Assembly: GCF_002395745.1 (NCBI RefSeq)
Contig: NZ_DGUN01000027.1
Coordinates: 19,958-83,957 of the forward strand
DNA length: 64,000 bases
Direction: 5' to 3'
Origin: Fibrobacter sp. UBA4309
GTDB lineage: Bacteria > Fibrobacterota > Fibrobacteria > Fibrobacterales > Fibrobacteraceae
Position numbers and translations under genes: made by a program. This document shows, one piece after another, positions 1 to 64,000 of the stretch (its first letter is position 1; the number at the start of each line of letters is the position of its first letter). The notes under the pieces are model-generated. The model had not been told where the DNA came from. It worked only from the letters and a program-made list of their open reading frames with translations, and did not search any database.

Positions 1-2
1 AT

Positions 3-596
3 CTGCCGAAGCCGTCGGATCCCGAATACGGCTCGGCGCTGAACGACTGCCTCATGAAGGTGCTTCCCGAGGTGGAAGAAAATACGCTCGTGCTCTTTAC
101 GAGCATCGCGCAGATGATGAAGACGCAGCTTGCGCTTGCTCCGGTCTTTGCAGAAAAGGGAAAGCTGCTCCTGTGCCAGCATGTGGACGGCGCCCTGGAC
201 GGTCTCGTGTCCATGTTCCGCTCGTCGAGAGGCGCTTGCCTTCTCGGTTGCCAGAGCCTGTGGGAAGGAGTCGATTTCCCGGGAGATGCATTGAAGCTGC
301 TCGTGATAACGAAGCTCCCGTTCCCGAATCCGTCCGATCCGCTTGTGGCTGGAGTTTCTGCGGAGATGAAGGAACGTGGCGAAAACACGTTCAAGGATTT
401 CTTTGTGCCCGAAGCATACATGGAAATGCGTCAGGGTCTTGGCAGGCTCTTGCGTAGCGAAGAAGATTCCGGCAAGGTGTTGATTCTCGATAACCGCATC
501 GTGAAGGAACCCTATGGCAAGTCGTTTGCGCGGATATGGAACTTCAAACACCGCCAGGCGAATTCCGTAGCGGACATCCTGGGCTTTGTAAAGTAG
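3..596 (+). CDS. DinG/YoaA-family helicase, C-terminal part (5' end outside window)
   Basis: Frame is open from nt 3. Motifs LVLFTS, SLWEGVDFPG, KLPFP and QGLGRLLRSEEDSG match the HELICc2 domain. Confidence 0.88.
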   Translation: MPKPSDPEYGSALNDCLMKVLPEVEENTLVLFTSIAQMMKTQLALAPVFAEKGKLLLCQHVDGALDGLVSMFRSSRGACLLGCQSLWEGVDFPGDALKLLVITKLPFPNPSDPLVAGVSAEMKERGENTFKDFFVPEAYMEMRQGLGRLLRSEEDSGKVLILDNRIVKEPYGKSFARIWNFKHRQANSVADILGFVK

Positions 597-646
597 ACGC
601 CTGCGAAAATAATTACTAAATTTGCGCCTCTAATTGAGGGTGTCTG

Positions 647-2542
647 ATGTTAGAATTGCGCGAATTTTTTGAAGGCATGTCCAAGTCGATGTTGCGCGAC
701 GTGCATGCCCACGCTTATGGTAAGAAAGGTTTGTTGAACAATGCCCTTATCCAGGCAGAAGTTCAGGAATATTTTAGTGACAGCAACCGCGTTCAGCTGA
801 TTTTTGCCCAGATGGAACCCTGGCAGCGCCGTTGCCTCAACTTGATTTATCGCAGTAGCGGCCGTGGTCTTTCGTTCAATGAACTTCGCTTGACGATTCC
901 CGTCAGCAAGAGCAACGACCTCCAGACTTTTTTGCTTTCGATGTGCCGTGAATACGTGCTGTGGCGTTCCTATGTTTCCGGTACGGCCATCTATTTCGGT
1001 TTCAGGAATTTTGTGGGATGCTTCGAGATTCCTTCGGAAGAAATCGTCGATTTGACCAAGCCTTCCGACGGCTACGGGAACAGGCTGGACTTCCATGTGT
1101 GCATGATCCTGGCTCTTGCCAAGAAGGGCGATCTCAAGATCAATGCCAACGGCACCCTGCATCGTCGCAGTCGCCAGATTTGCATGGAAGCGATAGCCTC
1201 TTCGTCTAGCGTGTCCGAAAAGTCGATGGAAAACGAGATTGTCCTGATATTCAGCTTCCTTACGCAGAACGGCTGGCTGGAACAGGACGATTCCACCCTG
1301 ATTCCTTCAGAGAAGGCTTTGGACTTCTTGCGCAAGAACGGTTTCCGCTTGCACCAGGACATTCTCAACTGGTGGATCAACGTGCGCTTCCACGGGGACT
1401 GCTCCCATTGCAAGCTGTTGCTCAAGACGCTGACAGATGGCCTTTCTGTTTCGGAGTCGGCGTTCCTTTTCTGGGTGATGGATCCTTCTTACCGCATCCT
1501 GGACCGCAACAAGCAACTCGCGTGGGAATACCTGCCGCGTCCGCTCCGTGAACTGTGGCTCCTGGGACTCGTGAATTTCCAGATGGTGGGCGAGAAAAAA
1601 CAGGAGAAGGTGGGGGCCGTGGTCCTCTCCGACATGGGCAGGGAATGGCTTGCCACCGGAGTGGTCCCGCAAGTCGAGTCCAACGTCTCCGCGCTCCCGA
1701 ACTTCGACCTGATCGCGACGACGGGAACCTCGCCGAGAGTCCTCTTTGTGCTGGCCTGCCTTGCCACCGTCAGGAACGACGACACGTATCTCTGCTTCAA
1801 CCTGAGCAAGGAATCTTACCTGGCAGGTCTCAAGAGCGGTTTCCCGGAATCCGAGATAGAGAATTTCCGTTCGTGGATCAATCCTCCGCCGAACGTCTCC
1901 GCGACCCTGGAAGAATGGAACGCGACGTTCTACGGTGCCCGCGTGCGCACGGTACGCCTGCTCAAGATAACCGACAAGAAAATCTTGAAGGAGCTTTCCC
2001 AGTTCTCGTATTTCATGGATTGCACGGAAGAGTATATCCAGGATTACGGGTTCATCCTCAAGACGGAATGCGAAAAGAGGGCGTTCGAAATCCTGGAAAG
2101 CTTCGGCTACAATCCTTACGTGTCGGAATCGTCCGAACTGCATGACCCGGCGCCTGTCGACGAATGGCGCAAGGAATTCTGCATTGCCTGGCAGAACGCC
2201 GGCTCCGTGGACTACGACCTCAAGGAAGAAGTCGACGAGACCTCTATCCAGAAGACCCTGAACGCGACCAAGTACGGCAGCATGTACCAGAAGCTCGATA
2301 CGTTCGACCTGGTGAAGGTGCTGCGTTATGTCAAGACTACCGGCACGCTCCTCTCGGCGCAGATCAAGAATCCGCTCAAGCGTGCCGAGAAGGTCCGCGA
2401 GATAACGTTCTTCGTGCATTCGCTGCACTTGAGCAGGACTCCGTTCAATGTCGAGATCCAGGAGTTCGGTTCAGAAGAAAAGTATCCGCTTTCGCTGAAT
2501 TTTATTCAGGAAGTCAAACTGCTGCACAAGAAGAGCCTCTAG
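647..2542 (+). CDS. XPB-associated Helicase_C_3-domain protein with a possible C-terminal Sm/WYL-like beta domain
   Basis: ALPNFDLIA...FNLSKESYLAGLKSG...IENF resembles PF13625. SD-like GAGGG and a TAAATTTG box (617-624) lie upstream. Confidence 0.6.
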   Translation: MLELREFFEGMSKSMLRDVHAHAYGKKGLLNNALIQAEVQEYFSDSNRVQLIFAQMEPWQRRCLNLIYRSSGRGLSFNELRLTIPVSKSNDLQTFLLSMCREYVLWRSYVSGTAIYFGFRNFVGCFEIPSEEIVDLTKPSDGYGNRLDFHVCMILALAKKGDLKINANGTLHRRSRQICMEAIASSSSVSEKSMENEIVLIFSFLTQNGWLEQDDSTLIPSEKALDFLRKNGFRLHQDILNWWINVRFHGDCSHCKLLLKTLTDGLSVSESAFLFWVMDPSYRILDRNKQLAWEYLPRPLRELWLLGLVNFQMVGEKKQEKVGAVVLSDMGREWLATGVVPQVESNVSALPNFDLIATTGTSPRVLFVLACLATVRNDDTYLCFNLSKESYLAGLKSGFPESEIENFRSWINPPPNVSATLEEWNATFYGARVRTVRLLKITDKKILKELSQFSYFMDCTEEYIQDYGFILKTECEKRAFEILESFGYNPYVSESSELHDPAPVDEWRKEFCIAWQNAGSVDYDLKEEVDETSIQKTLNATKYGSMYQKLDTFDLVKVLRYVKTTGTLLSAQIKNPLKRAEKVREITFFVHSLHLSRTPFNVEIQEFGSEEKYPLSLNFIQEVKLLHKKSL

Positions 2543-2545
2543 GGC

Positions 2546-3013
2546 TCAGGGAAGCGTCTGCGCATAGGCGGCGATGTCCCGCATTTCGTCGACGGCGATT
2601 TCGTCGATGTACGCTTCCATGTTGCGGTCTTCGTCACCGAAGTTCATTTGGTACCAGAACGTGGGCAGGTCGTCGCGCGCCTTGTTGCCGATGAATTCGG
2701 GACCCCGTCCCTGATTGAAGATGATGCGCCTTCCGTCTTCGCCGTGACAGGGTCTGCAGTTCTGGTAGAACAGCTTGGCGCCGCGCTTGATGTCGGCTCC
2801 GATAATCTTCCCGTCCTTGTCTAACAACTTGTATACCAGGTATGCCATGCGTGCGTCTTCGCGCGTGAGCGTGTCGCCGGGGGATCCCGGGGCAGGCTTT
2901 TCCTGAACGTCCTTGGATGGCGCGGCCGAAGGCCCCGCGGTGCAAATCGAGGCACCCAGGGCGAGCCCGTATAGCGTTAGGGCGATTATTGTCTTGCTGG
3001 AAGAAATCCGCAT
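2546..3013 (-). CDS. Exported mono-heme c-type cytochrome
   Basis: Signal peptide, GAKLFYQNCRPCHG (CxxCH), distal Met candidates and a C-terminal DIAAY helix. Confidence 0.75.
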   Translation of the reverse strand: MRISSSKTIIALTLYGLALGASICTAGPSAAPSKDVQEKPAPGSPGDTLTREDARMAYLVYKLLDKDGKIIGADIKRGAKLFYQNCRPCHGEDGRRIIFNQGRGPEFIGNKARDDLPTFWYQMNFGDEDRNMEAYIDEIAVDEMRDIAAYAQTLP

Positions 3014-3039
3014 GGTTCAGAATATATATATTGTGAGGC

Positions 3040-4110
3040 ATGAAGTTGGATGTGCTTGTTGCGACTGCGCTTGCTTTCGCGGTCGGTTCTTTTGCTGGAG
3101 ATACTATGAATCCTTCGGTTATGGAAAATTTGAAGTTTCTGGGACGCTGGGATCATAGGACTTCGGGGTCTTGTGCCAGTGCACCTAATGCCCTGGTCAG
3201 TTTTAATGCGGTGACAAAGTCGGTGACTTTCGATTTGGAAGGATATTCCCGTTGGCGATTCGATGCCGACGGCAAACCGCTGATGTATTTCCAGACGTCT
3301 GGCCGCACGACGAAGAAACTGGGTGCCGCAGGTGACGGCAAGGTGCATTCCTACAGGTTGATCAAGATCAGTGAAAGCAACCCCGGCGAAGTCTGTGTCC
3401 GCAATATCGCTCTGGACCCCTCGGGCAAGTTCGCCCCGAAACCCGCCCCTTCGAACCGCCGCATTGAATTTATCGGGGATTCCTTCACGGTCGGTTTCGG
3501 CGACGAAGGCACGAACATGGATCCACCGGAAATGGAATTTGACAAGACGGACGCTTCCAAGAGCTACGCGTTCTTGGTTGCCGATGGGTACAAGGCGGAT
3601 TTCCAGGTCAACGCCGTGAGCGGCCGCGGCCTTGTCCGCAACTATGCGAATATCGCTCCGGGCTGGAATCTTTCAAAACTGTACGATTATACGGTTGCCG
3701 GCTCTGCCTCTATCGAAGCGAACCCGGCCGTGTGGGATTTGAACAAATTCCATCCACAGGTCATAGTCTTGTTTATGGGGATAAACGATTTCCAGGGAGA
3801 TCCCCCCTATGCGGACAGACGAATTTTCAAGATGGCCTATGCCAAGTTTATGAATAAACTTCGTGAAGCGCATCCTGGAGTGAAATTCCTCCTGCTTTCG
3901 ACCAAAATATGGCCTAATGACGATTTGACCCCGACAATTCAGGAAATTTACGACGAAGAAATTGCCCAGGGACACAGGGATCTGGAATTTAAGGTTCTCC
4001 AGACTGAAAATGTGGGCCTTCTTGGGCACCCCGATGTGAGGGCTCAGCAAGAAATGGCCAACATAATTAGGCCCATTGTAGGCCGTCTCGCAGGGTGGCT
4101 CTCACGATAA
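3040..4110 (+). CDS. SGNH/GDSL carbohydrate esterase, CE2-like
   Basis: Signal peptide, N-terminal beta domain, and blocks FIGDSFTVG, AVSGRG, GIND, GHP. Confidence 0.8.
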   Translation: MKLDVLVATALAFAVGSFAGDTMNPSVMENLKFLGRWDHRTSGSCASAPNALVSFNAVTKSVTFDLEGYSRWRFDADGKPLMYFQTSGRTTKKLGAAGDGKVHSYRLIKISESNPGEVCVRNIALDPSGKFAPKPAPSNRRIEFIGDSFTVGFGDEGTNMDPPEMEFDKTDASKSYAFLVADGYKADFQVNAVSGRGLVRNYANIAPGWNLSKLYDYTVAGSASIEANPAVWDLNKFHPQVIVLFMGINDFQGDPPYADRRIFKMAYAKFMNKLREAHPGVKFLLLSTKIWPNDDLTPTIQEIYDEEIAQGHRDLEFKVLQTENVGLLGHPDVRAQQEMANIIRPIVGRLAGWLSR

Positions 4111-4153
4111 AGTTCCTTTTTTGTATATTTTTCTGCAAAGCTAGGATATCACC

Positions 4154-5479
4154 ATGTCTCAGATAATGGAAAAAATCTACGCCCTGTTCAGGATGAACAT
4201 CCTAATCTTTGTGTTGCTGGCCGCAACGGTTATAGCCCTTTTTGCGTACCAGAACGGTCTAGACGATATCGAGTTCCTGAACCTTTCCGATTACCCGTAC
4301 GTGATAGCCGAGTCCGATTCTGTTGACGGGGGTACTTCCGCCATTGCTCTGGAACGTACGGATTCTTCGATTATCGTGGATTACGAATTGCGCGAAGGCT
4401 ATGCTTACCCGTATGCCGGCGTCAAGATTTTCTTGGGAGATGGCAAGGTCCGCGGCAAGGACCTTTCCCATTACGACAGTATTTTTGTGTGGGTGAAGCC
4501 GAGAGGCGAGGGAACCGTCCGCCTGTACATGCGCGGTTATGATTCCTCTTTCTACCGCCAGGACGACGAAACTTCGCTGAAGTTTAACGAAGTGGAATTC
4601 TTCCCGCTCGAAGAAACCTATCCGGCAGTGTTTGTTCCGCAGGAATTCCGCGTGGCTTCCTGGTGGGTCGCCCAGAACGAGATCAACGTGCACAAGGCGC
4701 GTGTCGATCTTTCCAACATCCCGCTTATCGAAATCCAGACGGGTACGAACGCCCCGTTGGGCTATGGCACCTTGGAAATTAGGGGACTCTGCTTCAAGGG
4801 CAAGAAAATCGCGAAGGTGGACCTCGTTACGATTCTCGTCTCGGTCTGGTTCGTGACATTCCTTATCATCCTGGTCATCCGCTTCTTTGACTACAGCCGC
4901 GAACGCGTGGCCAACAAGCGCAAGCAGGAAGAACTCGAGAAGAACCTCGCCGCCCTGCAGATCGAGAAGAGCGAATACGAGAAGTCCAGCAAGGAAGACC
5001 CGCTTACCGGCTGCCTCAACCGCGCCGGCTTCAGCAGCATCCTGCTGCGCGAACAGGAAAACTTGAGCAAGAACGGTTGCCCGGTTTCGTTCGTGATGCT
5101 CGATATCGACCATTTCAAGGAAGTGAACGACACGTACGGACACAGCGTCGGCGACGAAGTCCTCGTGAACCTCACCAGGCTTATTCGTGACAAGATTCGT
5201 AACACCGATGCGCTCGTGCGCTGGGGTGGCGAAGAGTTCGTGATTCTCTGCGGCGACACGCCGATTCAGAATGCGCAGTTCCTCGCCGAAAAGCTCCGCG
5301 TGGCGATCGAGGGTGCAACGCTTATCAAGCAGCAGCAGGTGACCTGCTCCTTCGGTATAGCCGAAATGATTCCGGGCGAAGACCCGAAGAAACTGTTCGA
5401 ACGCGCAGACAAGGCCCTCTACTCCGCCAAGGAAGGTGGACGTAACCGCGTGGTCAGCGCGATGTTTAAGCGCCGTTAA
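4154..5479 (+). CDS. Membrane diguanylate cyclase with a periplasmic CBM11/CIA30-like domain
   Basis: TM, beta-sandwich (DLSHYDSIFVWVK), TM, coiled coil, DPLTG...RNTD...RWGGEEF. Confidence 0.88.
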   Translation: MSQIMEKIYALFRMNILIFVLLAATVIALFAYQNGLDDIEFLNLSDYPYVIAESDSVDGGTSAIALERTDSSIIVDYELREGYAYPYAGVKIFLGDGKVRGKDLSHYDSIFVWVKPRGEGTVRLYMRGYDSSFYRQDDETSLKFNEVEFFPLEETYPAVFVPQEFRVASWWVAQNEINVHKARVDLSNIPLIEIQTGTNAPLGYGTLEIRGLCFKGKKIAKVDLVTILVSVWFVTFLIILVIRFFDYSRERVANKRKQEELEKNLAALQIEKSEYEKSSKEDPLTGCLNRAGFSSILLREQENLSKNGCPVSFVMLDIDHFKEVNDTYGHSVGDEVLVNLTRLIRDKIRNTDALVRWGGEEFVILCGDTPIQNAQFLAEKLRVAIEGATLIKQQQVTCSFGIAEMIPGEDPKKLFERADKALYSAKEGGRNRVVSAMFKRR

Positions 5480-5484
5480 GTCCT

Positions 5485-5886
5485 ATGAATATTCGTGGCT
5501 GTGTGAAATTCCTTTGCGCGGCATTGGCTTGCTTGGCCCTTGTCTCTTGCGCGAACAAGCCCGAACCTGAACCGGAAGAATCCCTGGAACTCGATTTCCG
5601 GCCGCTCGTTTTCCGCTGGAAGGCGATGACCCCGGAAGCCGAAGAAATCCCGTTCAAGGACGCCTGTGTGATTCGAATCACGTCCCAGCTCATGCGCGAG
5701 CCGGTCCTGGTGAAGTCGAAGGGCGGCGAACTGGAATACGTGGTCAGCTACGACATAAATGGCGAAATTTTGAAATTTGACGGGTTTGCGACGGATTCTG
5801 TACTGTCCAAGAAGCCCGAATTCCGCTGGACCGCCACCTGCGGTAGGGACGAAAAAGTCGTTGTAAATTTCCACAACGGACAGTAA
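5485..5886 (+). CDS. Hypothetical lipoprotein
   Basis: Lipobox LVSC after a hydrophobic stretch. Confidence 0.65.
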   Translation: MNIRGCVKFLCAALACLALVSCANKPEPEPEESLELDFRPLVFRWKAMTPEAEEIPFKDACVIRITSQLMREPVLVKSKGGELEYVVSYDINGEILKFDGFATDSVLSKKPEFRWTATCGRDEKVVVNFHNGQ

Positions 5887-5977
5887 TCAAAAAGTTACTT
5901 TTTCGGACCGTAAGGTTCTATCTTTATAGAGGATAAGGAGATGGGCAAAACTATCTTTTGTTTTTGAGGTCTTTAAA

Positions 5978-6814
5978 GTGGAACCGATATACGAATACAC
6001 CGACTACAGAGAATGGCTTAGGGATGCGTTTGACGATTTCAAGAAACGCAAGTCCGTCATCTCGTGGCGCTATATGGCGATGAAGCTCGGGGCTGACCCG
6101 GGCAACTTGCTGCGTGTATCCCAGGGCAAGATCCACTTGACCCTTTCGCTTGTCGGCCCCATGGCCGAGTTCTTCGAGCTGAACGAGAAGGAAACCGCCT
6201 ACTGGACGGAACTCGTCTATTTTGGCCGTGCCAAGACCGATGCCGAGGCGCTGAACCACTACGAGAAGATGCAGATGCTCAAGGGAATCCCCCTGAAGCG
6301 CCTGGCCAAGAAGGAACTGGAATTCTACCGGCACTGGTATTGCAATGCCATCCGCTCCATAATCGGCATTTGCAAGTTCAAGGACGACTATGAAGGTCTT
6401 GCGGAGAGCTGTACGCCCCCTATTTCTGTAGAAGAGGCGAAGAGTGCCGTAAAACTTTTGTATGATTTAAACATGATCTCGCGGGATAGGGAAGGATTTT
6501 GGAAGGTCAATGACACCTTCGTGAGTACCGGTGGAAACTGGCGTTCCGAAGCCGTGCGCACCTTCCAGAAAGAAACTGTACGCTTGGCCGGGGAATCCCT
6601 GGAACGCCATGCTCCGCCCCTCCGCGACATCAGCACTGTGACCATGACTTTCAACATGGACGATATCGCCTTGATTAGAGAGAAAATCAAGGAATTCCGT
6701 AGCGAACTCTTGCGCATGTCGCAGGAAGGCTCCGGTGACGATACCGTGTTCCAGTTGAACGTGCAGCTGTTCCCGATCGGCTTTGCCAAGAAATTACAAG
6801 GAGGGGCGAAATGA
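5978..6814 (+). CDS. TIGR02147/DUF4423 Fibrobacter paralogous family protein (HTH-like N-terminus)
   Basis: IYEYTDYR...SWRYMAMKLG, FYRHWY...IR, RDISTVT, VFQLNVQLFP. GTG start. Confidence 0.88.
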   Translation: MEPIYEYTDYREWLRDAFDDFKKRKSVISWRYMAMKLGADPGNLLRVSQGKIHLTLSLVGPMAEFFELNEKETAYWTELVYFGRAKTDAEALNHYEKMQMLKGIPLKRLAKKELEFYRHWYCNAIRSIIGICKFKDDYEGLAESCTPPISVEEAKSAVKLLYDLNMISRDREGFWKVNDTFVSTGGNWRSEAVRTFQKETVRLAGESLERHAPPLRDISTVTMTFNMDDIALIREKIKEFRSELLRMSQEGSGDDTVFQLNVQLFPIGFAKKLQGGAK

Positions 6815-8451
6815 AGAAGCTTTCCCTCCTGCTTGGTTCGCTTGTCCTCTGGAGCTGCTCCACGGGCACGAACAACGAAGTTGCCGGCGGCCCCGGTAGC
6901 GAGACGACCAACGGCATTGTCGCCATGGTCAATGGCAGTCCGGCGTCCTTCGCCGGTGTCGCCATGCGCAAGGTGGACTTCGTTGTCGACGAGTTCTCTC
7001 CCGAAAACGCCTTGGTGCAGCCGGACGCCTATGCGAATGAAAACGGCAACTTTGTTATCGACTCCGAAACAAAGGATCCGTTCCGCCTGACTGTGGTCCA
7101 TGGCGGGTCTGCCTATACGAAGGTCATTTCTCCCGAAGAAATTGCCGATATGGATACCGTGGTCCTGCAGCCGACAGGCGCCGTTAACGGCGTCATCGAT
7201 GTCGAGAAGGGCTCGGAATTTGTATGGGTCGGCGTTGTCGGAATGGACGTGATGGTGCGCTCCGATGCAAACGGCGAATTCTCCTTGCCGCAACTCCCGT
7301 CTACCGATTCTTTGGAGCTTTATTTTGTTCAAAATGCCGAATCGAAGATTTCCAGCACGGCCGAAGTGATGCCTGTCGCCTTCCAGTCGCAGTTCATTAA
7401 CCTGACGAATCCGGATACGGCCGAGGATGTCAGGGGCTTCGTGGCCACCATAGACGGCAAGCCTGCCGTGTATGCCATGGCGGCTCTCCGCCCGGTTGAT
7501 TTCCAGGTGACAACGGCCGAAGTGGAAAATTCGGCAATTGTTCCGGATTACTATTCGGATTCGTCCGGAAGGTTCTCCTTTGACTTGCCCGATTCCGGAA
7601 AGTACCGCCTTACGGTTGTGAAAGACGGCTTCTCTTTCTCCAAGGAGTATAGCGCCCAGGAACTTGCGGATATTGATACGCTCCGCTTGAATGCTACGGC
7701 ATCGGTTTCGAGTAAAGTAACGCTCCGCTCTAGTGATTCGCTTATGTGGGTAGGCGTCTACGGACTTGACTTGTTGGTGAAAACAAATGATGTGGGAGCC
7801 TATGTACTTCCGAATGTTCCTGCGAACGATACGCTAGGCATTTATTTCGTGACGGCGGATAGCTCTCATAAGCTCTATACCGAATGGAATGCTTCCGCTA
7901 CATCCAGCAGTACGGAATTTCTAAGTCCGGTGAAGGTGTTGCAGAATTTTGAAGGCAAACTTGACGGCTGGTATGTGAATACGGATGCACTTTACAAGGG
8001 CACGACGCTTACGCCGGCAAAGAATGTGGCAGATGGCGTTGAATACGATTCCACCCGTAAATCCAAGGTATTCCACGGCAAGTACAAGCTCGCCGATGAC
8101 GATTACGCCTGGGTGCTTGTCGGGACGATGTTTGAACACGAGATGAATTTCTCCGCCATCGATTCCGTGGTGTTCTACGCCAAGGGCGACGGAAATATTC
8201 GCCTTTCGCTTGAAAACTACATTAACGATACCCAGAGCCTAAAGGCAGCTACGGAATGGTTGCCTCTCTCTAAGAACTGGAAACGCATCAGCGTGAATCC
8301 GGCGGAACTCTGTGTAGGAAATGCCAAGACGGAAACCTGCTTTACCTCTTGGAGCGGAGTGAAGAAAGTGGTCAAACAGCTCCACATTTTCTCGCAAGAC
8401 GGCTCCGAATTCTACATAGACGATATTACGCTTTACGGCGCGCTGTTCTAG
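6811..8451 (+). CDS. Lipoprotein with a tandem-duplicated beta-sandwich region and a C-terminal CBM11-like domain
   Basis: Lipobox LWSC, GGPGSETTNG motif, two ~175-aa internal repeats, NFSAIDSVVFYAKGDG...FYIDDITL. ATGA overlap with the upstream gene. Confidence 0.7.
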   Translation: MKKLSLLLGSLVLWSCSTGTNNEVAGGPGSETTNGIVAMVNGSPASFAGVAMRKVDFVVDEFSPENALVQPDAYANENGNFVIDSETKDPFRLTVVHGGSAYTKVISPEEIADMDTVVLQPTGAVNGVIDVEKGSEFVWVGVVGMDVMVRSDANGEFSLPQLPSTDSLELYFVQNAESKISSTAEVMPVAFQSQFINLTNPDTAEDVRGFVATIDGKPAVYAMAALRPVDFQVTTAEVENSAIVPDYYSDSSGRFSFDLPDSGKYRLTVVKDGFSFSKEYSAQELADIDTLRLNATASVSSKVTLRSSDSLMWVGVYGLDLLVKTNDVGAYVLPNVPANDTLGIYFVTADSSHKLYTEWNASATSSSTEFLSPVKVLQNFEGKLDGWYVNTDALYKGTTLTPAKNVADGVEYDSTRKSKVFHGKYKLADDDYAWVLVGTMFEHEMNFSAIDSVVFYAKGDGNIRLSLENYINDTQSLKAATEWLPLSKNWKRISVNPAELCVGNAKTETCFTSWSGVKKVVKQLHIFSQDGSEFYIDDITLYGALF

Positions 8452-8474
8452 GCCGCCACAATCCGTTGAATGTG

Positions 8475-8510
8475 AAAAAAAACAGGCGACCATGACTGTC
8501 GCCTGTTTTT
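8475..8510 (+). terminator. Intrinsic terminator
   Basis: A-run, CAGGCGAC / 7-nt loop / GTCGCCTG, T5. Confidence 0.75.
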
Positions 8511-8601
8511 CTTCTATCCGAGGAATAAAGCGGCTGTTCCGGCTCTTTTTCGGGATGTATCGGCTTGTTAACATAGGCGAAATTAAGTATCTTTGGTGTG
8601 T

Positions 8602-9489
8602 ATGCAGTCTATTAAAGAAGAATCAGCTTTTGCCCGGGATTATCTAGCCCAGGTCGCTAAAGAAGCGGAAGCTAAATTTGATGAACATCTTCCTCCTGTG
8701 ACGGACCGTCCGTGCCGCCTGCACGAGGCCATGCGTTATTCCATGTTTGCGGGCGGAAAGCGCCTGCGCCCCGCTCTGGTCAAGGCGACCTTTGACATGT
8801 TCGGTGGCAAGGGCGACAAGGTGTGGCTCGCGACATCTGCACTCGAGATGCTCCACACGTTCAGTCTTATCCACGACGACCTCCCTTGCATTGATAACGA
8901 CGACTACCGCCGTGGCAAGCTTACGAACCACAAGAAGTTTGGCGAGGCGACTGCGGTGATGGCGGGTGACGCCCTCTGCGTTTTGGCTTTTGAACTGATG
9001 GGCAAGACGGGTAATGCGAAGGCTATCGAAGCGCTTGCGCACCTGCTCAGTACTTACGGCCTTATCGGTGGCGAGATGACCGATATCGAGTGCGAAGGCA
9101 AGAAGGTGGACCTTGATACGGTGGATTACATCCATTACCACAAGACTGCGGCCCTGATCGAGGCCGCGCTCCAGGTGGGTGCGATGCTTGCCGGTGCCGA
9201 TGACAAGTCCATCGAGGCTATCCGCAACTACGGGCGCTCCATCGGGCTTGCGTTCCAGATTGTCGACGACATCCTGGACATTGTCTCCACGACCGAGGAA
9301 CTGGGCAAGGACGCCGGTTCCGACATCGAGAAGGGCAAGGCGACTTACCCCTCTATCGTCGGGCTCGAAAATTCACGCGCGAAGGCGAAGGAACTCTACG
9401 ACGAATCCCTGAAGGCTTTGGACAGCCTCAAGTGCGATACGTCTATCCTGCGCTCCATTGCCGCCTTTATCATTACCCGGGTTAATTAA
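8602..9489 (+). CDS. ispA: Farnesyl/geranylgeranyl diphosphate synthase
   Basis: GGKRLRP, LIHDDLPCIDNDDYRRG, FQIVDDILD. ATG 8602 is preferred to TTG 8593, which lies inside the promoter-like box. Confidence 0.93.
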   Translation: MQSIKEESAFARDYLAQVAKEAEAKFDEHLPPVTDRPCRLHEAMRYSMFAGGKRLRPALVKATFDMFGGKGDKVWLATSALEMLHTFSLIHDDLPCIDNDDYRRGKLTNHKKFGEATAVMAGDALCVLAFELMGKTGNAKAIEALAHLLSTYGLIGGEMTDIECEGKKVDLDTVDYIHYHKTAALIEAALQVGAMLAGADDKSIEAIRNYGRSIGLAFQIVDDILDIVSTTEELGKDAGSDIEKGKATYPSIVGLENSRAKAKELYDESLKALDSLKCDTSILRSIAAFIITRVN

Positions 9490-11357
9490 TGAACTTAAAA
9501 GACGTAAAGTCTCCCAAGGACATCAAGCACTGTTCTGTGCAGGAACTGAACCAGCTTGCCTCGCAGGTGCGCGAGACAATCATTGGCCAGGTTTCCAAGC
9601 ACGGTGGGCACTTGGCGTCTAGCCTCGGTGTCGTGGAACTCACGCTCGCGCTCCATTACGTGTTCAACGCTCCCGAAGACAAGATCGTGTGGGACGTTGG
9701 GCACCAGGCTTATGTGCACAAGCTTTTGACCGGACGTTACGACCGGTTTGAGACGCTCCGCCAGCAGGGCGGTATTTCCGGGTTCCTCAAGAGGAACGAA
9801 AGCGAATATGACTGCTTTGGCGCAGGCCATGCGACTACATCCATATCTGCGGCTCTCGGCTTTGCCGTGGCGCGCAACCACTTTAACCGCAAGAACAACG
9901 TGGTGGCCGTCATCGGTGACGGTTCCATGACCGGCGGTATGGCATTCGAGGCCCTGAACAACGCGGGCATCTCGAAGCAGAACATGACCATCATCCTGAA
10001 CGACAACAGGATGAGTATCGCCCCGAACGTGGGCGGGTTCAGCAAGTACCTGAACCGCGTGATTTCGGACCCGGTCTACAACAAGATGCGTTCTGACCTG
10101 GACCGCCTGATGAAACGTGTGCCCGGTATTCTCGGTCGCCGTTTCCGTGACCTCTTCTTGCAGGTGGAATCTGCCGCGAAGAACGCGGTGAAGCCCGGCG
10201 CCTTCTTCGAGGACCTGGGTATACGCTATTTTGGCCCCATCGACGGTCACGACATCAACGAGCTTATCATGATTCTCGAACGCGTGAAGTCGCAGCCCGG
10301 CCCGTGCATTGTGCACGTGCTTACCGAGAAGGGCCGCGGTCTCGATGCCGCCGAGAAGAACCCGACCAAGTTCCACGGTACGGGACCGTTCGACCCCGAG
10401 AGCGGGCTCCCGCTTGCTCCGGGCAAGCCGAACCCCTCGCTCACGAGCGTGTTTGGGAAGACCCTGCTGGAACTGGCGAAAAAAGACGACCGTATTATGG
10501 GAATCACGGCCGCCATGCCCACGGGCTGCGGTCTCGATATTGTCGCGAAGGAACTGCCCGACCGCGTGATAGACGTGGGCATCGCGGAAGAACACGCGGT
10601 GACGTTTGCCGCGGGCCTTGCCTGCGATGGCGTGGTGCCCGTGGTCGCTATTTACTCGAGCTTTATGCAGCGCGCCTACGACCAGATTATGCACGATATC
10701 GCACTCCAGAACCTGCATGTGGTGCTGGTGCTCGACCGTGCTGGCCTCGTGGGCGCCGACGGCCCTACGCACCACGGCGCGTACGACCTTTCGTTCCTGC
10801 GTACGGTGCCGGGGCTTACGCTCATGGCGCCCAGCAACGAGAACGAACTCAGGGATATGATAACCGCCTCCATCGACATGGAAGGCCCTGTCGCTATCCG
10901 CTATCCCCGCGGGACGGCTCTTGCCGAAACGCTCCTCCCGCCTGCTGGCCCCTTCGATGCGAAATTGCCGAAGGTGCTCGAACAGGGCAAGGATATCCTG
11001 CTCCTCGGGGCAGGCTTCATGACAAACGAACTCAAGAAGACTGCGAAGGTCCTTAAAGAAAACGGCTACAATCCCACGCTTGTGGACGCGCGAATCATCA
11101 AGCCGCTCGATACGGAAGCCTACCGCAGCCTGTTCGAAACCCACAAGGTCATTGTCACTCTGGAAGACAATACCCTTATCGGCGGATATGGTTCCGCCGT
11201 CATGGAACTCATGGCCGATCTCGGAATTACGGACAAGAAGTTGTTCCGCTTCGGGTTGCCTGACCGTTTTGTGGAACAGGGCGAAATTCCGAATTTGTAT
11301 AAACTCTTGAAAATAGACGGTGAATCCGTCGCCAGACAGTTGATGGAAAAACTATGA
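9489..11357 (+). CDS. dxs: 1-deoxy-D-xylulose-5-phosphate synthase
   Basis: GGHLASSLG, WDVGHQAY, GAGHATTSISAALG, GDGSMTGG, DVGIAEEHA. Confidence 0.97.
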   Translation: MNLKDVKSPKDIKHCSVQELNQLASQVRETIIGQVSKHGGHLASSLGVVELTLALHYVFNAPEDKIVWDVGHQAYVHKLLTGRYDRFETLRQQGGISGFLKRNESEYDCFGAGHATTSISAALGFAVARNHFNRKNNVVAVIGDGSMTGGMAFEALNNAGISKQNMTIILNDNRMSIAPNVGGFSKYLNRVISDPVYNKMRSDLDRLMKRVPGILGRRFRDLFLQVESAAKNAVKPGAFFEDLGIRYFGPIDGHDINELIMILERVKSQPGPCIVHVLTEKGRGLDAAEKNPTKFHGTGPFDPESGLPLAPGKPNPSLTSVFGKTLLELAKKDDRIMGITAAMPTGCGLDIVAKELPDRVIDVGIAEEHAVTFAAGLACDGVVPVVAIYSSFMQRAYDQIMHDIALQNLHVVLVLDRAGLVGADGPTHHGAYDLSFLRTVPGLTLMAPSNENELRDMITASIDMEGPVAIRYPRGTALAETLLPPAGPFDAKLPKVLEQGKDILLLGAGFMTNELKKTAKVLKENGYNPTLVDARIIKPLDTEAYRSLFETHKVIVTLEDNTLIGGYGSAVMELMADLGITDKKLFRFGLPDRFVEQGEIPNLYKLLKIDGESVARQLMEKL

Positions 11358-12571
11358 GCGAAGAAAACAAACGCACAGTGAAAATGACTTTGAACCGCAA
11401 GTTCGGAGTGAGCGAAAGAAAGGATGAACGCCGCCCCCGTCGTGATGATGGCGCTCGCGAAGAAAGGAACGCGACGGAACGTCCGTTCCGTGGGGAACGT
11501 CCCCGCGGTGCCCGTGGCCTCCGTGAAGACGGTAGCCGCCGCGAAGGCGAAGGCCGCTTTGACAGGGAACGCCGTCCGCGTCGTTTTGGCGACAAGCCTT
11601 TTGGAAGCCGTGGTGGCCGTTTTGGCCGTGACCGCCGTGACGGTGAGCGCATGTTCCGCGGTGACCGCCAGGAACAGGTCCCCGTATACCGTCAGCGCCC
11701 CGAACAGAAGGCGGAGATTGTCGACGAGAATCTCGACGAGACGACGCTCGAAGCGCGCGCCGCCCAGGTGGAACAGAGTGCCGACTCTGTAGCCAATCCG
11801 CCTTGGTTCCGCAAGCTTCTCGCCCTCACTACCGAGAAGGGCCGTGAACGCGAAGGCAAGTTCCTTGGCGAAGGCGTGCACGTTGTCGACGAACTCGTGT
11901 CGAACCATCGTGAAATCGTGATTTCTGTCTACATGGTGGAAGGCTTCGAAAACGAGACCCTCGTCGAGAAGATTAACGATGCCGAAATTACGATCCATGT
12001 CTTGACCATGGAACAGATGAAGCAGCTTTCTTCTACGGTCACGACGCAGGGCATTATCGCCTATTGCCGTATTGCAAATACCAAGCCGGTCTACGAAACC
12101 AGCCGCAGCGTCCTCACCCTTGTGGACGCCGTGCAGGACCCGGGTAATCTCGGGACGCTTTTCCGTACGAGCCTGGGATTCGGTTCCGACGGCATGGTGC
12201 TTGGTCGCGGTACGGTGAGCCCGTTCAACCCGAAGGTCGTCCGCGGTTCTTCGGGAACGTTCTTGCGTGTGCCTTTCGAATTCGACATTGACCTGGTGGA
12301 CCATATCAACTTCTTGCGCAGCAAGGGCTATACCATCATCGCCACGGATTTGCATGCCAGGCAGAGCCTGAAGGAAATCCCGAAGCACAAACTTCGCAAG
12401 ATGGCTTTCCTCGTGGGTAACGAAGGTGCCGGCACGAATCAGTACCTGATTGAGCTTGCCGACGAGACGGTGAAGATCCCGATGAGCAGCGAACTGGAAT
12501 CGCTCAACGTTTCCGTGGCGCACGGCATCCTCAGCTACGAGGCCGCCCAAATCCAGGAGGAACTGAAGTAA
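11354..12571 (+). CDS. TrmH/SpoU-family RNA 2'-O-methyltransferase with an Arg/Gly/Asp-rich N-terminal extension
   Basis: VQDPGNLGTLFR, GNEGAG, IPMSSELESLNVSVA. Confidence 0.9.
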   Translation: MSEENKRTVKMTLNRKFGVSERKDERRPRRDDGAREERNATERPFRGERPRGARGLREDGSRREGEGRFDRERRPRRFGDKPFGSRGGRFGRDRRDGERMFRGDRQEQVPVYRQRPEQKAEIVDENLDETTLEARAAQVEQSADSVANPPWFRKLLALTTEKGREREGKFLGEGVHVVDELVSNHREIVISVYMVEGFENETLVEKINDAEITIHVLTMEQMKQLSSTVTTQGIIAYCRIANTKPVYETSRSVLTLVDAVQDPGNLGTLFRTSLGFGSDGMVLGRGTVSPFNPKVVRGSSGTFLRVPFEFDIDLVDHINFLRSKGYTIIATDLHARQSLKEIPKHKLRKMAFLVGNEGAGTNQYLIELADETVKIPMSSELESLNVSVAHGILSYEAAQIQEELK

Positions 12572-13458
12572 TGGCGAATTTCCACGAACGTCTCGAACAG
12601 AGAATTGCCAAGTGCGGAAACCCGGTATGCCTCGGCATGGATCCGGTCTTGAAACTCATTCCGCTCGAAGGCAGCGCCGAAGAAAAGATCAAGCGCTTCT
12701 ACCTCGATATTCTGGAATGCGCGCTCAAGCGCAACGTGACGCCCGCCGTGGTAAAACCGAATAGCGCCTATTACGAATGCGTGAGCGTCCAGGCGATGCT
12801 CGTGTTGCAGGAACTCATTGCCGCCTACAGGAGCGCGGGCATTCCCGTGGTTCTCGATGCCAAGCGTGGCGATATCGGCAAGTCGAGTGCCGCCTATGCG
12901 ACAGCCGCCTACGACGTCTACAAGGCCGATGCGGTAACGGTCAGCCCGTGGATGGGTTCCGATTCCGTCGGCCCGTTCATCCGTGAAAATTCCGAAAATG
13001 GCGCCTACGTGCTGCTCCGTACGAGCAACAAGGGCGCCCATGATTTCCAGGACATGCAGGTGGTTCGCGGAGAAGATCCGCGTGATATCGCGAGCGCCTT
13101 CTACTCCGTGGCGGACAAAATTTTTGAATGGGACGGAACTCTTGGTTATTTGGGCGCTGTTGTCGGTGCGACGCACCCCGAAGAACTCGAACAGATTACC
13201 GCCTACACGGTGGCGAAAAAGCACGAAATCCCGTTCCTGATTCCTGGCGTTTCCATTCCGGGCGTGCCCGGCGGCCAGGGTGGCGATGCGAAGACGGTCC
13301 TTACCGCAATTGCGAACGGTGGCGGCAAGCGCAAGTTCCACGTGCTCAACAGCAGCAGCGGCCTGAATTTTGCCTGGCAGCGCAACAACACTCCGGCGAA
13401 TTTTGCGAACGACTGTATCGATGCCCTAGAACGTCTGGCCGAGGCTTGCGCGGGGTAG
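12571..13458 (+). CDS. pyrF: Orotidine-5'-phosphate decarboxylase
   Basis: CLGMDP, VKPNSAYYE, LDAKRGDIGKS, RTSN, GAVVGAT. Confidence 0.93.
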   Translation: MANFHERLEQRIAKCGNPVCLGMDPVLKLIPLEGSAEEKIKRFYLDILECALKRNVTPAVVKPNSAYYECVSVQAMLVLQELIAAYRSAGIPVVLDAKRGDIGKSSAAYATAAYDVYKADAVTVSPWMGSDSVGPFIRENSENGAYVLLRTSNKGAHDFQDMQVVRGEDPRDIASAFYSVADKIFEWDGTLGYLGAVVGATHPEELEQITAYTVAKKHEIPFLIPGVSIPGVPGGQGGDAKTVLTAIANGGGKRKFHVLNSSSGLNFAWQRNNTPANFANDCIDALERLAEACAG

Positions 13459-13469
13459 GGTAGGGCGCC

Positions 13470-14342
13470 ATGCGGTTCATTGCCTGCATAGTCCTTTCTG
13501 TCGCGGTGATTGCGCTCGCGTTCCATTTCGCGAAGCCGCTTCCCGGTACCAATTTCGACGAATCCTTCTTGCCGAAGGCTTCGTCGGTAAAGTACGTTGC
13601 CGCCGGCCACGATGCGACCGTTGCAGGCTTGTTCTGGATAAAGGGCCTTACCGAGTTGGGCGAAAGCTACCTGACCGGCAAGGAATATGCCTACCTGAGC
13701 CATGTGGCGAACCTGTGTACCGAACTCGATTCGCTGTTCTTCACTCCGTATTATTTTGTAGGCAGCATTACCCCGACAGATACGCAGGATACTACGGATT
13801 TCGTGGTGATGCGCCGGGCGGTCCGCCTGTTCCCCGAAGAGTGGAGGCTTGCAGTCGGCTTTGCCCTCCGCCTTTCGAAGGGGCCTTATCCTGACAAGCG
13901 TGCCGCAGCCGATGTCATGCGCCCGTATTTCGATTATCCCGATACGACAATCCCCGAACACATCCGCCTGATGTACCGTTCGTTTGAACTGGATGCGGAA
14001 CAGACGGAAATGGCGCTCGAGATGGTTTTGAACGACGTAATCCAGCCCAAGTTCAAGAAGTTCCGCGGCAGTTTCTACAACAAGGCTTTCCGCGTTCTCG
14101 GCTACAGGGGCGTGGGCGTGACTACGGGCAAGGATTCTACGACCTATAAAGAGGTCAAGAAGACTATCGACGCTTTTGCCGAAGGAAAGATTCCTCCGCA
14201 ATATGCATACACGCATCTGCTTTCGCTGAAGAAGGTGGAAGAAAAGAAGCCGGAAGAGCCGCCCGCCGAAGCGGTCGATGCCGCCGAGACACCGGCAGAC
14301 AGCACTGCTAGTGCCGCGAATAAGGATAACGCTGTAAATTAA
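13470..14342 (+). CDS. Membrane-anchored helical (TPR-like) hypothetical protein
   Basis: N-terminal TM, then an alpha-helical region (LFWIKG...TELDSLF..PYYFVG...FPEEWRL). Confidence 0.55.
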   Translation: MRFIACIVLSVAVIALAFHFAKPLPGTNFDESFLPKASSVKYVAAGHDATVAGLFWIKGLTELGESYLTGKEYAYLSHVANLCTELDSLFFTPYYFVGSITPTDTQDTTDFVVMRRAVRLFPEEWRLAVGFALRLSKGPYPDKRAAADVMRPYFDYPDTTIPEHIRLMYRSFELDAEQTEMALEMVLNDVIQPKFKKFRGSFYNKAFRVLGYRGVGVTTGKDSTTYKEVKKTIDAFAEGKIPPQYAYTHLLSLKKVEEKKPEEPPAEAVDAAETPADSTASAANKDNAVN

Positions 14343-14345
14343 GGC

Positions 14346-15116
14346 TTATTGCCCGCAACGCTTGGAGTTGTTCGGGAGTCCCATCAGTTCGAACGCGTTC
14401 TTGCAACGGAGTTTCAAGTCTTCCGCTTCGTCCTTGGGCGTATTCTTTAGCTGGGATCGCATGTAGAGAATTGTCGCCGTCATGTACGGCTTGTTCCCTT
14501 CGATAGACTTGGCTTCGGCAACGCGGTAAAGGGAGTCGGCTTCGCTGGCGTTGCCGGTGAGGTCGGCGATACGGGCTGCCGTATAGGCGTAGAAGCCCCC
14601 CTTCTTGCTGGAAAACTTGCCTACCATCTTGAGGGATTCTTCCGCATTGTCGCTACGGTGCGCTCCGGCATAGCTGATGGCGCATTCCGCATGGAATGTC
14701 GCTGCCGTGCTCTTGTCGGATTTCTTCACGGAGTCCGCGTCGGCCTTGCCGCAAAGCTTGGCTCCGTCGCTAAAGTTTTCGCGGGCGTTGGCCAGGGCGA
14801 CTTTCGTGAGGGTCAGGCTGGTCGTGGTTGTCCTGTCCAGGACTTCGGGACGCACGACGGAAATGAGGGAATCGGCGAAGTCGAAATCGAGGCTCTGCGT
14901 GCGGATTTGGGCCATGGCGAGCAGGACGCGCCCTTCCGACAGGAGGTCGGACTCCTTGCGGCTAGCAAGGAGAGCACGTTCGAGCTGGTTGTAGGCCTTG
15001 GCGTATTTTCCGGCGTTGATCGAACGTGCGGCGCGTGATGCGAGCACTCCGGATTCCGAAGCGCTGGAGTAGGCGAAGGCCCCGAGCAGGGCTAGCATGG
15101 CGAACTTTTTTACCAT
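14346..15116 (-). CDS. Exported TPR-like hypothetical protein
   Basis: Signal peptide and Ala-rich helices. The start overlaps the stop of the upstream MlaD-family gene. Confidence 0.6.
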   Translation of the reverse strand: MVKKFAMLALLGAFAYSSASESGVLASRAARSINAGKYAKAYNQLERALLASRKESDLLSEGRVLLAMAQIRTQSLDFDFADSLISVVRPEVLDRTTTTSLTLTKVALANARENFSDGAKLCGKADADSVKKSDKSTAATFHAECAISYAGAHRSDNAEESLKMVGKFSSKKGGFYAYTAARIADLTGNASEADSLYRVAEAKSIEGNKPYMTATILYMRSQLKNTPKDEAEDLKLRCKNAFELMGLPNNSKRCGQ

Positions 15117-16117
15117 AGCGTCTCCACCATGAAGGGCACGGAATCCTTGCTAGGCATGTTCCTGCGGACAATCCAGATGTTCGAGATGCCTTCCATCAGG
15201 TCGTCGGCGTTCTGCAACGTGCCTTCCGTCGTTTCCATGAAGTCCGAAATGTTCGAGGTCATGAGCCCCATTTTCTCGACAATGCCGTCTACGCGGCCCA
15301 TAGTCGTATCTACGGACTTCACGAGGCCGCCCACGCTACCCATGAGTTCGTCCACCTTGCCCGGGAAGGGTTTCATGTCGTTGACGATTCCGGAGAGGTC
15401 CGTGGTCATGTTGTCGATCTTGTTGACCATCGGCGGGATGTTTTCGCTAAGCGTGTCGAGCAGCTTGCTCGTCTTGACAAGCGCGTTCTTGCCGGCGTAG
15501 GTAATGTCGTCGAGGCGGTTCAGCTGGCGGTTCAGGTTGTCGTAGAGGATTCGGGAACCGAACAGGGCGCCGATGGTGGTGCCGGTATCCATGGCCATAC
15601 CGACCAGGGTGTCGGCGGCGTCAATGAGCTCGTTCACGCGTCCCAGCAGTTCGTTTGTCGTCTCGAGGACTGTTTCGATATCCTGAGCCTTGCCCGCCCG
15701 TATGAAGTCGCCTTCGTGCAGTACGTTGCCTTTGCCGCGGCGGACGTCGATATTGATGACTCGGGCCGAAATCAGGTTCTGGTCGCGGATGGCGAATACT
15801 TCGGCGCTGTCGGTAATCCAGTTCTGGAATTCCTTGCGGATGGTGAATTCCATGTACACGCCGTCATTCTGGATTTTCATCTCTGAAATCTGGCCGACAT
15901 CCACGCCGCTAATCTGTACGCGGGTTCCCGGACGGAGTCCCATCGCCTTCTCGAAGATACTATGGATTTTGTACTCTTCGACGCCAATCATGCCGCTGGT
16001 AAAAAGTTTGGTATAGAGAACCAGGCCGAAGAGGGTCACGGCAACGGTGAAGAAAATTCCGACCAGAAGGCCGGATAATTCCATCCAGTTTACCTGTTTC
16101 ATTGGCTTGAATCTCAT
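15110..16117 (-). CDS. MlaD/MCE-family protein
   Basis: TM, then AMGLRPGTRVQISGVDVGQI...INID, then a long helical tail. Start uncertain (16117 or 16102). Confidence 0.85.
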   Translation of the reverse strand: MRFKPMKQVNWMELSGLLVGIFFTVAVTLFGLVLYTKLFTSGMIGVEEYKIHSIFEKAMGLRPGTRVQISGVDVGQISEMKIQNDGVYMEFTIRKEFQNWITDSAEVFAIRDQNLISARVINIDVRRGKGNVLHEGDFIRAGKAQDIETVLETTNELLGRVNELIDAADTLVGMAMDTGTTIGALFGSRILYDNLNRQLNRLDDITYAGKNALVKTSKLLDTLSENIPPMVNKIDNMTTDLSGIVNDMKPFPGKVDELMGSVGGLVKSVDTTMGRVDGIVEKMGLMTSNISDFMETTEGTLQNADDLMEGISNIWIVRRNMPSKDSVPFMVETLW

Positions 16118-16199
16118 ATTCCGAAATATATAAATATTTGTTTTCAATGTGAAAAATTGATTCTATCTTTTTTATTTTGCAGGGAAAAGAGAGGATTTT

Positions 16200-17402
16200 A
16201 TGGAATTCCTGGAATTTTTGAATGCGTCGGTGACTCCTTACCACACTGTCGAGGGGGTGAAATCCCTCTTGGCGCAGTCCAAGATTGAAAATTTGAAGGT
16301 TTGGGAACGCGGCGGGGCTCTCGTTGCGGTTCGCATGCCGAAAAATCCATGTACGGACCCCAAGTTCAGGATTTCGCTTGCCCATACCGATTTCCCGGCG
16401 CTCAAGATTTCGCCGAACCCGGATGGCCGATCGGCGGGCGTTCAGACGCTCCATCCCGAAATCTACGGCAGCCCGATATATACGAGCTGGCTCGATCGCG
16501 ACCTGGGATACGCCGGAATCCTGGCTTACGAGGTTAACGAAAAAATCGGGACTAAACTGTTCCGTTCGGACAAGTTTGTCCGGATTCCTCAACTGGCGGT
16601 CCACCTGAATCGCGGCGTGAACCAGGACGGTTTGAAGGTGAATCCGCAGACGGACCTGAACGCATTGTGGACCTCGAGCGAGGGCGCGAGGTTTGCAGAC
16701 TCCCTGCAGAAGGAATTGCCCGAAGGGGCGAAGTTGCTCGATTTTGACGTGCAGCTTTTCGATGCGCAGCCGGCGCAGCTGGGAGGCCTTGACTGCGAAT
16801 GGATTTATTCCGGGCGTCTCGACAACCTTTCGAGTTGCCATGCGGTCGCGACGGCGATGGTGAACGCTCCCGTGCCCGAGAACGACATCCTGGTCGCCGC
16901 CTTTTTCAACAACGAGGAGGTGGGCTCCGAGACCCGCGAAGGGGCCGCCGGGAACTTCCTCAGGAGCGTCCTGGAAGAAATCGCGCAGGAATGCGGCATA
17001 CCGTCTCTGGCTTCTAGCCTTTCGTCCAGCCTTGCGCTTTCTATCGACATGGCGCATGCCTGCCATCCGAACTTCGTGCAGAAACACGACCAGAATCACG
17101 CCCCTGTCTTGGGTGAAGGAATCGTATTGAAGACAAATTCACAAAAGCGCTACGCGAGCGACGTTCTTTCGAATGCCCGGTTCAAGATGCTCTGCAAGCA
17201 GGTGGATGTTCCGTACCAGACGTTCGTGACGCGAAACGACATGCCGTGCGGCTCTACCGTGGGCCCGACCGTCTCGGCGATGCTCGGGATTCCTACCGTC
17301 GACATTGGCGAACCCATCCTGAGCATGCACAGCATACGCGAAATGATGGCGATTAAGGACCACGAAAGCATGATCCGCCTCGTTTCCGCATTCTTTTGTT
17401 AA
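16200..17402 (+). CDS. M18-family (aspartyl) aminopeptidase
   Basis: AHTDFP, GRLDNL, FNNEEVGS, SIDMAH, LSMHSIRE. Confidence 0.92.
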   Translation: MEFLEFLNASVTPYHTVEGVKSLLAQSKIENLKVWERGGALVAVRMPKNPCTDPKFRISLAHTDFPALKISPNPDGRSAGVQTLHPEIYGSPIYTSWLDRDLGYAGILAYEVNEKIGTKLFRSDKFVRIPQLAVHLNRGVNQDGLKVNPQTDLNALWTSSEGARFADSLQKELPEGAKLLDFDVQLFDAQPAQLGGLDCEWIYSGRLDNLSSCHAVATAMVNAPVPENDILVAAFFNNEEVGSETREGAAGNFLRSVLEEIAQECGIPSLASSLSSSLALSIDMAHACHPNFVQKHDQNHAPVLGEGIVLKTNSQKRYASDVLSNARFKMLCKQVDVPYQTFVTRNDMPCGSTVGPTVSAMLGIPTVDIGEPILSMHSIREMMAIKDHESMIRLVSAFFC

Positions 17403-17414
17403 ATTTATCGAAGA

Positions 17415-17861
17415 ATGTTTGCTGGCATCGTAAAGAAACTGCGCAGCCGGTTTCCCCGCAAGTCGCTGATGGGGCAGTTCCTCCGTTACATGGTGACGGG
17501 GGGTGTTGCCTTCGTGGCCGATTTCGGGCTGTTCGCGCTGTGCCTTTACGGTTTCGGTTGGCACTACCTGCTGGCGAACCTCGTGGGCCTGGTAGCAGGC
17601 CTCGTCCTCAATTACCTGATGAGCATCCTGTGGGTGTTTACCGCCTGCAAGCGCATCCTCGAGAAACGGAAACTTGCCGAGTTCACGCTCTTTGCCCTGG
17701 TGGGCATCGCGGGCGTCGGCATAAACCAGGTGCTCATGTACCTGATGGTCGATGGCCTTGGTCTCAACGAGATGCTGTCGAAGATGGTCGCCGCGGTGCT
17801 CGTGCTGATGTGGAATTTTGGGGCGCGGAAGCTGATCCTTTTTAAGAAGAGAGAAAAATAA
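17415..17861 (+). CDS. GtrA-family flippase-like membrane protein
   Basis: [17 protein letters not shown], four TM helices, WNF C-terminal motif. Confidence 0.9.
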
Positions 17862-17862
17862 G

Positions 17863-19512
17863 ATGGCTGCAGAAAAAGAATTCAAGAAGGTTGCCGTAAT
17901 CGCGGGCGCAGGCCCTGCAGGATTGACGGCGGCGCTGGAACTGTTGCGCACTACCGACGTGAAGCCGGTTATTTACGAAGCCGAGGACGTTGTCGGCGGT
18001 ATTTCCCGCACCGCGCGCTACAAGGGCAACCGCATGGACATCGGCGGCCACCGCTTCTTTAGCAAGAGCGATACCGTGATGGACTGGTGGCAGGGAATTC
18101 TCCCGCTCCAGGGTGCCGCCAGCAAGGACGACATCGCCATTGGCCGCAGCGTTCCGCTGACGGAAGGCGGCCCCGACCCGGAGAAGACGGACTACGTGAT
18201 GCTCTGTCGCAGCCGCCTCTCGCGCATCCTCTTCTTGCGCAAGCTTTTTGATTATCCGGTGAGCCTGAATGGCGACACCATCCGCAATCTCGGTCTCTGG
18301 CGCATGTTCAAGATTGGCATGAGCTACCTCAAGGTGCAGCTGTTGCCCGCCCGCAAGGAGAAGAGCCTCGAAGATTTCATGATCAACCGCTTTGGCGTGG
18401 AACTCTACCGCACGTTCTTCCGCGACTACACCGAGAAGGTGTGGGGCGTGCCGTGCAGCAAGATTAGCCCCGACTGGGGTGGCCAGCGCATCAAGGGCCT
18501 TTCCATCACCAAGACGGTAATCCATGCGCTCAAGCAGATTTTTGCAGGCAAGAAGAAGGCCGAGGCCGGTGCCGCAAGCGGTGCGGACATCCGCCAGAAA
18601 GATACCGAGACGAGCCTCATCGGCCAGTTCCTGTACCCGAAATTCGGCCCCGGCCAGCTCTGGGAAACGGTCGCCGAGAAAGTGAAGGAAATGGGCGGCG
18701 AAATAAACATGTACACGAAGGTCGTGGGCGTGAACCGCGACGCGAGCGGCAAGCGCGTCGAGAGCGTCGTCGTCGAGAGCATGGACAATACGGGCGTCTT
18801 TATGCACGAAACTATTCCGTGCGATTACTTCCTCAGCACCATGCCGGTCAAGGAACTCGTTGCCGCGATGGACGGCGAGAAGAATCCCGTGCCCGCCGAA
18901 GTCAAGCGTATCGCCGATGGCCTCGTGTACCGCGACTTCATTACCGTGGGGCTCTTGCTCGACAAACTGCTCATCAAGAATCCGGCAAAGCCGGGAACGC
19001 CCGAAAGCAAGCTCAAGTTCGTTGCCGACAACTGGATTTACGTACAGGAATCCGACGTGAAGCTCGGCCGCATCCAGATATTCAACAACTGGAGCCCCTA
19101 CCTGGTAGCCGACCCCGAGAAGGTGTGGATAGGCCTCGAATACTTTGCGACCGAGGGCGACGAGATGTGGCGCATGCCCGACAAGGACTTTATCCAGTTC
19201 GCCATCGACGAACTCGACAAGATTGACGTGGCAAGGCCCGAAGACGTGCGCGACTCCGTGGTGTTCCACATCAAGAAGGCGTACCCCGCCTACTTCGGTA
19301 CCTACGGCGAGTTCGACAAGATCCGCGAATACGTGGACCCGGTGGAGAACCTCTTCCTCATGGGCCGTAACGGCATGCACAGGTACAACAACATGGACCA
19401 CAGCATGCTCGCCGCCATGGAAGTCGTGAAGTGCATCCGCGAGAATTCTACCGACAAGACTGCTCTCTGGAACGTGAACAGCGAAGAAGAATACCACGAA
19501 GGCAAAAAGTGA
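17863..19512 (+). CDS. FAD-dependent oxidoreductase (COG1232 / UDP-galactopyranose-mutase-like)
   Basis: [35 protein letters not shown]. Confidence 0.8.
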
Positions 19513-21248
19513 TGCGCAGCATTCTGAAACGGGAAGTGCCTTTGCTCGTCGGGATGCTCCTGACGGCAATCCTTTCTTACGTGATGACGCCCAAGATAGA
19601 CAATGTCCTGTTGACGCGACAGGGGATGGAATCAAGGGCGGACATGCCGCTCAGCGTTCCCATGGGGGAAGGCGAGAACTTCTCGGTGACGATGGACGTG
19701 TTCACGGGCGGCGCCGGGGATTTCTTCTTGGATATCCATCCCGACGATTGCGTTACGGATTTAAAAGTGAACGGGGTCGAACTCCCGTTCAGGAGGTATC
19801 CGGGTTTTTGTAGCTGGAATACCGGGTTCATTTTGGGCAAGAAGGAAATCCAGAAATATGTCGGTTCGGACCTTTCGAGGATGCGTATCGACATGTCCCT
19901 GCGCAACAATGGCGGCCTGGGTGGCATCACGGCAGTGGTGAAGGGAAGCGGCTTCTTGCTGAGTGCCGTTTCCGTGCTGTTTTTCCTGTTGCTCGGCGGC
20001 CTGATTTTCTCTGTCGGATCCCGTTTCAAAATTGACTATCGTTTGTTGCTGGTGTTCTTTGTCGGTCTCCTGTTGCGCGTGGGCTACACGCAGGCTACGT
20101 TCTACGACGAACGCGGGCACGATACGGGCGGCCATGTCCACTACATCCAGATTATAGCGAAAGACCACCATATCCCCGCATCGAACGAATGCTGGACTTG
20201 TTACCACCCGCCCGTGTACTACGTCGCCAGCGCCGGTATCTGGAATCTTTTCGACTGGTTCGGCTGTTCGCCCCAGAACGCGGTCAAGTGGTTCGATTTC
20301 TTCATTTCGCTGTTGGCGCTGGCCTTTGGCCTGGCATGTATCGGCAATGTCCTCTGGGGGCAGCCGCGCTACATTGCCGCGTTGCTGTGGAGCGTGTGGC
20401 CAAGCTTTATACTGGCTTCGCCGCGGCTCGGTAACGACATCCTGTTCTATGCGATGCACGCCGTGGCGCTGTGGGGCTGTCTCCGCTACATCAAGACGAG
20501 CGCGGGCAAGTATTTCTTGACGGCCGTTTTGTCGGCTGCCGTTGCCTACTGGACAAAGTCTACCGCCGTCGTGACGTTCGGCATAGTCGGCGTTACCGTG
20601 CTTGTCCATACGCTCCCGAGAGTGTTGCGTGGCCTTGGCCGCATGGAATGGGCTTCCGTGGCTGTGCTTGTCGTGGTGGGCGCGATTGTCGTGATTCGCG
20701 TTCTCGGCGGAGACGTTGTCGCCAATGCCGGCGGTAACGACAACACTGTCCTGATCCAGAACCATCCGGGCAATTTCCTCTTCTTCGATATCCGTGCGTT
20801 CCTCGTGAATCCGTATATCGACCCGTGGCACGATGAGCTGGGCCGCCAGTTCTTCTGGAATTACCTAGCCAAGACATCCCTGTTCGGCGAATTCAAGCTC
20901 CTGGAAACGCTTGCGGGGCGCTGGCTGGCCTCTATCGTCAGCGCATGCTTCCTTGTCTTGCTTGCCTTCGGCATCCGTGGCTTCTGGAAGTCCCGTTGGA
21001 CAAAGCTGAAGGTAATCCTTGCGGCACAGGCGCTGTTCTTCTTCTCTGCCATGATTGCGCTCCGCCTCAACTATCCGTTCTCCTGCAGCAACGATTTTCG
21101 CTATATCGTCCCCGTGCTGTTGAGCTGCCTGCCTTGGGTGGCCGAAGGTATTGCCGGTGACGGATCCACGAAGGGGCTCAAGGCGATCGGATTTTCGGTG
21201 ACGGCCGTTTTCGTGGTGTGTTCGTCTATTCTAATGTTGAGCCTCTAA
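19512..21248 (+). CDS. GT-C glycosyltransferase (GT39/ArnT-like) with an extracytoplasmic N-terminal beta domain
   Basis: HDTGGH..YI, YHPPVYY, GNDIL, many TMs. ATG overlaps the upstream TGA, so 19512 is preferred to 19431. Confidence 0.75.
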   Translation: MRSILKREVPLLVGMLLTAILSYVMTPKIDNVLLTRQGMESRADMPLSVPMGEGENFSVTMDVFTGGAGDFFLDIHPDDCVTDLKVNGVELPFRRYPGFCSWNTGFILGKKEIQKYVGSDLSRMRIDMSLRNNGGLGGITAVVKGSGFLLSAVSVLFFLLLGGLIFSVGSRFKIDYRLLLVFFVGLLLRVGYTQATFYDERGHDTGGHVHYIQIIAKDHHIPASNECWTCYHPPVYYVASAGIWNLFDWFGCSPQNAVKWFDFFISLLALAFGLACIGNVLWGQPRYIAALLWSVWPSFILASPRLGNDILFYAMHAVALWGCLRYIKTSAGKYFLTAVLSAAVAYWTKSTAVVTFGIVGVTVLVHTLPRVLRGLGRMEWASVAVLVVVGAIVVIRVLGGDVVANAGGNDNTVLIQNHPGNFLFFDIRAFLVNPYIDPWHDELGRQFFWNYLAKTSLFGEFKLLETLAGRWLASIVSACFLVLLAFGIRGFWKSRWTKLKVILAAQALFFFSAMIALRLNYPFSCSNDFRYIVPVLLSCLPWVAEGIAGDGSTKGLKAIGFSVTAVFVVCSSILMLSL

Positions 21249-21249
21249 A

Positions 21250-22992
21250 ATGTTGATATTCCGGTACGAAAAAAATTTGAAGCTGTTCCTTTTCTGGGCG
21301 TTCGCCTGCATCCTGGTCAATTTCTTTTGCACTTTCGGTGAATCTTACGATGGTGACCAGAGCTTTTGGGTGGGGTGGGTGCAGCAGCTGATAGATGGCG
21401 GCTTCGGCAACTTCAAGGGCAATTACCCGCCGCTGTACGTGTTCTGGCTTTGGGTTGTCGCACAAATCCATTCCATATTCGGCATTGCCGTCGGCAAGAC
21501 GTTCTTCTTGAAGTTCATCTGCCTTTGGCCGGTCTACTTTGCGCACCTGTTCCTTGTGGATTGGCTTTGCCGTATCGTCGGGAAGTTCGGGGCCCCGCGC
21601 TGGAAACAGCATTTGATGATTGGCTTTGTGGCGCTGAATCCGGCGATACTCTTGAACGGCCCTATATGGGGCCAGGTGGACTTGGTCCCGGTAGTCTTGG
21701 CGATGCTTTCGATTTACTGCATCTCTCGCCAGGGGCTCATCAAGTGGGCGTCCATGTTCTTTGTCCTGTCGGTGTTGACCAAGTTCCAGATGATTATGTT
21801 CTTGCCCGTGTTTGGCGGGCTGTTCCTCCGTCACTGGCGCGTTTCGTGGAAAGGGCTTCCCTTTGCCGCCCTGTCCGTCGTGATTGTCCTGCTTCCGTTC
21901 TTTATCGGCGGCAATCTTGTCGAGATGCTTGGCAGGGCGTATGTGCAGACTTCTAGCCAGTATCCCTATGCCACGTTCAATGCGGCGAACTTGTGGATGC
22001 TGCTTGCCGGGAACGTGGCTCCGGACAACGTCCCCATCTGGGGAATCAAGGAGGCCGGCCTGGGATTCCTGCTGAAACCGAGTGTCCTTGGCCGCGTACT
22101 GTTTGTCGCCGTCTCGATTTTTGTTCTGGTCAAGAGCCTGCTATGCAAGAATATCCGTACGGCATATGCCCTATGCACCTTGAACGCGGTCGCGTTTTTT
22201 GTCGTGTTGCCCGGCATGCATGAACGTTACCTGATGTATGCGATTCCGGCAGCGCTATGCTGGAGCATCTGGGATATGAAACGTGGCGGTGTCGCATGCG
22301 TTTTTGTTTCCCTGGTGGCGTCGCTGAACGTGAATATCATCAATACCTACAAGGGGTACGATGTCTGGATGATAACCTCGGCGCTGGGCGCCGTCGTGCT
22401 GGTTGCGATCCTGTTGGTTGTCGCGTTCCCCGGGTTGCCGAAAAAAACAGTCGGCGTTGTATCCAGGTTGTCCTTGCCATCGTTTGTCCCGTATGTCGTC
22501 TTGTCGGTAATCTTGCTGGTGGAATGCTCGGTACTCATGTTCCAGTTGCGCCCGGTAGTTGTCCCTGCGAACGAAAAGAACGTGCTGGTGACGGACTTGC
22601 CGGTATTGCGCGCGGATCAGAGTTACAAGAAACCCATGGTGAACGAATCCGTGGAAGGACGTTTCTTGACATCGGGTGATCGCCTGTACAAGAACGGTCT
22701 CGGCACGCATGCGCCTTCGCACATGACATATGAACTTCCCGAAAATGCCGATTCGCTGTTTATCGGTGCGGGTATTGACGACGAGGTCTATGACCACGGC
22801 AGTGCCGTCTTCATGATCCACCTGGACGGCGTAAATGTGTGGACAAGCCGAGTCCTGCAAGGCCGTGACAGGCCGACCTTTGTGGCGATTCCTGTAAACG
22901 GGGCGAGAAAACTGGAACTCATTACCGACCCGGATGGCGACAACAATAGCGACCATACGGACTGGCTGAATGCCTATGTAAGGGTGCGTTAG
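21250..22992 (+). CDS. GT-C (GT87/PIG-M-like) glycosyltransferase with a C-terminal NPCBM/NEW2 domain
   Basis: NYPPLY, LNPAILL..PIWGQVD, MHERY. C-terminal KNGLGTHA...GIDDE...DHTDW. Confidence 0.8.
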   Translation: MLIFRYEKNLKLFLFWAFACILVNFFCTFGESYDGDQSFWVGWVQQLIDGGFGNFKGNYPPLYVFWLWVVAQIHSIFGIAVGKTFFLKFICLWPVYFAHLFLVDWLCRIVGKFGAPRWKQHLMIGFVALNPAILLNGPIWGQVDLVPVVLAMLSIYCISRQGLIKWASMFFVLSVLTKFQMIMFLPVFGGLFLRHWRVSWKGLPFAALSVVIVLLPFFIGGNLVEMLGRAYVQTSSQYPYATFNAANLWMLLAGNVAPDNVPIWGIKEAGLGFLLKPSVLGRVLFVAVSIFVLVKSLLCKNIRTAYALCTLNAVAFFVVLPGMHERYLMYAIPAALCWSIWDMKRGGVACVFVSLVASLNVNIINTYKGYDVWMITSALGAVVLVAILLVVAFPGLPKKTVGVVSRLSLPSFVPYVVLSVILLVECSVLMFQLRPVVVPANEKNVLVTDLPVLRADQSYKKPMVNESVEGRFLTSGDRLYKNGLGTHAPSHMTYELPENADSLFIGAGIDDEVYDHGSAVFMIHLDGVNVWTSRVLQGRDRPTFVAIPVNGARKLELITDPDGDNNSDHTDWLNAYVRVR

Positions 22993-23086
22993 GGGCATTA
23001 GTTTTTCCGTTTCGTTTTTTGTATATTCTTGCCATGTAAGGATTGAAAGGAGTGCCCGAAATCCTGTTCAGAGGTTAGTGATTAAA

Positions 23087-23824
23087 ATGCGATTGTTTGT
23101 TTTACTTGTATGCTTGCTGTCGGTGGCGCTTTTTGCGCGGCCCATAAACGACGGCAACAAGCTGTTCAAGAACGGCGACTATGCCGGAGCCTTGGAAAAG
23201 TACATGAAGGCCCGCGAGACCGAACCCGCGAACCCGCTCCTGTTCTACAACATCGGTACGTGCCAGTACAGGCTTGGCAACTACGAAGAGGCCAAGAAGG
23301 AACTCGAGAGTGCCGTGCGCATGCCGGACAAGAAGATGGCTGCGAAGGCGGCGTACAACCTCGCGAACACGCATTTCCGCATGGGTGAGAAGGCCGCCGA
23401 GGGCAGCGAACGCATTGCCGCCTGGCGCGAATCCGTTGCTTACCTCAAGAAGGCGATTGACCTCGATAACAATTTCGAGAACGCGAAGAAGAACGTGGAA
23501 ATTGTCCAGCGCAAGCTGAAGGAAGAACTCGACAAGCAGAAAGAGAACAAGGACCAGAATCAGGACCAGAACAACGACCAGAAACAGCCGCCGCTTTCCG
23601 ACAAGGCGAAGGAAGTCCTGGCGCGCGCACTCCAGCTCTGCAAAGACGGCAAGTACGCCGAGGCGAAGGAAATGCTCGAGAACCTGATTGCCGAGGACGA
23701 GACTGCGGGCCAGCTGAGCGGCCACGTGCAGCGCATCGACGATGTCATCGAAATCAAGGCGGGCCGCAAGCCCAAGGCGAAGATTGACGCGAGCAACACC
23801 GACAACGACCTGGAGGTGATCTGA
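23087..23824 (+). CDS. BatC-like TPR protein
   Basis: Signal peptide, GNKLFKNGDYAGA, YNIGTCQYR, YNLANTHF, DAKKNVEIV-like TPR cap. Confidence 0.75.
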   Translation: MRLFVLLVCLLSVALFARPINDGNKLFKNGDYAGALEKYMKARETEPANPLLFYNIGTCQYRLGNYEEAKKELESAVRMPDKKMAAKAAYNLANTHFRMGEKAAEGSERIAAWRESVAYLKKAIDLDNNFENAKKNVEIVQRKLKEELDKQKENKDQNQDQNNDQKQPPLSDKAKEVLARALQLCKDGKYAEAKEMLENLIAEDETAGQLSGHVQRIDDVIEIKAGRKPKAKIDASNTDNDLEVI

Positions 23825-24582
23825 TGCGTTTGAGAGTTAATAGTTCTGAGTTACTAGTTACTAGAGATAACACTGGTTGTCATTGCGAGGCGACGCCGAA
23901 GCAATCTCTTTCGTCTTTCGTCTTTCGTCTTTCGTCTATAGTTTTGCTGTTGTCCGCAGCGGCCTTTGCCGCCCCGAAGTCGGCGAGCGCCTACTACAGC
24001 GATGCGGCCTTCCAGTACATCGAAAACCGCCTGCCTTCTGCCGAAATCACCTGCAACGAGGGCCTGCAATACTATCCGAACGACCAGAAGTTGCAAATGC
24101 TCCTTGACCGCATCAAGGAAGCCAAGGACGAGCAGAAGAACGAGAACAAGAAGAACGACAAGAACCAGGATAACAACCAGGACCAGAATCAGGATCAGAA
24201 CCAAGATCAGAATCAGGACCAGAATAAGGACCAGCAGAACCAGGACCAGAACGGCGATGGCAATTCCAGCGGGTCCGAGAGTTCTTCGAGCCAGGGCGAT
24301 GACCAAAACCAGAATCAGAATGGCGGTGGCCAGTCCAGCAGCAGCCAGGGCAGTGAAAGTTCCGACAGCAATGGCGGGCAGCAGCCCGAGCCGCAACCCG
24401 AACAACCGCAGGAAAATTCCAGCGACAGCCAGGGCGAGGATCCCCAGGAACAGCCCGCGCAAATGGGCGAGATGACTCCTGAGGAAGCCGCGCAGCTCCT
24501 GAAGGATTTCGACGAGCAGAACGGCGAACGCAAGCCCTGGAAACCTATCCGCGGGCAGGCTAGGCCGGCCAAAGACTGGTAA
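23824..24582 (+). CDS. BatC-like exported protein with a Q/N/D-rich linker; N-terminus partly encoded by repeat DNA
   Basis: TGATG coupling, (QDQN)n tract at about 24160-24250, C-terminal MTPEEAAQLL...KDW typical of BatB/C tails. Confidence 0.7.
   Translation: MRLRVNSSELLVTRDNTGCHCEATPKQSLSSFVFRLSSIVLLLSAAAFAAPKSASAYYSDAAFQYIENRLPSAEITCNEGLQYYPNDQKLQMLLDRIKEAKDEQKNENKKNDKNQDNNQDQNQDQNQDQNQDQNKDQQNQDQNGDGNSSGSESSSSQGDDQNQNQNGGGQSSSSQGSESSDSNGGQQPEPQPEQPQENSSDSQGEDPQEQPAQMGEMTPEEAAQLLKDFDEQNGERKPWKPIRGQARPAKDW
23834..23936 (+). repeat. Intragenic composite: AGTT heptamers, REP-like GTCATTGCGAG..GAAGCAATC, and (TTTCGTC)4
   Basis: Read directly: heptamers 23834-23866, hairpin element 23879-23908, four perfect TTTCGTC at 23909-23936. 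Confidence 0.8.
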
Positions 24583-24797
24583 GGCGAGCGCCGCAGAAAA
24601 ATGCTTGCATTTTTCTATGGCTGAGCCGCTAAGTCTTGCGCGAAGCGCAACGACTGGTAAGGGTATCAAGCGGGAGTCCACTGGTGGGCTCACATTTGAT
24701 GCCCGCAAGGTCTTGCGCTCGAAGAGCGCAATGATTGGTAAGCCGAGCGTCGCGCGAAATCGACCTCAGTATGTCATCCCCGACCTGGTCGGGGATC
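24574..24797. repeat. Composite multi-hairpin intergenic element
   Basis: Three GAYTGGTAAG copies, two TTGCGC(TC)-GAA-(GA)GCGCAA hairpins, AGAAAAATGC-TT-GCATTTTTCT, and GTCATCCCCGACCTGGTCGGGGATC. Confidence 0.8.
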
Positions 24798-24815
24798 TTT
24801 TTTATATTGTATTAC

Positions 24816-25901
24816 ATGAGACTTCATGTACTTGTTTTTTTATGTGCGCTTTTGACTGCTGCTCTCGTCGCCTGCGGTGGCGATTCCAGTTCCGGTACGG
24901 ATGCCTCAGTTACGGAAAGTTCTTCGGAGCAGGCTCTGTCGAGTTCCGCGCAGTCGCCTGAACGTTCGTCTTCGAGTGTCGCGCCGGTATCGAGTTCAGC
25001 CGAAGAAAAATTGAGTTCGAGTTCCGCCGAGGTCGAGTCGTCGAGTTCGGAGACGCCGGCTTCTTCGGCAACCCCCGGCTCGTCCGAAAACATCGTAAGC
25101 TCTTCCAGCAGCGAAACGGTGCCCGCCTCCAGCAGTAGTGAATCCGTTCCGGCATCCTCCGACGACGGCGATGATGGCAAGTGCACCGACTGCGATAGCT
25201 ATACGGCAGCCGACCCGGAACTCACCGAGAAGGGCGGCAAGGGTTCCGTGACTACCTACGGGAGCATCACCGCTAAAGAGACTAGCTTGGGTGGCGCCTG
25301 CAACTATGGACAAACTAACATCCAGTATTACGCGGCGATTCACGTGAATGTTTCTCCGGGTGATGACAAAGGCCCGTGGGATGGCGGCGCGGCCTGCGGC
25401 GGCTGCGTGCATGTGAGGGCAAGGACGCCCGAAGGCTGGAAAGAGGTGACGGTTCGCATTACCGACCGCTGCCCCGACGCCAACTGTGGTGTGGACCTGG
25501 GCGGTGCGCCTGCGGCCGACATCATGGGCAATCGTGTGGGCCGTTATTCGGGCGAATGGGAATTCGTGAGCTGCGAGGGCGTAGACGGCGTGTGGGGCGA
25601 TTCCACGTCGATCTGGGTCAAAGAAGGCGCGAGTACTTTCTGGAGTATTATCCAGGTGCGTAACCCGAAGGACATGGTCAAGACCATCACGATTCTTGGC
25701 GAGGGTGACGAGTCCCATGAGCTCGAGATGGTCGTGGGCACCGAGAACTTCTGGACGGTCCCGCCCGAAATATTGCAGAGCGATAACCGTTACCGCGTCG
25801 TGGTAAAATACCGCACCGGCACCGATGACGTGTGGAAAATAAAGGGCTCGGACCTTGCCGTGCCCGAGGCGAACCTGTACCTGCACGAACATAGGGAATA
25901 G
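24816..25901 (+). CDS. Expansin-like lipoprotein (Ser-rich linker, DPBB domain, CBM63-like domain)
   Basis: Lipobox LVAC, TTYG...GGACNYG, YYAA, GGAACGGC, VRITDRCP, VDLG, WEFVSC, then KEGASTFW..IQVRN. Confidence 0.82.
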   Translation: MRLHVLVFLCALLTAALVACGGDSSSGTDASVTESSSEQALSSSAQSPERSSSSVAPVSSSAEEKLSSSSAEVESSSSETPASSATPGSSENIVSSSSSETVPASSSSESVPASSDDGDDGKCTDCDSYTAADPELTEKGGKGSVTTYGSITAKETSLGGACNYGQTNIQYYAAIHVNVSPGDDKGPWDGGAACGGCVHVRARTPEGWKEVTVRITDRCPDANCGVDLGGAPAADIMGNRVGRYSGEWEFVSCEGVDGVWGDSTSIWVKEGASTFWSIIQVRNPKDMVKTITILGEGDESHELEMVVGTENFWTVPPEILQSDNRYRVVVKYRTGTDDVWKIKGSDLAVPEANLYLHEHRE

Positions 25902-25915
25902 TTATATTTTCGTTT

Positions 25916-27304
25916 GTGTCCTCTCGCACCTACGCTGCCATAGATCTCAAGTCGTTCTTCGCTTCGGTGGAATGTATCCTCCGGGGTATTGACCCGCTCA
26001 AGGCTAAGCTCGTGGTGGCCGACGAGAGCCGCACCGAGAAGACGATTTGCCTTGCGGTGACGCCTGCGCTCAAGGCCTACGGAATTCCGGGGCGTGCCCG
26101 CCTTTTCGAGGTGAACCAGAAGGTGCGCGAGGTGAAACAGAGGACGGGTGAGACCATCGAGTTCATTATCGCGAAACCGCAGATGGCCAAATACGTGGAG
26201 TATTCCACGAAGGTCTACAATGTTTACCTCAAATACGTGAGCGCCGAAGATATTCACGCCTATTCCATCGACGAATGCTTCTTGGATTTGACACGTTACC
26301 TTAAGTTGTACAAAAAAACGGCAAAGGAACTGGTGAAGACGATTATCCAGGACGTTTTCACGACAACAGGGATTACGGCCACGGGCGGCATCGGCACGAA
26401 CCTGTACCTTTGCAAGATTGCGATGGATATCATGGCGAAGCACGTGGATGCTGATGCAGATGGCGTGCGCATCGCGGAACTTGACGAGATGAGCTACCGC
26501 AGGCAACTGTGGTCGCACCAGCCGATAACGAGCTTTTGGCAGGTGGGGCGCGGGATTGCGGCGCGCCTGGAAAAGTGCTACCTGAATGCTGGTCGAGGAA
26601 TCCGCACGATGGGAGACCTTGCGCGCGCAAGCGTCAAGAATCCCGATGCGCTGTACAAGATGTTCGGCGTGAATGCGGAAATCCTGATTGACCATGCCTG
26701 GGGTTACGAGCCCTGCACGATTGCCGACATCAAGAAGGCGAAACCGCGAAGCCGCAGTACCGGCGAGGGCCAGGTGTTGCAGGATCCGTACAGTTTCGAG
26801 AAGGCGCGGCTCGTGGTACGCGAGATGGTCGATACTGTCTCGATGTCGCTGGTCGAGCATAATTTGGTCGCGAAGGGCATGGTGCTTACGGTGGGTTACG
26901 ACCGCGAGAACGTGGACAAGGGCATTTACCATGGCGAAACCGTTGTGGATTTTTACGGGCGCACGATTCCGAAGCCTGCCCACGGTACGGCTACCCTCGG
27001 GCATTATTCCAGTTCGCAGTCTGCATTTGCCGATGTGGTGATGAAGCTCTTTGACCGCATCGTGAACCCGGAACTGACGGTGCGCCGTTTGAACCTGGTG
27101 GCAATCGACGTGGTAGACGAAGGCAACGAAGGTTTTGACCTGTTCACCGACGTGAAGAAGCAGGAACGCGAGAAAAAGCGCCTGAAGGCGGAACTCATGA
27201 TAAAGAAGCGGTTCGGCAAGAACGCCATCGTGAAGGGCATGGACTTGCAGGAAGGCGCTACGACCGTGGAACGCAATGGCCAAATCGGCGGGCACAGAGC
27301 CTAA
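25916..27304 (+). CDS. Y-family translesion DNA polymerase (UmuC/ImpB/DinB-like)
   Basis: AIDLKSFFASVEC, YSIDECFLDL, GIGTNLYLCK, FWQVGRG. GTG start. Confidence 0.92.
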   Translation: MSSRTYAAIDLKSFFASVECILRGIDPLKAKLVVADESRTEKTICLAVTPALKAYGIPGRARLFEVNQKVREVKQRTGETIEFIIAKPQMAKYVEYSTKVYNVYLKYVSAEDIHAYSIDECFLDLTRYLKLYKKTAKELVKTIIQDVFTTTGITATGGIGTNLYLCKIAMDIMAKHVDADADGVRIAELDEMSYRRQLWSHQPITSFWQVGRGIAARLEKCYLNAGRGIRTMGDLARASVKNPDALYKMFGVNAEILIDHAWGYEPCTIADIKKAKPRSRSTGEGQVLQDPYSFEKARLVVREMVDTVSMSLVEHNLVAKGMVLTVGYDRENVDKGIYHGETVVDFYGRTIPKPAHGTATLGHYSSSQSAFADVVMKLFDRIVNPELTVRRLNLVAIDVVDEGNEGFDLFTDVKKQEREKKRLKAELMIKKRFGKNAIVKGMDLQEGATTVERNGQIGGHRA

Positions 27305-27336
27305 TTGATAATTGATAATGGATAATGGATGATTGA
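27302..27336 (+). repeat. Heptamer tandem repeat (TAATTGA/TAATGGA x5)
   Basis: TAATTGA TAATTGA TAATGGA TAATGGA TGATTGA spans the polymerase stop and the next start. Confidence 0.85.
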
Positions 27337-27550
27337 CGACTATAAAGACATAATCGATTTGCCGTACCCGCGGAACGACTGGAACTTCCTCATGAAGCAC
27401 CCGCGCATGAGCGTGACGGACCGTGCGAAGATTTTCCACCCGTTCGCGGCTCTCCGCGGGCATTCCGAGGCGCTGGACGCTACGGCGGAACGCAAGCAGG
27501 ATGCGGTGGAAAATGAATTTACGCTGGACGACCAGGACTTTGGAGCATGA
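27329..27550 (+). CDS. YolD-like polymerase accessory protein (short form)
   Basis: YKDIIDLP...HPRMSVTDRAKIFHPFAALRG, directly after the Y-family polymerase. Confidence 0.75.
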   Translation: MIDDYKDIIDLPYPRNDWNFLMKHPRMSVTDRAKIFHPFAALRGHSEALDATAERKQDAVENEFTLDDQDFGA

Positions 27551-27690
27551 TTTTATGAATAGTGGAAATGTTTCTTGTTATAGCCTAAATCTATAACTTA
27601 GTATAAGAAAGTAGTATTGTTGCGGACCTTGTAATGCGGGGGCCGCATTTCTATTTTTGCGCCGTCTTTTGAGCCTTGCGGAGGTGTATC

Positions 27691-28887
27691 ATGGAAAAAC
27701 GTACAGGTCTGTTTTCGAATGGAATTATCTGGTTCGGTGTCGCCATCTCGGTTTCCGAAATCGAGGCGGGTATCGAAATCGGCGCTGCGTCGGCGCCAGG
27801 TTCTCTTTGGCTCCCGCTAATCCTCGGGCATGTGCTGGGCGGCATCCTGCTCTTTTTCGTGGGCCTTATCGGTGCCCGCGTGCGCCTGAACGCGATGGAG
27901 ACTACGGCTTCTTCGTTTGGCAAGTACGGCTCCAAGTTCTTTGCCGCCTTGAACGTTTTCCAGTTGCTCGCCTGGGTGGCGGTGCTGAATGCGCAGGGCG
28001 CGTCTGCCTTGGCGGGCCTCAACTTGCCCATTTCTTTCCCGCTCACTTGCGTTATCCTTGCGGTGCTTATTGCCATCTGGGTTTTCGTGGGCCTCAAGCG
28101 TTCTGCGAACGTGACGACGGTCGTGATGGCGGCGCTTGCCATTCTGCTCGCTGTGCTGACGGTTAAGTTGTTCGGTGTCGGTGCATCTGGCGCGCTTACT
28201 GCAGGGGCTGCAACTTCTGCCGCATTGCTCGGCTTCTGGAACATCTTCGAGATTTCGATTGCGATGCCTATCTCCTGGCTCCCTGTGATTTCGGACTACA
28301 CGAAGGACGTTGAATATCCGGTGAAGGCGACTGCGGTTTCTGCGGCGGCCTACACGTTCGCGAGCCTCTGGATGTACATTCTCGGTATCGAGATTGCTGG
28401 CATCGGCGCCGGCAACAACATCGCGCAGGCCATCCTCCTTGCAGGCCTCGGGATTCCGGGCATTATCATCGTGGTGCTCTCTACGGTCACGACGAATTTC
28501 CTTGCGGCAAATTCTGCAGGCGAATCCTCGAAGGCGATTTACGGCAAAATCAACCCGAAGGTTGCTGGCGTCGTCGTAGCCCTTTTGAGTGCGGCGCTTG
28601 CCATTTCGGGAATTATGGAACACTACATCAGTTTCCTGTACTTGATTGCCTCGGTGTTCGCGCCCATGGCTGCCGTACTGCTCGTCTCGTTCTACTTCGG
28701 GAAGGGTGATGCGGATACACGCGGCGGATCTCTCGGATTCTGGCTCTGGAACCTTTTCGCATGGCTTGCAGGTTTCATTGTCTACCAGGTCGCCGCGCAC
28801 CAGGAATCCGTTTTCTTCGGGCCCACGCTCCTTGCCGTTATCGTTTCGGCTGCTCTTGCTTACGCCCGCGTACTTGTGAAGCGGTAG
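27691..28887 (+). CDS. NCS1/CytX-like nucleobase or vitamin permease
   Basis: FSNGIIWFG, SWLPVISDY, about 12 TMs. SD GGAGGTG precedes ATG 27691. Confidence 0.85.
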   Translation: MEKRTGLFSNGIIWFGVAISVSEIEAGIEIGAASAPGSLWLPLILGHVLGGILLFFVGLIGARVRLNAMETTASSFGKYGSKFFAALNVFQLLAWVAVLNAQGASALAGLNLPISFPLTCVILAVLIAIWVFVGLKRSANVTTVVMAALAILLAVLTVKLFGVGASGALTAGAATSAALLGFWNIFEISIAMPISWLPVISDYTKDVEYPVKATAVSAAAYTFASLWMYILGIEIAGIGAGNNIAQAILLAGLGIPGIIIVVLSTVTTNFLAANSAGESSKAIYGKINPKVAGVVVALLSAALAISGIMEHYISFLYLIASVFAPMAAVLLVSFYFGKGDADTRGGSLGFWLWNLFAWLAGFIVYQVAAHQESVFFGPTLLAVIVSAALAYARVLVKR

Positions 28888-28895
28888 ATTCTATC

Positions 28896-28915
28896 CCCCG
28901 GCTCGTAGGCCGGGG
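28896..28915. repeat. Small GC-rich hairpin (terminator- or REP-like)
   Basis: CCCCGGC-TCGTAG-GCCGGGG, with no clear U-tract. Confidence 0.5.
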
Positions 28916-28956
28916 CTAAAGGCTACATCATTTAAATTTCTAAATTATAACTCGCT

Positions 28957-29787
28957 ATGCCACAGAAGAAGATTGCGCTTATCAACGACATTACCGGATT
29001 CGGCCGCTGCTCGGTCGCCGTCATGGCGCCCGTCATTTCGGCCATGAAAATCCAGGCGGTCGCGGTACCTACGGCAATACTTTCTACGCATACGCAGTTC
29101 CCCAAGTATTTCTTTGACGATTATACCTCCAAGATGCGCGACTACATCCAGACGTACAAGGATCTGGATATGAGCTTCGACGCCATCGCGACGGGGTTCC
29201 TCGGCTCCGAGGAACAGGTGGATATCGTCATCGACTTCATCAGGACTTTCAAGAAAAATGGCGTGTTCACGCTGGTCGACCCGGTGATGGGCGACTACGG
29301 CCGGCTTTATACCACCTATACGCCGGAACTTTGCGAAAAGATGCGCGCGCTCGTGCATTACGCTGACCTCTTGACGCCGAACCTCACCGAACTCTGCTCG
29401 CTCACAGGTTGCGACTACCGCGACGGGAACCTCACCCTCTCCGAAATCGAGAACATGTGCAAGACGCTTGCCGAACAGGGGCCCAAGCACATTGTGGTTA
29501 CGGGAATCCATTACAGCAGCAAGCAGATTATGAACTACGTGTACAGCAAGGGCGAAGAGGCTAAAATCGTGATGGCCGACCGTATCGGCGGCGACCGCAG
29601 CGGAACGGGCGACGTGATAAGCGCGGTAATCGCCGGCATGTACCTGAACGGCCACGACTTCTACGAGTCGGTAAAGAAGGCCGCCGAATTCGCATCCAAG
29701 TGCATCCGCTACTGCGAAGACAACAACGTTCCCGATCACTGGGGCCTGAGCGTCGAAATGTACCTTCGCGACCTCATCGAAGACTAA
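28957..29787 (+). CDS. pdxK: Pyridoxal/pyridoxine kinase (PfkB family)
   Basis: NDITGFGRCS, LSTHT, ATGFLGS, VDPVMGD, LTPNLTE, GTGD. Confidence 0.85.
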   Translation: MPQKKIALINDITGFGRCSVAVMAPVISAMKIQAVAVPTAILSTHTQFPKYFFDDYTSKMRDYIQTYKDLDMSFDAIATGFLGSEEQVDIVIDFIRTFKKNGVFTLVDPVMGDYGRLYTTYTPELCEKMRALVHYADLLTPNLTELCSLTGCDYRDGNLTLSEIENMCKTLAEQGPKHIVVTGIHYSSKQIMNYVYSKGEEAKIVMADRIGGDRSGTGDVISAVIAGMYLNGHDFYESVKKAAEFASKCIRYCEDNNVPDHWGLSVEMYLRDLIED

Positions 29788-29796
29788 GGGGGCCTA

Positions 29797-30456
29797 ATGA
29801 TAGTTTATACTGTAACTGGGACCGTCGGGCAGGCGGGCTATTTGGATATCGCCAACAGTGGCGACATTACCGGCAAGAACATCTACGTGAACATGACGAA
29901 CCGTTGCCCGTGCAGCTGCGTGTTCTGCCTGCGTCAAACGAAGAAGATGATGGAAGGCAATACGCTCTGGCTCAAGGAAGGTGAACCGAGCGTTGAACGC
30001 GTGATGGAAATTTTCGATGCGTACGACCTTAACGTTATCAACGAACTGATTTTCTGCGGATACGGTGAACCGCTCGAACGCCTTTACGATGTTTGCAAGG
30101 TGATTGACAAACTCAAGGCGAAGTATCCGAACTTGAAGGTGCGCCTCAACACGAACGGCCTTGCGAACTTGATTCACGGCAAGGACATCACGCCCGAACT
30201 CGAGGGGCGCTTCGACACCGTCTCGATTTCGCTGAACGCCCCGGATGCCGAGGAATTCCTGGCGCTCACGCGTTCCAAGTTCGGCATCAAGTCTTATGAC
30301 GCCCTCAAGGAATTCGCCGTGCTCGCGAAGGCCCACGTGAAGAACGTGGTCATGACGGTTGTCGAGAAGGTGATGCCCGAAGAAAAAATCGAAATCTGTC
30401 GCAAGCTGTGCGAAGAACTCGGAGTCACGCTCCGTGTAAGGCCGTTTGAAAGTTAA
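29797..30456 (+). CDS. Radical SAM protein, TatD-associated type
   Basis: YVNMTNRCPCSCVFCLR (CxxxCxxC), LWLKEGEP, FCGYGEP, RLNTNG, SISLNA. Confidence 0.85.
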   Translation: MIVYTVTGTVGQAGYLDIANSGDITGKNIYVNMTNRCPCSCVFCLRQTKKMMEGNTLWLKEGEPSVERVMEIFDAYDLNVINELIFCGYGEPLERLYDVCKVIDKLKAKYPNLKVRLNTNGLANLIHGKDITPELEGRFDTVSISLNAPDAEEFLALTRSKFGIKSYDALKEFAVLAKAHVKNVVMTVVEKVMPEEKIEICRKLCEELGVTLRVRPFES

Positions 30457-30469
30457 GGTGGTCGGAAAG

Positions 30470-31129
30470 ATGTTGCGTCGGTTTGTCGTTCTCGCCTTGA
30501 TGGTCGCGCTTGCCTCTTCCGGCGCGTTCGCCGCGAAAGCCAAGTCCGGCGCAAAATCTAAAGCTGCAAAAACTAAACCGGCAAAATCCAAGAGCTTTGA
30601 GTTCAAGGATTCACGCGATGGGCAAAAGTACCGTCTCGTAAAAATTGCGGACAGGGAATGGTTCGGCGACAATCTGAATTTCAAGTCCGAAGGCGGCTAC
30701 TGCCTGGACGACGATGACAACAACTGCATGGCCTACGGCCGCCTGTATACATGGGATGCAGCGCAGAAGGCTTGCCCTGCGGGCTTCCGCCTGCCTGCCC
30801 AGGCCGATTTCGAGAGCCTTTGGACCGCTGCCGGTGCCGACTTTAACGCAGGCTACCTGATCAAGGCGGATTACGGCTGGAAGGGCGAGACGAACGGGAA
30901 CGATTCGCTCAAGTTCTCCGCGATGCCTGCGGGCAACCGCTTTGACGATGCGACTTACGGCAACCTCGCCAAGTTCGCTTTTTTCTGGAGTGCAGACGAT
31001 TCCCTGGAAGGAATTGAACCGGGCAATGCCCGTGTATGGTACCTGACGAACAAGTCGATGGCTTTCGGCTATACCTCGAAGGCGAAAAAATTCGGATTCT
31101 CGGTGCGTTGCGTGCGGAACGCCAAGTAA
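30470..31129 (+). CDS. FISUMP (Fibrobacter major paralogous) domain protein
   Basis: DSRDGQKYRLVKI, WFGDNLN, YGRLYTW, CPAGFRLP, FSVRCVR. Confidence 0.92.
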   Translation: MLRRFVVLALMVALASSGAFAAKAKSGAKSKAAKTKPAKSKSFEFKDSRDGQKYRLVKIADREWFGDNLNFKSEGGYCLDDDDNNCMAYGRLYTWDAAQKACPAGFRLPAQADFESLWTAAGADFNAGYLIKADYGWKGETNGNDSLKFSAMPAGNRFDDATYGNLAKFAFFWSADDSLEGIEPGNARVWYLTNKSMAFGYTSKAKKFGFSVRCVRNAK

Positions 31130-31190
31130 TGCGGCTTCTCCGGTTCGCCGGCTTTTGCTAAATTAAAACGGAAGGTCCCTTTTTCCCGAG

Positions 31191-31544
31191 GTGATTATGA
31201 ATCTTGATGAAGAACGTATCCGTGAACTCCAGCGCAAGGACAAGGAACACGATGCCCGCCTGGATATGCAGAAGGAAAAGGACTACGAACACGATGTCCG
31301 CATAGACGCCCTTTATTCCAAGGGCCGTGAACAGGATTTCAAGATCAAGGCGCAGGCCGCCAAGGATGCGGAACACGACTTCCGCTTGAATTCCGTGGAC
31401 TCCGTAAACGAACTGCAGGACGACGAACTGCACCGCCAGTCCGAAAAGGACCGTGAACATGACGCTCGCCTTGCGAAGCTGGAACAGCTATGTGCCGACC
31501 TGGCTGCCCGCGTAGAAGCCCTGGAATCTCAATTGAAGAAGTAG
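31191..31544 (+). CDS. Small coiled-coil protein with six 14-aa repeats
   Basis: Periodic KDxEHDxR[LI] units. Start is GTG 31191 or ATG 31197. Confidence 0.7.
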   Translation: MIMNLDEERIRELQRKDKEHDARLDMQKEKDYEHDVRIDALYSKGREQDFKIKAQAAKDAEHDFRLNSVDSVNELQDDELHRQSEKDREHDARLAKLEQLCADLAARVEALESQLKK

Positions 31545-31549
31545 GCGCG

Positions 31550-33526
31550 ATGTCGCAGGCTATTCGCAACATAGCGATTCTCGCACACGTTGATGCCGGA
31601 AAGACGACTCTTTCCGAACGCATATTGTTTGCGGCAGGCGAAGTGCGTAGGCCGGGCAAGGTTGAAGAAGGCCTTGCCACCATGGACTACATGCCCGAAG
31701 AAAAGGAACGCGGCATTACGATCGAAAGTGGTGTTGCCCATTTTGAATGGAAGGACACGTGGTTCAATTTTATCGATACGCCGGGGCATGTGGACTTTGG
31801 TGCCGAGGTGGATATGGCGCTCACGGCCGTGGAAGGAGCCGTTCTCGTGGTGAGTGCCGCGAGTGGCGTGGAAACCCAGACGGTCGCCGCGTTCCGCAAG
31901 TTGCGCGAAGCGGGAGTTCCTACGATCCTGTTCGTGAACAAGCTTGACAATCCAGATTACGTTCTCGACGATACGCTCATCAATATCGAGGAACAGCTCG
32001 GCGTGCGCCCGGTGCTCATGACGCTCCCGCAGTTCGAGGGCGGCAAGATGTCGGCGGTGCTCGACGTATTGAGCCAGAGCCGTCTTGTCCATTCCGAATC
32101 GGGCGAGGAAACCGTTGACGAAGACTGGAATGTTGAAGACGGTTGGGACGGTTCCCGTGAACTCAAGAAGCACTATGCCGAGGCGTGCGAATTTGCCAGC
32201 AACTTTGACGACGAAATCTTGAAAAACGCGATGGACGGAAAACCGGTCGCGCCCAAGATTCTGCTGCGCGGATTAAGGAAGCTCGTGAAGAGCGACGAGT
32301 ACGCGCTTTGCTATGCGGGTTCCGCGCTCGAAGGGTTCGGCGTGCGCAGCCTCATCACCGCGCTTTCGTTCTTCTTGCCCGAGGTTCCCAGGTTCGGCAT
32401 CAACGAGCTTGGCCAGGTGATTCGCTTGCGGCACTTCAAGGGCGTTGGCGAGATTTCCCTTTTCCGCAGCCATACCGACATGGAACGCAAGGAATGGCCC
32501 GCGGGTTTCGAGTTCTCGCGACTCAAGGCAAACCTGCTTTTGCCGGTAGACGAGATTCGCGCTGGTGATATTTACGCGATGCGCACTCCGTTCGAGACAG
32601 AACTTGGACAGATTATTTATTTAGATGGACGGTGTCATCCTGAGCGAAGCGTAGCGGAGTCGAAGGATCCAGACCCGCTGCACCCTGACACCTCCATCCG
32701 AGACAACTACCATCCTCTTCTCCAGACGCGTGTGGAATGCCTTGGTTCCGACGACTACCACCATGTCGAAAAGAGCCTCGCGACGCTTAGCCGTATGGAC
32801 CCGAGTTTCCGCGTGCAGAAGGACGATGGCGGTTTCTGGTACTTGCATACCGTGGGCGAGGTTCAGCTAGAAGTCCTGCTTGCCCGCTTAAAGCGCGAAT
32901 TCGGTTGCGAAGTGAAGGCCGGCAGTCCGGAAGTGCGCTGGCAGGAACGCCTCTGCCGCAATGTGGGCCCGGTCGAAAATACATTCCAGCTCGGGCCGCA
33001 CAAGATTTCGATAAAGCTTTCGGCGATGCCGCTCGAAGGTGACGCGCATGACATCCGCTTGTCCGCGGAATTTCTGGAAACCGCTCCCCGCGAGATTCTG
33101 GCAGGCGTGCGTTCGGCTCTCCTGGAATCAACCGAAGTGGGAATTTTGGGTAAGGGCCCGCTTGTGGGTGTGTGCTTTGAAGTCCGCGAGTTCACATGGA
33201 CCGAAGGCGCTCTGCCGCCGATGATCAAGAAGGCGTGCGCCGATGCCGTGACCAAGCTGATTAAGCCCGCCGATGTACAACTCTACGAGCCCATCATGGA
33301 ACTTTCTCTGGAATGTCCGGTGAATTTTGCAGGGCTCGTGACTGGCGACATTCAGGCCCGCGACGGCAAGGTGAAGGAAATTGGCGGTGACGGCAAGACG
33401 CACTTTTTGAAGGCAGACATCCCGCTCCGCAAAATTTTTGGTTACGCCACAGGCGTGCGTAGCATCAGCAAAGGCACTGCGCTTTATAGTATGAAGCTGC
33501 TCGGCTACCGCCACGCGACAGTTTGA
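31550..33526 (+). CDS. Divergent EF-G-like translational GTPase (EF-G II / RPP-like paralog)
   Basis: AHVDAGKTT, EKERGITI, DTPGH, NKLD, domain III DPSF, domain V YEPIM...GY. Domains II and IV are reduced. Confidence 0.85.
   Translation: MSQAIRNIAILAHVDAGKTTLSERILFAAGEVRRPGKVEEGLATMDYMPEEKERGITIESGVAHFEWKDTWFNFIDTPGHVDFGAEVDMALTAVEGAVLVVSAASGVETQTVAAFRKLREAGVPTILFVNKLDNPDYVLDDTLINIEEQLGVRPVLMTLPQFEGGKMSAVLDVLSQSRLVHSESGEETVDEDWNVEDGWDGSRELKKHYAEACEFASNFDDEILKNAMDGKPVAPKILLRGLRKLVKSDEYALCYAGSALEGFGVRSLITALSFFLPEVPRFGINELGQVIRLRHFKGVGEISLFRSHTDMERKEWPAGFEFSRLKANLLLPVDEIRAGDIYAMRTPFETELGQIIYLDGRCHPERSVAESKDPDPLHPDTSIRDNYHPLLQTRVECLGSDDYHHVEKSLATLSRMDPSFRVQKDDGGFWYLHTVGEVQLEVLLARLKREFGCEVKAGSPEVRWQERLCRNVGPVENTFQLGPHKISIKLSAMPLEGDAHDIRLSAEFLETAPREILAGVRSALLESTEVGILGKGPLVGVCFEVREFTWTEGALPPMIKKACADAVTKLIKPADVQLYEPIMELSLECPVNFAGLVTGDIQARDGKVKEIGGDGKTHFLKADIPLRKIFGYATGVRSISKGTALYSMKLLGYRHATV
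32634..32670 (+). repeat. REP-like hairpin element in frame within the GTPase gene
   Basis: GTCATCCTGAGCGAAGCGTAGCGGAGTCGAAGGATCC, read in frame as CHPERSVAESKDP. Confidence 0.8.
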
Positions 33527-33540
33527 TATATATTTAAACC

Positions 33541-34188
33541 ATGAACGGAAAAATCCCTAATCCAAATACAGTCCACCCGATTGCAGGCTACGACAAGGAA
33601 ATCTACGTCAAGCCGACTATCAAGAATCCGAACATCATCGTCGGGGATTTTACCTACATCGCTGACTCGGAATTCGAAAGCCATGTGACGCACCATTACG
33701 ACTTTATCGGCGACAAGCTCATCATCGGGAAGTTCTGCCAAATTGCAGCTGGCGTGGAATTTGTGATGAATGGCGCGAACCACCAGATGAATGCCGTTTC
33801 GACTTTCCCGTTCTATACGCTTGAAGGCTGGGACATGAAGCCACCTGCTGCAAGCGATATGCCGTTCAAGGGCGATACCGTTATCGGGAACGATGTGTGG
33901 ATTGGGCAGAATGCGACAATCTTGTCTGGCGTGCATATTGGTGACGGCGCGATTATCGGCGCGAACAGCGTTGTCGCTAGCGACGTGGAACCTTATTCGA
34001 TTGTCGTCGGGAACCCGGTCAAGTTGATCCGCTACCGCTTTGACGAGGAACTGACTTCGCTGCTGCTGAAGTTTAAGTGGTGGGACAAGCCCGTCGAAGA
34101 AATTAACGCGCTAATTCCCGTGCTCACGAATAGCGATTTGGAATTCGTAAAAAACAAAATTCGAGAATTAACAGAAAAGGTGGTTTAA
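33541..34188 (+). CDS. Vat/CatB-family xenobiotic acetyltransferase (hexapeptide repeat)
   Basis: [61 protein letters not shown]. Confidence 0.9.
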
Positions 34189-34199
34189 AACCACCTTTT
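34175..34199. terminator. Bidirectional terminator between convergent genes
   Basis: AAAAGGTGGTTT-A-AAACCACCTTTT, overlapping the vat-like stop codon. Confidence 0.75.
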
Positions 34200-34220
34200 T
34201 AATTTGCAATCTTTGGCGCG

Positions 34221-35111
34221 TTACATTCTTGCGGCGCGGGCTCTTCGCCTAAAGTGCTCGATAAGCGGAGCGACCGTTTCCTTGAAGTCGTCGTGCGTCT
34301 CGATGCGTACGAAGTCGATGGACATGCGCTGGAACAGCTCCTTGGTCGCCTTGCCCTGACGCTTTGCCTCGCGGGCGAACGCTTCGCGGAAGGCCGCATC
34401 GCCTGTATCGATCAGGAGCGTCTCGCCGGTTTCGGGGTCTTCAAGTTCCACGAGGCCTGCGGGCGGGAGTTCCATTTCTCGCGGGTCCACCACGGAGACC
34501 GCAAGCACGTCGTGGCGCTTGCGGAGAATCTTGAAGGCGTTTTCGAAACCTTCGTCCAAGAAGTCGCTCATCACCACGACGACGGCACGACGATTCAGAA
34601 TCTTGCCGGCGTACTCGAGCGCCACCTGCGTGTTCGTGCCGTGGTGCTGCGGCTTGAAGTAAAGGATTTCGCGGATAAGCCGCAGCACGTGCTTGCGGCC
34701 TTTTTCGGGCGGTATGAACAGCTCGACCTGGTCGGTGTAGATGAGCAGGCCCACCTTGTCGTTGTTCTTGATGGCGGCGAAGGCGAGCAGCGCGGTAAGC
34801 GTCGCCATGACCTCTCCCTTCATCTGCTTGCCGGAACCGAATTCCGAACTGCTGGACGCGTCGACCATCAAGAGCATGGTCATCTCGCGTTCTTCGATAA
34901 ACTTCTTCACATACGGCGTGCCCGTTCGTGCGGTCACGTTCCAGTCGATGGTACGCACGTCGTCGCCCGGCATGTACTCGCGGACTTCGCTGAATTCCAT
35001 ACCGTTCCCCTTGAAGGAACTGTGGTAGGCGCCGGTCATCACGGTATCGAGCGTGCCGCGAACGCTGAGTTCGATGCGGCTGACGGTCTTTAGAACTTCT
35101 TTATCAAGCAT
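34221..35111 (-). CDS. DUF58 protein (MoxR/RavA-associated, vWA-like)
   Basis: GNGMEFSEVREYMPGDDVRTIDWNVTAR, VDASSS, DKVGL, SDF. ATG 35111 preferred. Confidence 0.93.
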   Translation of the reverse strand: MLDKEVLKTVSRIELSVRGTLDTVMTGAYHSSFKGNGMEFSEVREYMPGDDVRTIDWNVTARTGTPYVKKFIEEREMTMLLMVDASSSSEFGSGKQMKGEVMATLTALLAFAAIKNNDKVGLLIYTDQVELFIPPEKGRKHVLRLIREILYFKPQHHGTNTQVALEYAGKILNRRAVVVVMSDFLDEGFENAFKILRKRHDVLAVSVVDPREMELPPAGLVELEDPETGETLLIDTGDAAFREAFAREAKRQGKATKELFQRMSIDFVRIETHDDFKETVAPLIEHFRRRARAARM

Positions 35112-35227
35112 CTTGGTATCTCTTTTCACCGAGAATATACAAAATTCGCGATGGAAAATCCAAGAGAATGCTAGATGGCGGCTCATGGGCCGCCATGACG
35201 ATTGTCCTTGTGGGCCGCCATGACGAT

Positions 35228-35257
35228 AAAAAAAGAACTCCCGGCGTAAACCGGGAG
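35228..35257 (-). terminator. Intrinsic terminator of the hsp20 gene
   Basis: CTCCCGG/CCGGGAG stem with a T-tract on the minus strand. Confidence 0.7.
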
Positions 35258-35303
35258 CCCTCTAAGGAGAACGATGATTGGAGTAACACTTAAGTCTTGC
35301 GGG

Positions 35304-35684
35304 TTAGCCGATGGTCAGCTTGCGTGCTGCGGCCTGGGCCTTCTTCGACAAGTCGAATTTCAAGATGCCGTTTTCAAGCGATACCTTGATGTTCTCGGTG
35401 TCGATGTCGTCGGCCAGGCGGAAGCTGCGCTCGAAGGTGAACTTTTCGTCTTTGCTGCGGACACGCGTCGCCTTGACGGTGATGATGTTCTTTTCGACCT
35501 GGATGTTCATGTCTTCTTTCTTCACGCCCGGGAGTTCGACTTCAAGTGCAAAACCGTTTTCGGTCTCGTAGTAGTCGGCCTTCGGCGTGTAGGTGCATTC
35601 GCCCTTGGCGGCTTCGGCGTTCAAGTTGTCAAGGAAGTTCTGGATACCATAGAATGCAGTCGGGAGAATCTGTGCGTTGATCAT
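35304..35684 (-). CDS. Small heat-shock protein (Hsp20/alpha-crystallin)
   Basis: ADYYE...VELPGVKKEDMNI...FERSFRL...ENGIL. SD GAGGT precedes ATG 35684. Confidence 0.92.
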   Translation of the reverse strand: MINAQILPTAFYGIQNFLDNLNAEAAKGECTYTPKADYYETENGFALEVELPGVKKEDMNIQVEKNIITVKATRVRSKDEKFTFERSFRLADDIDTENIKVSLENGILKFDLSKKAQAAARKLTIG

Positions 35685-35753
35685 AATTTTACCTCTTTTG
35701 GTTGCGGGTTCGGCCTTCGCCGCCGCCCATTGTTTCTTGTTCACTCCCCTATA

Positions 35754-35770
35754 AGCGAACGCCGTGCCAA
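35754..35770 (-). promoter_or_regulatory. Putative sigma-54 (-24/-12) promoter of hsp20
   Basis: Minus strand reads TTGGCACGGCGTTCGCT, with exact GG-N10-GC spacing. Confidence 0.65.
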
Positions 35771-35959
35771 ATGGCAAGAAAACGGTTTTTTTTGCGAAAA
35801 AAGCCGTTTTTTGATAAAAAAAGCCGAAAGTATTTCAAAAAGGAACGGACGCTGTTTCGCAGGGGAAACAACGGCGTTTTCAATCTGAAAAGCGGGGACA
35901 AATGGAAACGGCCCCTGTGGGGACAGGGACCGTTCTTGGGTTGGTTATGGAGGAATTCT

Positions 35960-37465
35960 TTAGAACTGTTCGAAGAACTTGTGAACTTCTTCAGGAACCC
36001 AGGTGTTCTGCCAGTTGCCGTTGTCGAATGCGGTCCACTGGTGCTGACCGTTCCAGCTACAGAACTTGACCGGGAAGCGTTCGTCAACCGTCGTGAAATC
36101 ATAGCAGAGGTGTCCGCTGCCGCCGACTTCCTGCGGCTTTTCAGCGCTGGCATCGGTGAAGTTGCCATCTGCGTCGGCCTTACCGTTGTTCTTGAGGATG
36201 CGCTTGAGTGCGCTGTCACGAGCGCGGCTGTAGTTGCAGGTGCCGTCGTTCTTGCCGTGCACGGCCATCCAGGCGATAGGCAAGCCCTTGTTCTTCGGCA
36301 AGTAGATGTTGTAGTCGGCGGTTGCATAGACTGCGACTGCACGGAGGCGGTCCTGCATATCCTGGGCCATGGAGTTCGTGACCATGGCGCCGAAGCTGAA
36401 GCCCGTCATGAACACGCGGCTGGTGTCAATGCAGTAGTTTTCTTCGAGAGTCGTAAGCAACTGGTTGATGAACTTGTGGTCCTTGTCGCTGCTCGTGCTC
36501 CACGGCATGCCGTCGGTATCGCCACGCGGAGAAACGAAGATGTAGTCGCCATTCTTGTCCAGCTTCTGCTGGCCGTAGTACGGAGACGGATGGTCCTGGT
36601 CCGGATTGTGGTGGACGAAGTCTTCGGCGTTAGAGCCCATGCAGTGCATGGCGAAGAGCAACTTGTAAGGTTTCTTGTTGTCGTAGTTCTTCGGCAAGGT
36701 GATGAAGTATTCGCGGTTGTCGCTGCCCACTCTCATTTCGAAGCGGTCGCCATTTTCGACACTCTTGGTCTTTTGCAGCTTGGAAGTCGTGCCGCAGCCC
36801 TTACTCGGGGTCGGCTCGTTCTTCAAAGCGTAACCGAATTTGAATGTCGGTTCCGGGGGCGCGGTCTTCGTGAGCTTCACGTTGACGGTCGTATCGAGCG
36901 TGCCGAGGGGGATGGAGAGAGTGTCATACCCGTCGGCTACGATACGAAGCTTTTCACCCGGGGTTACGTCCTTTGCGAGGGCGTTACGGGAGGCGAAACT
37001 GGTGCCGGCCTTTCCGGAGGCGGTGAAACGAACCGTCTGTACGGCGCTGCCGACGGAAACCTTGGCCACGTAGTTGCCCTGGGCCCTGATGTTCTGACGC
37101 AAGTCGGCCTTGCCGGATCCGTAAAGGGTGGAAGAATACACCTGGTTTCCTACCATGTCAAAAATTTTGACGGAAACCGGAGAAGAGCTGCTCTGCTTGT
37201 ACGAGAGCACTCCGTTATTGATGTTGACGTATCCAGGAATGGTCTGGCCGTGCAGGGCGTCAATAGACTCTTCTTCGTGAATGGAGAAATCACCGTTTGC
37301 ATCGGTTTTTGTGTTCTTGTTTTCGTTGACGAGGGTGACGTCGGCGCCGTTGATGGCTGTACCCTGATCGTCGGTGACTTTTCCGCTAATCGTGTATGCG
37401 GATGCGGTTGTTCCCACGGTGGCAACCAGTGCCAATGCGAACAACGAAAGATTGGATTCTTTCAT
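35960..37465 (-). CDS. Secreted alpha/beta-hydrolase esterase (CE1/feruloyl-esterase-like) with N-terminal accessory beta domains
   Basis: Signal peptide, GFSFG nucleophile elbow, HGKNDGTC, QHQW. Confidence 0.8.
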   Translation of the reverse strand: MKESNLSLFALALVATVGTTASAYTISGKVTDDQGTAINGADVTLVNENKNTKTDANGDFSIHEEESIDALHGQTIPGYVNINNGVLSYKQSSSSPVSVKIFDMVGNQVYSSTLYGSGKADLRQNIRAQGNYVAKVSVGSAVQTVRFTASGKAGTSFASRNALAKDVTPGEKLRIVADGYDTLSIPLGTLDTTVNVKLTKTAPPEPTFKFGYALKNEPTPSKGCGTTSKLQKTKSVENGDRFEMRVGSDNREYFITLPKNYDNKKPYKLLFAMHCMGSNAEDFVHHNPDQDHPSPYYGQQKLDKNGDYIFVSPRGDTDGMPWSTSSDKDHKFINQLLTTLEENYCIDTSRVFMTGFSFGAMVTNSMAQDMQDRLRAVAVYATADYNIYLPKNKGLPIAWMAVHGKNDGTCNYSRARDSALKRILKNNGKADADGNFTDASAEKPQEVGGSGHLCYDFTTVDERFPVKFCSWNGQHQWTAFDNGNWQNTWVPEEVHKFFEQF

Positions 37466-37652
37466 ATAGGTTTGCTCCTTTTTTTTTCAACCCAAAGTTC
37501 ATCCAAACAATCCTGTACCAGGTATACAATATAAAATGGAAGTCTTTTTATTGGGCGTAAAATAAAAATGCCATCATGGATAAATTGTCCATGACAGATG
37601 CAAAAAATGGCGAATTTAGCTCAAAAAAGGCGTTTTGTCGTGGATAAATCCG

Positions 37653-38948
37653 CTAGTCCAGCAGTCCCTGGTACAGGTCTAGGATCTTCCTGGCGAGGAG
37701 GCTCGTGTACTTCGCGTTGACCAGGGTAATCTTGGCCGTTTCGAGGTTGTTTTTCTGTGTCAGGAAGTCGGTATAGGTGAGCGAACCGGCGTTTCTTTGT
37801 TCTTCGGCGACCTGGAGGGCTTCCTGCTCGGCTTGCACCTGCAAGATGGCGGCTTTCCATTGCATGTCCGCGCTCAAGGCGTTCAGGTACAGCTTTTCGA
37901 TGCTGTTTTCGAGTGCCTTGGCGGTTTCTTGCATGCTGACCTGCGTCTCGGCCTCGCTTACCTGGGCCTGCAGCACCTTGTTCGTGGTGGAACCGCCATC
38001 GATGATGGGGATGTTGATGCCGAGCGATATGGAATTCTGCCATCCGTACTTGAGCTGGTTCTTGTAGGCTTTAGATTCCCATGCCTGCAGGCCGGTGGAG
38101 GAATTCGCCCCCAGCGTTACCGTGATAGAGCTGCCCTTGCCGGCGACTTCGGTGCTCTTCTTGGCCGCGCGGACAGAAACGCTGTCGGACTTGAGTCCGG
38201 GGTGCGCTTCCTTGACGTTTTTCTGCAGTTCGTCGAGTGACGGCAGCGGTGGCAGGGAATCCGGATGTTCCATGTCCGTCTCGGGTGCCGAAATCTGGAA
38301 ATCGCTGCTGTCGTCCAGTTCCAGCAGCTGGCGGAGTGTCGTCTTCGACGTACTCACGTTCAGTTGTGCGGAAAGTTGCGCCGTCTGTTTCTGCAATACG
38401 TTGGACTGGCTTTGGGTGAGGTCTTTCTTGGTGATGGATCCGGCCTCGTAGAGCTTGCCGTAGTGCTCGAATTCCGCCTGGGCGAGCTCGACGGAAGCGT
38501 CTGCGGTGTGCAGTTTCTCGTTGGCGGCGAGCAGGTTCATGAAGGCGTTCAGCACGTTCTCCTGGACGGTGCGTTCCGTCTGCCGCGTGGCGAGCTGGGT
38601 CGCTTCTTTCGAAAGCTGGGTCGCCTCGACGTTCAGGCTGGTGGCGCCGCCATCCCAGATGGTGTACGATCCGGAAATGCCCAGGTTTAGGCGGTAGTGG
38701 TCTTCCTGGTCAATGAACGGATGGTCGAAAAGGGTGTTCTGGATGCTCGCGTTCACGCTCGGATAGTTGCCGGACTTTGCCTGCTTGATGCCGATGTCCG
38801 CTTTTTGCTCGCGGAGTTTGGCCGATTCCAGCGAAAGACTTTTCTGCTTGGCCTGCTTGAGGCAGGCTTCCAGAGTCCATGCGGATTCCGCGTGCAGCAG
38901 GGCTGCCGCCGCCAGGATGCCGATTAGAAAAGTTTTGGTCTTGTCCAT
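37653..38948 (-). CDS. TolC-family outer-membrane efflux protein
   Basis: WTLEACL, YPSVNAS, YTIWDGG, IPIIDGG, YEAGSIT repeats. Confidence 0.9.
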   Translation of the reverse strand: MDKTKTFLIGILAAAALLHAESAWTLEACLKQAKQKSLSLESAKLREQKADIGIKQAKSGNYPSVNASIQNTLFDHPFIDQEDHYRLNLGISGSYTIWDGGATSLNVEATQLSKEATQLATRQTERTVQENVLNAFMNLLAANEKLHTADASVELAQAEFEHYGKLYEAGSITKKDLTQSQSNVLQKQTAQLSAQLNVSTSKTTLRQLLELDDSSDFQISAPETDMEHPDSLPPLPSLDELQKNVKEAHPGLKSDSVSVRAAKKSTEVAGKGSSITVTLGANSSTGLQAWESKAYKNQLKYGWQNSISLGINIPIIDGGSTTNKVLQAQVSEAETQVSMQETAKALENSIEKLYLNALSADMQWKAAILQVQAEQEALQVAEEQRNAGSLTYTDFLTQKNNLETAKITLVNAKYTSLLARKILDLYQGLLD

Positions 38949-39000
38949 GCCTTTTAGATGCCTGTCCGGGCTGTTACGTTGCCCGTTTTTGCGAAAATAG

Positions 39001-39024
39001 AAAAAAAGTCCGGTTGAACCGGAC
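39001..39024 (-). terminator. Terminator downstream of the tRNA
   Basis: GTCCGGTT-G-AACCGGAC plus a T7 tract on the minus strand. Confidence 0.75.
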
Positions 39025-39033
39025 CTTCGAGAG

Positions 39034-39108
39034 TGGACGGTACTGGATTTGAACCAGTGACCTCTGCCGTGTGAAAGCAGCGCTCTAAACCAACTGAGCT
39101 AACCGTCC
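39034..39108 (-). tRNA. tRNA-Val (anticodon CAC); CCA not encoded
   Basis: GGACGGTTAGCTCAGTTGG..CTGCT-TTCACAC-GGCAG..GGTTCAAATCC..CCGTCCA folds as a cloverleaf. Confidence 0.95.
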
Positions 39109-39118
39109 AATGCGAGTG

Positions 39119-39149
39119 CAAATATATAAAAGGTGTTGCGGGTTGTCAA
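39119..39149 (-). promoter_or_regulatory. Housekeeping promoter of the tRNA
   Basis: TTGACA-17 nt-TATATTTG on the minus strand, ending 10 nt before the tRNA. Confidence 0.75.
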
Positions 39150-39157
39150 GGGGGGGG

Positions 39158-39318
39158 GCCGCTGCGCGGCAGTTACGAGTTCTAAGTTCTGAGTTTCTAG
39201 GGCCACTTCGTGGCAGCTCTAAGTTACTAGAATTTCCATTTCCAAGAAGCTTCTTGGAAATGGAAATTCTAGTAACTCGTAACTATTAACTATCAACTAG
39301 TAACTGCGGCTATGCCGC
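39158..39318. repeat. Composite element: mini-hairpins, heptamer arrays and a perfect 56-bp palindrome
   Basis: Palindrome 39222-39277, AGTT/AACT heptamers on both sides, 5-bp triloop hairpins at 39158, 39202 and 39306. Confidence 0.88.
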
Positions 39319-39783
39319 CTACAAGTACTTGTCTTCGGCGGCGCGGAGAGTCGTGATGAACTCGGCCGGAGTTTTCGCGGCGATGAGGTCCTTGCGGACG
39401 TTTCCGTCGGCTAGGAGGCGGCTGACAGAAGAAAGGGCCTTGAGGTGCGGACCGACGGTGTTGCCCGGGCTCACGATGAGGATGAGCAGGTAGACCGGTT
39501 CGCCATCGAAAGACTGGAAGTCCAGGCCTTTCTCGACAGTGGCGGCGACCATGCACATGCGGTCAACATAGTCAATCTTGGCGTGTGGCACGGCGAGTCC
39601 GCAACCGATACCCGTGGAACGGCTCTGTTCGCGGTTCCATACGGCTTCAAAAATTTCGTCCCTGTGTTCCAGTTTGTAGGCGCTGCAAAGGGTGTCGACC
39701 AGCTCGTTCAGGATAGCTTCCTTGGTTTCGCTGGCAGAGTTGATAAGAATGCAATTATCCACAAATCTTTCAGAAAGACGCAT
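39319..39783 (-). CDS. PTS EIIA protein (fructose/nitrogen, PtsN-like)
   Basis: REQSRSTGIGCGLAVPHAK, FDGEPVYLL, HLKAL. Confidence 0.9.
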   Translation of the reverse strand: MRLSERFVDNCILINSASETKEAILNELVDTLCSAYKLEHRDEIFEAVWNREQSRSTGIGCGLAVPHAKIDYVDRMCMVAATVEKGLDFQSFDGEPVYLLILIVSPGNTVGPHLKALSSVSRLLADGNVRKDLIAAKTPAEFITTLRAAEDKYL

Positions 39784-39827
39784 AATGATTCCTTTTCTTT
39801 TGGCAACTAAATATTGTAGAAAAAAAT

Positions 39828-39855
39828 AAGCCTTTTTGGGAGTCCAAAAAGGCTT
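39828..39855. terminator. Terminator-like hairpin downstream of aroD
   Basis: AAGCCTTTTTGG-GAGT-CCAAAAAGGCTT. Confidence 0.65.
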
Positions 39856-39872
39856 TTGTAATATGAAAATAT

Positions 39873-40646
39873 TTAAAATTGACGATATTTCGTTAAAAAA
39901 TCACACAAATCTGCTTGTGAATAGATGATTTCGAACTTGTCCAGGGCCTTTCTGGATGTCATGACATCGATTTGTCCGGGAGCCTGGACGGAGTCGATGG
40001 CGGCATAGGTGAGGTTCGCTCCTTCCTTGAGGGACCAGAGCCTGCTTATCCTGCCCGTTTCTCCCATTCCGAACGCCCCGAAAAGTTCGAAGTACTTGGA
40101 GTACTTCTTTATAAACTTGTACAGGCGGTCGCAGTCTGTAGCGCTGTTGCTCATGGCGGCGATTTTCAAGCCGTCGGCCTTGACGCGGCGCAAGTCGTCG
40201 ACAAGCGTCTTGAGCTCCATATCGTTCGGGATACGAACAAAGTTGTGCTCGGAAACGAGGATGCGGGTACCCCTTGCTGCAGCGAGTTTCTTGAGTTCCG
40301 CGAACTGGGCGAGGCAATCGCGTTCCAGGTCAAGCCATTCCGGGATTTCGGCGACGTCGAGGATTTCTTTCCACAGGGCGGGCCTGGCGACGGCCTGGGC
40401 GTCGGGAAACTGGCCCCCGTCCCGCTTGAGGCGGATGGTCCCGATCTGCATGGCGTGTGGTGCCACCTTGCGTACGCGCGAAGAAAGCTCCGGCCATTCG
40501 GAAGGCTTGAAGAAGTCGTAGCGGATCTCGATGGCGTTGCAGGCCTGCAAATCCATGAATACCGGATTCAGGGAATCCGCTTCGATGGCCTCGAGGACAG
40601 TCTTGTCCACCAGTCCGACCAGAAATTTCTCGTTGCTCTTTGGCAT
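39873..40646 (-). CDS. aroD: Type I 3-dehydroquinate dehydratase
   Basis: IEIRYD, TIR..RDGG, SEHNF, LKIAAM, FGMGETGRISR, APGQI. Confidence 0.9.
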   Translation of the reverse strand: MPKSNEKFLVGLVDKTVLEAIEADSLNPVFMDLQACNAIEIRYDFFKPSEWPELSSRVRKVAPHAMQIGTIRLKRDGGQFPDAQAVARPALWKEILDVAEIPEWLDLERDCLAQFAELKKLAAARGTRILVSEHNFVRIPNDMELKTLVDDLRRVKADGLKIAAMSNSATDCDRLYKFIKKYSKYFELFGAFGMGETGRISRLWSLKEGANLTYAAIDSVQAPGQIDVMTSRKALDKFEIIYSQADLCDFLTKYRQF

Positions 40647-40725
40647 GGCCGAAATATAGCAACTGAGGATGACCGCCCGTCCAAGATTTTTCTAAATTAG
40701 GGAACAAAACAGAAGGAAGCTTTTT

Positions 40726-41307
40726 ATGGCCGATTGCGAAGATAAGAACGAAAAACAGTCTCCCGAACTGATGAAGAAAGCCGAGGATTTTCTTGCCTCG
40801 AAGCGCCGCATTTTCTTGTGGGGCGGTGTTGACGACGAAAGCGCCGAACGAATCGTGAAGCAGTTGCTGTACCTGGATTCCCTGAATCACGAAGACATCG
40901 TTTTCTTTATCAATAGCCCGGGCGGAGTCATTTCGAGCGGCCTCGCTATTTACGACTGCATGAACGCCATCCAGAGCGACGTGGTCACGGTGTGTTGTGG
41001 CCAGGCGGCTTCTATGGGTGCCGTCTTGCTGACCGCCGGTGCAAAGGGCAAGCGTGTGGCATGGCCCAACGCCCGCATCATGATTCACCAGCCGCTTATT
41101 CACGGCGAGATTGTCGCTCCGGCGAGCGACATCCAGATCCAGGCCGAAGAAATGCTGCGCATCCGCGGCATCACGGGAAAGATTCTGGCCGAAACGAGCG
41201 GACACACGATTGAAGAAATCGACCGCGATACTGAACGCGACAACTTCATGAGTGCCGAAGAAGCCAAGGCGTACGGCCTTGTGGACAAAGTCGAGAGCCT
41301 TGTCTAA
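40726..41307 (+). CDS. clpP: ATP-dependent Clp protease proteolytic subunit
   Basis: INSPGG, QAASMG, MIHQP, DTERDNFM. Confidence 0.96.
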   Translation: MADCEDKNEKQSPELMKKAEDFLASKRRIFLWGGVDDESAERIVKQLLYLDSLNHEDIVFFINSPGGVISSGLAIYDCMNAIQSDVVTVCCGQAASMGAVLLTAGAKGKRVAWPNARIMIHQPLIHGEIVAPASDIQIQAEEMLRIRGITGKILAETSGHTIEEIDRDTERDNFMSAEEAKAYGLVDKVESLV

Positions 41308-42224
41308 TGGGTCTGTTATCTACAATTAAGCAGGGTCTTGCCAAGACGCGTGACGCCCTCGTGGGCGAACTGAAGGGCATTGTCGGTGTCGGGAAAATTA
41401 CGGACGACACCCTCGAAGAACTCGAAGAACACCTGATCAAGGCCGACGTGGGCGTCGAGGCCGCCTTCCTATTGACGGACGCCCTGCGCGAGCAGGCTTT
41501 GGGGAAATCCCTCACGACAGAGCAGGTCCTCGATATCATGAGGGGCGAGGCGGAACGCCTGCTGAAAGACCCGCCGCCGTTCGAACTCAAGGGCAAACCT
41601 CACGTGGTGCTCGTCATCGGCGTGAACGGGGCGGGCAAGACTACCACCATCGGTAAGCTCGCCGCGCGCTTGATTGGCGAAGGCAAGAAGGTGATGATTG
41701 CCGCTTGCGATACTTTCCGCGCGGCGGCGATTGACCAGCTCGAAACCTGGGCGCAGCGCAGCGGAGCCGAATTCGTGAAGCACCAGGAAGGTTCCGATCC
41801 GGCTGCGGTAGCCTTTGACGCCTGCAATGCCGCTGTCGCCCGAGGCTGCGATGTCGTCCTGGTCGATACGGCCGGACGTCTCCACAACAAGGATTACCTG
41901 CTCGAAGAACTCAAGAAGATTGTCCGCGTCATCAAGAAGGTGAATCCGGAAATGCCGCAGGACATGTGGCTCGTGATTGACGGCAATACAGGACAGAATA
42001 CCATTAACCAGACGAAACTGTTCAACCAGAGTTTCCCGCTCACGGGAATCGTGGTCACGAAGCTTGACGGAACCGCGCGTGGCGGAGCCGTACTTTCTAT
42101 CGCGAGCTCGCTGCAGATTCCCATACGTTGGGTCGGCATGGGCGAACGCATCGACCAGCTGGTGCCTTTCAGCAAGGCCGAGTATGTAGAAGGGCTTTTC
42201 GAAAACGCCCTGGAAGAATCGTAA
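41307..42224 (+). CDS. ftsY: SRP receptor GTPase
   Basis: [37 protein letters not shown]. Confidence 0.97.
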
Positions 42225-42234
42225 CGGGGCTAGA

Positions 42235-42627
42235 ATGGGTTGCAGAACGCTCGCTTTCGCATGGATGTCCGGCTTGCTGTTGACGCTTGCCGCCTGCGGA
42301 GGTGACGCCCCGTCTGTCGACGAGAATTTTGTTGAGACGTTCGTGGAATTGCGCGTTGCCGAACAGATGTACGGGACGGAATCGCCCATGGCGCGCCTTG
42401 CCCGCAGCAAGACTCTTGAAAAGCACGGCTATACCCGTGAAACCTTTTTGGCCGTGTCGGACAATATCTTGAACGATCCGCATTACTGGATGCCGTTCCA
42501 GAAACGCGTCACGGACAGGATAGATTCCGTTCTCAATCCGGAAGCCTACAAAAAAATGAAGGAAGAAGAAGCGGCGAAGGCCGCCGCCAAGAAGCTCAAG
42601 AAGCCAAGGGGAGAGAAAATACAATGA
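42235..42627 (+). CDS. Helical lipoprotein (DUF4296-like)
   Basis: Lipobox LAAC, short helical domain, Lys-rich tail. Confidence 0.6.
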   Translation: MGCRTLAFAWMSGLLLTLAACGGDAPSVDENFVETFVELRVAEQMYGTESPMARLARSKTLEKHGYTRETFLAVSDNILNDPHYWMPFQKRVTDRIDSVLNPEAYKKMKEEEAAKAAAKKLKKPRGEKIQ

Positions 42628-43100
42628 TGTCCCGTCTTTCCACGTTGCTGTGCTGCGTCCTTCTGGCTGTGACTACGGGACTTGCCGCCCCTGCAAAGCC
42701 CAAGCTGGTTCACTGGATGGGCTATTCCGAGGCGCTTGAGAAGGCGAAGAACTCTGCCAAGCTGGTTTTTGTCGACCTCTATGCGGACTGGTGCGTCCCT
42801 TGCCGCGTGATGGATGCGAACGTCTACTCCGACCCGACCGTGGCCTCGATTCTGAATACCAGGTTCTATCCCGTAAAGCTGAACACGGATTCCCAGGACA
42901 CGATTATGTGCGACGGCCAGAAGAAAACGGTGCAGGAATGTTATTTCCAGGTGTGGGAACTGCATGCGTTGCCCGCCTTCGTGTTGATTGCCCCGAAAGG
43001 TCTTTCTATATTGACAGTAACGGATTCCATGAGCCCCCAGGAGCTGCAGATGCTGTTGCTGCAGTTCCTTGACAAAGAGAAGGAGTGGATAGAACGATGA
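42624..43100 (+). CDS. Exported thioredoxin-family protein
   Basis: Signal peptide, VDLYADWCVPC, LPAFVLI. Confidence 0.85.
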   Translation: MMSRLSTLLCCVLLAVTTGLAAPAKPKLVHWMGYSEALEKAKNSAKLVFVDLYADWCVPCRVMDANVYSDPTVASILNTRFYPVKLNTDSQDTIMCDGQKKTVQECYFQVWELHALPAFVLIAPKGLSILTVTDSMSPQELQMLLLQFLDKEKEWIER

Positions 43101-44725
43101 ACGACCAGGTTTTACTCTACTTGCAGATTGCGTTCTGGGTGCTCGTCTTTTTGTTGGTCCTCTGTTATTGCCTTTTTCCGCTGTCATTGCCTTTCGTGAG
43201 CGAACTTTTCAAGCGCCGCCACCGCCATATCGACAAGAATTTTGAATTGCCGATGGTGACGCTCCTGATTTCTGCCTATAACGAAGAGGCGGTTATCGAA
43301 CGCAAGATAAAGAACATCCAGGAAATCGATTACCCCAAGGAAAAGCTGGAAGTCTTGATTGGCGACGACGGTTCCGCCGATGCGACTGCCGAAATCGTGG
43401 CGCGGTATGCCGATCAGGGAATCACCTTGGTCAAGGCCCCGAAAAACGCCGGCAAGGCGGCGATGCTCAACCGTCTGCAGAAACTGGCTCATGGCGAAAT
43501 CCTCGTGTTCTGCGATGCGAATACGATGTTCTTCCCGAATGTGATCCGCAAGCTGGTCGCCCCGTTCTGCGATACAAAAATCGGTTGCGTCTGCGGACAC
43601 CTGATTCTTTCGGACAAGAGCGGTAGCGTCCTTGGCCGCGGCGAAAGTTCGTATTGGGATCTGGAATCCGAGATAAAGAAGTTCGAAGGTGTCCTGGACC
43701 GCCTGATAGGCGGCAATGGCGCCCTGTACGCTATCCGCAGGGAACTCTATACGGAACTGCCCGTGAAAAAGAGCGTCATGGACGACTTCTTCATTACGAC
43801 CAAGATTTTGCAGAAAGGTTATTTCTGTACGTTCGTCCCGAGCGCAATCGGTACGGAACAGACCTCGAAAGAAGGCGGTGGCGAATACCGCCGCAAGGTG
43901 CGTATCGGCCGCGCGAATTTCAATTACCTGTTCTCTTACCTGCCGCTGCTGAATCCGTTCAGGCCCCTGCTCGCCTATCTGTTCCTTTCGCACAAGCTTC
44001 TGCGCTGGTTCTCCCCGCATATCCTGATTCTGCTCTTTATTATCAATGCCCTGCTCTTGACGGAAGGGACCGTCTACTGCGTGACCTTTGCCATGATGGT
44101 CCTTACTGCGCTTGTCTGCGTGACGAAGATTGTGCCGAGCGCCTTTTATTTCGTTTCTATGAACATGGCGCTGCTCAAGGGATTCTTCCTGGCTTTCCGT
44201 AGGGAAAAGAGTGGCGGCTGGTCTCGCGAGGCCAGAAGCGATGACGACGAAAGTGCCGCCGTGGCTGTCAAGGCGCTCCCGCTGGTATTTGCCTGTGCTG
44301 TCGCCATGAGCTCCGCTCCTGCGAACGCGTTTACGATGGATGTCCAGGGTGGCGTCGTCAACCACGTGAGCGAAATAACGGACTTCAACCTGAGCATTTA
44401 TGGCCATTGGTGGTATCCTATCGACCAGATGGTCTTTGTTGGCATCGGTGGCGGTTATCAGGAAATCGACAATGTCGGTCTCGTGCCGCTGAGTGCCAGT
44501 GCCTGGATTCGTCTGCCGATGGGCGGACAGACTCTCCCTGTCGTTACAGGGGATCTCGGCTACCTGATCGGCAGTGACCATCAGCTATTCTGGAGGACCG
44601 GCGGTGGCTTGGATATCAAGAATGGCGACTATTCTTCTATCATGCTCATGGGCGGATACGAATTCCTGGAGCACGACGGCAAGGGATTCATTTATCTGCA
44701 GGCCGGCATCTTGATCGAACTTTAG
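43097..44725 (+). CDS. GT2 (CESA-like) glycosyltransferase fused to an internal signal peptide and a small outer-membrane beta-barrel
   Basis: ISAYNEE, DDGS, GKAA, CDAN, DDF, RKVR. After the TMs and W..EAR come KALPLVFACAVAMSSAPANA and eight alternating strands ending YLQAGILIEL. Confidence 0.8.
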   Translation: MNDQVLLYLQIAFWVLVFLLVLCYCLFPLSLPFVSELFKRRHRHIDKNFELPMVTLLISAYNEEAVIERKIKNIQEIDYPKEKLEVLIGDDGSADATAEIVARYADQGITLVKAPKNAGKAAMLNRLQKLAHGEILVFCDANTMFFPNVIRKLVAPFCDTKIGCVCGHLILSDKSGSVLGRGESSYWDLESEIKKFEGVLDRLIGGNGALYAIRRELYTELPVKKSVMDDFFITTKILQKGYFCTFVPSAIGTEQTSKEGGGEYRRKVRIGRANFNYLFSYLPLLNPFRPLLAYLFLSHKLLRWFSPHILILLFIINALLLTEGTVYCVTFAMMVLTALVCVTKIVPSAFYFVSMNMALLKGFFLAFRREKSGGWSREARSDDDESAAVAVKALPLVFACAVAMSSAPANAFTMDVQGGVVNHVSEITDFNLSIYGHWWYPIDQMVFVGIGGGYQEIDNVGLVPLSASAWIRLPMGGQTLPVVTGDLGYLIGSDHQLFWRTGGGLDIKNGDYSSIMLMGGYEFLEHDGKGFIYLQAGILIEL

Positions 44726-44732
44726 CCAACTT

Positions 44733-44855
44733 TCTACCGCCTACTGTCTACTAACCACTGTTTACTTAACCACTTTAACAAGAGTGATGGATCCTCGGCC
44801 TTTGGCCAAGGATGACACTGCCAATTAAACACACTTCACATTGCGACGGAGTCGC
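44733..44855. repeat. Heptamer run, REP-like element and GGA-triloop mini-hairpin between convergent genes
   Basis: YYACT heptamers 44733-44774, minus-strand GTCATCCTTGGCCAAAGGCCGAGGATCC at 44789-44816, GCGAC-GGA-GTCGC at 44843-44855. Confidence 0.8.
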
Positions 44856-45929
44856 TTACCCCTTCGCGAGCATTTCCATGAGTTCGGAATCCAGACGTTC
44901 GGGGTTGTCGTATTGGGCGAGTCCGTTATGTAGCGATTCGCCTTTGGACACGATGCCGAAATCCAGGTTCTTGTAGTTCCAGTAGCTGTAGCCCACGTCT
45001 GCTTCTCTCAGGATGTCGAGGAAATCGCGTGTCCAGGCAAGCTGGTATTCTCGGGGCACCTGTACGTATACGCCGAACTCGTTGCAGGCTACCGGCAAGT
45101 CGTACTTGGCCCTGAAATCGAGGGCGTTCTGGATGCTTGCCTGAAGGCGGGCTTTGTCCCATACGCCGTATTCGACGTCGAGACGCGTCGTGCCTCCGTT
45201 TTCGGGCGGGGCGTAGTCGCCAGGCCAGGGACGCTTGATCTTGAAGAACGGGTCGTTGATCCAGGCTGCGCCCTGGTGGGTGAAAGTCACCGGGGTGTAG
45301 GTGTGGAAACTGTAGATGGCGTTGTCGTCGTCCAGCGGAGTCAGCACGTTGAATTCTCGGGCGCTGTTCCACTTGTTGCTGCCTACCACGATGGTGTTTT
45401 TCGGGGCGTGCTTGCGGATTGCCCAGAAAAGTTCGTCTTTTACCTTGTCCCAGACCTTGGAATCGGTGCCGGCAGGTTCGTTCAGCAGTTCCATCATGAC
45501 GCGGGTCTGCCCGCTATAGCGTTCGGCCATGTAGGCCCAGACCTTGCAGGCGCCTTCGCGGGCCTTGGGGTCGACAAAGAAGGGCTGTTCCTGGTACGAT
45601 CCCAGGTGGAAGTCGTGGCCGGGACACTTGTGCAGATCCAGGATGACGTCCAGGTCGGCTTCCTGGATTTCCCGGAGCGCCTTGTCCAGCAGCGCGAAAA
45701 CGGCGTCGTTGGGCTTGAGCTCGTCACCTTCGAACAAGTTAAAATAGTCTACGGGTAACCTTACGTGGTTGAACCCCGCCTCCCGGATGCGCCTGAAATC
45801 CGAGACACCGAGAAAACTCTCGATATGGGGCAACAGCCCCGGAAATCCTACGGGATCTTTTTCCTGGATGCAGTCTACTTGACTGAACCAGCCACCCAAA
45901 TTCACTCCCCGTAGTCTTTCTTTTTTCAT
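44856..45929 (-). CDS. GH5 cellodextrinase (CedA/CelC-like), no signal peptide
   Basis: GVNLGGWFSQ, FNHVRLP, LDLHK, ELLNEP (acid/base), YSFHTY, CNEFG (nucleophile). Confidence 0.92.
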   Translation of the reverse strand: MKKERLRGVNLGGWFSQVDCIQEKDPVGFPGLLPHIESFLGVSDFRRIREAGFNHVRLPVDYFNLFEGDELKPNDAVFALLDKALREIQEADLDVILDLHKCPGHDFHLGSYQEQPFFVDPKAREGACKVWAYMAERYSGQTRVMMELLNEPAGTDSKVWDKVKDELFWAIRKHAPKNTIVVGSNKWNSAREFNVLTPLDDDNAIYSFHTYTPVTFTHQGAAWINDPFFKIKRPWPGDYAPPENGGTTRLDVEYGVWDKARLQASIQNALDFRAKYDLPVACNEFGVYVQVPREYQLAWTRDFLDILREADVGYSYWNYKNLDFGIVSKGESLHNGLAQYDNPERLDSELMEMLAKG

Positions 45930-45953
45930 GTTTTATTCCGCCTTAAACAGAAG

Positions 45954-46244
45954 TTATTCGTTGGTAATGTTCAAACTTTCGTTGGCGATGTTCAGTTCCA
46001 GGATGACCTCCATGTCTTCCGGATAATCGTTGAATGCAATGACGAGTCCGACTTTCTTTTCTTCGTCCTTCTGCTTTTCGAACTGGACAACGTCGTTGAT
46101 TTTCATTTTAATGACCGCTTCCTGCGTGACAGGAATTTCAATGGTCATTCCCTTGCTGATGGGTCCTTCTTCGATTTTTCCCTTGAACACCAGACTTTTT
46201 TGATCTTCGCCTAGCGAAGTCTTCTTGACATGAAATCTAGCCAT
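45954..46244 (-). CDS. Small acidic protein with a possible EF-Tu domain-II-like beta-barrel
   Basis: LVFKGKIEEGPISKGMTIEIP pattern. SD-like GCGGAA upstream. Confidence 0.5.
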   Translation of the reverse strand: MARFHVKKTSLGEDQKSLVFKGKIEEGPISKGMTIEIPVTQEAVIKMKINDVVQFEKQKDEEKKVGLVIAFNDYPEDMEVILELNIANESLNITNE

Positions 46245-46329
46245 TATTCTCTAGTCGTTATCTTTTATTTTGTGGTTCAATTTTTTTTGTGACCTGTTGA
46301 ATGCCACGTATAAAAATTAACTTTTTTAT

Positions 46330-47148
46330 ATGACCCTCCGTGTTGGACGAATTCCGTTTTTAGTCTGTGCGCCGTTTTTCCATGACTTTTTGGAACGTGA
46401 AAAAGAATTCCCCGATATTGAATTCGTGGACGGTCCGCCGAGTGCCCACTGCGCTGGATTGAAAGACGGCTCGATACATTTGTCCCCGGCATCGTCTATC
46501 ACTTTTGCGCAAAAGCCGGGCGCGTTCGTGCTGTCGCCGAAACTTTGTACGTCGTGCTCGTTCGAGGTGCGTTCCGTGAAGCTTTTTTCCAGGTTCCCGA
46601 TAGAAGAGCTGTCTGGCCGCAAGGTGCGCATGACTAGCCAGAGCATGACTTCGGTCGCGCTTTTGCGGATTTTGCTGGAACTGCGCCATGGACTCAAGCC
46701 CGTGTACGTTTCGGGGCTTGCCGCGGAAGATTCCGATGACGCCTGCCTCCTGATTGGCGATATGGCTCTCGAAGAAAACGAGCGCCACCGCTTTGAATTT
46801 GACTATGATCTCGGTTCGCTTTGGCAGGACTGGCAGGGGTTGCCGTTTGTGTTCGGTACCTGGATTATTGCGAAGGAAGCTCTCGCTCCTGAAGTTCGTC
46901 CCGTGCTTGACAGGTATCTGGAAATGACAGAAAGGAGTATCGAACGGTTCCGTAACGACATATCCGGCTCGCTGGACCGGTGGCTTGCCAAATATCCGGT
47001 AAAGTTGCCCCGTCTTCTGGTGGAGGACTATTATCGGGTTCTGGATTACCGTTTTACCGAGGAACGCAAGGAATCCCTAGTGAAATTTTATAGATTTGCG
47101 GCGCAGTTGGGGCTGCTAGGGGTTGCCCCGAGACTAGAATTCATATAG
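46330..47148 (+). CDS. mqnA: MqnA/MqnD-family menaquinone (futalosine pathway) protein, probably chorismate dehydratase
   Basis: RVGRIPFLVCAP, VRSVKLFS, SMTSVALLRILL, CLLIGDMAL, DLGSLW..WQGLPFVFG.W. Confidence 0.82.
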   Translation: MTLRVGRIPFLVCAPFFHDFLEREKEFPDIEFVDGPPSAHCAGLKDGSIHLSPASSITFAQKPGAFVLSPKLCTSCSFEVRSVKLFSRFPIEELSGRKVRMTSQSMTSVALLRILLELRHGLKPVYVSGLAAEDSDDACLLIGDMALEENERHRFEFDYDLGSLWQDWQGLPFVFGTWIIAKEALAPEVRPVLDRYLEMTERSIERFRNDISGSLDRWLAKYPVKLPRLLVEDYYRVLDYRFTEERKESLVKFYRFAAQLGLLGVAPRLEFI

Positions 47149-47177
47149 TTTTATTGTTGTGACGGGGAGATCAGGGA

Positions 47178-48041
47178 ATGGTCGAAGAAAAGATTCTCAT
47201 CGTAGATGACAGCGCGGAAGTGCTGGAGAAAACTCAGAACATGCTGACGCAGGTGGGGTATAGCGTTGTACCCTGCCATTCTGGCGAGCAGGCTCTGGAA
47301 ATCTTGAACAAGGAACGCTTTGACCTGGTGCTCCTGGATATCAATATGCCGAGCCTGAACGGCTACGAAGTCTGCCTGCGCATTCGGCAGATTTTTGCCC
47401 TGGACGACCTGCCGATCATATTCCTCACGAGCCGTGAAGATTCTGACAGCGTGACCAAGGGATTCCATGCCGGCGCTTCGGATTTCGTTTCGAAGAGCGC
47501 CCTTTCCGACGTGCTGTTGGCCCGTGTGAATGTCCACATTCGTTTGTCCAGAACGCTCCGGTTCTTGCGGGATATCTCGTTGACCGACGACTTGACCGGC
47601 TGTTACAACCGTCGCCATGGCGTGTATACCCTACGTGAATGGTTTGCCCGCAGCAAGCGCTACGGTACTCCGTTCTCGATGATTTATTTTGATTTGAACG
47701 GCCTCAAGAATGTGAACGACAGCTATGGCCACCAGGCCGGCGACCTTTTGCTCCGTTCAGTAGTCAACGCCTGCAAAAAACTTCTCCGCGAATCGGATTT
47801 GCTGTTCCGCATGGGCGGCGACGAATTCATGGTGCTTTGCCCGGATACCGACAAGCGCGGCGCATTCATTTGTGCGGAACGCATGCTCGAATCCGTCAAG
47901 GCGGTCACTATCGTAGACCAGTCGGTGACGTTCGCATACGGAATCGCCCATTCCAATGAAGACTACAAGGATGTGGACGAAATGCTCCACAGCGCAGATT
48001 CTTCGATGTACGAATGCAAGAAGAAAATGCGCGGGAAATAA
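47178..48041 (+). CDS. Response-regulator diguanylate cyclase (REC-GGDEF)
   Basis: LIVDD, LLDINMP, IFLT, DDLTG, RESD..RMGGDEF. Confidence 0.93.
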   Translation: MVEEKILIVDDSAEVLEKTQNMLTQVGYSVVPCHSGEQALEILNKERFDLVLLDINMPSLNGYEVCLRIRQIFALDDLPIIFLTSREDSDSVTKGFHAGASDFVSKSALSDVLLARVNVHIRLSRTLRFLRDISLTDDLTGCYNRRHGVYTLREWFARSKRYGTPFSMIYFDLNGLKNVNDSYGHQAGDLLLRSVVNACKKLLRESDLLFRMGGDEFMVLCPDTDKRGAFICAERMLESVKAVTIVDQSVTFAYGIAHSNEDYKDVDEMLHSADSSMYECKKKMRGK

Positions 48042-48047
48042 AATCCT

Positions 48048-48686
48048 TTAAATCCCGGTTTTGATGGCGGCGAGCAACTTCTTCAAGTTGATCGCGATGT
48101 CGTCCCATTTTCCGTCGGTCATCAACTTGACGTTGAAGATGCTTGCCCCGAACGAAAGCAGGTTCGCACCGGCCTTCAGGTAGGTGCTGGCGTTTTCTGC
48201 GTTTACGCCTCCACATGCCATGAGCGGAATATCGCGGAACGGGCCGCGCAGCGCCTTGATGTATTCGGGACCGCCGACGCAGTTTACGGGAAATATCTTG
48301 ACTGCCGTCGCGCCGAGGTCGAAGGCCTTCTGGACTTCGGTCGGGGTGAGGGCTCCCGGGATAATGGGGATGCCGGCAGTGCAAGAAAGCCGGATTATCT
48401 CGTTGCGCGTGTTCGGGGTGACAATGAATTCCGCCCCGGCGGCAAGTGCCTTTTCCAGGTCGTGGCCGTGACGGACGGTGCCTGCACCTACGGTGATGCC
48501 ATGGGGCTTGGCGGCGGCCTTGAGCGCAGCTATGATCTGTTCGGCGTCAGCCGTGTTCATGGTGACTTCGATGGCCTTGAGGCCGCAGGCTGCTGCGGTC
48601 GTGGCGCAAAGTTCTTCGGCTCCTCGCGGAATGTCGCGCAGGATTCCGATAACGGGAGTGTCTTTCAAAAATTCAAGAAGGTTCAT
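48048..48686 (-). CDS. eda: KDPG/KHG aldolase
   Basis: IEVT, VGAGTV, FIVTP, PGALTPTE, VKIFP, ACGGV. Confidence 0.9.
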   Translation of the reverse strand: MNLLEFLKDTPVIGILRDIPRGAEELCATTAAACGLKAIEVTMNTADAEQIIAALKAAAKPHGITVGAGTVRHGHDLEKALAAGAEFIVTPNTRNEIIRLSCTAGIPIIPGALTPTEVQKAFDLGATAVKIFPVNCVGGPEYIKALRGPFRDIPLMACGGVNAENASTYLKAGANLLSFGASIFNVKLMTDGKWDDIAINLKKLLAAIKTGI

Positions 48687-48737
48687 GGTTATAGTATAGA
48701 ATTTTACGGTCCTGTTTTTTCTAAATTTGGCGTCAAC

Positions 48738-50156
48738 ATGTTATTTTCAGAACTTCCCCTGGTCAATCCCCTCCAGCGAGCAGTCCGTGCCGTTGGTTAC
48801 GAACAGCCCACCCCCATTCAGGAACAGTCCATCCCGAGCCTTTTGGAAGGCAAGGACCTTCTGGGCATCGCCCAGACGGGTACGGGGAAGACGGCGGCGT
48901 TCGCGCTCCCGATTCTGCAACGGCTGCTTGATTCCGGGAAGTTCCGCGCACCCAAGACATGCCGTGCGCTGATTCTTTTGCCGACGCGCGAGCTCGCTAT
49001 CCAGGTGGAAGAATGCTTCAAGCAGTACGCCCAGTTTACCGCGATTTCGACTACCTGCATTTTTGGAGGCGTGAGCGACGCTTCGCAAAAGCGCAACCTG
49101 ATTCGAGGTGTCGACGTCCTGGTCGCGACTCCCGGGCGCCTGCTCGACCTGATCGGCCAGAAGGCTGTTTCGCTGAAGGCATTGGAATTCTTTGTGCTCG
49201 ACGAAGCCGACCGCATGCTCGACATGGGATTCATCCACGATATCCGCAAGGTGGTGGCGCTGCTCCCGCAGGTGCGACAGAACTTGTTCTTCAGCGCGAC
49301 GATGCCCGATGATATCACGAAGCTTGCCGCGACGATCCTGCGCCCGAATCCGGTTCGAGTGGAAGTGGCTCCGCAGAGCACGCCGATTGAACGCATCCGC
49401 CAGGAACTCTACCGCATCGACAAGCGCCGCAAGGGCGCCTTGCTCAAGGAACTTTTGCTTGCGCATCCCGAAATGAAAAAGGTGCTGGTGTTCAGCCGCA
49501 CCAAGCACGGAGCCGACAAGATTACGCGCGTGCTCGAGAAGGCGGGAATCAAGTGCTCCGCGATTCACGGCAACAAGAGCCAGAACAGGCGCCAGGAAGC
49601 CCTCGGGAATTTCAAGAAGGAATCGATCCGCGTGCTGGTGGCTACCGATATTGCCGCCCGCGGCATAGACGTGGACGATGTCTCGCATGTGTTCAACTAC
49701 GACTTGCCCGATGTGCCCGAGACGTTCGTGCACCGCATTGGACGTACCGCCCGTGCAGGCAAGGACGGCATCGCGATTTCGTTCTGCGCTCCTGATGAAG
49801 AACAGGACTTGCGCGCTATTGAAAAGCTCACGCGCATCCGCATTCCGGAAGGCGACAAGGCGATTTACGAGAAGCTGCCGCCGCAGCAGAAGGAAACGCC
49901 CGAAAGCGAGATGAGGAATGCCCGCGGAAGGTTGCCGCGCCGCGAAAATCCGGCGCACGGGAAGCCCGCTCAGCCCAAGACTGCACAAAAAAATGCGCAG
50001 CCTAAGCCCGCGCAAAAACCGGCACAGCCCGCTCGTGGGGAACATCCCGCGCCGTCGAATAACGCTCCCGCTCAGGGGAATGCCCCGCGCCACCGTCGCC
50101 GCAACCGCCCAGGTTCAAGGGCCCGCCGCCGCATGCGCGAAGCTGCGTCTAACTAA
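48738..50156 (+). CDS. rhlE: DEAD-box RNA helicase (RhlE-like)
   Basis: PTPIQ, AQTGTGKT, PTRELA, LDEADRMLDMGF, SAT, HRIGRTARAG. ATG 48738 follows TAAATTTG. Confidence 0.93.
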   Translation: MLFSELPLVNPLQRAVRAVGYEQPTPIQEQSIPSLLEGKDLLGIAQTGTGKTAAFALPILQRLLDSGKFRAPKTCRALILLPTRELAIQVEECFKQYAQFTAISTTCIFGGVSDASQKRNLIRGVDVLVATPGRLLDLIGQKAVSLKALEFFVLDEADRMLDMGFIHDIRKVVALLPQVRQNLFFSATMPDDITKLAATILRPNPVRVEVAPQSTPIERIRQELYRIDKRRKGALLKELLLAHPEMKKVLVFSRTKHGADKITRVLEKAGIKCSAIHGNKSQNRRQEALGNFKKESIRVLVATDIAARGIDVDDVSHVFNYDLPDVPETFVHRIGRTARAGKDGIAISFCAPDEEQDLRAIEKLTRIRIPEGDKAIYEKLPPQQKETPESEMRNARGRLPRRENPAHGKPAQPKTAQKNAQPKPAQKPAQPARGEHPAPSNNAPAQGNAPRHRRRNRPGSRARRRMREAASN

Positions 50157-50163
50157 CCGTAGA

Positions 50164-51174
50164 TTATTCTACCAGACTGTAGCGCTGGCTCCTGCCGCCC
50201 TTGGGATTCGCCTTCACAATGCCTTTCTTGATGAGACTCTGTATTTCGCGGAGCGCGGTGTCGTGGCTTGTTCCAAAAACCCTGGCGACGTCCTTCGCTG
50301 TAAATTCTCGCGGAATTTCTCCAGCGAGGGCTGCTTCCAGAAGAACCTGTTCTCGCTCGCCGGTGGGCGTGCCTGTGAGTTTGTTCATAAAGGTGGCGTG
50401 ACGGATTCCTGCCTGGAGTTCTTTTTTGCGGTTTTCTATTGCCGAGTCGATTTGCGAAAGGAACCACAGAATCCAATCGGTAAGGTCTCCGTTGCCGCAC
50501 TGGGCCTTGTTCAGCGTGCGAAAATATCTGTCGCGGTTTTCCAGGATTTGCCTGTTGAGCGAAAACGGCAGATGGTTCGTCTTTTGTGCACGGCAGAGTT
50601 GCAATGCCGTGATGGTACGGATGAGCCTGCCGTTCCCTTCGCGGAACGGGCTTATCGTGAGGAACCAGAAATGCGCAATCGCGGCCTTGATGGTGCCGTC
50701 CATCGGGGACTTTTCGAACCAGTCAAAAAAATGTCCCATTTCGGTCTGGAGCCTTTCGGGGCCGGGGCCTGCAAAGCGCATGTTTTCGGAGACGACTTCG
50801 TAGGAGGTCTCACGGTAGCCGGGAGTCTTGTGGCCGGTCAGTGCAGAATGCCAGCCGAACAGGCGCTCCGGAGTGAGCGGGTTTGCACTGTTCTCGATAG
50901 CGCCGAGGTAGTTGCGGATATGTACGGAGTGGGCCTGGGAACGGAGTGCGAGATCTTTTGCTACATCGTCGAGATCCAGAGCGTACCCGTCAATAGCGAA
51001 GTTGGCGACGATGTCGTCGGTGATGACTCCCGTTTCGAGATCCTTGGAGTTGACAAAGGTCAGGAGACCTGCCAGTCGCCCTTCCTCGAAGCACGTTTTG
51101 CCCAGGGCGTCGAGCACGCGCTTGTTGTCGAATCGGAAATGGGTCCAGTCCGGGAATTGGTGGATAAAAAGCAT
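50164..51174 (-). CDS. Fic-family protein (DUF4172-Fic-wHTH) with a non-canonical active site
   Basis: FIHQFPDWTHF N-terminus, TISPFREGNGRLIR, C-terminal HTH with GGRSQRY. True start is probably 51174. Confidence 0.85.
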   Translation of the reverse strand: MLFIHQFPDWTHFRFDNKRVLDALGKTCFEEGRLAGLLTFVNSKDLETGVITDDIVANFAIDGYALDLDDVAKDLALRSQAHSVHIRNYLGAIENSANPLTPERLFGWHSALTGHKTPGYRETSYEVVSENMRFAGPGPERLQTEMGHFFDWFEKSPMDGTIKAAIAHFWFLTISPFREGNGRLIRTITALQLCRAQKTNHLPFSLNRQILENRDRYFRTLNKAQCGNGDLTDWILWFLSQIDSAIENRKKELQAGIRHATFMNKLTGTPTGEREQVLLEAALAGEIPREFTAKDVARVFGTSHDTALREIQSLIKKGIVKANPKGGRSQRYSLVE

Positions 51175-51237
51175 ACGGATAATATAAATCTTTTTAACGC
51201 AAGCGGTGCGTAGAAAAAAGATGCTATATTTTGAAAA

Positions 51238-51398
51238 AGTTTCCTGTGCCCTGAAAAGCCTTGAGAGAACCCCGTGAAAGCCGGGGACGGTCGCGCCGCT
51301 GTAAGGGAGGACGAAACCGGCAAGAACCAATGTCCGGAAACGGATGTGAAGGAGCCGGGAGTAGGGCGATCCCCGAGTCAGAAGAACTGTGGGAAACT
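51238..51398 (+). ncRNA. Cobalamin (AdoCbl-type) riboswitch
   Basis: GAGAA-CCCCG-TGAAAG-CCGGGG, GCCGCTGTAA, GAAG, AGTCAGAAGAAC B12 box. P1 AGTTTCC/GGAAACT. Lies upstream of a TonB receptor. Confidence 0.88.
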
Positions 51399-51413
51399 GT
51401 TGAACGAGGAAAG

Positions 51414-53414
51414 ATGCGAACGACGTCCTTCTGCAGGACCGCAGTGTACGCGGTCTTTTTGTACTGTGCCTGCTCATGGGCACAGGAGGTACAAGACCTT
51501 GGCACGACCGAGGTCTCGGCTCCCGTTTCTGCGGGCGTTGCAGCTGCCGGTGCGGGCTATACCGAAATTCTTCCTGCGGCGTGGGAAGGGAAATCCCTGA
51601 CAGCGGCAGACCTGCTTTCGGCCCTTCCCGGGGTACAGGCGTACAAGCAGGGCGGCCTCGGGAGTTTCCAGTCGGTATCCATCCGCGGCATTGCCGCAAG
51701 AAACATCTTGATTTGTGTGGACGGCGTGCCGTTGAACGATGCGAGCGGCGGTGCCGTGAACCTTTCGTCCATCGATTTGAACCAGATGGAAAAGGTGGAA
51801 GTCTACAAGGGAAACGTGCCGGCGAAGTTCGGCGTGTCGGGCCTTGGCGGTGCCGTGAATTTTGTCACCAGGAATGCCGTAAAGAGGGGCGGGCGAGTCC
51901 TTGCCGCCTATGGGACGCACAATACGTGGGAAGGCGCCTTCCAGGTAAGTTCCCCGGTAACGGACAGCGTCATGTTCGCTTCTTCGTTTGCCACGCGGCA
52001 TTCCGACAACGACTACGAGTATACGAACAGGAACGGGACGCAGTATAACGATGACGACGACTACACGGCGATTCGCGAAAACGCCCAATATACGGATGTG
52101 TCCGGTAACGTACAGTTCCGCATGCTGCACGGCAACGGCTATTTTTCGACTTTGTCCGTAACGGCATCGCGTTTTGAGGGAGGGAACCCCGGCAAGGAAG
52201 AACAGCAGACCAAGGTGGCCAAGTTCGTGGGCGAGTCGGCGCTTTTGCGCTATGGTCTGGAATCGGCGGGTTACCTGGACGACAGGCTCTTTTTGGCTGG
52301 CGGAGTGTCGGGCCGTTTCGACAAGAATCTCTCTAGCACTTATTACCCGTTGGACCATGTGGGTTATGGCAATTCCCGGTTCCTGCAATATGGGGCGGCC
52401 ACGTACAAGCTTGTTCCCGAGATTTCGGCGGAGTTCTCTCCCGTAAATCGCCTGAAAACGGAAGCGCGTGTCGCGGGAGAATGGGAACGTGCCGAGGCGC
52501 GCGGCGATTCCAAGGACTGGGCGCTAGACCGTTGGACTTTGCTTGGTTCCGGCGATTTGTATTTACAGGTTTTCACGTATGCAGGCGTGGGCAGCGAAGG
52601 CTCCGTCCAGTTCTTGAAAGACCGCCTGGACGACGGTGTTTTTGTACAACCGTCCGGTTCGCGGATTCTGGAAGATGCCGGCGAGCGCGACGCGACGTTG
52701 TCCGGACGTATCTATTCCCGTTTCGGCACATCGGAATCGCCGCTGAGCGGGGAAGTTTCCATAGGACGTTTTTACCAGCAACCTGCCTTGATGGAACTCT
52801 ATGGCACGTTCCCCGGGGCACTCTCGAATCCGGACCTCAAGCGCGAAAAGGCGACCCGCTTCGAGGCCTCAGGGCAGTTTATGTTTCCGGGACGCCGGAC
52901 ATCGTTGCGGGCGGCGTATTTCGAGTCGCATATCGAAGACGGAATATGCTGGGTAATCTCGGTAGAACTCTTGCGTGCCGAGAATATCGCACGGTCGCTT
53001 GTCCGTGGCGCGGAATTCGAACTGAACAGCAGCCCCTCCAGGTTCATGGATATCGTGCTCCGCGCGACGTTCCAGAAGACGGAGGACCGCTCGCATTCCA
53101 ACAGTTACAACGGGAACATGCTCCCCGGCGAGCCGGCACGGGCGTATTATGCCGGCGCGACCTTGCATCTGCCGCTGCACCTTGATTTGGCATGGGTGTC
53201 GGAATGGCGCAGCGTCATCTACAGCGACCGCGCAAACCGTATGGATCAACCCGCCGTGGCTACACACCGTGCCGACCTCGCATATAACCCGTTCGAAAAG
53301 ACTCGGCTTGCGTTCGCAGTGGCGAATATCACCGACGAGACGTACCGGAATTTCTACACGCCCTTTCCCATGCCGGGCAGGGAATACAAGTTCACAATCA
53401 TACAGGGGTTCTAG
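51414..53414 (+). CDS. btuB: TonB-dependent vitamin B12 receptor (BtuB-like)
   Basis: LPGV, SIRG, VDGVPLN, EKVEVYKG plug motifs, NPDLKRE, PGREYKF..GF end. Follows the riboswitch. Confidence 0.85.
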   Translation: MRTTSFCRTAVYAVFLYCACSWAQEVQDLGTTEVSAPVSAGVAAAGAGYTEILPAAWEGKSLTAADLLSALPGVQAYKQGGLGSFQSVSIRGIAARNILICVDGVPLNDASGGAVNLSSIDLNQMEKVEVYKGNVPAKFGVSGLGGAVNFVTRNAVKRGGRVLAAYGTHNTWEGAFQVSSPVTDSVMFASSFATRHSDNDYEYTNRNGTQYNDDDDYTAIRENAQYTDVSGNVQFRMLHGNGYFSTLSVTASRFEGGNPGKEEQQTKVAKFVGESALLRYGLESAGYLDDRLFLAGGVSGRFDKNLSSTYYPLDHVGYGNSRFLQYGAATYKLVPEISAEFSPVNRLKTEARVAGEWERAEARGDSKDWALDRWTLLGSGDLYLQVFTYAGVGSEGSVQFLKDRLDDGVFVQPSGSRILEDAGERDATLSGRIYSRFGTSESPLSGEVSIGRFYQQPALMELYGTFPGALSNPDLKREKATRFEASGQFMFPGRRTSLRAAYFESHIEDGICWVISVELLRAENIARSLVRGAEFELNSSPSRFMDIVLRATFQKTEDRSHSNSYNGNMLPGEPARAYYAGATLHLPLHLDLAWVSEWRSVIYSDRANRMDQPAVATHRADLAYNPFEKTRLAFAVANITDETYRNFYTPFPMPGREYKFTIIQGF

Positions 53415-53454
53415 CCCCCGCGCGTCATAGCGTAAAGCCAGAAAAGGAAACACA

Positions 53455-54603
53455 ATGAAAAACAATCTCTCAAAAACGAAAGGTTCCATCGTGAAGGGTC
53501 TCGCCCTTGCCTTCGGCCTTTCTTCTTTCGTCATGTTCACTGCTTGCGGTGACGACTCCTCCAGTTCTTCTTCTCCCGAAGGAAACGAAGGCGAAGAACT
53601 CTCCCTGACGGGTGCCGTTTTCGGTTCCGACTACAAGACCGGTGAACTACGCTGGATTGACAAGGACGGAAAGATTTCGGAAAAGAGTCTTTCGTTCCAT
53701 CAGGATTCCAAGGTGCTTGTTGACGGTGCCGACCTGTACGTGCTGGAACGCATGGGTGCCGACAACATCTCGCTGGTCGCCCCCGAAAAGCTGGATTCCG
53801 ATGGTGAAAAGGCGGTGGTGTGGCAGGTTTCCCTGGACGACGGCGCCAACCCGGTGGACATGGAATTCGACGGTGAGAACGCCTGGGTCGCGCTGCAGAA
53901 CGCCGATTCCCTGGTCAAGATTTCTACGGCTGACGGCAAGGTGGTCAAGTCCATCAAGACGGGCAAGTTCGCTTACGAAGGCGAAAAGTCTCCTTATGTC
54001 GCCGACATCGAACTGAACGACGGAAAGCTTTATGTGCTGATGCAGCGCTACACGATGGATGCCGAGACCTGGGTGACGACTTATCCCAAGGGACTCCTTG
54101 CCATTTACGACGCCTCCACGGGTGACCTGAAGGATACCGTGCAGTTGCTTAACCAGAACCCGACTGCCATGGCTTTCTTTGACGGTGCCGTTTATGTGGC
54201 AAGCCAGGGTGAATACAACGCTTCTTACGGAACCGATGCCGATGACAAACGCGGTATCGAGAAGGTGAACCTCAAGGATAAGAAATCCGAATTGGTTATT
54301 TCTGGTGAAAAGCTCGGTGGCGGCGTCTATGCGTTCGTTGCAGACAAGGGAACCGCCTATGCCGCAGTCTATAAGGGCTATGGCGATGTCCCTCTGGCCA
54401 AGATTGACCTTGCCGCGAAAAAGGTCGAAACGGTTAAGGGTGTTGCCGATGCAGAAGGCTCCCTCTCCGCGAAGGATGGCAAGGTCCTGATCGGTGATCG
54501 CAGTTCTGGTGCCGAGGCGGTGCTGATGTACGACGGTTCCAAGGTGTCCAAAATCGAGAGCCCGAAGGGCGCTCTTCCGGCATACAGCGTTGTGCTGTTC
54601 TAA
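53455..54603 (+). CDS. Beta-propeller lipoprotein, BtuG-like B12-binding candidate
   Basis: Lipobox FTAC-GDD with a Ser linker, repeated blades (LYVL, NPVDM, KLYVL, NPTAM, VYV). Co-oriented with btuB. Confidence 0.72.
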   Translation: MKNNLSKTKGSIVKGLALAFGLSSFVMFTACGDDSSSSSSPEGNEGEELSLTGAVFGSDYKTGELRWIDKDGKISEKSLSFHQDSKVLVDGADLYVLERMGADNISLVAPEKLDSDGEKAVVWQVSLDDGANPVDMEFDGENAWVALQNADSLVKISTADGKVVKSIKTGKFAYEGEKSPYVADIELNDGKLYVLMQRYTMDAETWVTTYPKGLLAIYDASTGDLKDTVQLLNQNPTAMAFFDGAVYVASQGEYNASYGTDADDKRGIEKVNLKDKKSELVISGEKLGGGVYAFVADKGTAYAAVYKGYGDVPLAKIDLAAKKVETVKGVADAEGSLSAKDGKVLIGDRSSGAEAVLMYDGSKVSKIESPKGALPAYSVVLF

Positions 54604-54633
54604 TCCTTGGCATAGTTATTTATCCTGAAACAG

Positions 54634-54667
54634 AAAGACGTGTCGGTTCTCCGGTGCGTCTTTTTTT
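54634..54667 (+). terminator. Intrinsic terminator of the btu unit
   Basis: AAAGACGTGTCGG/CCGGTGCGTC stem plus T7. Confidence 0.7.
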
Positions 54668-54697
54668 GTGGGCGTGCGTATTTATTAAATTTTTGAT

Positions 54698-55543
54698 ATG
54701 CAGAAAATTGATACATGGTACAAGGCGGAGGGCTATTGCCCTATAGAGGAATTTGAACTCGCGAGCTACCTGCTTTTTGAGGCAGGCGTGGCGACGCTCG
54801 AGGAACTGGACCCCAAGGCGGAAGGCCGCACGGACTTCTGCTTTTATACGGGCGACAAGGCCGAACGCGACCGCATCGTGGCCGAGTTCCCGCAGTACCA
54901 TTTTACGCTGAGCGACGAACCCGCGAAGGATTGGGACAAGTGGTGGCGCGACCGCGCGCAGCCCGTGTCTGTGTCCCCGCATTTGTGGGTGCGCCCGCCC
55001 TGGGTGGAATTTACGCCCGACGACCCGAAGGCCGTGGTGCTTGAACTTGAGGCGAAAACGGCTTTTGGTACCGGCGAGCACGACACGACAAGCAGTTGTG
55101 CGACTCTCATGGAAAATATCGATTTCAACGGCAAGACGGTGCTCGACATCGGTACGGGAACGGGTATTTTGGCGATGTACGCACGCCGCTTGGGCGCAAA
55201 GCTTGCGGTAGGCACCGAAATCGACCCGCTTACCATTCCCTGCATTGCCGAAAACTTCGAACGCAACGGTTTCGACAAGAGCGACTGCATTCTCGGATTT
55301 TTGGATGCCTTCAAGGACGGCGCCAAATTTGACGTCATCCTCTGCAACATGATCCGCAGCGAACTGTGGCCGCTTCGCGACGATATCGAAGACTTGCTTG
55401 CCGCTGGCGGCGAACTCATCATTTCGGGTCAGCTCCTGACCGAGAAGGATTATATCCTCAAGTGGTTCGAAGAAGCCGGCTTCAAGGTGAAGCAAGAAAG
55501 AATCAGTACGGAGTGGTGGAGTGTGCTCGCGGTTAATGCCTAG
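54698..55543 (+). CDS. prmA: Ribosomal protein L11 methyltransferase
   Basis: DWDKWW, AFGTGEHDTT, VLDIGTGTGIL, EIDP, ISG. Confidence 0.9.
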   Translation: MQKIDTWYKAEGYCPIEEFELASYLLFEAGVATLEELDPKAEGRTDFCFYTGDKAERDRIVAEFPQYHFTLSDEPAKDWDKWWRDRAQPVSVSPHLWVRPPWVEFTPDDPKAVVLELEAKTAFGTGEHDTTSSCATLMENIDFNGKTVLDIGTGTGILAMYARRLGAKLAVGTEIDPLTIPCIAENFERNGFDKSDCILGFLDAFKDGAKFDVILCNMIRSELWPLRDDIEDLLAAGGELIISGQLLTEKDYILKWFEEAGFKVKQERISTEWWSVLAVNA

Positions 55544-55575
55544 TCATTATTGCGAGACGATAAAACAATCCGCTT

Positions 55576-57741
55576 TTATTTCCCGCGTCGCCTGGAACTG
55601 AACTGTACCGGGGGAGTATTCCTGTTCTTGCCGCCAAAGTCGCGGCGGCTATCGTTTCCGCGATTCTTGTTGAAATCGCGATTGTCGCGGTTGGCATGGA
55701 ATTCGCGACGTCCTTCGCGCTGGTTGTTGCTGGATGCGTCGCCGAACTGCGCGGCACGGCGTTCCCTGCGGGCGGAATTTTCCCAGCGGCCCTTCTCGCC
55801 GACTTTCTTGGGCACGATGGTGACGGAGCGCTGTTCGCGTTTCTGCTGTTCGCGCTCGCGGTACTCGGCGTTGGCTTCGCGTTCCTTGCTCGGGAAAAAT
55901 TCCTTGCCTTCGGCCTTGGCGCTGCGGCTTAATAGCAGGCGCCCAATTTTGCCGAGCTTCAGGCGTTCTAAAGTCGCGCGGATTTGCGGGCGGTTCTCGG
56001 GTATGTACCAGAAGAAGAATTGCCGCTGGCTCTTCTTTTGCTCCGGAGTCTTCGCCACGTAAAGTGGCTTTCCGTCGGGCGTGAGCTCGGAATAGAACAT
56101 CTCGGTGGCAATCGTCATCGGCGTGGGGGTAAAATCCTGCACCTGCTCCAGTTGGAACCCGAGCTGCTTTGTCTCGAGTGCAAGTTCCGCCATATCGGCC
56201 TCGGTGCATCCCGGGTGGCTACTGATAAAGTAAGGGATAATCTGCTGGCGCTTGCCGATGCGCTTGCATTCGTCGTCGAAGAATTCCTTGAACTTGTGGA
56301 ACAGCGTAAAACTCGGCTTGCGCATGAGTTTCAGCACTTCGTCGCTCGTGTGTTCCGGCGCCACCTTCAGGCGTCCGCTCACATGATAGTCGATGAGTTC
56401 GCGGGCGTATTCCTCGTGGTCGCGGCGCAGTTCCTCGTCGTTCGTCTCTTGCAGCAGCATGTCGTAGCGGACTCCGCTCCCGATAAACAGGTGCTTTACC
56501 TTCGGATGGTTGCGCACTTCGCGGTAGAGTTCCAAGAGCTCCTTGTGGTGCGTGTCCATGTTGTCGCAAATCTTGGGCGTGAGGCAACTGGCCCTCGCGC
56601 ATTTCTGGCATCGGCCGGGGTCCTTGCCGCGCATGTTGTACATGTTGGCGCTCGGGCCGCCCAAATCGGTGATGGTACCGGCAAAACCGTCCATCTTGGT
56701 AATCAAATCGACTTCGCGCAAAATGCTTTCGCGGCTACGGCTCGCGATGAACTTGCCCTGGTGCGCGTTGATGGCGCAAAAACTGCAACCGCCGAAACAA
56801 CCGCGGTGCGTGTTGATGCTGAACTTGATCATGTCGAACGCGGGCACGTTGCCACGCTTCTTGTAACGCGGATGCGGTTCACGCGCGTACGGGTATTCAA
56901 AGCTCTCGTCGAGTTCGCCGTATTCGAGCGGCGGGTACGCGGGGTTTATCACGACGGTCTGTTCCGCGACATCCTGCAATATGCGGCGCTGGAACCACTT
57001 GTTGCATTCGATGTCCACCTTGCGGCAGTTTTCCATTTGCGTGCGCTTGCTCGCGAGGCATTCCTCGTGGCTTGCGAGCCGCATGTCTTCCCAGTGGTTG
57101 TTCTTCGGGACGTTCCCCTTGGGCGCGAGGTATGCTGTTTGCGGAATAGAATTCAAACTTGAGAACGGCACTCCCTTCTTTAGGAGCCTCACCATCTCTT
57201 TCAGGGGCTTTTCGCCCATGCCGTAAACGAGGAGGTCGGCCTGCGTGTCGAACAAAATACTCGGTTTTAACTTGTCGCTCCAGTAATCGTAATGCGTCAC
57301 GCGGCGCAAACTCGATTCTAGCCCGCCGATCATCAGCGGAACATCGGGGTAGAGCTTCTTTAAAATCTTCGCGTAGGTGTACGTGGCATAGTCGGGGCGG
57401 AACCCTGCCTTGTTGCCGGGAGTGAACGCGTCGTCGCTACGCAGGCGCTTGGCGGCGGTGTAGTGGTTCACCATGCTGTCCATGCCGCTGCTGATTGCGA
57501 AGAACATGCGTGGCTTGCCCAACTTCTTGAAATCGCGCAGGTCGTCGCGCCAGTTGGGCTGCGGCAGAATCGCGACCCGCAAACCTTCGTGTTCAAAGAG
57601 GCGCCCGACCACGGCATGCCCGAAGCACGGATGGTCCACGTAGGCGTCGGCACTCACGATAATCACGTCCACGTAATCCCAGCCGAGTTCGTCCAGGTCT
57701 TCCTTGCAGATGGGTAAAAATCGCGGGTCGTAGGTGGCCAT
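55576..57741 (-). CDS. ygiQ: YgiQ/UPF0313-family radical SAM protein
   Basis: DAYVDHP.FG, DAFTPG, RRVTHYDYW, HRGCFGGCSFC, GSGVRYD, KVAPEH, QVQDFTPTP. Confidence 0.93.
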   Translation of the reverse strand: MATYDPRFLPICKEDLDELGWDYVDVIIVSADAYVDHPCFGHAVVGRLFEHEGLRVAILPQPNWRDDLRDFKKLGKPRMFFAISSGMDSMVNHYTAAKRLRSDDAFTPGNKAGFRPDYATYTYAKILKKLYPDVPLMIGGLESSLRRVTHYDYWSDKLKPSILFDTQADLLVYGMGEKPLKEMVRLLKKGVPFSSLNSIPQTAYLAPKGNVPKNNHWEDMRLASHEECLASKRTQMENCRKVDIECNKWFQRRILQDVAEQTVVINPAYPPLEYGELDESFEYPYAREPHPRYKKRGNVPAFDMIKFSINTHRGCFGGCSFCAINAHQGKFIASRSRESILREVDLITKMDGFAGTITDLGGPSANMYNMRGKDPGRCQKCARASCLTPKICDNMDTHHKELLELYREVRNHPKVKHLFIGSGVRYDMLLQETNDEELRRDHEEYARELIDYHVSGRLKVAPEHTSDEVLKLMRKPSFTLFHKFKEFFDDECKRIGKRQQIIPYFISSHPGCTEADMAELALETKQLGFQLEQVQDFTPTPMTIATEMFYSELTPDGKPLYVAKTPEQKKSQRQFFFWYIPENRPQIRATLERLKLGKIGRLLLSRSAKAEGKEFFPSKEREANAEYREREQQKREQRSVTIVPKKVGEKGRWENSARRERRAAQFGDASSNNQREGRREFHANRDNRDFNKNRGNDSRRDFGGKNRNTPPVQFSSRRRGK

Positions 57742-57838
57742 ATCGCAAAATGTAGAAAAAAGGCTGTTTTTTTATGGACGGCTATTGGAATTACGCGTCT
57801 TTTAGTGTATTTTTCAAAGAGAAATAGAGGAGAATGAG

Positions 57839-58252
57839 ATGCATTTGTTCAAAATATTTCCTATAGCCCTGTGCTGTGCCGCCGTGTCGTTCTGGGCTTG
57901 TGGCGACGATTCCAGTTCCGGTCCTTCAAATGAAGAAGCACCGGCCTCTTCCGATGATGGCCAGCTGTTCCATTTGTCGAGTTCCCCTACCCTGAGCAGT
58001 TCCTCCGTTGACGAACCCACTTCGTCGGAACCGCGCGGGCAGATTATTCCGGAATCTTCTTCGGCACCGGCCCATCCTGGGCAGAATTGCGCTTCGGACG
58101 TGTTTCCGAATGTTACCGTCAAGAATATCGAAACGGTGAGTATAAGTTGCAGTTCAGGAACCGAAGGCTGGCTCGTCCTGTTGGCCGACCAGAACAAGCT
58201 CCTTACCTGTAAGGACGGCAACTGGGAAGAATCCCTGCTGGACGATTGCTAG
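57839..58252 (+). CDS. Ser-rich lipoprotein
   Basis: Lipobox FWAC-GDDSSS, C-terminal C...C.DGNW module. Confidence 0.7.
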   Translation: MHLFKIFPIALCCAAVSFWACGDDSSSGPSNEEAPASSDDGQLFHLSSSPTLSSSSVDEPTSSEPRGQIIPESSSAPAHPGQNCASDVFPNVTVKNIETVSISCSSGTEGWLVLLADQNKLLTCKDGNWEESLLDDC

Positions 58253-58899
58253 TCCTCGCCGCTTGCTGAACAGTTTGCTTCGGCATCGCGTCTGGAGTAG
58301 ACGCAACCGCAATAATTTTGTCTGTAAAGGTTGTATTCGGCGGATAGCTGGATCGACCTCTTGTATCCACCCTTTTTCTTGAAATCGCTCGGAAGCCTGC
58401 GTACGCCGTAGGCTTCGCTTTGTTCCTGAACCACCTCGTTCAACACCTTGGCGTCTTTTTTGGGGCTTATGGTGAGGGTGGTAGTAAAGTAATCGGCGTT
58501 CAGCTTCTTGGCGAGCCGTGCCGATTCCGCGAGGCGCAATTCAAAGCACTTGCGACAACGCTTGCCACCTTCGGGTTCGTTTTCGAACCCGCGTACGGCA
58601 TCGTAGAATTTTTTCGGGTCGTATTCGCCCTCGATGAGTGTTACGGGATTCTTCGTCTTGAATTCCGCGACAAACCGCTTGATTTCGTTGACCCTGTGCT
58701 GGTATTCTTCGGCAGGGGCGATATTCGGGTTGTAGTAGAACAACGTAATCCTGAAATACTGCGACAGGTATTCGATAGTGTAGCTGCTGCAGGGGGCACA
58801 GCATGCGTGCAATAGCAAGTGCGGCACTTCTCCGGTGCGTTCCAGGCGCCGGATGATATAGTTCAGGTCGCGTTGGTAATTGTGGTAGGCTTCGGGCAT
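58249..58899 (-). CDS. queH: Epoxyqueuosine reductase QueH (DUF208)
   Basis: LLHACCAPCS, YYNPNI, RC..CF.LRL, LYRQNYCGC. ATG 58899. Confidence 0.93.
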   Translation of the reverse strand: MPEAYHNYQRDLNYIIRRLERTGEVPHLLLHACCAPCSSYTIEYLSQYFRITLFYYNPNIAPAEEYQHRVNEIKRFVAEFKTKNPVTLIEGEYDPKKFYDAVRGFENEPEGGKRCRKCFELRLAESARLAKKLNADYFTTTLTISPKKDAKVLNEVVQEQSEAYGVRRLPSDFKKKGGYKRSIQLSAEYNLYRQNYCGCVYSRRDAEANCSASGED

Positions 58900-58901
58900 C
58901 T

Positions 58902-59294
58902 TTATTCCCAGGGAAGGGTCCCGAAGGCGGTTATCCAGTAGCCGATTGTCGTGACTATGGCGAAAGCGCCCATGCGCGTGCGTTCCTTGTAGCTGGTGCT
59001 GAACAGGACCGTCGCCGTGTAGAAGGTCATGTAGAGGGCAAAGAAAAAGGCGAGGATGCGGAGAATTTCGACGGGCAAGAAACAGGGGATGACGGTCCCG
59101 GCGGTGAGCAGTACCGTAAGGGCGATGAACTGCATGATAATCGGCATTACGAATGCCTTGCGGACTTCTTTCGGGACGACGGTGTGTCGTCCGTTCATGG
59201 CATAAGCTCCGAGGGGAGCGCCACAGGCGAGGGCGATGTTCAAAATGATGGAAGGCATAAAACTGATTGCCGCTATGATGGAGACGATAAGCAT
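58902..59294 (-). CDS. Small integral membrane protein
   Basis: Four hydrophobic segments, GAPLGAYAMNG. Confidence 0.6.
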   Translation of the reverse strand: MLIVSIIAAISFMPSIILNIALACGAPLGAYAMNGRHTVVPKEVRKAFVMPIIMQFIALTVLLTAGTVIPCFLPVEILRILAFFFALYMTFYTATVLFSTSYKERTRMGAFAIVTTIGYWITAFGTLPWE

Positions 59295-59495
59295 GGCTGT
59301 AAAGATACAAAAAGCCCCTTCGGGTAAAGGAGGTAACCGGAAGGGGCTAGGGAGTGTTTGGGTATGCCATTAAGATACAAACTTGTCTTGACAAAAGTCC
59401 ATGTGCTGGTGTAATTCCTGTATACTCGGGTATACAGCGGTAACCACCGGGAAAAAGAAAAAGCATCAAAAAGCGCAAATTTCCGCAATCGGTTG

Positions 59496-60869
59496 CTAAA
59501 AGAGCCATTTCACGGCTATGCTTCCGCGTGTCGGGCGTAACGATTTGTTTACGTTTTTCTGAAAAGTCGTCGTGACGGAAAGGTTCAGGAACCCCGCGGC
59601 GAAGTGGGCTTCGTTCTGTAACTGCATCCGTTTCGACGGCCTTGCGTCCGGCGCGACGAGGATGAGCTTCGCGTAGTTCCTTGGCGAGTCCCTGTAGCGC
59701 AGGAACGTCTCGATACGCGGCGGCCCGGGGCCGTCCCTTCTTGAATACCTCTCTCTCGCGGATGTCCCTGCCGTCCAGTTGTCGGAAAAGCTGGATTGAA
59801 CGCTTCCCTTCCAGTCGCTTTTTTCACAGTCGTCCCGCAGTTCGATACATGTCGCTGAAAAGCCTCCCCGGAATATTTCCGGTCCGCTTTGTAGTGTGGC
59901 CTTGAGGCGGGTGGAAACGCTGTCGCCATGGATCGGGTTGATGATTCTCGTGTTGAATTCGAATTTTGTGTTGTATATTTCGTGTGCCGTGAACCCGACA
60001 GTCTGCGCACCCCACAGGCGGCTTTGGCGGATGGTGGAACTCAGCCGGGCCATCGCTGGTATGGAGTCTCCGTGAATGTAGGCGGTTGTGCTCCAGGCGA
60101 ATGCGATAGGCTCGTTTTTTGATTGTCGTTTTCGGTGTCGCAGTTCTATCTTGGCGAGCGGGGCGTCCTGATCTTTCTGGTACCACACGCTGGCTTTGCC
60201 AAAACCGAAATCGGCCTGTAATGAGGCGGAGCGGAATTCGTCATGGCGTTCCCTGCGGGCGTCCCAGTAGGTGGCGGTTATGGAAGCCTGTTTGCCGAAC
60301 ACGTATCCGAGCCCGGCGCGGGCGATGGTGGACGTATCCAGTGAAGCCGAAATTCGGAAGTTGCCGATGGGATAGAGCAGGGTCGTACCCCAAAGCGTGT
60401 CGAGCGGAATATGGCTATGGAGTTCGTTTGTAGAAAAATCCCCGAAGTGCGCTTCGCTATCGCCGTTCTTGTACGAAAGAGTCCTTTGCGAACCGAGCCT
60501 AAGAGTGTAGCGGTAGAACGATAGGTGCAGTTCTTCCCTGTGGCTTTCCAGGTTGCCGGAAGAATCGAGCCTGGCCTTGACGAGCAGGTATCCTGTGGGT
60601 TTCAGGGAAGGCCGTTTCGGTTCTTTCTGTTTTGGGGACTTGACTTTTTTCGGCGGGGCGTCTTCGCAGGGCTCCTGTGCGTAGACTTCTGCCAGCAGGC
60701 ACGCTTCGCCGGTGTTGCCTTCGTCCAGTAGCAGCAGGATCTCGTCCGCTTCTTCGGGCGTGATGATGCCTGCATCCCACCAGTCGAATACCTGGGCGTC
60801 GGTCACGGCCGCCTGCGATATCCCCAGGAACAGCCCGAGTATGGAAATCTTGAAAAAAATCCGGTCCAT
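59496..60869 (-). CDS. Hypothetical outer-membrane beta-barrel protein with a short N-terminal helical domain
   Basis: Signal peptide, alternating beta pattern, C-terminal IAVKWLF beta-signal. Confidence 0.55.
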   Translation of the reverse strand: MDRIFFKISILGLFLGISQAAVTDAQVFDWWDAGIITPEEADEILLLLDEGNTGEACLLAEVYAQEPCEDAPPKKVKSPKQKEPKRPSLKPTGYLLVKARLDSSGNLESHREELHLSFYRYTLRLGSQRTLSYKNGDSEAHFGDFSTNELHSHIPLDTLWGTTLLYPIGNFRISASLDTSTIARAGLGYVFGKQASITATYWDARRERHDEFRSASLQADFGFGKASVWYQKDQDAPLAKIELRHRKRQSKNEPIAFAWSTTAYIHGDSIPAMARLSSTIRQSRLWGAQTVGFTAHEIYNTKFEFNTRIINPIHGDSVSTRLKATLQSGPEIFRGGFSATCIELRDDCEKSDWKGSVQSSFSDNWTAGTSARERYSRRDGPGPPRIETFLRYRDSPRNYAKLILVAPDARPSKRMQLQNEAHFAAGFLNLSVTTTFQKNVNKSLRPTRGSIAVKWLF

Positions 60870-60931
60870 ACCTTATAGACGGAATTTTTCGGGAAGACGT
60901 GCCGTACGACAACTTTTTTATCTTTGGGTAC

Positions 60932-61705
60932 ATGAATCCGAACTGGTCGAAAAAAGCGCCAAGTCGACAGCCATCTCGCGGAGCCAATGCCGTGGGCAGG
61001 GACTTTGTGCCGCATCTCAAGGCTCCCCGTACCGAATTTCCGCTGTTCGGCGGAAAACGTGTTACGCCTTCTCTTGCCGGTCTAGACAAGCTGCTGCACT
61101 ATTACGGCGTGGAACTCCAGGAAAAGACGCTCAAGCAGATTTGGGAATTCCACCAGCTTCTGCGCGCGAATAACGACGACCAGGACCTTACGCGCCTGAA
61201 TGCTTTCGAGACGATGGTGGAGCGCCACTACGCCGACTGTACGCTTATCAATGCCTACGTCCCACAGTGGCCCGCCCGCATGATAGACGTTGGGAGCGGC
61301 GCCGGGTTCCCGGGAATCCCGCTCAAGCTCGTGAATCCGCAGATTCGCCTTACTTTGTGCGAACCGCGCCCGAACCGCATCAATTTCTTGAACATGGTTA
61401 TCGAGAAGATGGGCCTGAAGGGTATAGATGTCTTTGGTCACAAGGTCACGAGCAGGAGCATGACGATTCCTGTAGACGGCGTCATCAGCCGCGCCTTCGA
61501 ACTCATGGAAAAGACGTTGCCGCGCCTGGCCAATTCGCTCAAGGTGGGCGGCCGAGTGTTCTTCATGAAGGGTCCTGCCGTTGCCGACGAACTAAAGACC
61601 TTCCATCCCGAAGATTTCGGGTACAAGTTCGCGGGCAAGCATTTCTACACCATCCCGAACAGCACGCAGGAACGCGCGCTGATTATTTTGGAAAGAGTGG
61701 AATAG
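60932..61705 (+). CDS. rsmG: 16S rRNA m7G527 methyltransferase
   Basis: NLTRL-like DLTRL, RHYADC, DVGSGAGFPGIPL, SRAF, MKG. ATG lies 5 nt after TATCTTTG. Confidence 0.92.
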   Translation: MNPNWSKKAPSRQPSRGANAVGRDFVPHLKAPRTEFPLFGGKRVTPSLAGLDKLLHYYGVELQEKTLKQIWEFHQLLRANNDDQDLTRLNAFETMVERHYADCTLINAYVPQWPARMIDVGSGAGFPGIPLKLVNPQIRLTLCEPRPNRINFLNMVIEKMGLKGIDVFGHKVTSRSMTIPVDGVISRAFELMEKTLPRLANSLKVGGRVFFMKGPAVADELKTFHPEDFGYKFAGKHFYTIPNSTQERALIILERVE

Positions 61706-61716
61706 GGATGTGGGAT

Positions 61717-61783
61717 GTCATCCTTGGCCTGTCATCCTCCTCGCTTCACTCGGAGGATGACTCGGTAATCGCGGCGTAGCCGC
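61717..61783. repeat. REP-like elements and a GTA-triloop mini-hairpin between convergent genes
   Basis: GTCATCCTTGGCC at 61717, GTCATCCTCC/GGAGGATGAC at 61731-61761, GCGGC-GTA-GCCGC at 61771-61783. Confidence 0.8.
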
Positions 61784-63969
61784 TAGAACTTGAACAGCAT
61801 GCCGAAGCGCATCTGGCCGTCACGTACGCCGTCGTGATCACCCACGTCCTTGATGGTCGCGAAGTCGAACTGCAGCACGTCGCTGAGCATAAAACCGAAA
61901 CCGAAGTCCACTTCGTTACGCTTGCCGGTATCGTCGTAGAGGTAGCCGAGGCGAAGTGCGATGGTGTTCGAATAGATGAATTCCGTACCGACATTGAACA
62001 CGCCCTGCATCAGGGAGTTCTTTGCCGCGGTCAGTCCGTCACCTTCGCGTTCCGGATTCACGATGGATTTCCAGCATGCGATGTAGAACGGTTCAGGGTC
62101 GCCCTTGTCGTCGTCGTAAACGACTTCTCGGTTGTAGTCGGCGGCGATAATCCACTTGTAGTCGGCGAGGCTCAGCAGCTCGTAAGAAAGGCCGAGACGC
62201 CAGGTCAATGGAATCGGGTCTTCGATCGTCTTGTCCACATAGTAGACGCTCGGACCGATGTTCGCGAGAACGAGTGCGAGGTTCAGCTTGTCGACGATGA
62301 GGTTCTTCTTGAGTACGCCGATGTCGAACGCGTAGCCGAATGTTGTCGCTTCTTCTTCGCCGGTTGAGGCTCCGGAACTCAGGTCGGAATAGAAGAACTT
62401 GATAGAAAGGCCCAGACCCCAGTCGTTCGGGAACCTTGTGCCGTAGCTGATGCCGCCGACGATTTCGGAACTGTTGTAGGCAACCAGGTCATCGGCGTCC
62501 ACATCGCCCGAAACGACGGTAGAACCGAAGCTGACGAAGTTCACGGAGAATCCGATGGTGCCCCAGTCGTTCAGCGGAATGGTAAGGCCGCCGTACAGGT
62601 GGTAGAGATCGGGAATGTTCAGGATGGGCAGGAGCTTTTCGTAGAATGCCGTAAGCTGGTAGTCGGCGTCCTTGTACTGTTCCATGCCCTTGGAGGTGCT
62701 GAACCAGACGTCGTTGCCTTGCGGGAGGACTGCCCAGACCTTGTTGCTACTGAGTCCGTTTCCCGAATGGAAATGCGTCCACTCGTCATCTTTTTTGACG
62801 GAACCTTCTTCTTCGGCTGCGCCGCGTTCAAGTTCTGCCTTGCGTCCGCTGGCGGTCGCATAGTCGGGGAGGTGCTTCCACACGCCCTTGTCCGTAGCGA
62901 TCCAGATGCTGCCGCGCTGGTCGACAGAAATGGAATTGACGGTGTTGTCGGCGAACTGGACCTGTTCCCACTTGCGGAGGGTGAAGTGGCTGAGGCCGCC
63001 CTTGTGTGCCGCCCAGATGTGTCCGGAACTGTCTACGGCGAGATCGGTCGCATGCAAGTCCATGATGCCGTCTTCTTCGTTGAACAGGCTCCAGCGGTCC
63101 TTGTCGTTTACGCTCTTTTTCGGGACGAGACGCGCGATGCCGGCGCCGTCGGCGGCCACATAGAGCTCCTTGCGGTTTTCGGACCATACAAGCGCGTTGA
63201 TTTTCTGGCTCGGGAGGACCTTGCCCTTCTGTTCGAACTGGCCGTTGCGGTAGAGGAACAGGCCGTTCTCCGTTCCGATCCACAGGGAAGCGCCCTGGCT
63301 TGCGAGCGCGGAGATGCGGTGCACGCCGAGTTCGGATTCGTAACTTTTCCAGCCCTTGCCGTCAAAGCGGAAAAGGCCCTTCGGGGTGCCGACCCAGAGT
63401 TTTTCTGTGCGGTCGTCGTACAGGACTGCGGTGACGGTGTCGTTGACCACCAGGTTCCAGGGCATCTTGACTTCGACCACGTGCGATTCGTCATCGGCGT
63501 TCTTGATGTCGTTGAATTTTTTCACCTGGCGGGAGTATTCGTCCAGTCCGCGTTCGGTCCCTACATAGACTTTTACGGCGTCGCGCACCTTGGCATTGCC
63601 CTGGAGCGTGACGGAGTGGTAGTCCACCCACTGCTCGCCGTCGAATTTCAATATGCCTTCTGCCGTACCTGCCCAGAGTTCGCTCTTGGCGAAGAATCCG
63701 TTCTTGGAACGACTGGTCATGCTGGTAAAGAAGGGCGCTTCCTTGGTTTCCTTGGTATAGGATACGCGCCATTCGTCGGCCAGGGGGCCGAAAGCGAGCC
63801 CCGCCGGGTTGTAGTACATCGCGGTAGCGTCGTCTGCCAGTGCAGCACCGGCTTCGCCCATGCCCAACTGGCGGGCGCCGACAGGCATTTCCAGGGTGAT
63901 GATCGCCGAACCGGCTGCAAAAGAAATAGCAGGTGCCAAAAGAAGGGCTGATAATAGGGATTTACGCAA
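61783..63969 (-). CDS. PorV/PorQ-family (T9SS) outer-membrane barrel with an inserted beta-propeller
   Basis: GARQLGMGEA..DDATAMYYNPAGLAF, propeller blades (LWVGT.KGL, IWIATDKGV), then PorV-like strands ending RFGMLFKF. TTG start. Confidence 0.82.
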   Translation of the reverse strand: MRKSLLSALLLAPAISFAAGSAIITLEMPVGARQLGMGEAGAALADDATAMYYNPAGLAFGPLADEWRVSYTKETKEAPFFTSMTSRSKNGFFAKSELWAGTAEGILKFDGEQWVDYHSVTLQGNAKVRDAVKVYVGTERGLDEYSRQVKKFNDIKNADDESHVVEVKMPWNLVVNDTVTAVLYDDRTEKLWVGTPKGLFRFDGKGWKSYESELGVHRISALASQGASLWIGTENGLFLYRNGQFEQKGKVLPSQKINALVWSENRKELYVAADGAGIARLVPKKSVNDKDRWSLFNEEDGIMDLHATDLAVDSSGHIWAAHKGGLSHFTLRKWEQVQFADNTVNSISVDQRGSIWIATDKGVWKHLPDYATASGRKAELERGAAEEEGSVKKDDEWTHFHSGNGLSSNKVWAVLPQGNDVWFSTSKGMEQYKDADYQLTAFYEKLLPILNIPDLYHLYGGLTIPLNDWGTIGFSVNFVSFGSTVVSGDVDADDLVAYNSSEIVGGISYGTRFPNDWGLGLSIKFFYSDLSSGASTGEEEATTFGYAFDIGVLKKNLIVDKLNLALVLANIGPSVYYVDKTIEDPIPLTWRLGLSYELLSLADYKWIIAADYNREVVYDDDKGDPEPFYIACWKSIVNPEREGDGLTAAKNSLMQGVFNVGTEFIYSNTIALRLGYLYDDTGKRNEVDFGFGFMLSDVLQFDFATIKDVGDHDGVRDGQMRFGMLFKF

Positions 63970-64000
63970 GTTGCCTCCAATCGGGGACGTCGTAGGTGTT

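Follow-up and report, generated by a model that had tools for sequence, protein, structure and literature searches.

A PorV/PorQ-family outer-membrane barrel of Fibrobacter with a beta-propeller inserted between plug and first barrel strand

In Bacteroidota, the gene porV is found after porU. Its product PorV (LptO), known from F. johnsoniae and P. gingivalis (structures 6H3I and 8GL6, chain F), is a 14-strand barrel of the FadL family with an N-terminal plug, and has been pictured as a free shuttle that picks up cargo at the type IX translocon and brings it to the attachment complex (PMC5562754). The PorP-PorE pair of P. gingivalis combines a PorV-like 14-strand barrel with a periplasmic module containing a beta-propeller. 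The lipoprotein PorE, which has TPR and OmpA_C-like domains, binds peptidoglycan and thereby bridges PorP to it; the cargo handled by PorP carries type B CTDs (PMC9143113). Periplasmic propellers of the Reg_prop repeat family (PF07494) also occur in hybrid two-component sensors of Bacteroides (BT4663, 4a2l; BT4673, 3ott), in which two propellers and a Y_Y_Y domain are carried on an inner-membrane kinase. For Fibrobacterota the literature holds no firmer statement than that a T9SS "may be present" (PMC11285876). F. succinogenes possesses cellulases with TIGR04183-type tails, which are gone from the mature proteins; it exports these cellulases and retains them on its outer membrane and vesicles (PMC6851124). 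A search of a literature collection yielded no description of the protein architecture reported here, nor of T9SS core genes in Fibrobacter.

The gene under study is located in a window of 64,000 nucleotides (the whole stretch of DNA that was analyzed) of a rumen Fibrobacter. It starts with TTG, has its stop codon at 61783-61785 and encodes a protein of 728 amino acids, matched in length by more than 100 full-length homologues, in which signal peptide, plug, propeller and 14-strand barrel follow each other in this order. The features are:

61783..63969, minus strand: whole gene, intact, encoding a PorV/PorQ-family outer-membrane protein with inserted propeller (728 aa)
63913..63969, minus strand: signal peptide, residues 1-19, MRKSLLSALLLAPAISFAA, assigned from the sequence, not by a predictor
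63790..63912, minus strand: plug (hatch), residues 20-60, with GARQLGMGE and the FadL-family NPA motif (YYNPAGLAF)
62668..63789, minus strand: Reg_prop-type beta-propeller insert of ~7 blades, residues 61-434, predicted periplasmic
63475..63603, minus strand: degenerate LysM-like beta-alpha-alpha-beta unit in the first blade, residues ~123-165
61786..62667, minus strand: 14-strand beta-barrel, residues 435-728, C-terminal ...RFGMLFKF (final Phe)
63962..64000, minus strand: 3' end of the upstream partner gene (NTYDVPDWRQLA, then stop), overlapping the start of the barrel gene by 8 nt

The remainder of the partner gene lies outside the window. A promoter and terminator scan gave nothing above shuffles. 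The signal peptide, probably cleaved after SFA, is weakly conserved and modelled with low pLDDT. The plug is the best-conserved region of the protein (majority fraction 0.87), and the propeller is no less conserved than the barrel.

Profile searches placed the protein in the PorV/PorQ family. It scored 158 bits on the NCBIfam model PorV_fam NF033709 (cut-off 90), the match being split by the insert into an N-terminal piece and residues 436-728, and 32.6 bits on Pfam PorV PF19572 (cut-off 27). The plug was matched by PorVQ2 (residues 26-59) and weakly by Toluene_X (residues 31-60). The insert was recognized by Pfam Reg_prop PF07494 with 50.5 bits (gathering cut-off 20.4), which identifies it as a propeller of the two-component regulator type. 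The narrower NCBIfam models were all missed: PorV NF033710 (95.6 versus 250 bits), PorQ NF033711 (36.4 versus 220 bits), PorV2 NF052325 (29.8 versus 325 bits) and PorZ NF052228 (22.3 versus 260 bits, a weak match covering residues 331-363). At its C-terminus the protein has a barrel strand and no CTD.

The predicted structure agrees with this division. The AlphaFold2 model (pLDDT 79, pTM 0.77) shows ~7 four-stranded blades in residues 66-433, followed by 14 strands in residues 438-727 that form a FadL-type barrel, with the plug N-terminal; the last blade is probably closed by N-terminal strands. In a PDB profile search residues 472-728 matched F. johnsoniae PorV (6h3i_F, E 4e-13), and stretches between ~170 and 440 matched the hybrid two-component-system sensor propellers 4a2l (E 3e-28) and 3ott. 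Besides the sensor propellers and PorZ 5m11, Foldseek retrieved PorV 8gl6_F with a TM of 0.64 on the target. The E-values of these fold and profile matches are far beyond chance. PorV is thus the best barrel match by sequence as well as by fold. FadL/TodX channels, which share the 14-strand barrel and the NPA-motif plug, matched much more weakly. Alignment with insert-free relatives showed that the insert is bounded by YYNPAGLAF (residues 52-60) and QLTAFYEKLLP (residues 438-448). The initial annotation had proposed, from the sequence, a PorV/FadL-like barrel split between hatch and first strand by ~376 amino acids of two-component-regulator-type blades (62662-63789). This was borne out, with an insert of 374 residues at ~62668-63789. 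This propeller between plug and strand 1 sets the protein apart from PorV, and the single propeller within an outer-membrane barrel, without signalling domains, sets it apart from the Bacteroides hybrid sensors.

The same annotation regarded the architecture as specific for Fibrobacter, which does not hold. Orthologues of full length are spread across Fibrobacter, Fibromonadales and Chitinispirillaceae, and more than 270 full-length homologues were found. Relatives in species genomes numbered 377; the 80 loci listed were all of the Fibrobacter type, and among them the gene was present in every Fibrobacter species genome. Homologues already bear the NCBI label "PorV/PorQ family protein". Zixibacteria possess longer versions (857-1050 aa; P0153, P0292, P0394) that have the plug, the barrel and, at the same site, an insert of ~530-720 aa with Pfam-recognisable LysM. 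BLASTP against these proteins aligned residues 167-728 without a break across the propeller-barrel junction (E 8e-46), and a P-L-x-x-E-W entry motif after NPAGL is common to the proteins of both groups. This continuous alignment, the shared motif and a homologous LysM-like unit argue for a common origin. By these sequence comparisons the inserts of Fibrobacterota and Zixibacteria were shown to be homologous and to occupy one and the same position.

The LysM-like unit of the Fibrobacter protein has helices at residues 128-136, 142-152 and 158-162, lying between strands in the AlphaFold2 model. Pfam LysM PF01476 did not match Fibrobacter segments 108-176 even at E 10, whereas the corresponding Zixibacteria segment matches Pfam LysM at E 5e-8, and profile-profile alignment of the two (hhalign) gave a probability of 97.9 % and E 3e-13. 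The Fibrobacter unit, Pfam-negative yet homologous to a LysM segment, is therefore designated LysM-like and degenerate on sequence grounds. Its binding to peptidoglycan is doubtful, since the Pfam match and the usual LysM motif are both absent.

The side of the outer membrane on which the propeller lies was argued from strand order and loop lengths. Odd strand junctions of the barrel are long loops (7, 9, 10, 16, 40, 4 and 11 aa) and even junctions are short turns (5, 3, 7, 3, 3 and 4 aa); strand 1 and the C-terminal Phe are located on the short-turn side. The final propeller strand stops at residue 433 and barrel strand 1 begins at 438. With 4 residues in between, on the short-turn side, the propeller should be periplasmic. 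The loop-length pattern, this short junction and the LysM units that relatives carry in this insert make a periplasmic propeller, which the initial annotation had considered probable, the best-supported topology. Several predicted surface loops, e.g. residues 572-587 (majority fraction 0.87), are among the best-conserved parts, and a comparison of conservation between predicted loops, turns and propeller gave no clear contrast as a clue to topology.

The connection of this architecture to the T9SS is drawn from gene context in relatives. In all five Zixibacteria-type loci a Peptidase_C25 (PorU-type) gene encoding ~1300 aa is located directly upstream of the barrel gene, which thus follows porU as in the PorV systems and belongs to a porU-led operon. 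One of these five C25 genes (that of L003) was scored on the PorU sortase model NF033707 and reached 760 bits (cut-off 420). In Zixibacteria-type loci the barrel gene is in turn followed by an M6-like gene with a CTD-tagged product, and in Chitinispirillaceae, too, the next gene is M6-like. The Zixibacteria homologue, too, remains below the PorV equivalog cut-off (185.7 versus 250 bits on NF033710). The shorter Fibrobacter form is unlinked from porU. Among 81 Fibrobacter loci no PorU-like sequence was found within 10 kb of the barrel gene, and the 10-kb flanks lack M6-like, DUF5683, NHL and giant-barrel genes as well as any further member of the Zixibacteria cluster; the neighbours are housekeeping genes. 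Of the proposal that the gene represents a T9SS variant, membership of the PorV/PorQ family therefore stands, but the equivalog score and linkage to porU do not.

A different neighbour is conserved in Fibrobacterota. In 81 of 81 Fibrobacter loci the barrel gene is preceded by a gene for a 188-aa single-pass membrane protein that overlaps it by 8 nt, and this partner is present in Chitinispirillaceae as well. In Fibrobacterota, translation of the barrel gene is coupled to that of a conserved small membrane protein, 188-203 aa in length. The partner has no Pfam, NCBIfam or PHROG family, and its structure model, which is confident, found no PDB fold match with E below 1. A resemblance to phage Mu gpF-like proteins, based on a PP-x-x-LGC-x-C motif, was considered and dropped, nothing being found in its support. 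No counterpart of the partner is evident in Zixibacteria-type loci, where the PorU-type gene is directly upstream.

It is proposed, with a probability of roughly 0.55, that the protein is a cargo-handling barrel of the PorV type that is tethered in the periplasm. The propeller takes the place of the linker between plug and strand 1 and would hang in the periplasm directly beneath the barrel. The barrel may act like PorV of Bacteroidota and take proteins with a C-terminal sorting domain at the cell surface, which in Fibrobacter would be cellulases with BTD, FPm-1 or TIGR04183 tails. The propeller would fix the barrel to a periplasmic partner, for which the cell wall (via the LysM-like unit), the product of the upstream membrane-protein gene and other machinery are candidates, and the barrel would thereby be a tethered platform and not a freely diffusing shuttle. 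A barrel held in this way is at odds with the shuttle model of PorV. The closest analogy for the mode of action is PorP-PorE, where barrel and propeller module are two separate proteins and not one polypeptide; the likeness is one of arrangement.

Other roles have to be weighed against this proposal. The protein might be a FadL-like channel for uptake or sensing that has no part in secretion, its barrel admitting a small hydrophobic or glycan-derived compound that is captured by the periplasmic propeller, much as the sensor propellers of Bacteroides bind oligosaccharides. The plug does carry the FadL NPA motif, TodX and FadL appear as weak sequence and fold matches, and the best propeller matches are glycan-sensing periplasmic domains, e.g. 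BT4663 and BT4673. Moreover, Fibrobacter has no T9SS gene nearby, and the one family model passed, PorV/PorQ, is broader than the T9SS equivalogs. However, PorV is by far the better match (6h3i_F E 4e-13 versus E 0.39 for TodX; Foldseek TM 0.64 versus ~0.4 for FadL/TodX), in Zixibacteria the homologous gene has a PorU-type gene on one side and a CTD cargo gene on the other, and no conserved transport partner gene adjoins, which makes a channel function unlikely. Insert-free paralogues of Chitinivibrionales have no T9SS genes among their neighbours, a context that is uninformative.

No more probable is a mainly structural role, in which the propeller links the outer-membrane barrel with the cell wall or an inner-membrane partner and the barrel does not handle cargo directly. 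The true LysM units in the insert of relatives, the invariable coupling to a single-pass membrane protein, the housekeeping neighbourhood and the presence of the gene in all Fibrobacter species genomes listed would suit such a tether. Conservation that is highest in the plug and in several predicted surface loops is unexpected for a mere anchor, and the linkage to porU in Zixibacteria also speaks against it. A surface-exposed propeller serving as a built-in PorZ, which would present glycan or lipopolysaccharide to an extracellular sortase, is highly improbable. It is suggested by the PorZ fold match and by the weak NCBIfam PorZ match, the score of which is far under the cut-off, and it was rejected on topology: the propeller reaches strand 1 through 4 residues on the short-turn side, and a folded domain of 374 residues would have to be exported through the outer membrane although no CTD is present.

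The design of a propeller within a PorV-type barrel is real. A more speculative extension of the tethered-barrel proposal, put forward tentatively, is that the PorV-type carrier of both Fibrobacterota and Zixibacteria does not move as a shuttle but forms the outer-membrane end of a fixed envelope link. In Fibrobacterota the propeller would dock on the product of the upstream partner gene and in Zixibacteria, via LysM units, on the cell wall, and the link might position or gate export and anchoring of the tail-bearing cellulases of Fibrobacter. The fused form would represent the ancestral state in this family branch, and insert-free barrels would have arisen by loss.

The architecture would give a periplasmic interaction surface to a protein whose site of action has been placed at the cell surface. 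The permanent union of a PorV-type barrel with a periplasmic propeller speaks against the picture of a free shuttle and in favour of a station that stays in place, in two or more phyla. Fibrobacter is cultured and Zixibacteria are not, which makes Fibrobacter the experimentally reachable member of this architecture.

The barrel gene is intact: its one open frame, 728 codons long and starting with TTG, shares length and end with more than 100 full-length homologues. The features discussed are:

61783-63969, minus strand: barrel gene, 728 codons
62668-63789, minus strand: propeller insert, residues 61-434, from the alignment with insert-free relatives
residues about 123-165: helical unit in the first blade (strand, helices, strand)
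63962-64000, continuing past the window, minus strand: 3' end of the partner gene, encoding a single-pass membrane protein, with C-terminus NTYDVPDWRQLA* in the window's last 39 bases
L012:9442-10008 and L001:9442-10008 (Fibrobacter loci) and L004:9435-10046 (Chitinispirillaceae locus): partner gene elsewhere, proteins of 188-203 aa

The encoded protein belongs to the PorV/PorQ family and its propeller to Reg_prop. NCBIfam model NF033709 (PorV/PorQ family) gave 158 bits (cut-off 90) in two pieces, an N-terminal stretch and residues 436-728. Pfam identified Reg_prop (50.5 bits, cut-off 20.4) and PorV (32.6 bits, cut-off 27), and weakly matched residues 31-60 to FadL/TodX. Scores stayed below the cut-offs of the NCBIfam models for the PorV equivalog (95.6 of 250 bits), the PorQ equivalog (36 of 220), PorV2 (30 of 325) and PorZ (22 of 260). 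The protein is not called PorV proper: it falls short of the equivalog cut-off, and the Fibrobacter gene has no porU in its 10-kb flanks.

Comparison of a profile of 40 homologues with PDB sequences matched residues 472-728 to PorV of F. johnsoniae (6h3i_F, E 4e-13), and the middle of the protein was best matched by propellers that serve Bacteroides hybrid two-component systems as periplasmic sensors (4a2l, E 3e-28; 3ott). The AlphaFold2 model (mean pLDDT 79, pTM 0.77) shows about seven four-stranded blades at residues 66-433 and 14 long strands at residues 438-727. Foldseek aligned this model with PorV 8gl6_F (TM 0.64 on the target, rmsd 4.5, 318 columns), further with sensor propellers and PorZ (5m11), and more weakly with TodX and FadL. 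The family score, the 6h3i_F match and the 14 modelled strands agree with the PorV/FadL-like barrel proposed in the initial annotation. The closest relatives that lack the insert are about 390 aa long, are 32-36 % identical and have about a dozen residues at this position; in an alignment with them the insert falls between YYNPAGLAF (52-60) and QLTAFYEKLLP (438-448), hence at residues 61-434. The propeller between hatch and first strand, originally read from sequence alone, was thereby borne out in every detail. Insert-free relatives from Chitinivibrionales (P0210, P0223, P0251, P0269 and others in alignment A2) carry a C-terminal extension beyond the last barrel strand with consensus L..W...D..W; the fused proteins instead finish with the usual terminal Phe.

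The side of the membrane on which the propeller lies can be argued from chain order rather than geometry. Along the 14 predicted strands the junction lengths alternate: the odd junctions have 7, 9, 10, 16, 40, 4 and 11 residues and the even ones 5, 3, 7, 3, 3 and 4. Outer-membrane barrels have their C-terminal aromatic residue and short turns on the periplasmic face. Strand 1 starts, and the C-terminal ...LFKF finishes, on the short-turn side. In the model the final propeller strand stops at residue 433 and strand 1 runs from 438; the four-residue linker is too short to cross the membrane, so the propeller should lie where strand 1 starts, in the periplasm. The plug, which carries the NPA motif of the FadL family, enters the barrel from the periplasmic side. 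N-terminal strands (66-72 and 81-87) appear to shut the last blade in the model, which would bring the points where the chain enters and leaves the insert close to each other and fits this placement. Relatives from Zixibacteria have true LysM units within the same insert; LysM is typically a peptidoglycan-binding module, and its presence there also fits. The initial suggestion of a probably periplasmic propeller is thus supported by the short-turn side of strand 1, the linker and the LysM units of relatives. A surface-exposed, PorZ-like propeller, for which the Foldseek match to PorZ could be cited, is disfavoured by this topology and is considered very improbable.

Full-length homologues at 55-95 % identity come, by source names, from Fibrobacter, Fibrobacteraceae and Fibromonadales, and are usually labelled 'PorV/PorQ family protein'. 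Searching one genome for each species gave 377 relatives, of which the best 80 are all Fibrobacter-type; among these, rumen MAGs labelled F. succinogenes are closest (94-95 %) and the F. intestinalis ATCC 43854 copy is 71 % identical. Exhaustive HMMER searching of cluster representatives added members of 700-813 aa, 33-50 % identical and including Chitinispirillaceae, and members of 850-1050 aa, Zixibacteria by source names, that combine PorV plug, Reg_prop repeats, LysM and PorV barrel. Judged by sequence, the insert of the latter is homologous to that of Fibrobacter: residues 167-728 of the barrel-gene product align unbroken through the propeller-barrel junction of a Zixibacteria-type protein (BLASTP, E 8e-46), and P-L-x-x-E-W after NPAGL is common to both. 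The first-blade helical unit matched the Pfam-LysM-positive Zixibacteria segment in profile-profile comparison (probability 97.9 %, E 3e-13) but gave no Pfam LysM match in Fibrobacter, and is therefore called degenerate, LysM-like. This survey of homologues refuted the idea that the architecture is Fibrobacter-specific, as it also occurs in Fibromonadales, Chitinispirillaceae and Zixibacteria.

When only plug and barrel columns are used for a tree, insert-free proteins branch in two or more places within the fused set, and an arrangement with every fused protein on a single side of a branch is rejected by the AU test (p 7e-5). With the insert homologous and at one site, the simpler explanation is a fused ancestor from whose descendants the insert was lost more than once; this is tentative since the tree is unrooted, comes from a quick search and includes neither Bacteroidota PorV nor another outgroup. 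Barrel-gene copies about 70 % identical, with partner gene, lie on contigs (L078, L080, L083, L085, L086, L090) titled Eggerthellaceae, Oscillospiraceae, Methanomethylophilaceae archaeon, Senegalimassilia, Alistipes onderdonkii and Sodaliphilus. All are 'H076xx-L1_cleanbin' assemblies, most likely mislabelled or contaminated by a Fibrobacter intestinalis-like genome. MAG RUG11357 holds two versions on separate contigs (L012 and L058; 95 % and 84 % identical to the window) and is probably a mixture of two Fibrobacter strains.

In all 5 Zixibacteria-type loci a Peptidase_C25 gene (about 1300 aa) lies directly upstream of the barrel gene; NCBIfam's model for the PorU sortase (cut-off 420) gives the L003 copy 760 bits. 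Downstream is a protein of about 1090 aa, whose L003 copy (L003:12589-15852) reaches 410 bits, below the cut-off of 600, on NF052323 ('T9SS-dependent M6-like inactivated metalloprotease', NCBIfam); a T9SS sorting tail is recorded for 4 of its 5 copies. Two DUF5683-like genes (family recorded in 3 of 5 loci), an NHL-like protein and a product of about 1100 aa with no family assigned also lie downstream, as does an Omp85 at L003, where the sequence extends that far. The Chitinispirillaceae fused gene is overlapped at its 5' side by a 203-aa membrane-protein gene (L004:9435-10046) and followed by an M6-like protein (L004:12508-16179; NF052323, 355 of 600 bits), on which no sorting tail was found.

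No M6-like or PorU gene was found within the 10-kb flanks of any of the 81 Fibrobacter loci, where neighbours are rsmG, a putative barrel of 457-506 aa, queH, and radical-SAM and helicase genes. Conserved in this context is the upstream partner gene (81 of 81), which overlaps the barrel-gene start by 8 nt in nearly all loci; in Fibrobacterota the barrel gene is translationally coupled to this small membrane protein. The 188-aa partner is 28 % identical (E 1e-24) to the 203-aa Chitinispirillaceae protein in the same position. Its AlphaFold model is confident (pLDDT 84) and combines a single transmembrane helix (2-29) with a globular domain in which H139, P144-P145, L148-G149-C150 and C152 (H..PP..LGCxC) are invariant; neither family models nor comparison with the PDB gave a match.

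Elsewhere in the window, the 457-506-aa protein (59496-60869, minus strand; L001:13186-14706), encoded just past rsmG on the strand of the barrel gene and found at 49 of the 81 Fibrobacter loci, has a signal peptide, a C-terminal ...KWLF and no Pfam or NCBIfam match, and is probably an outer-membrane barrel. A TonB-dependent receptor of 717 aa with Plug domain (51261-53414, plus strand) lies between ORFs of 431 aa (49918-51213, plus) and 382 aa (53455-54603, plus) that match no Pfam or NCBIfam family. A 580-aa protein with a C-terminal NPCBM/NEW2 glycan-binding domain (21250-22992, plus) adjoins a PMT_2-like glycosyltransferase ORF (19431-21248, plus).

At the surface PorV binds CTD cargo of type A, which it shuttles from the translocon to the attachment complex of PorU (PMC5562754; 10.1101/2020.05.13.094771). 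PorE, a periplasmic, propeller-containing, peptidoglycan-binding protein, holds PorP, a barrel related to PorV (PMC9143113). Databases name members of the present family either 'PorV/PorQ family protein' or 'Two component regulator propeller'; no paper on a PorV-type barrel that bears a periplasmic propeller turned up in the literature searched.

In the protein, a PorV/PorQ-family barrel whose plug is intact and highly conserved carries a conserved propeller attached at the periplasmic end of strand 1; among its homologues are proteins encoded beside genes for a PorU-type peptidase and for CTD cargo. A FadL-like channel for uptake or sensing, whose periplasmic propeller would bind a ligand, would accord with the NPA motif and the sensor-propeller matches; set beside the weaker TodX and FadL matches, it is unlikely. 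A purely structural envelope tether, for which the LysM units of relatives could be cited, is equally unlikely, given the conserved plug. On homology, gene context and topology, the protein would be Fibrobacter's PorV-type cargo-handling barrel; for the structural part of this reading the probability is put at about 0.85, while a T9SS function in Fibrobacter has roughly even odds. Cellulases of F. succinogenes have basic C-terminal tails that overlap TIGR04183 and are missing in the mature proteins (PMC6851124). The propeller may bind cargo or glycan, and a role in cellulase export is conceivable. The periplasmic propeller would bind the barrel to a fixed partner, and through this tie the barrel may act as a tethered platform.
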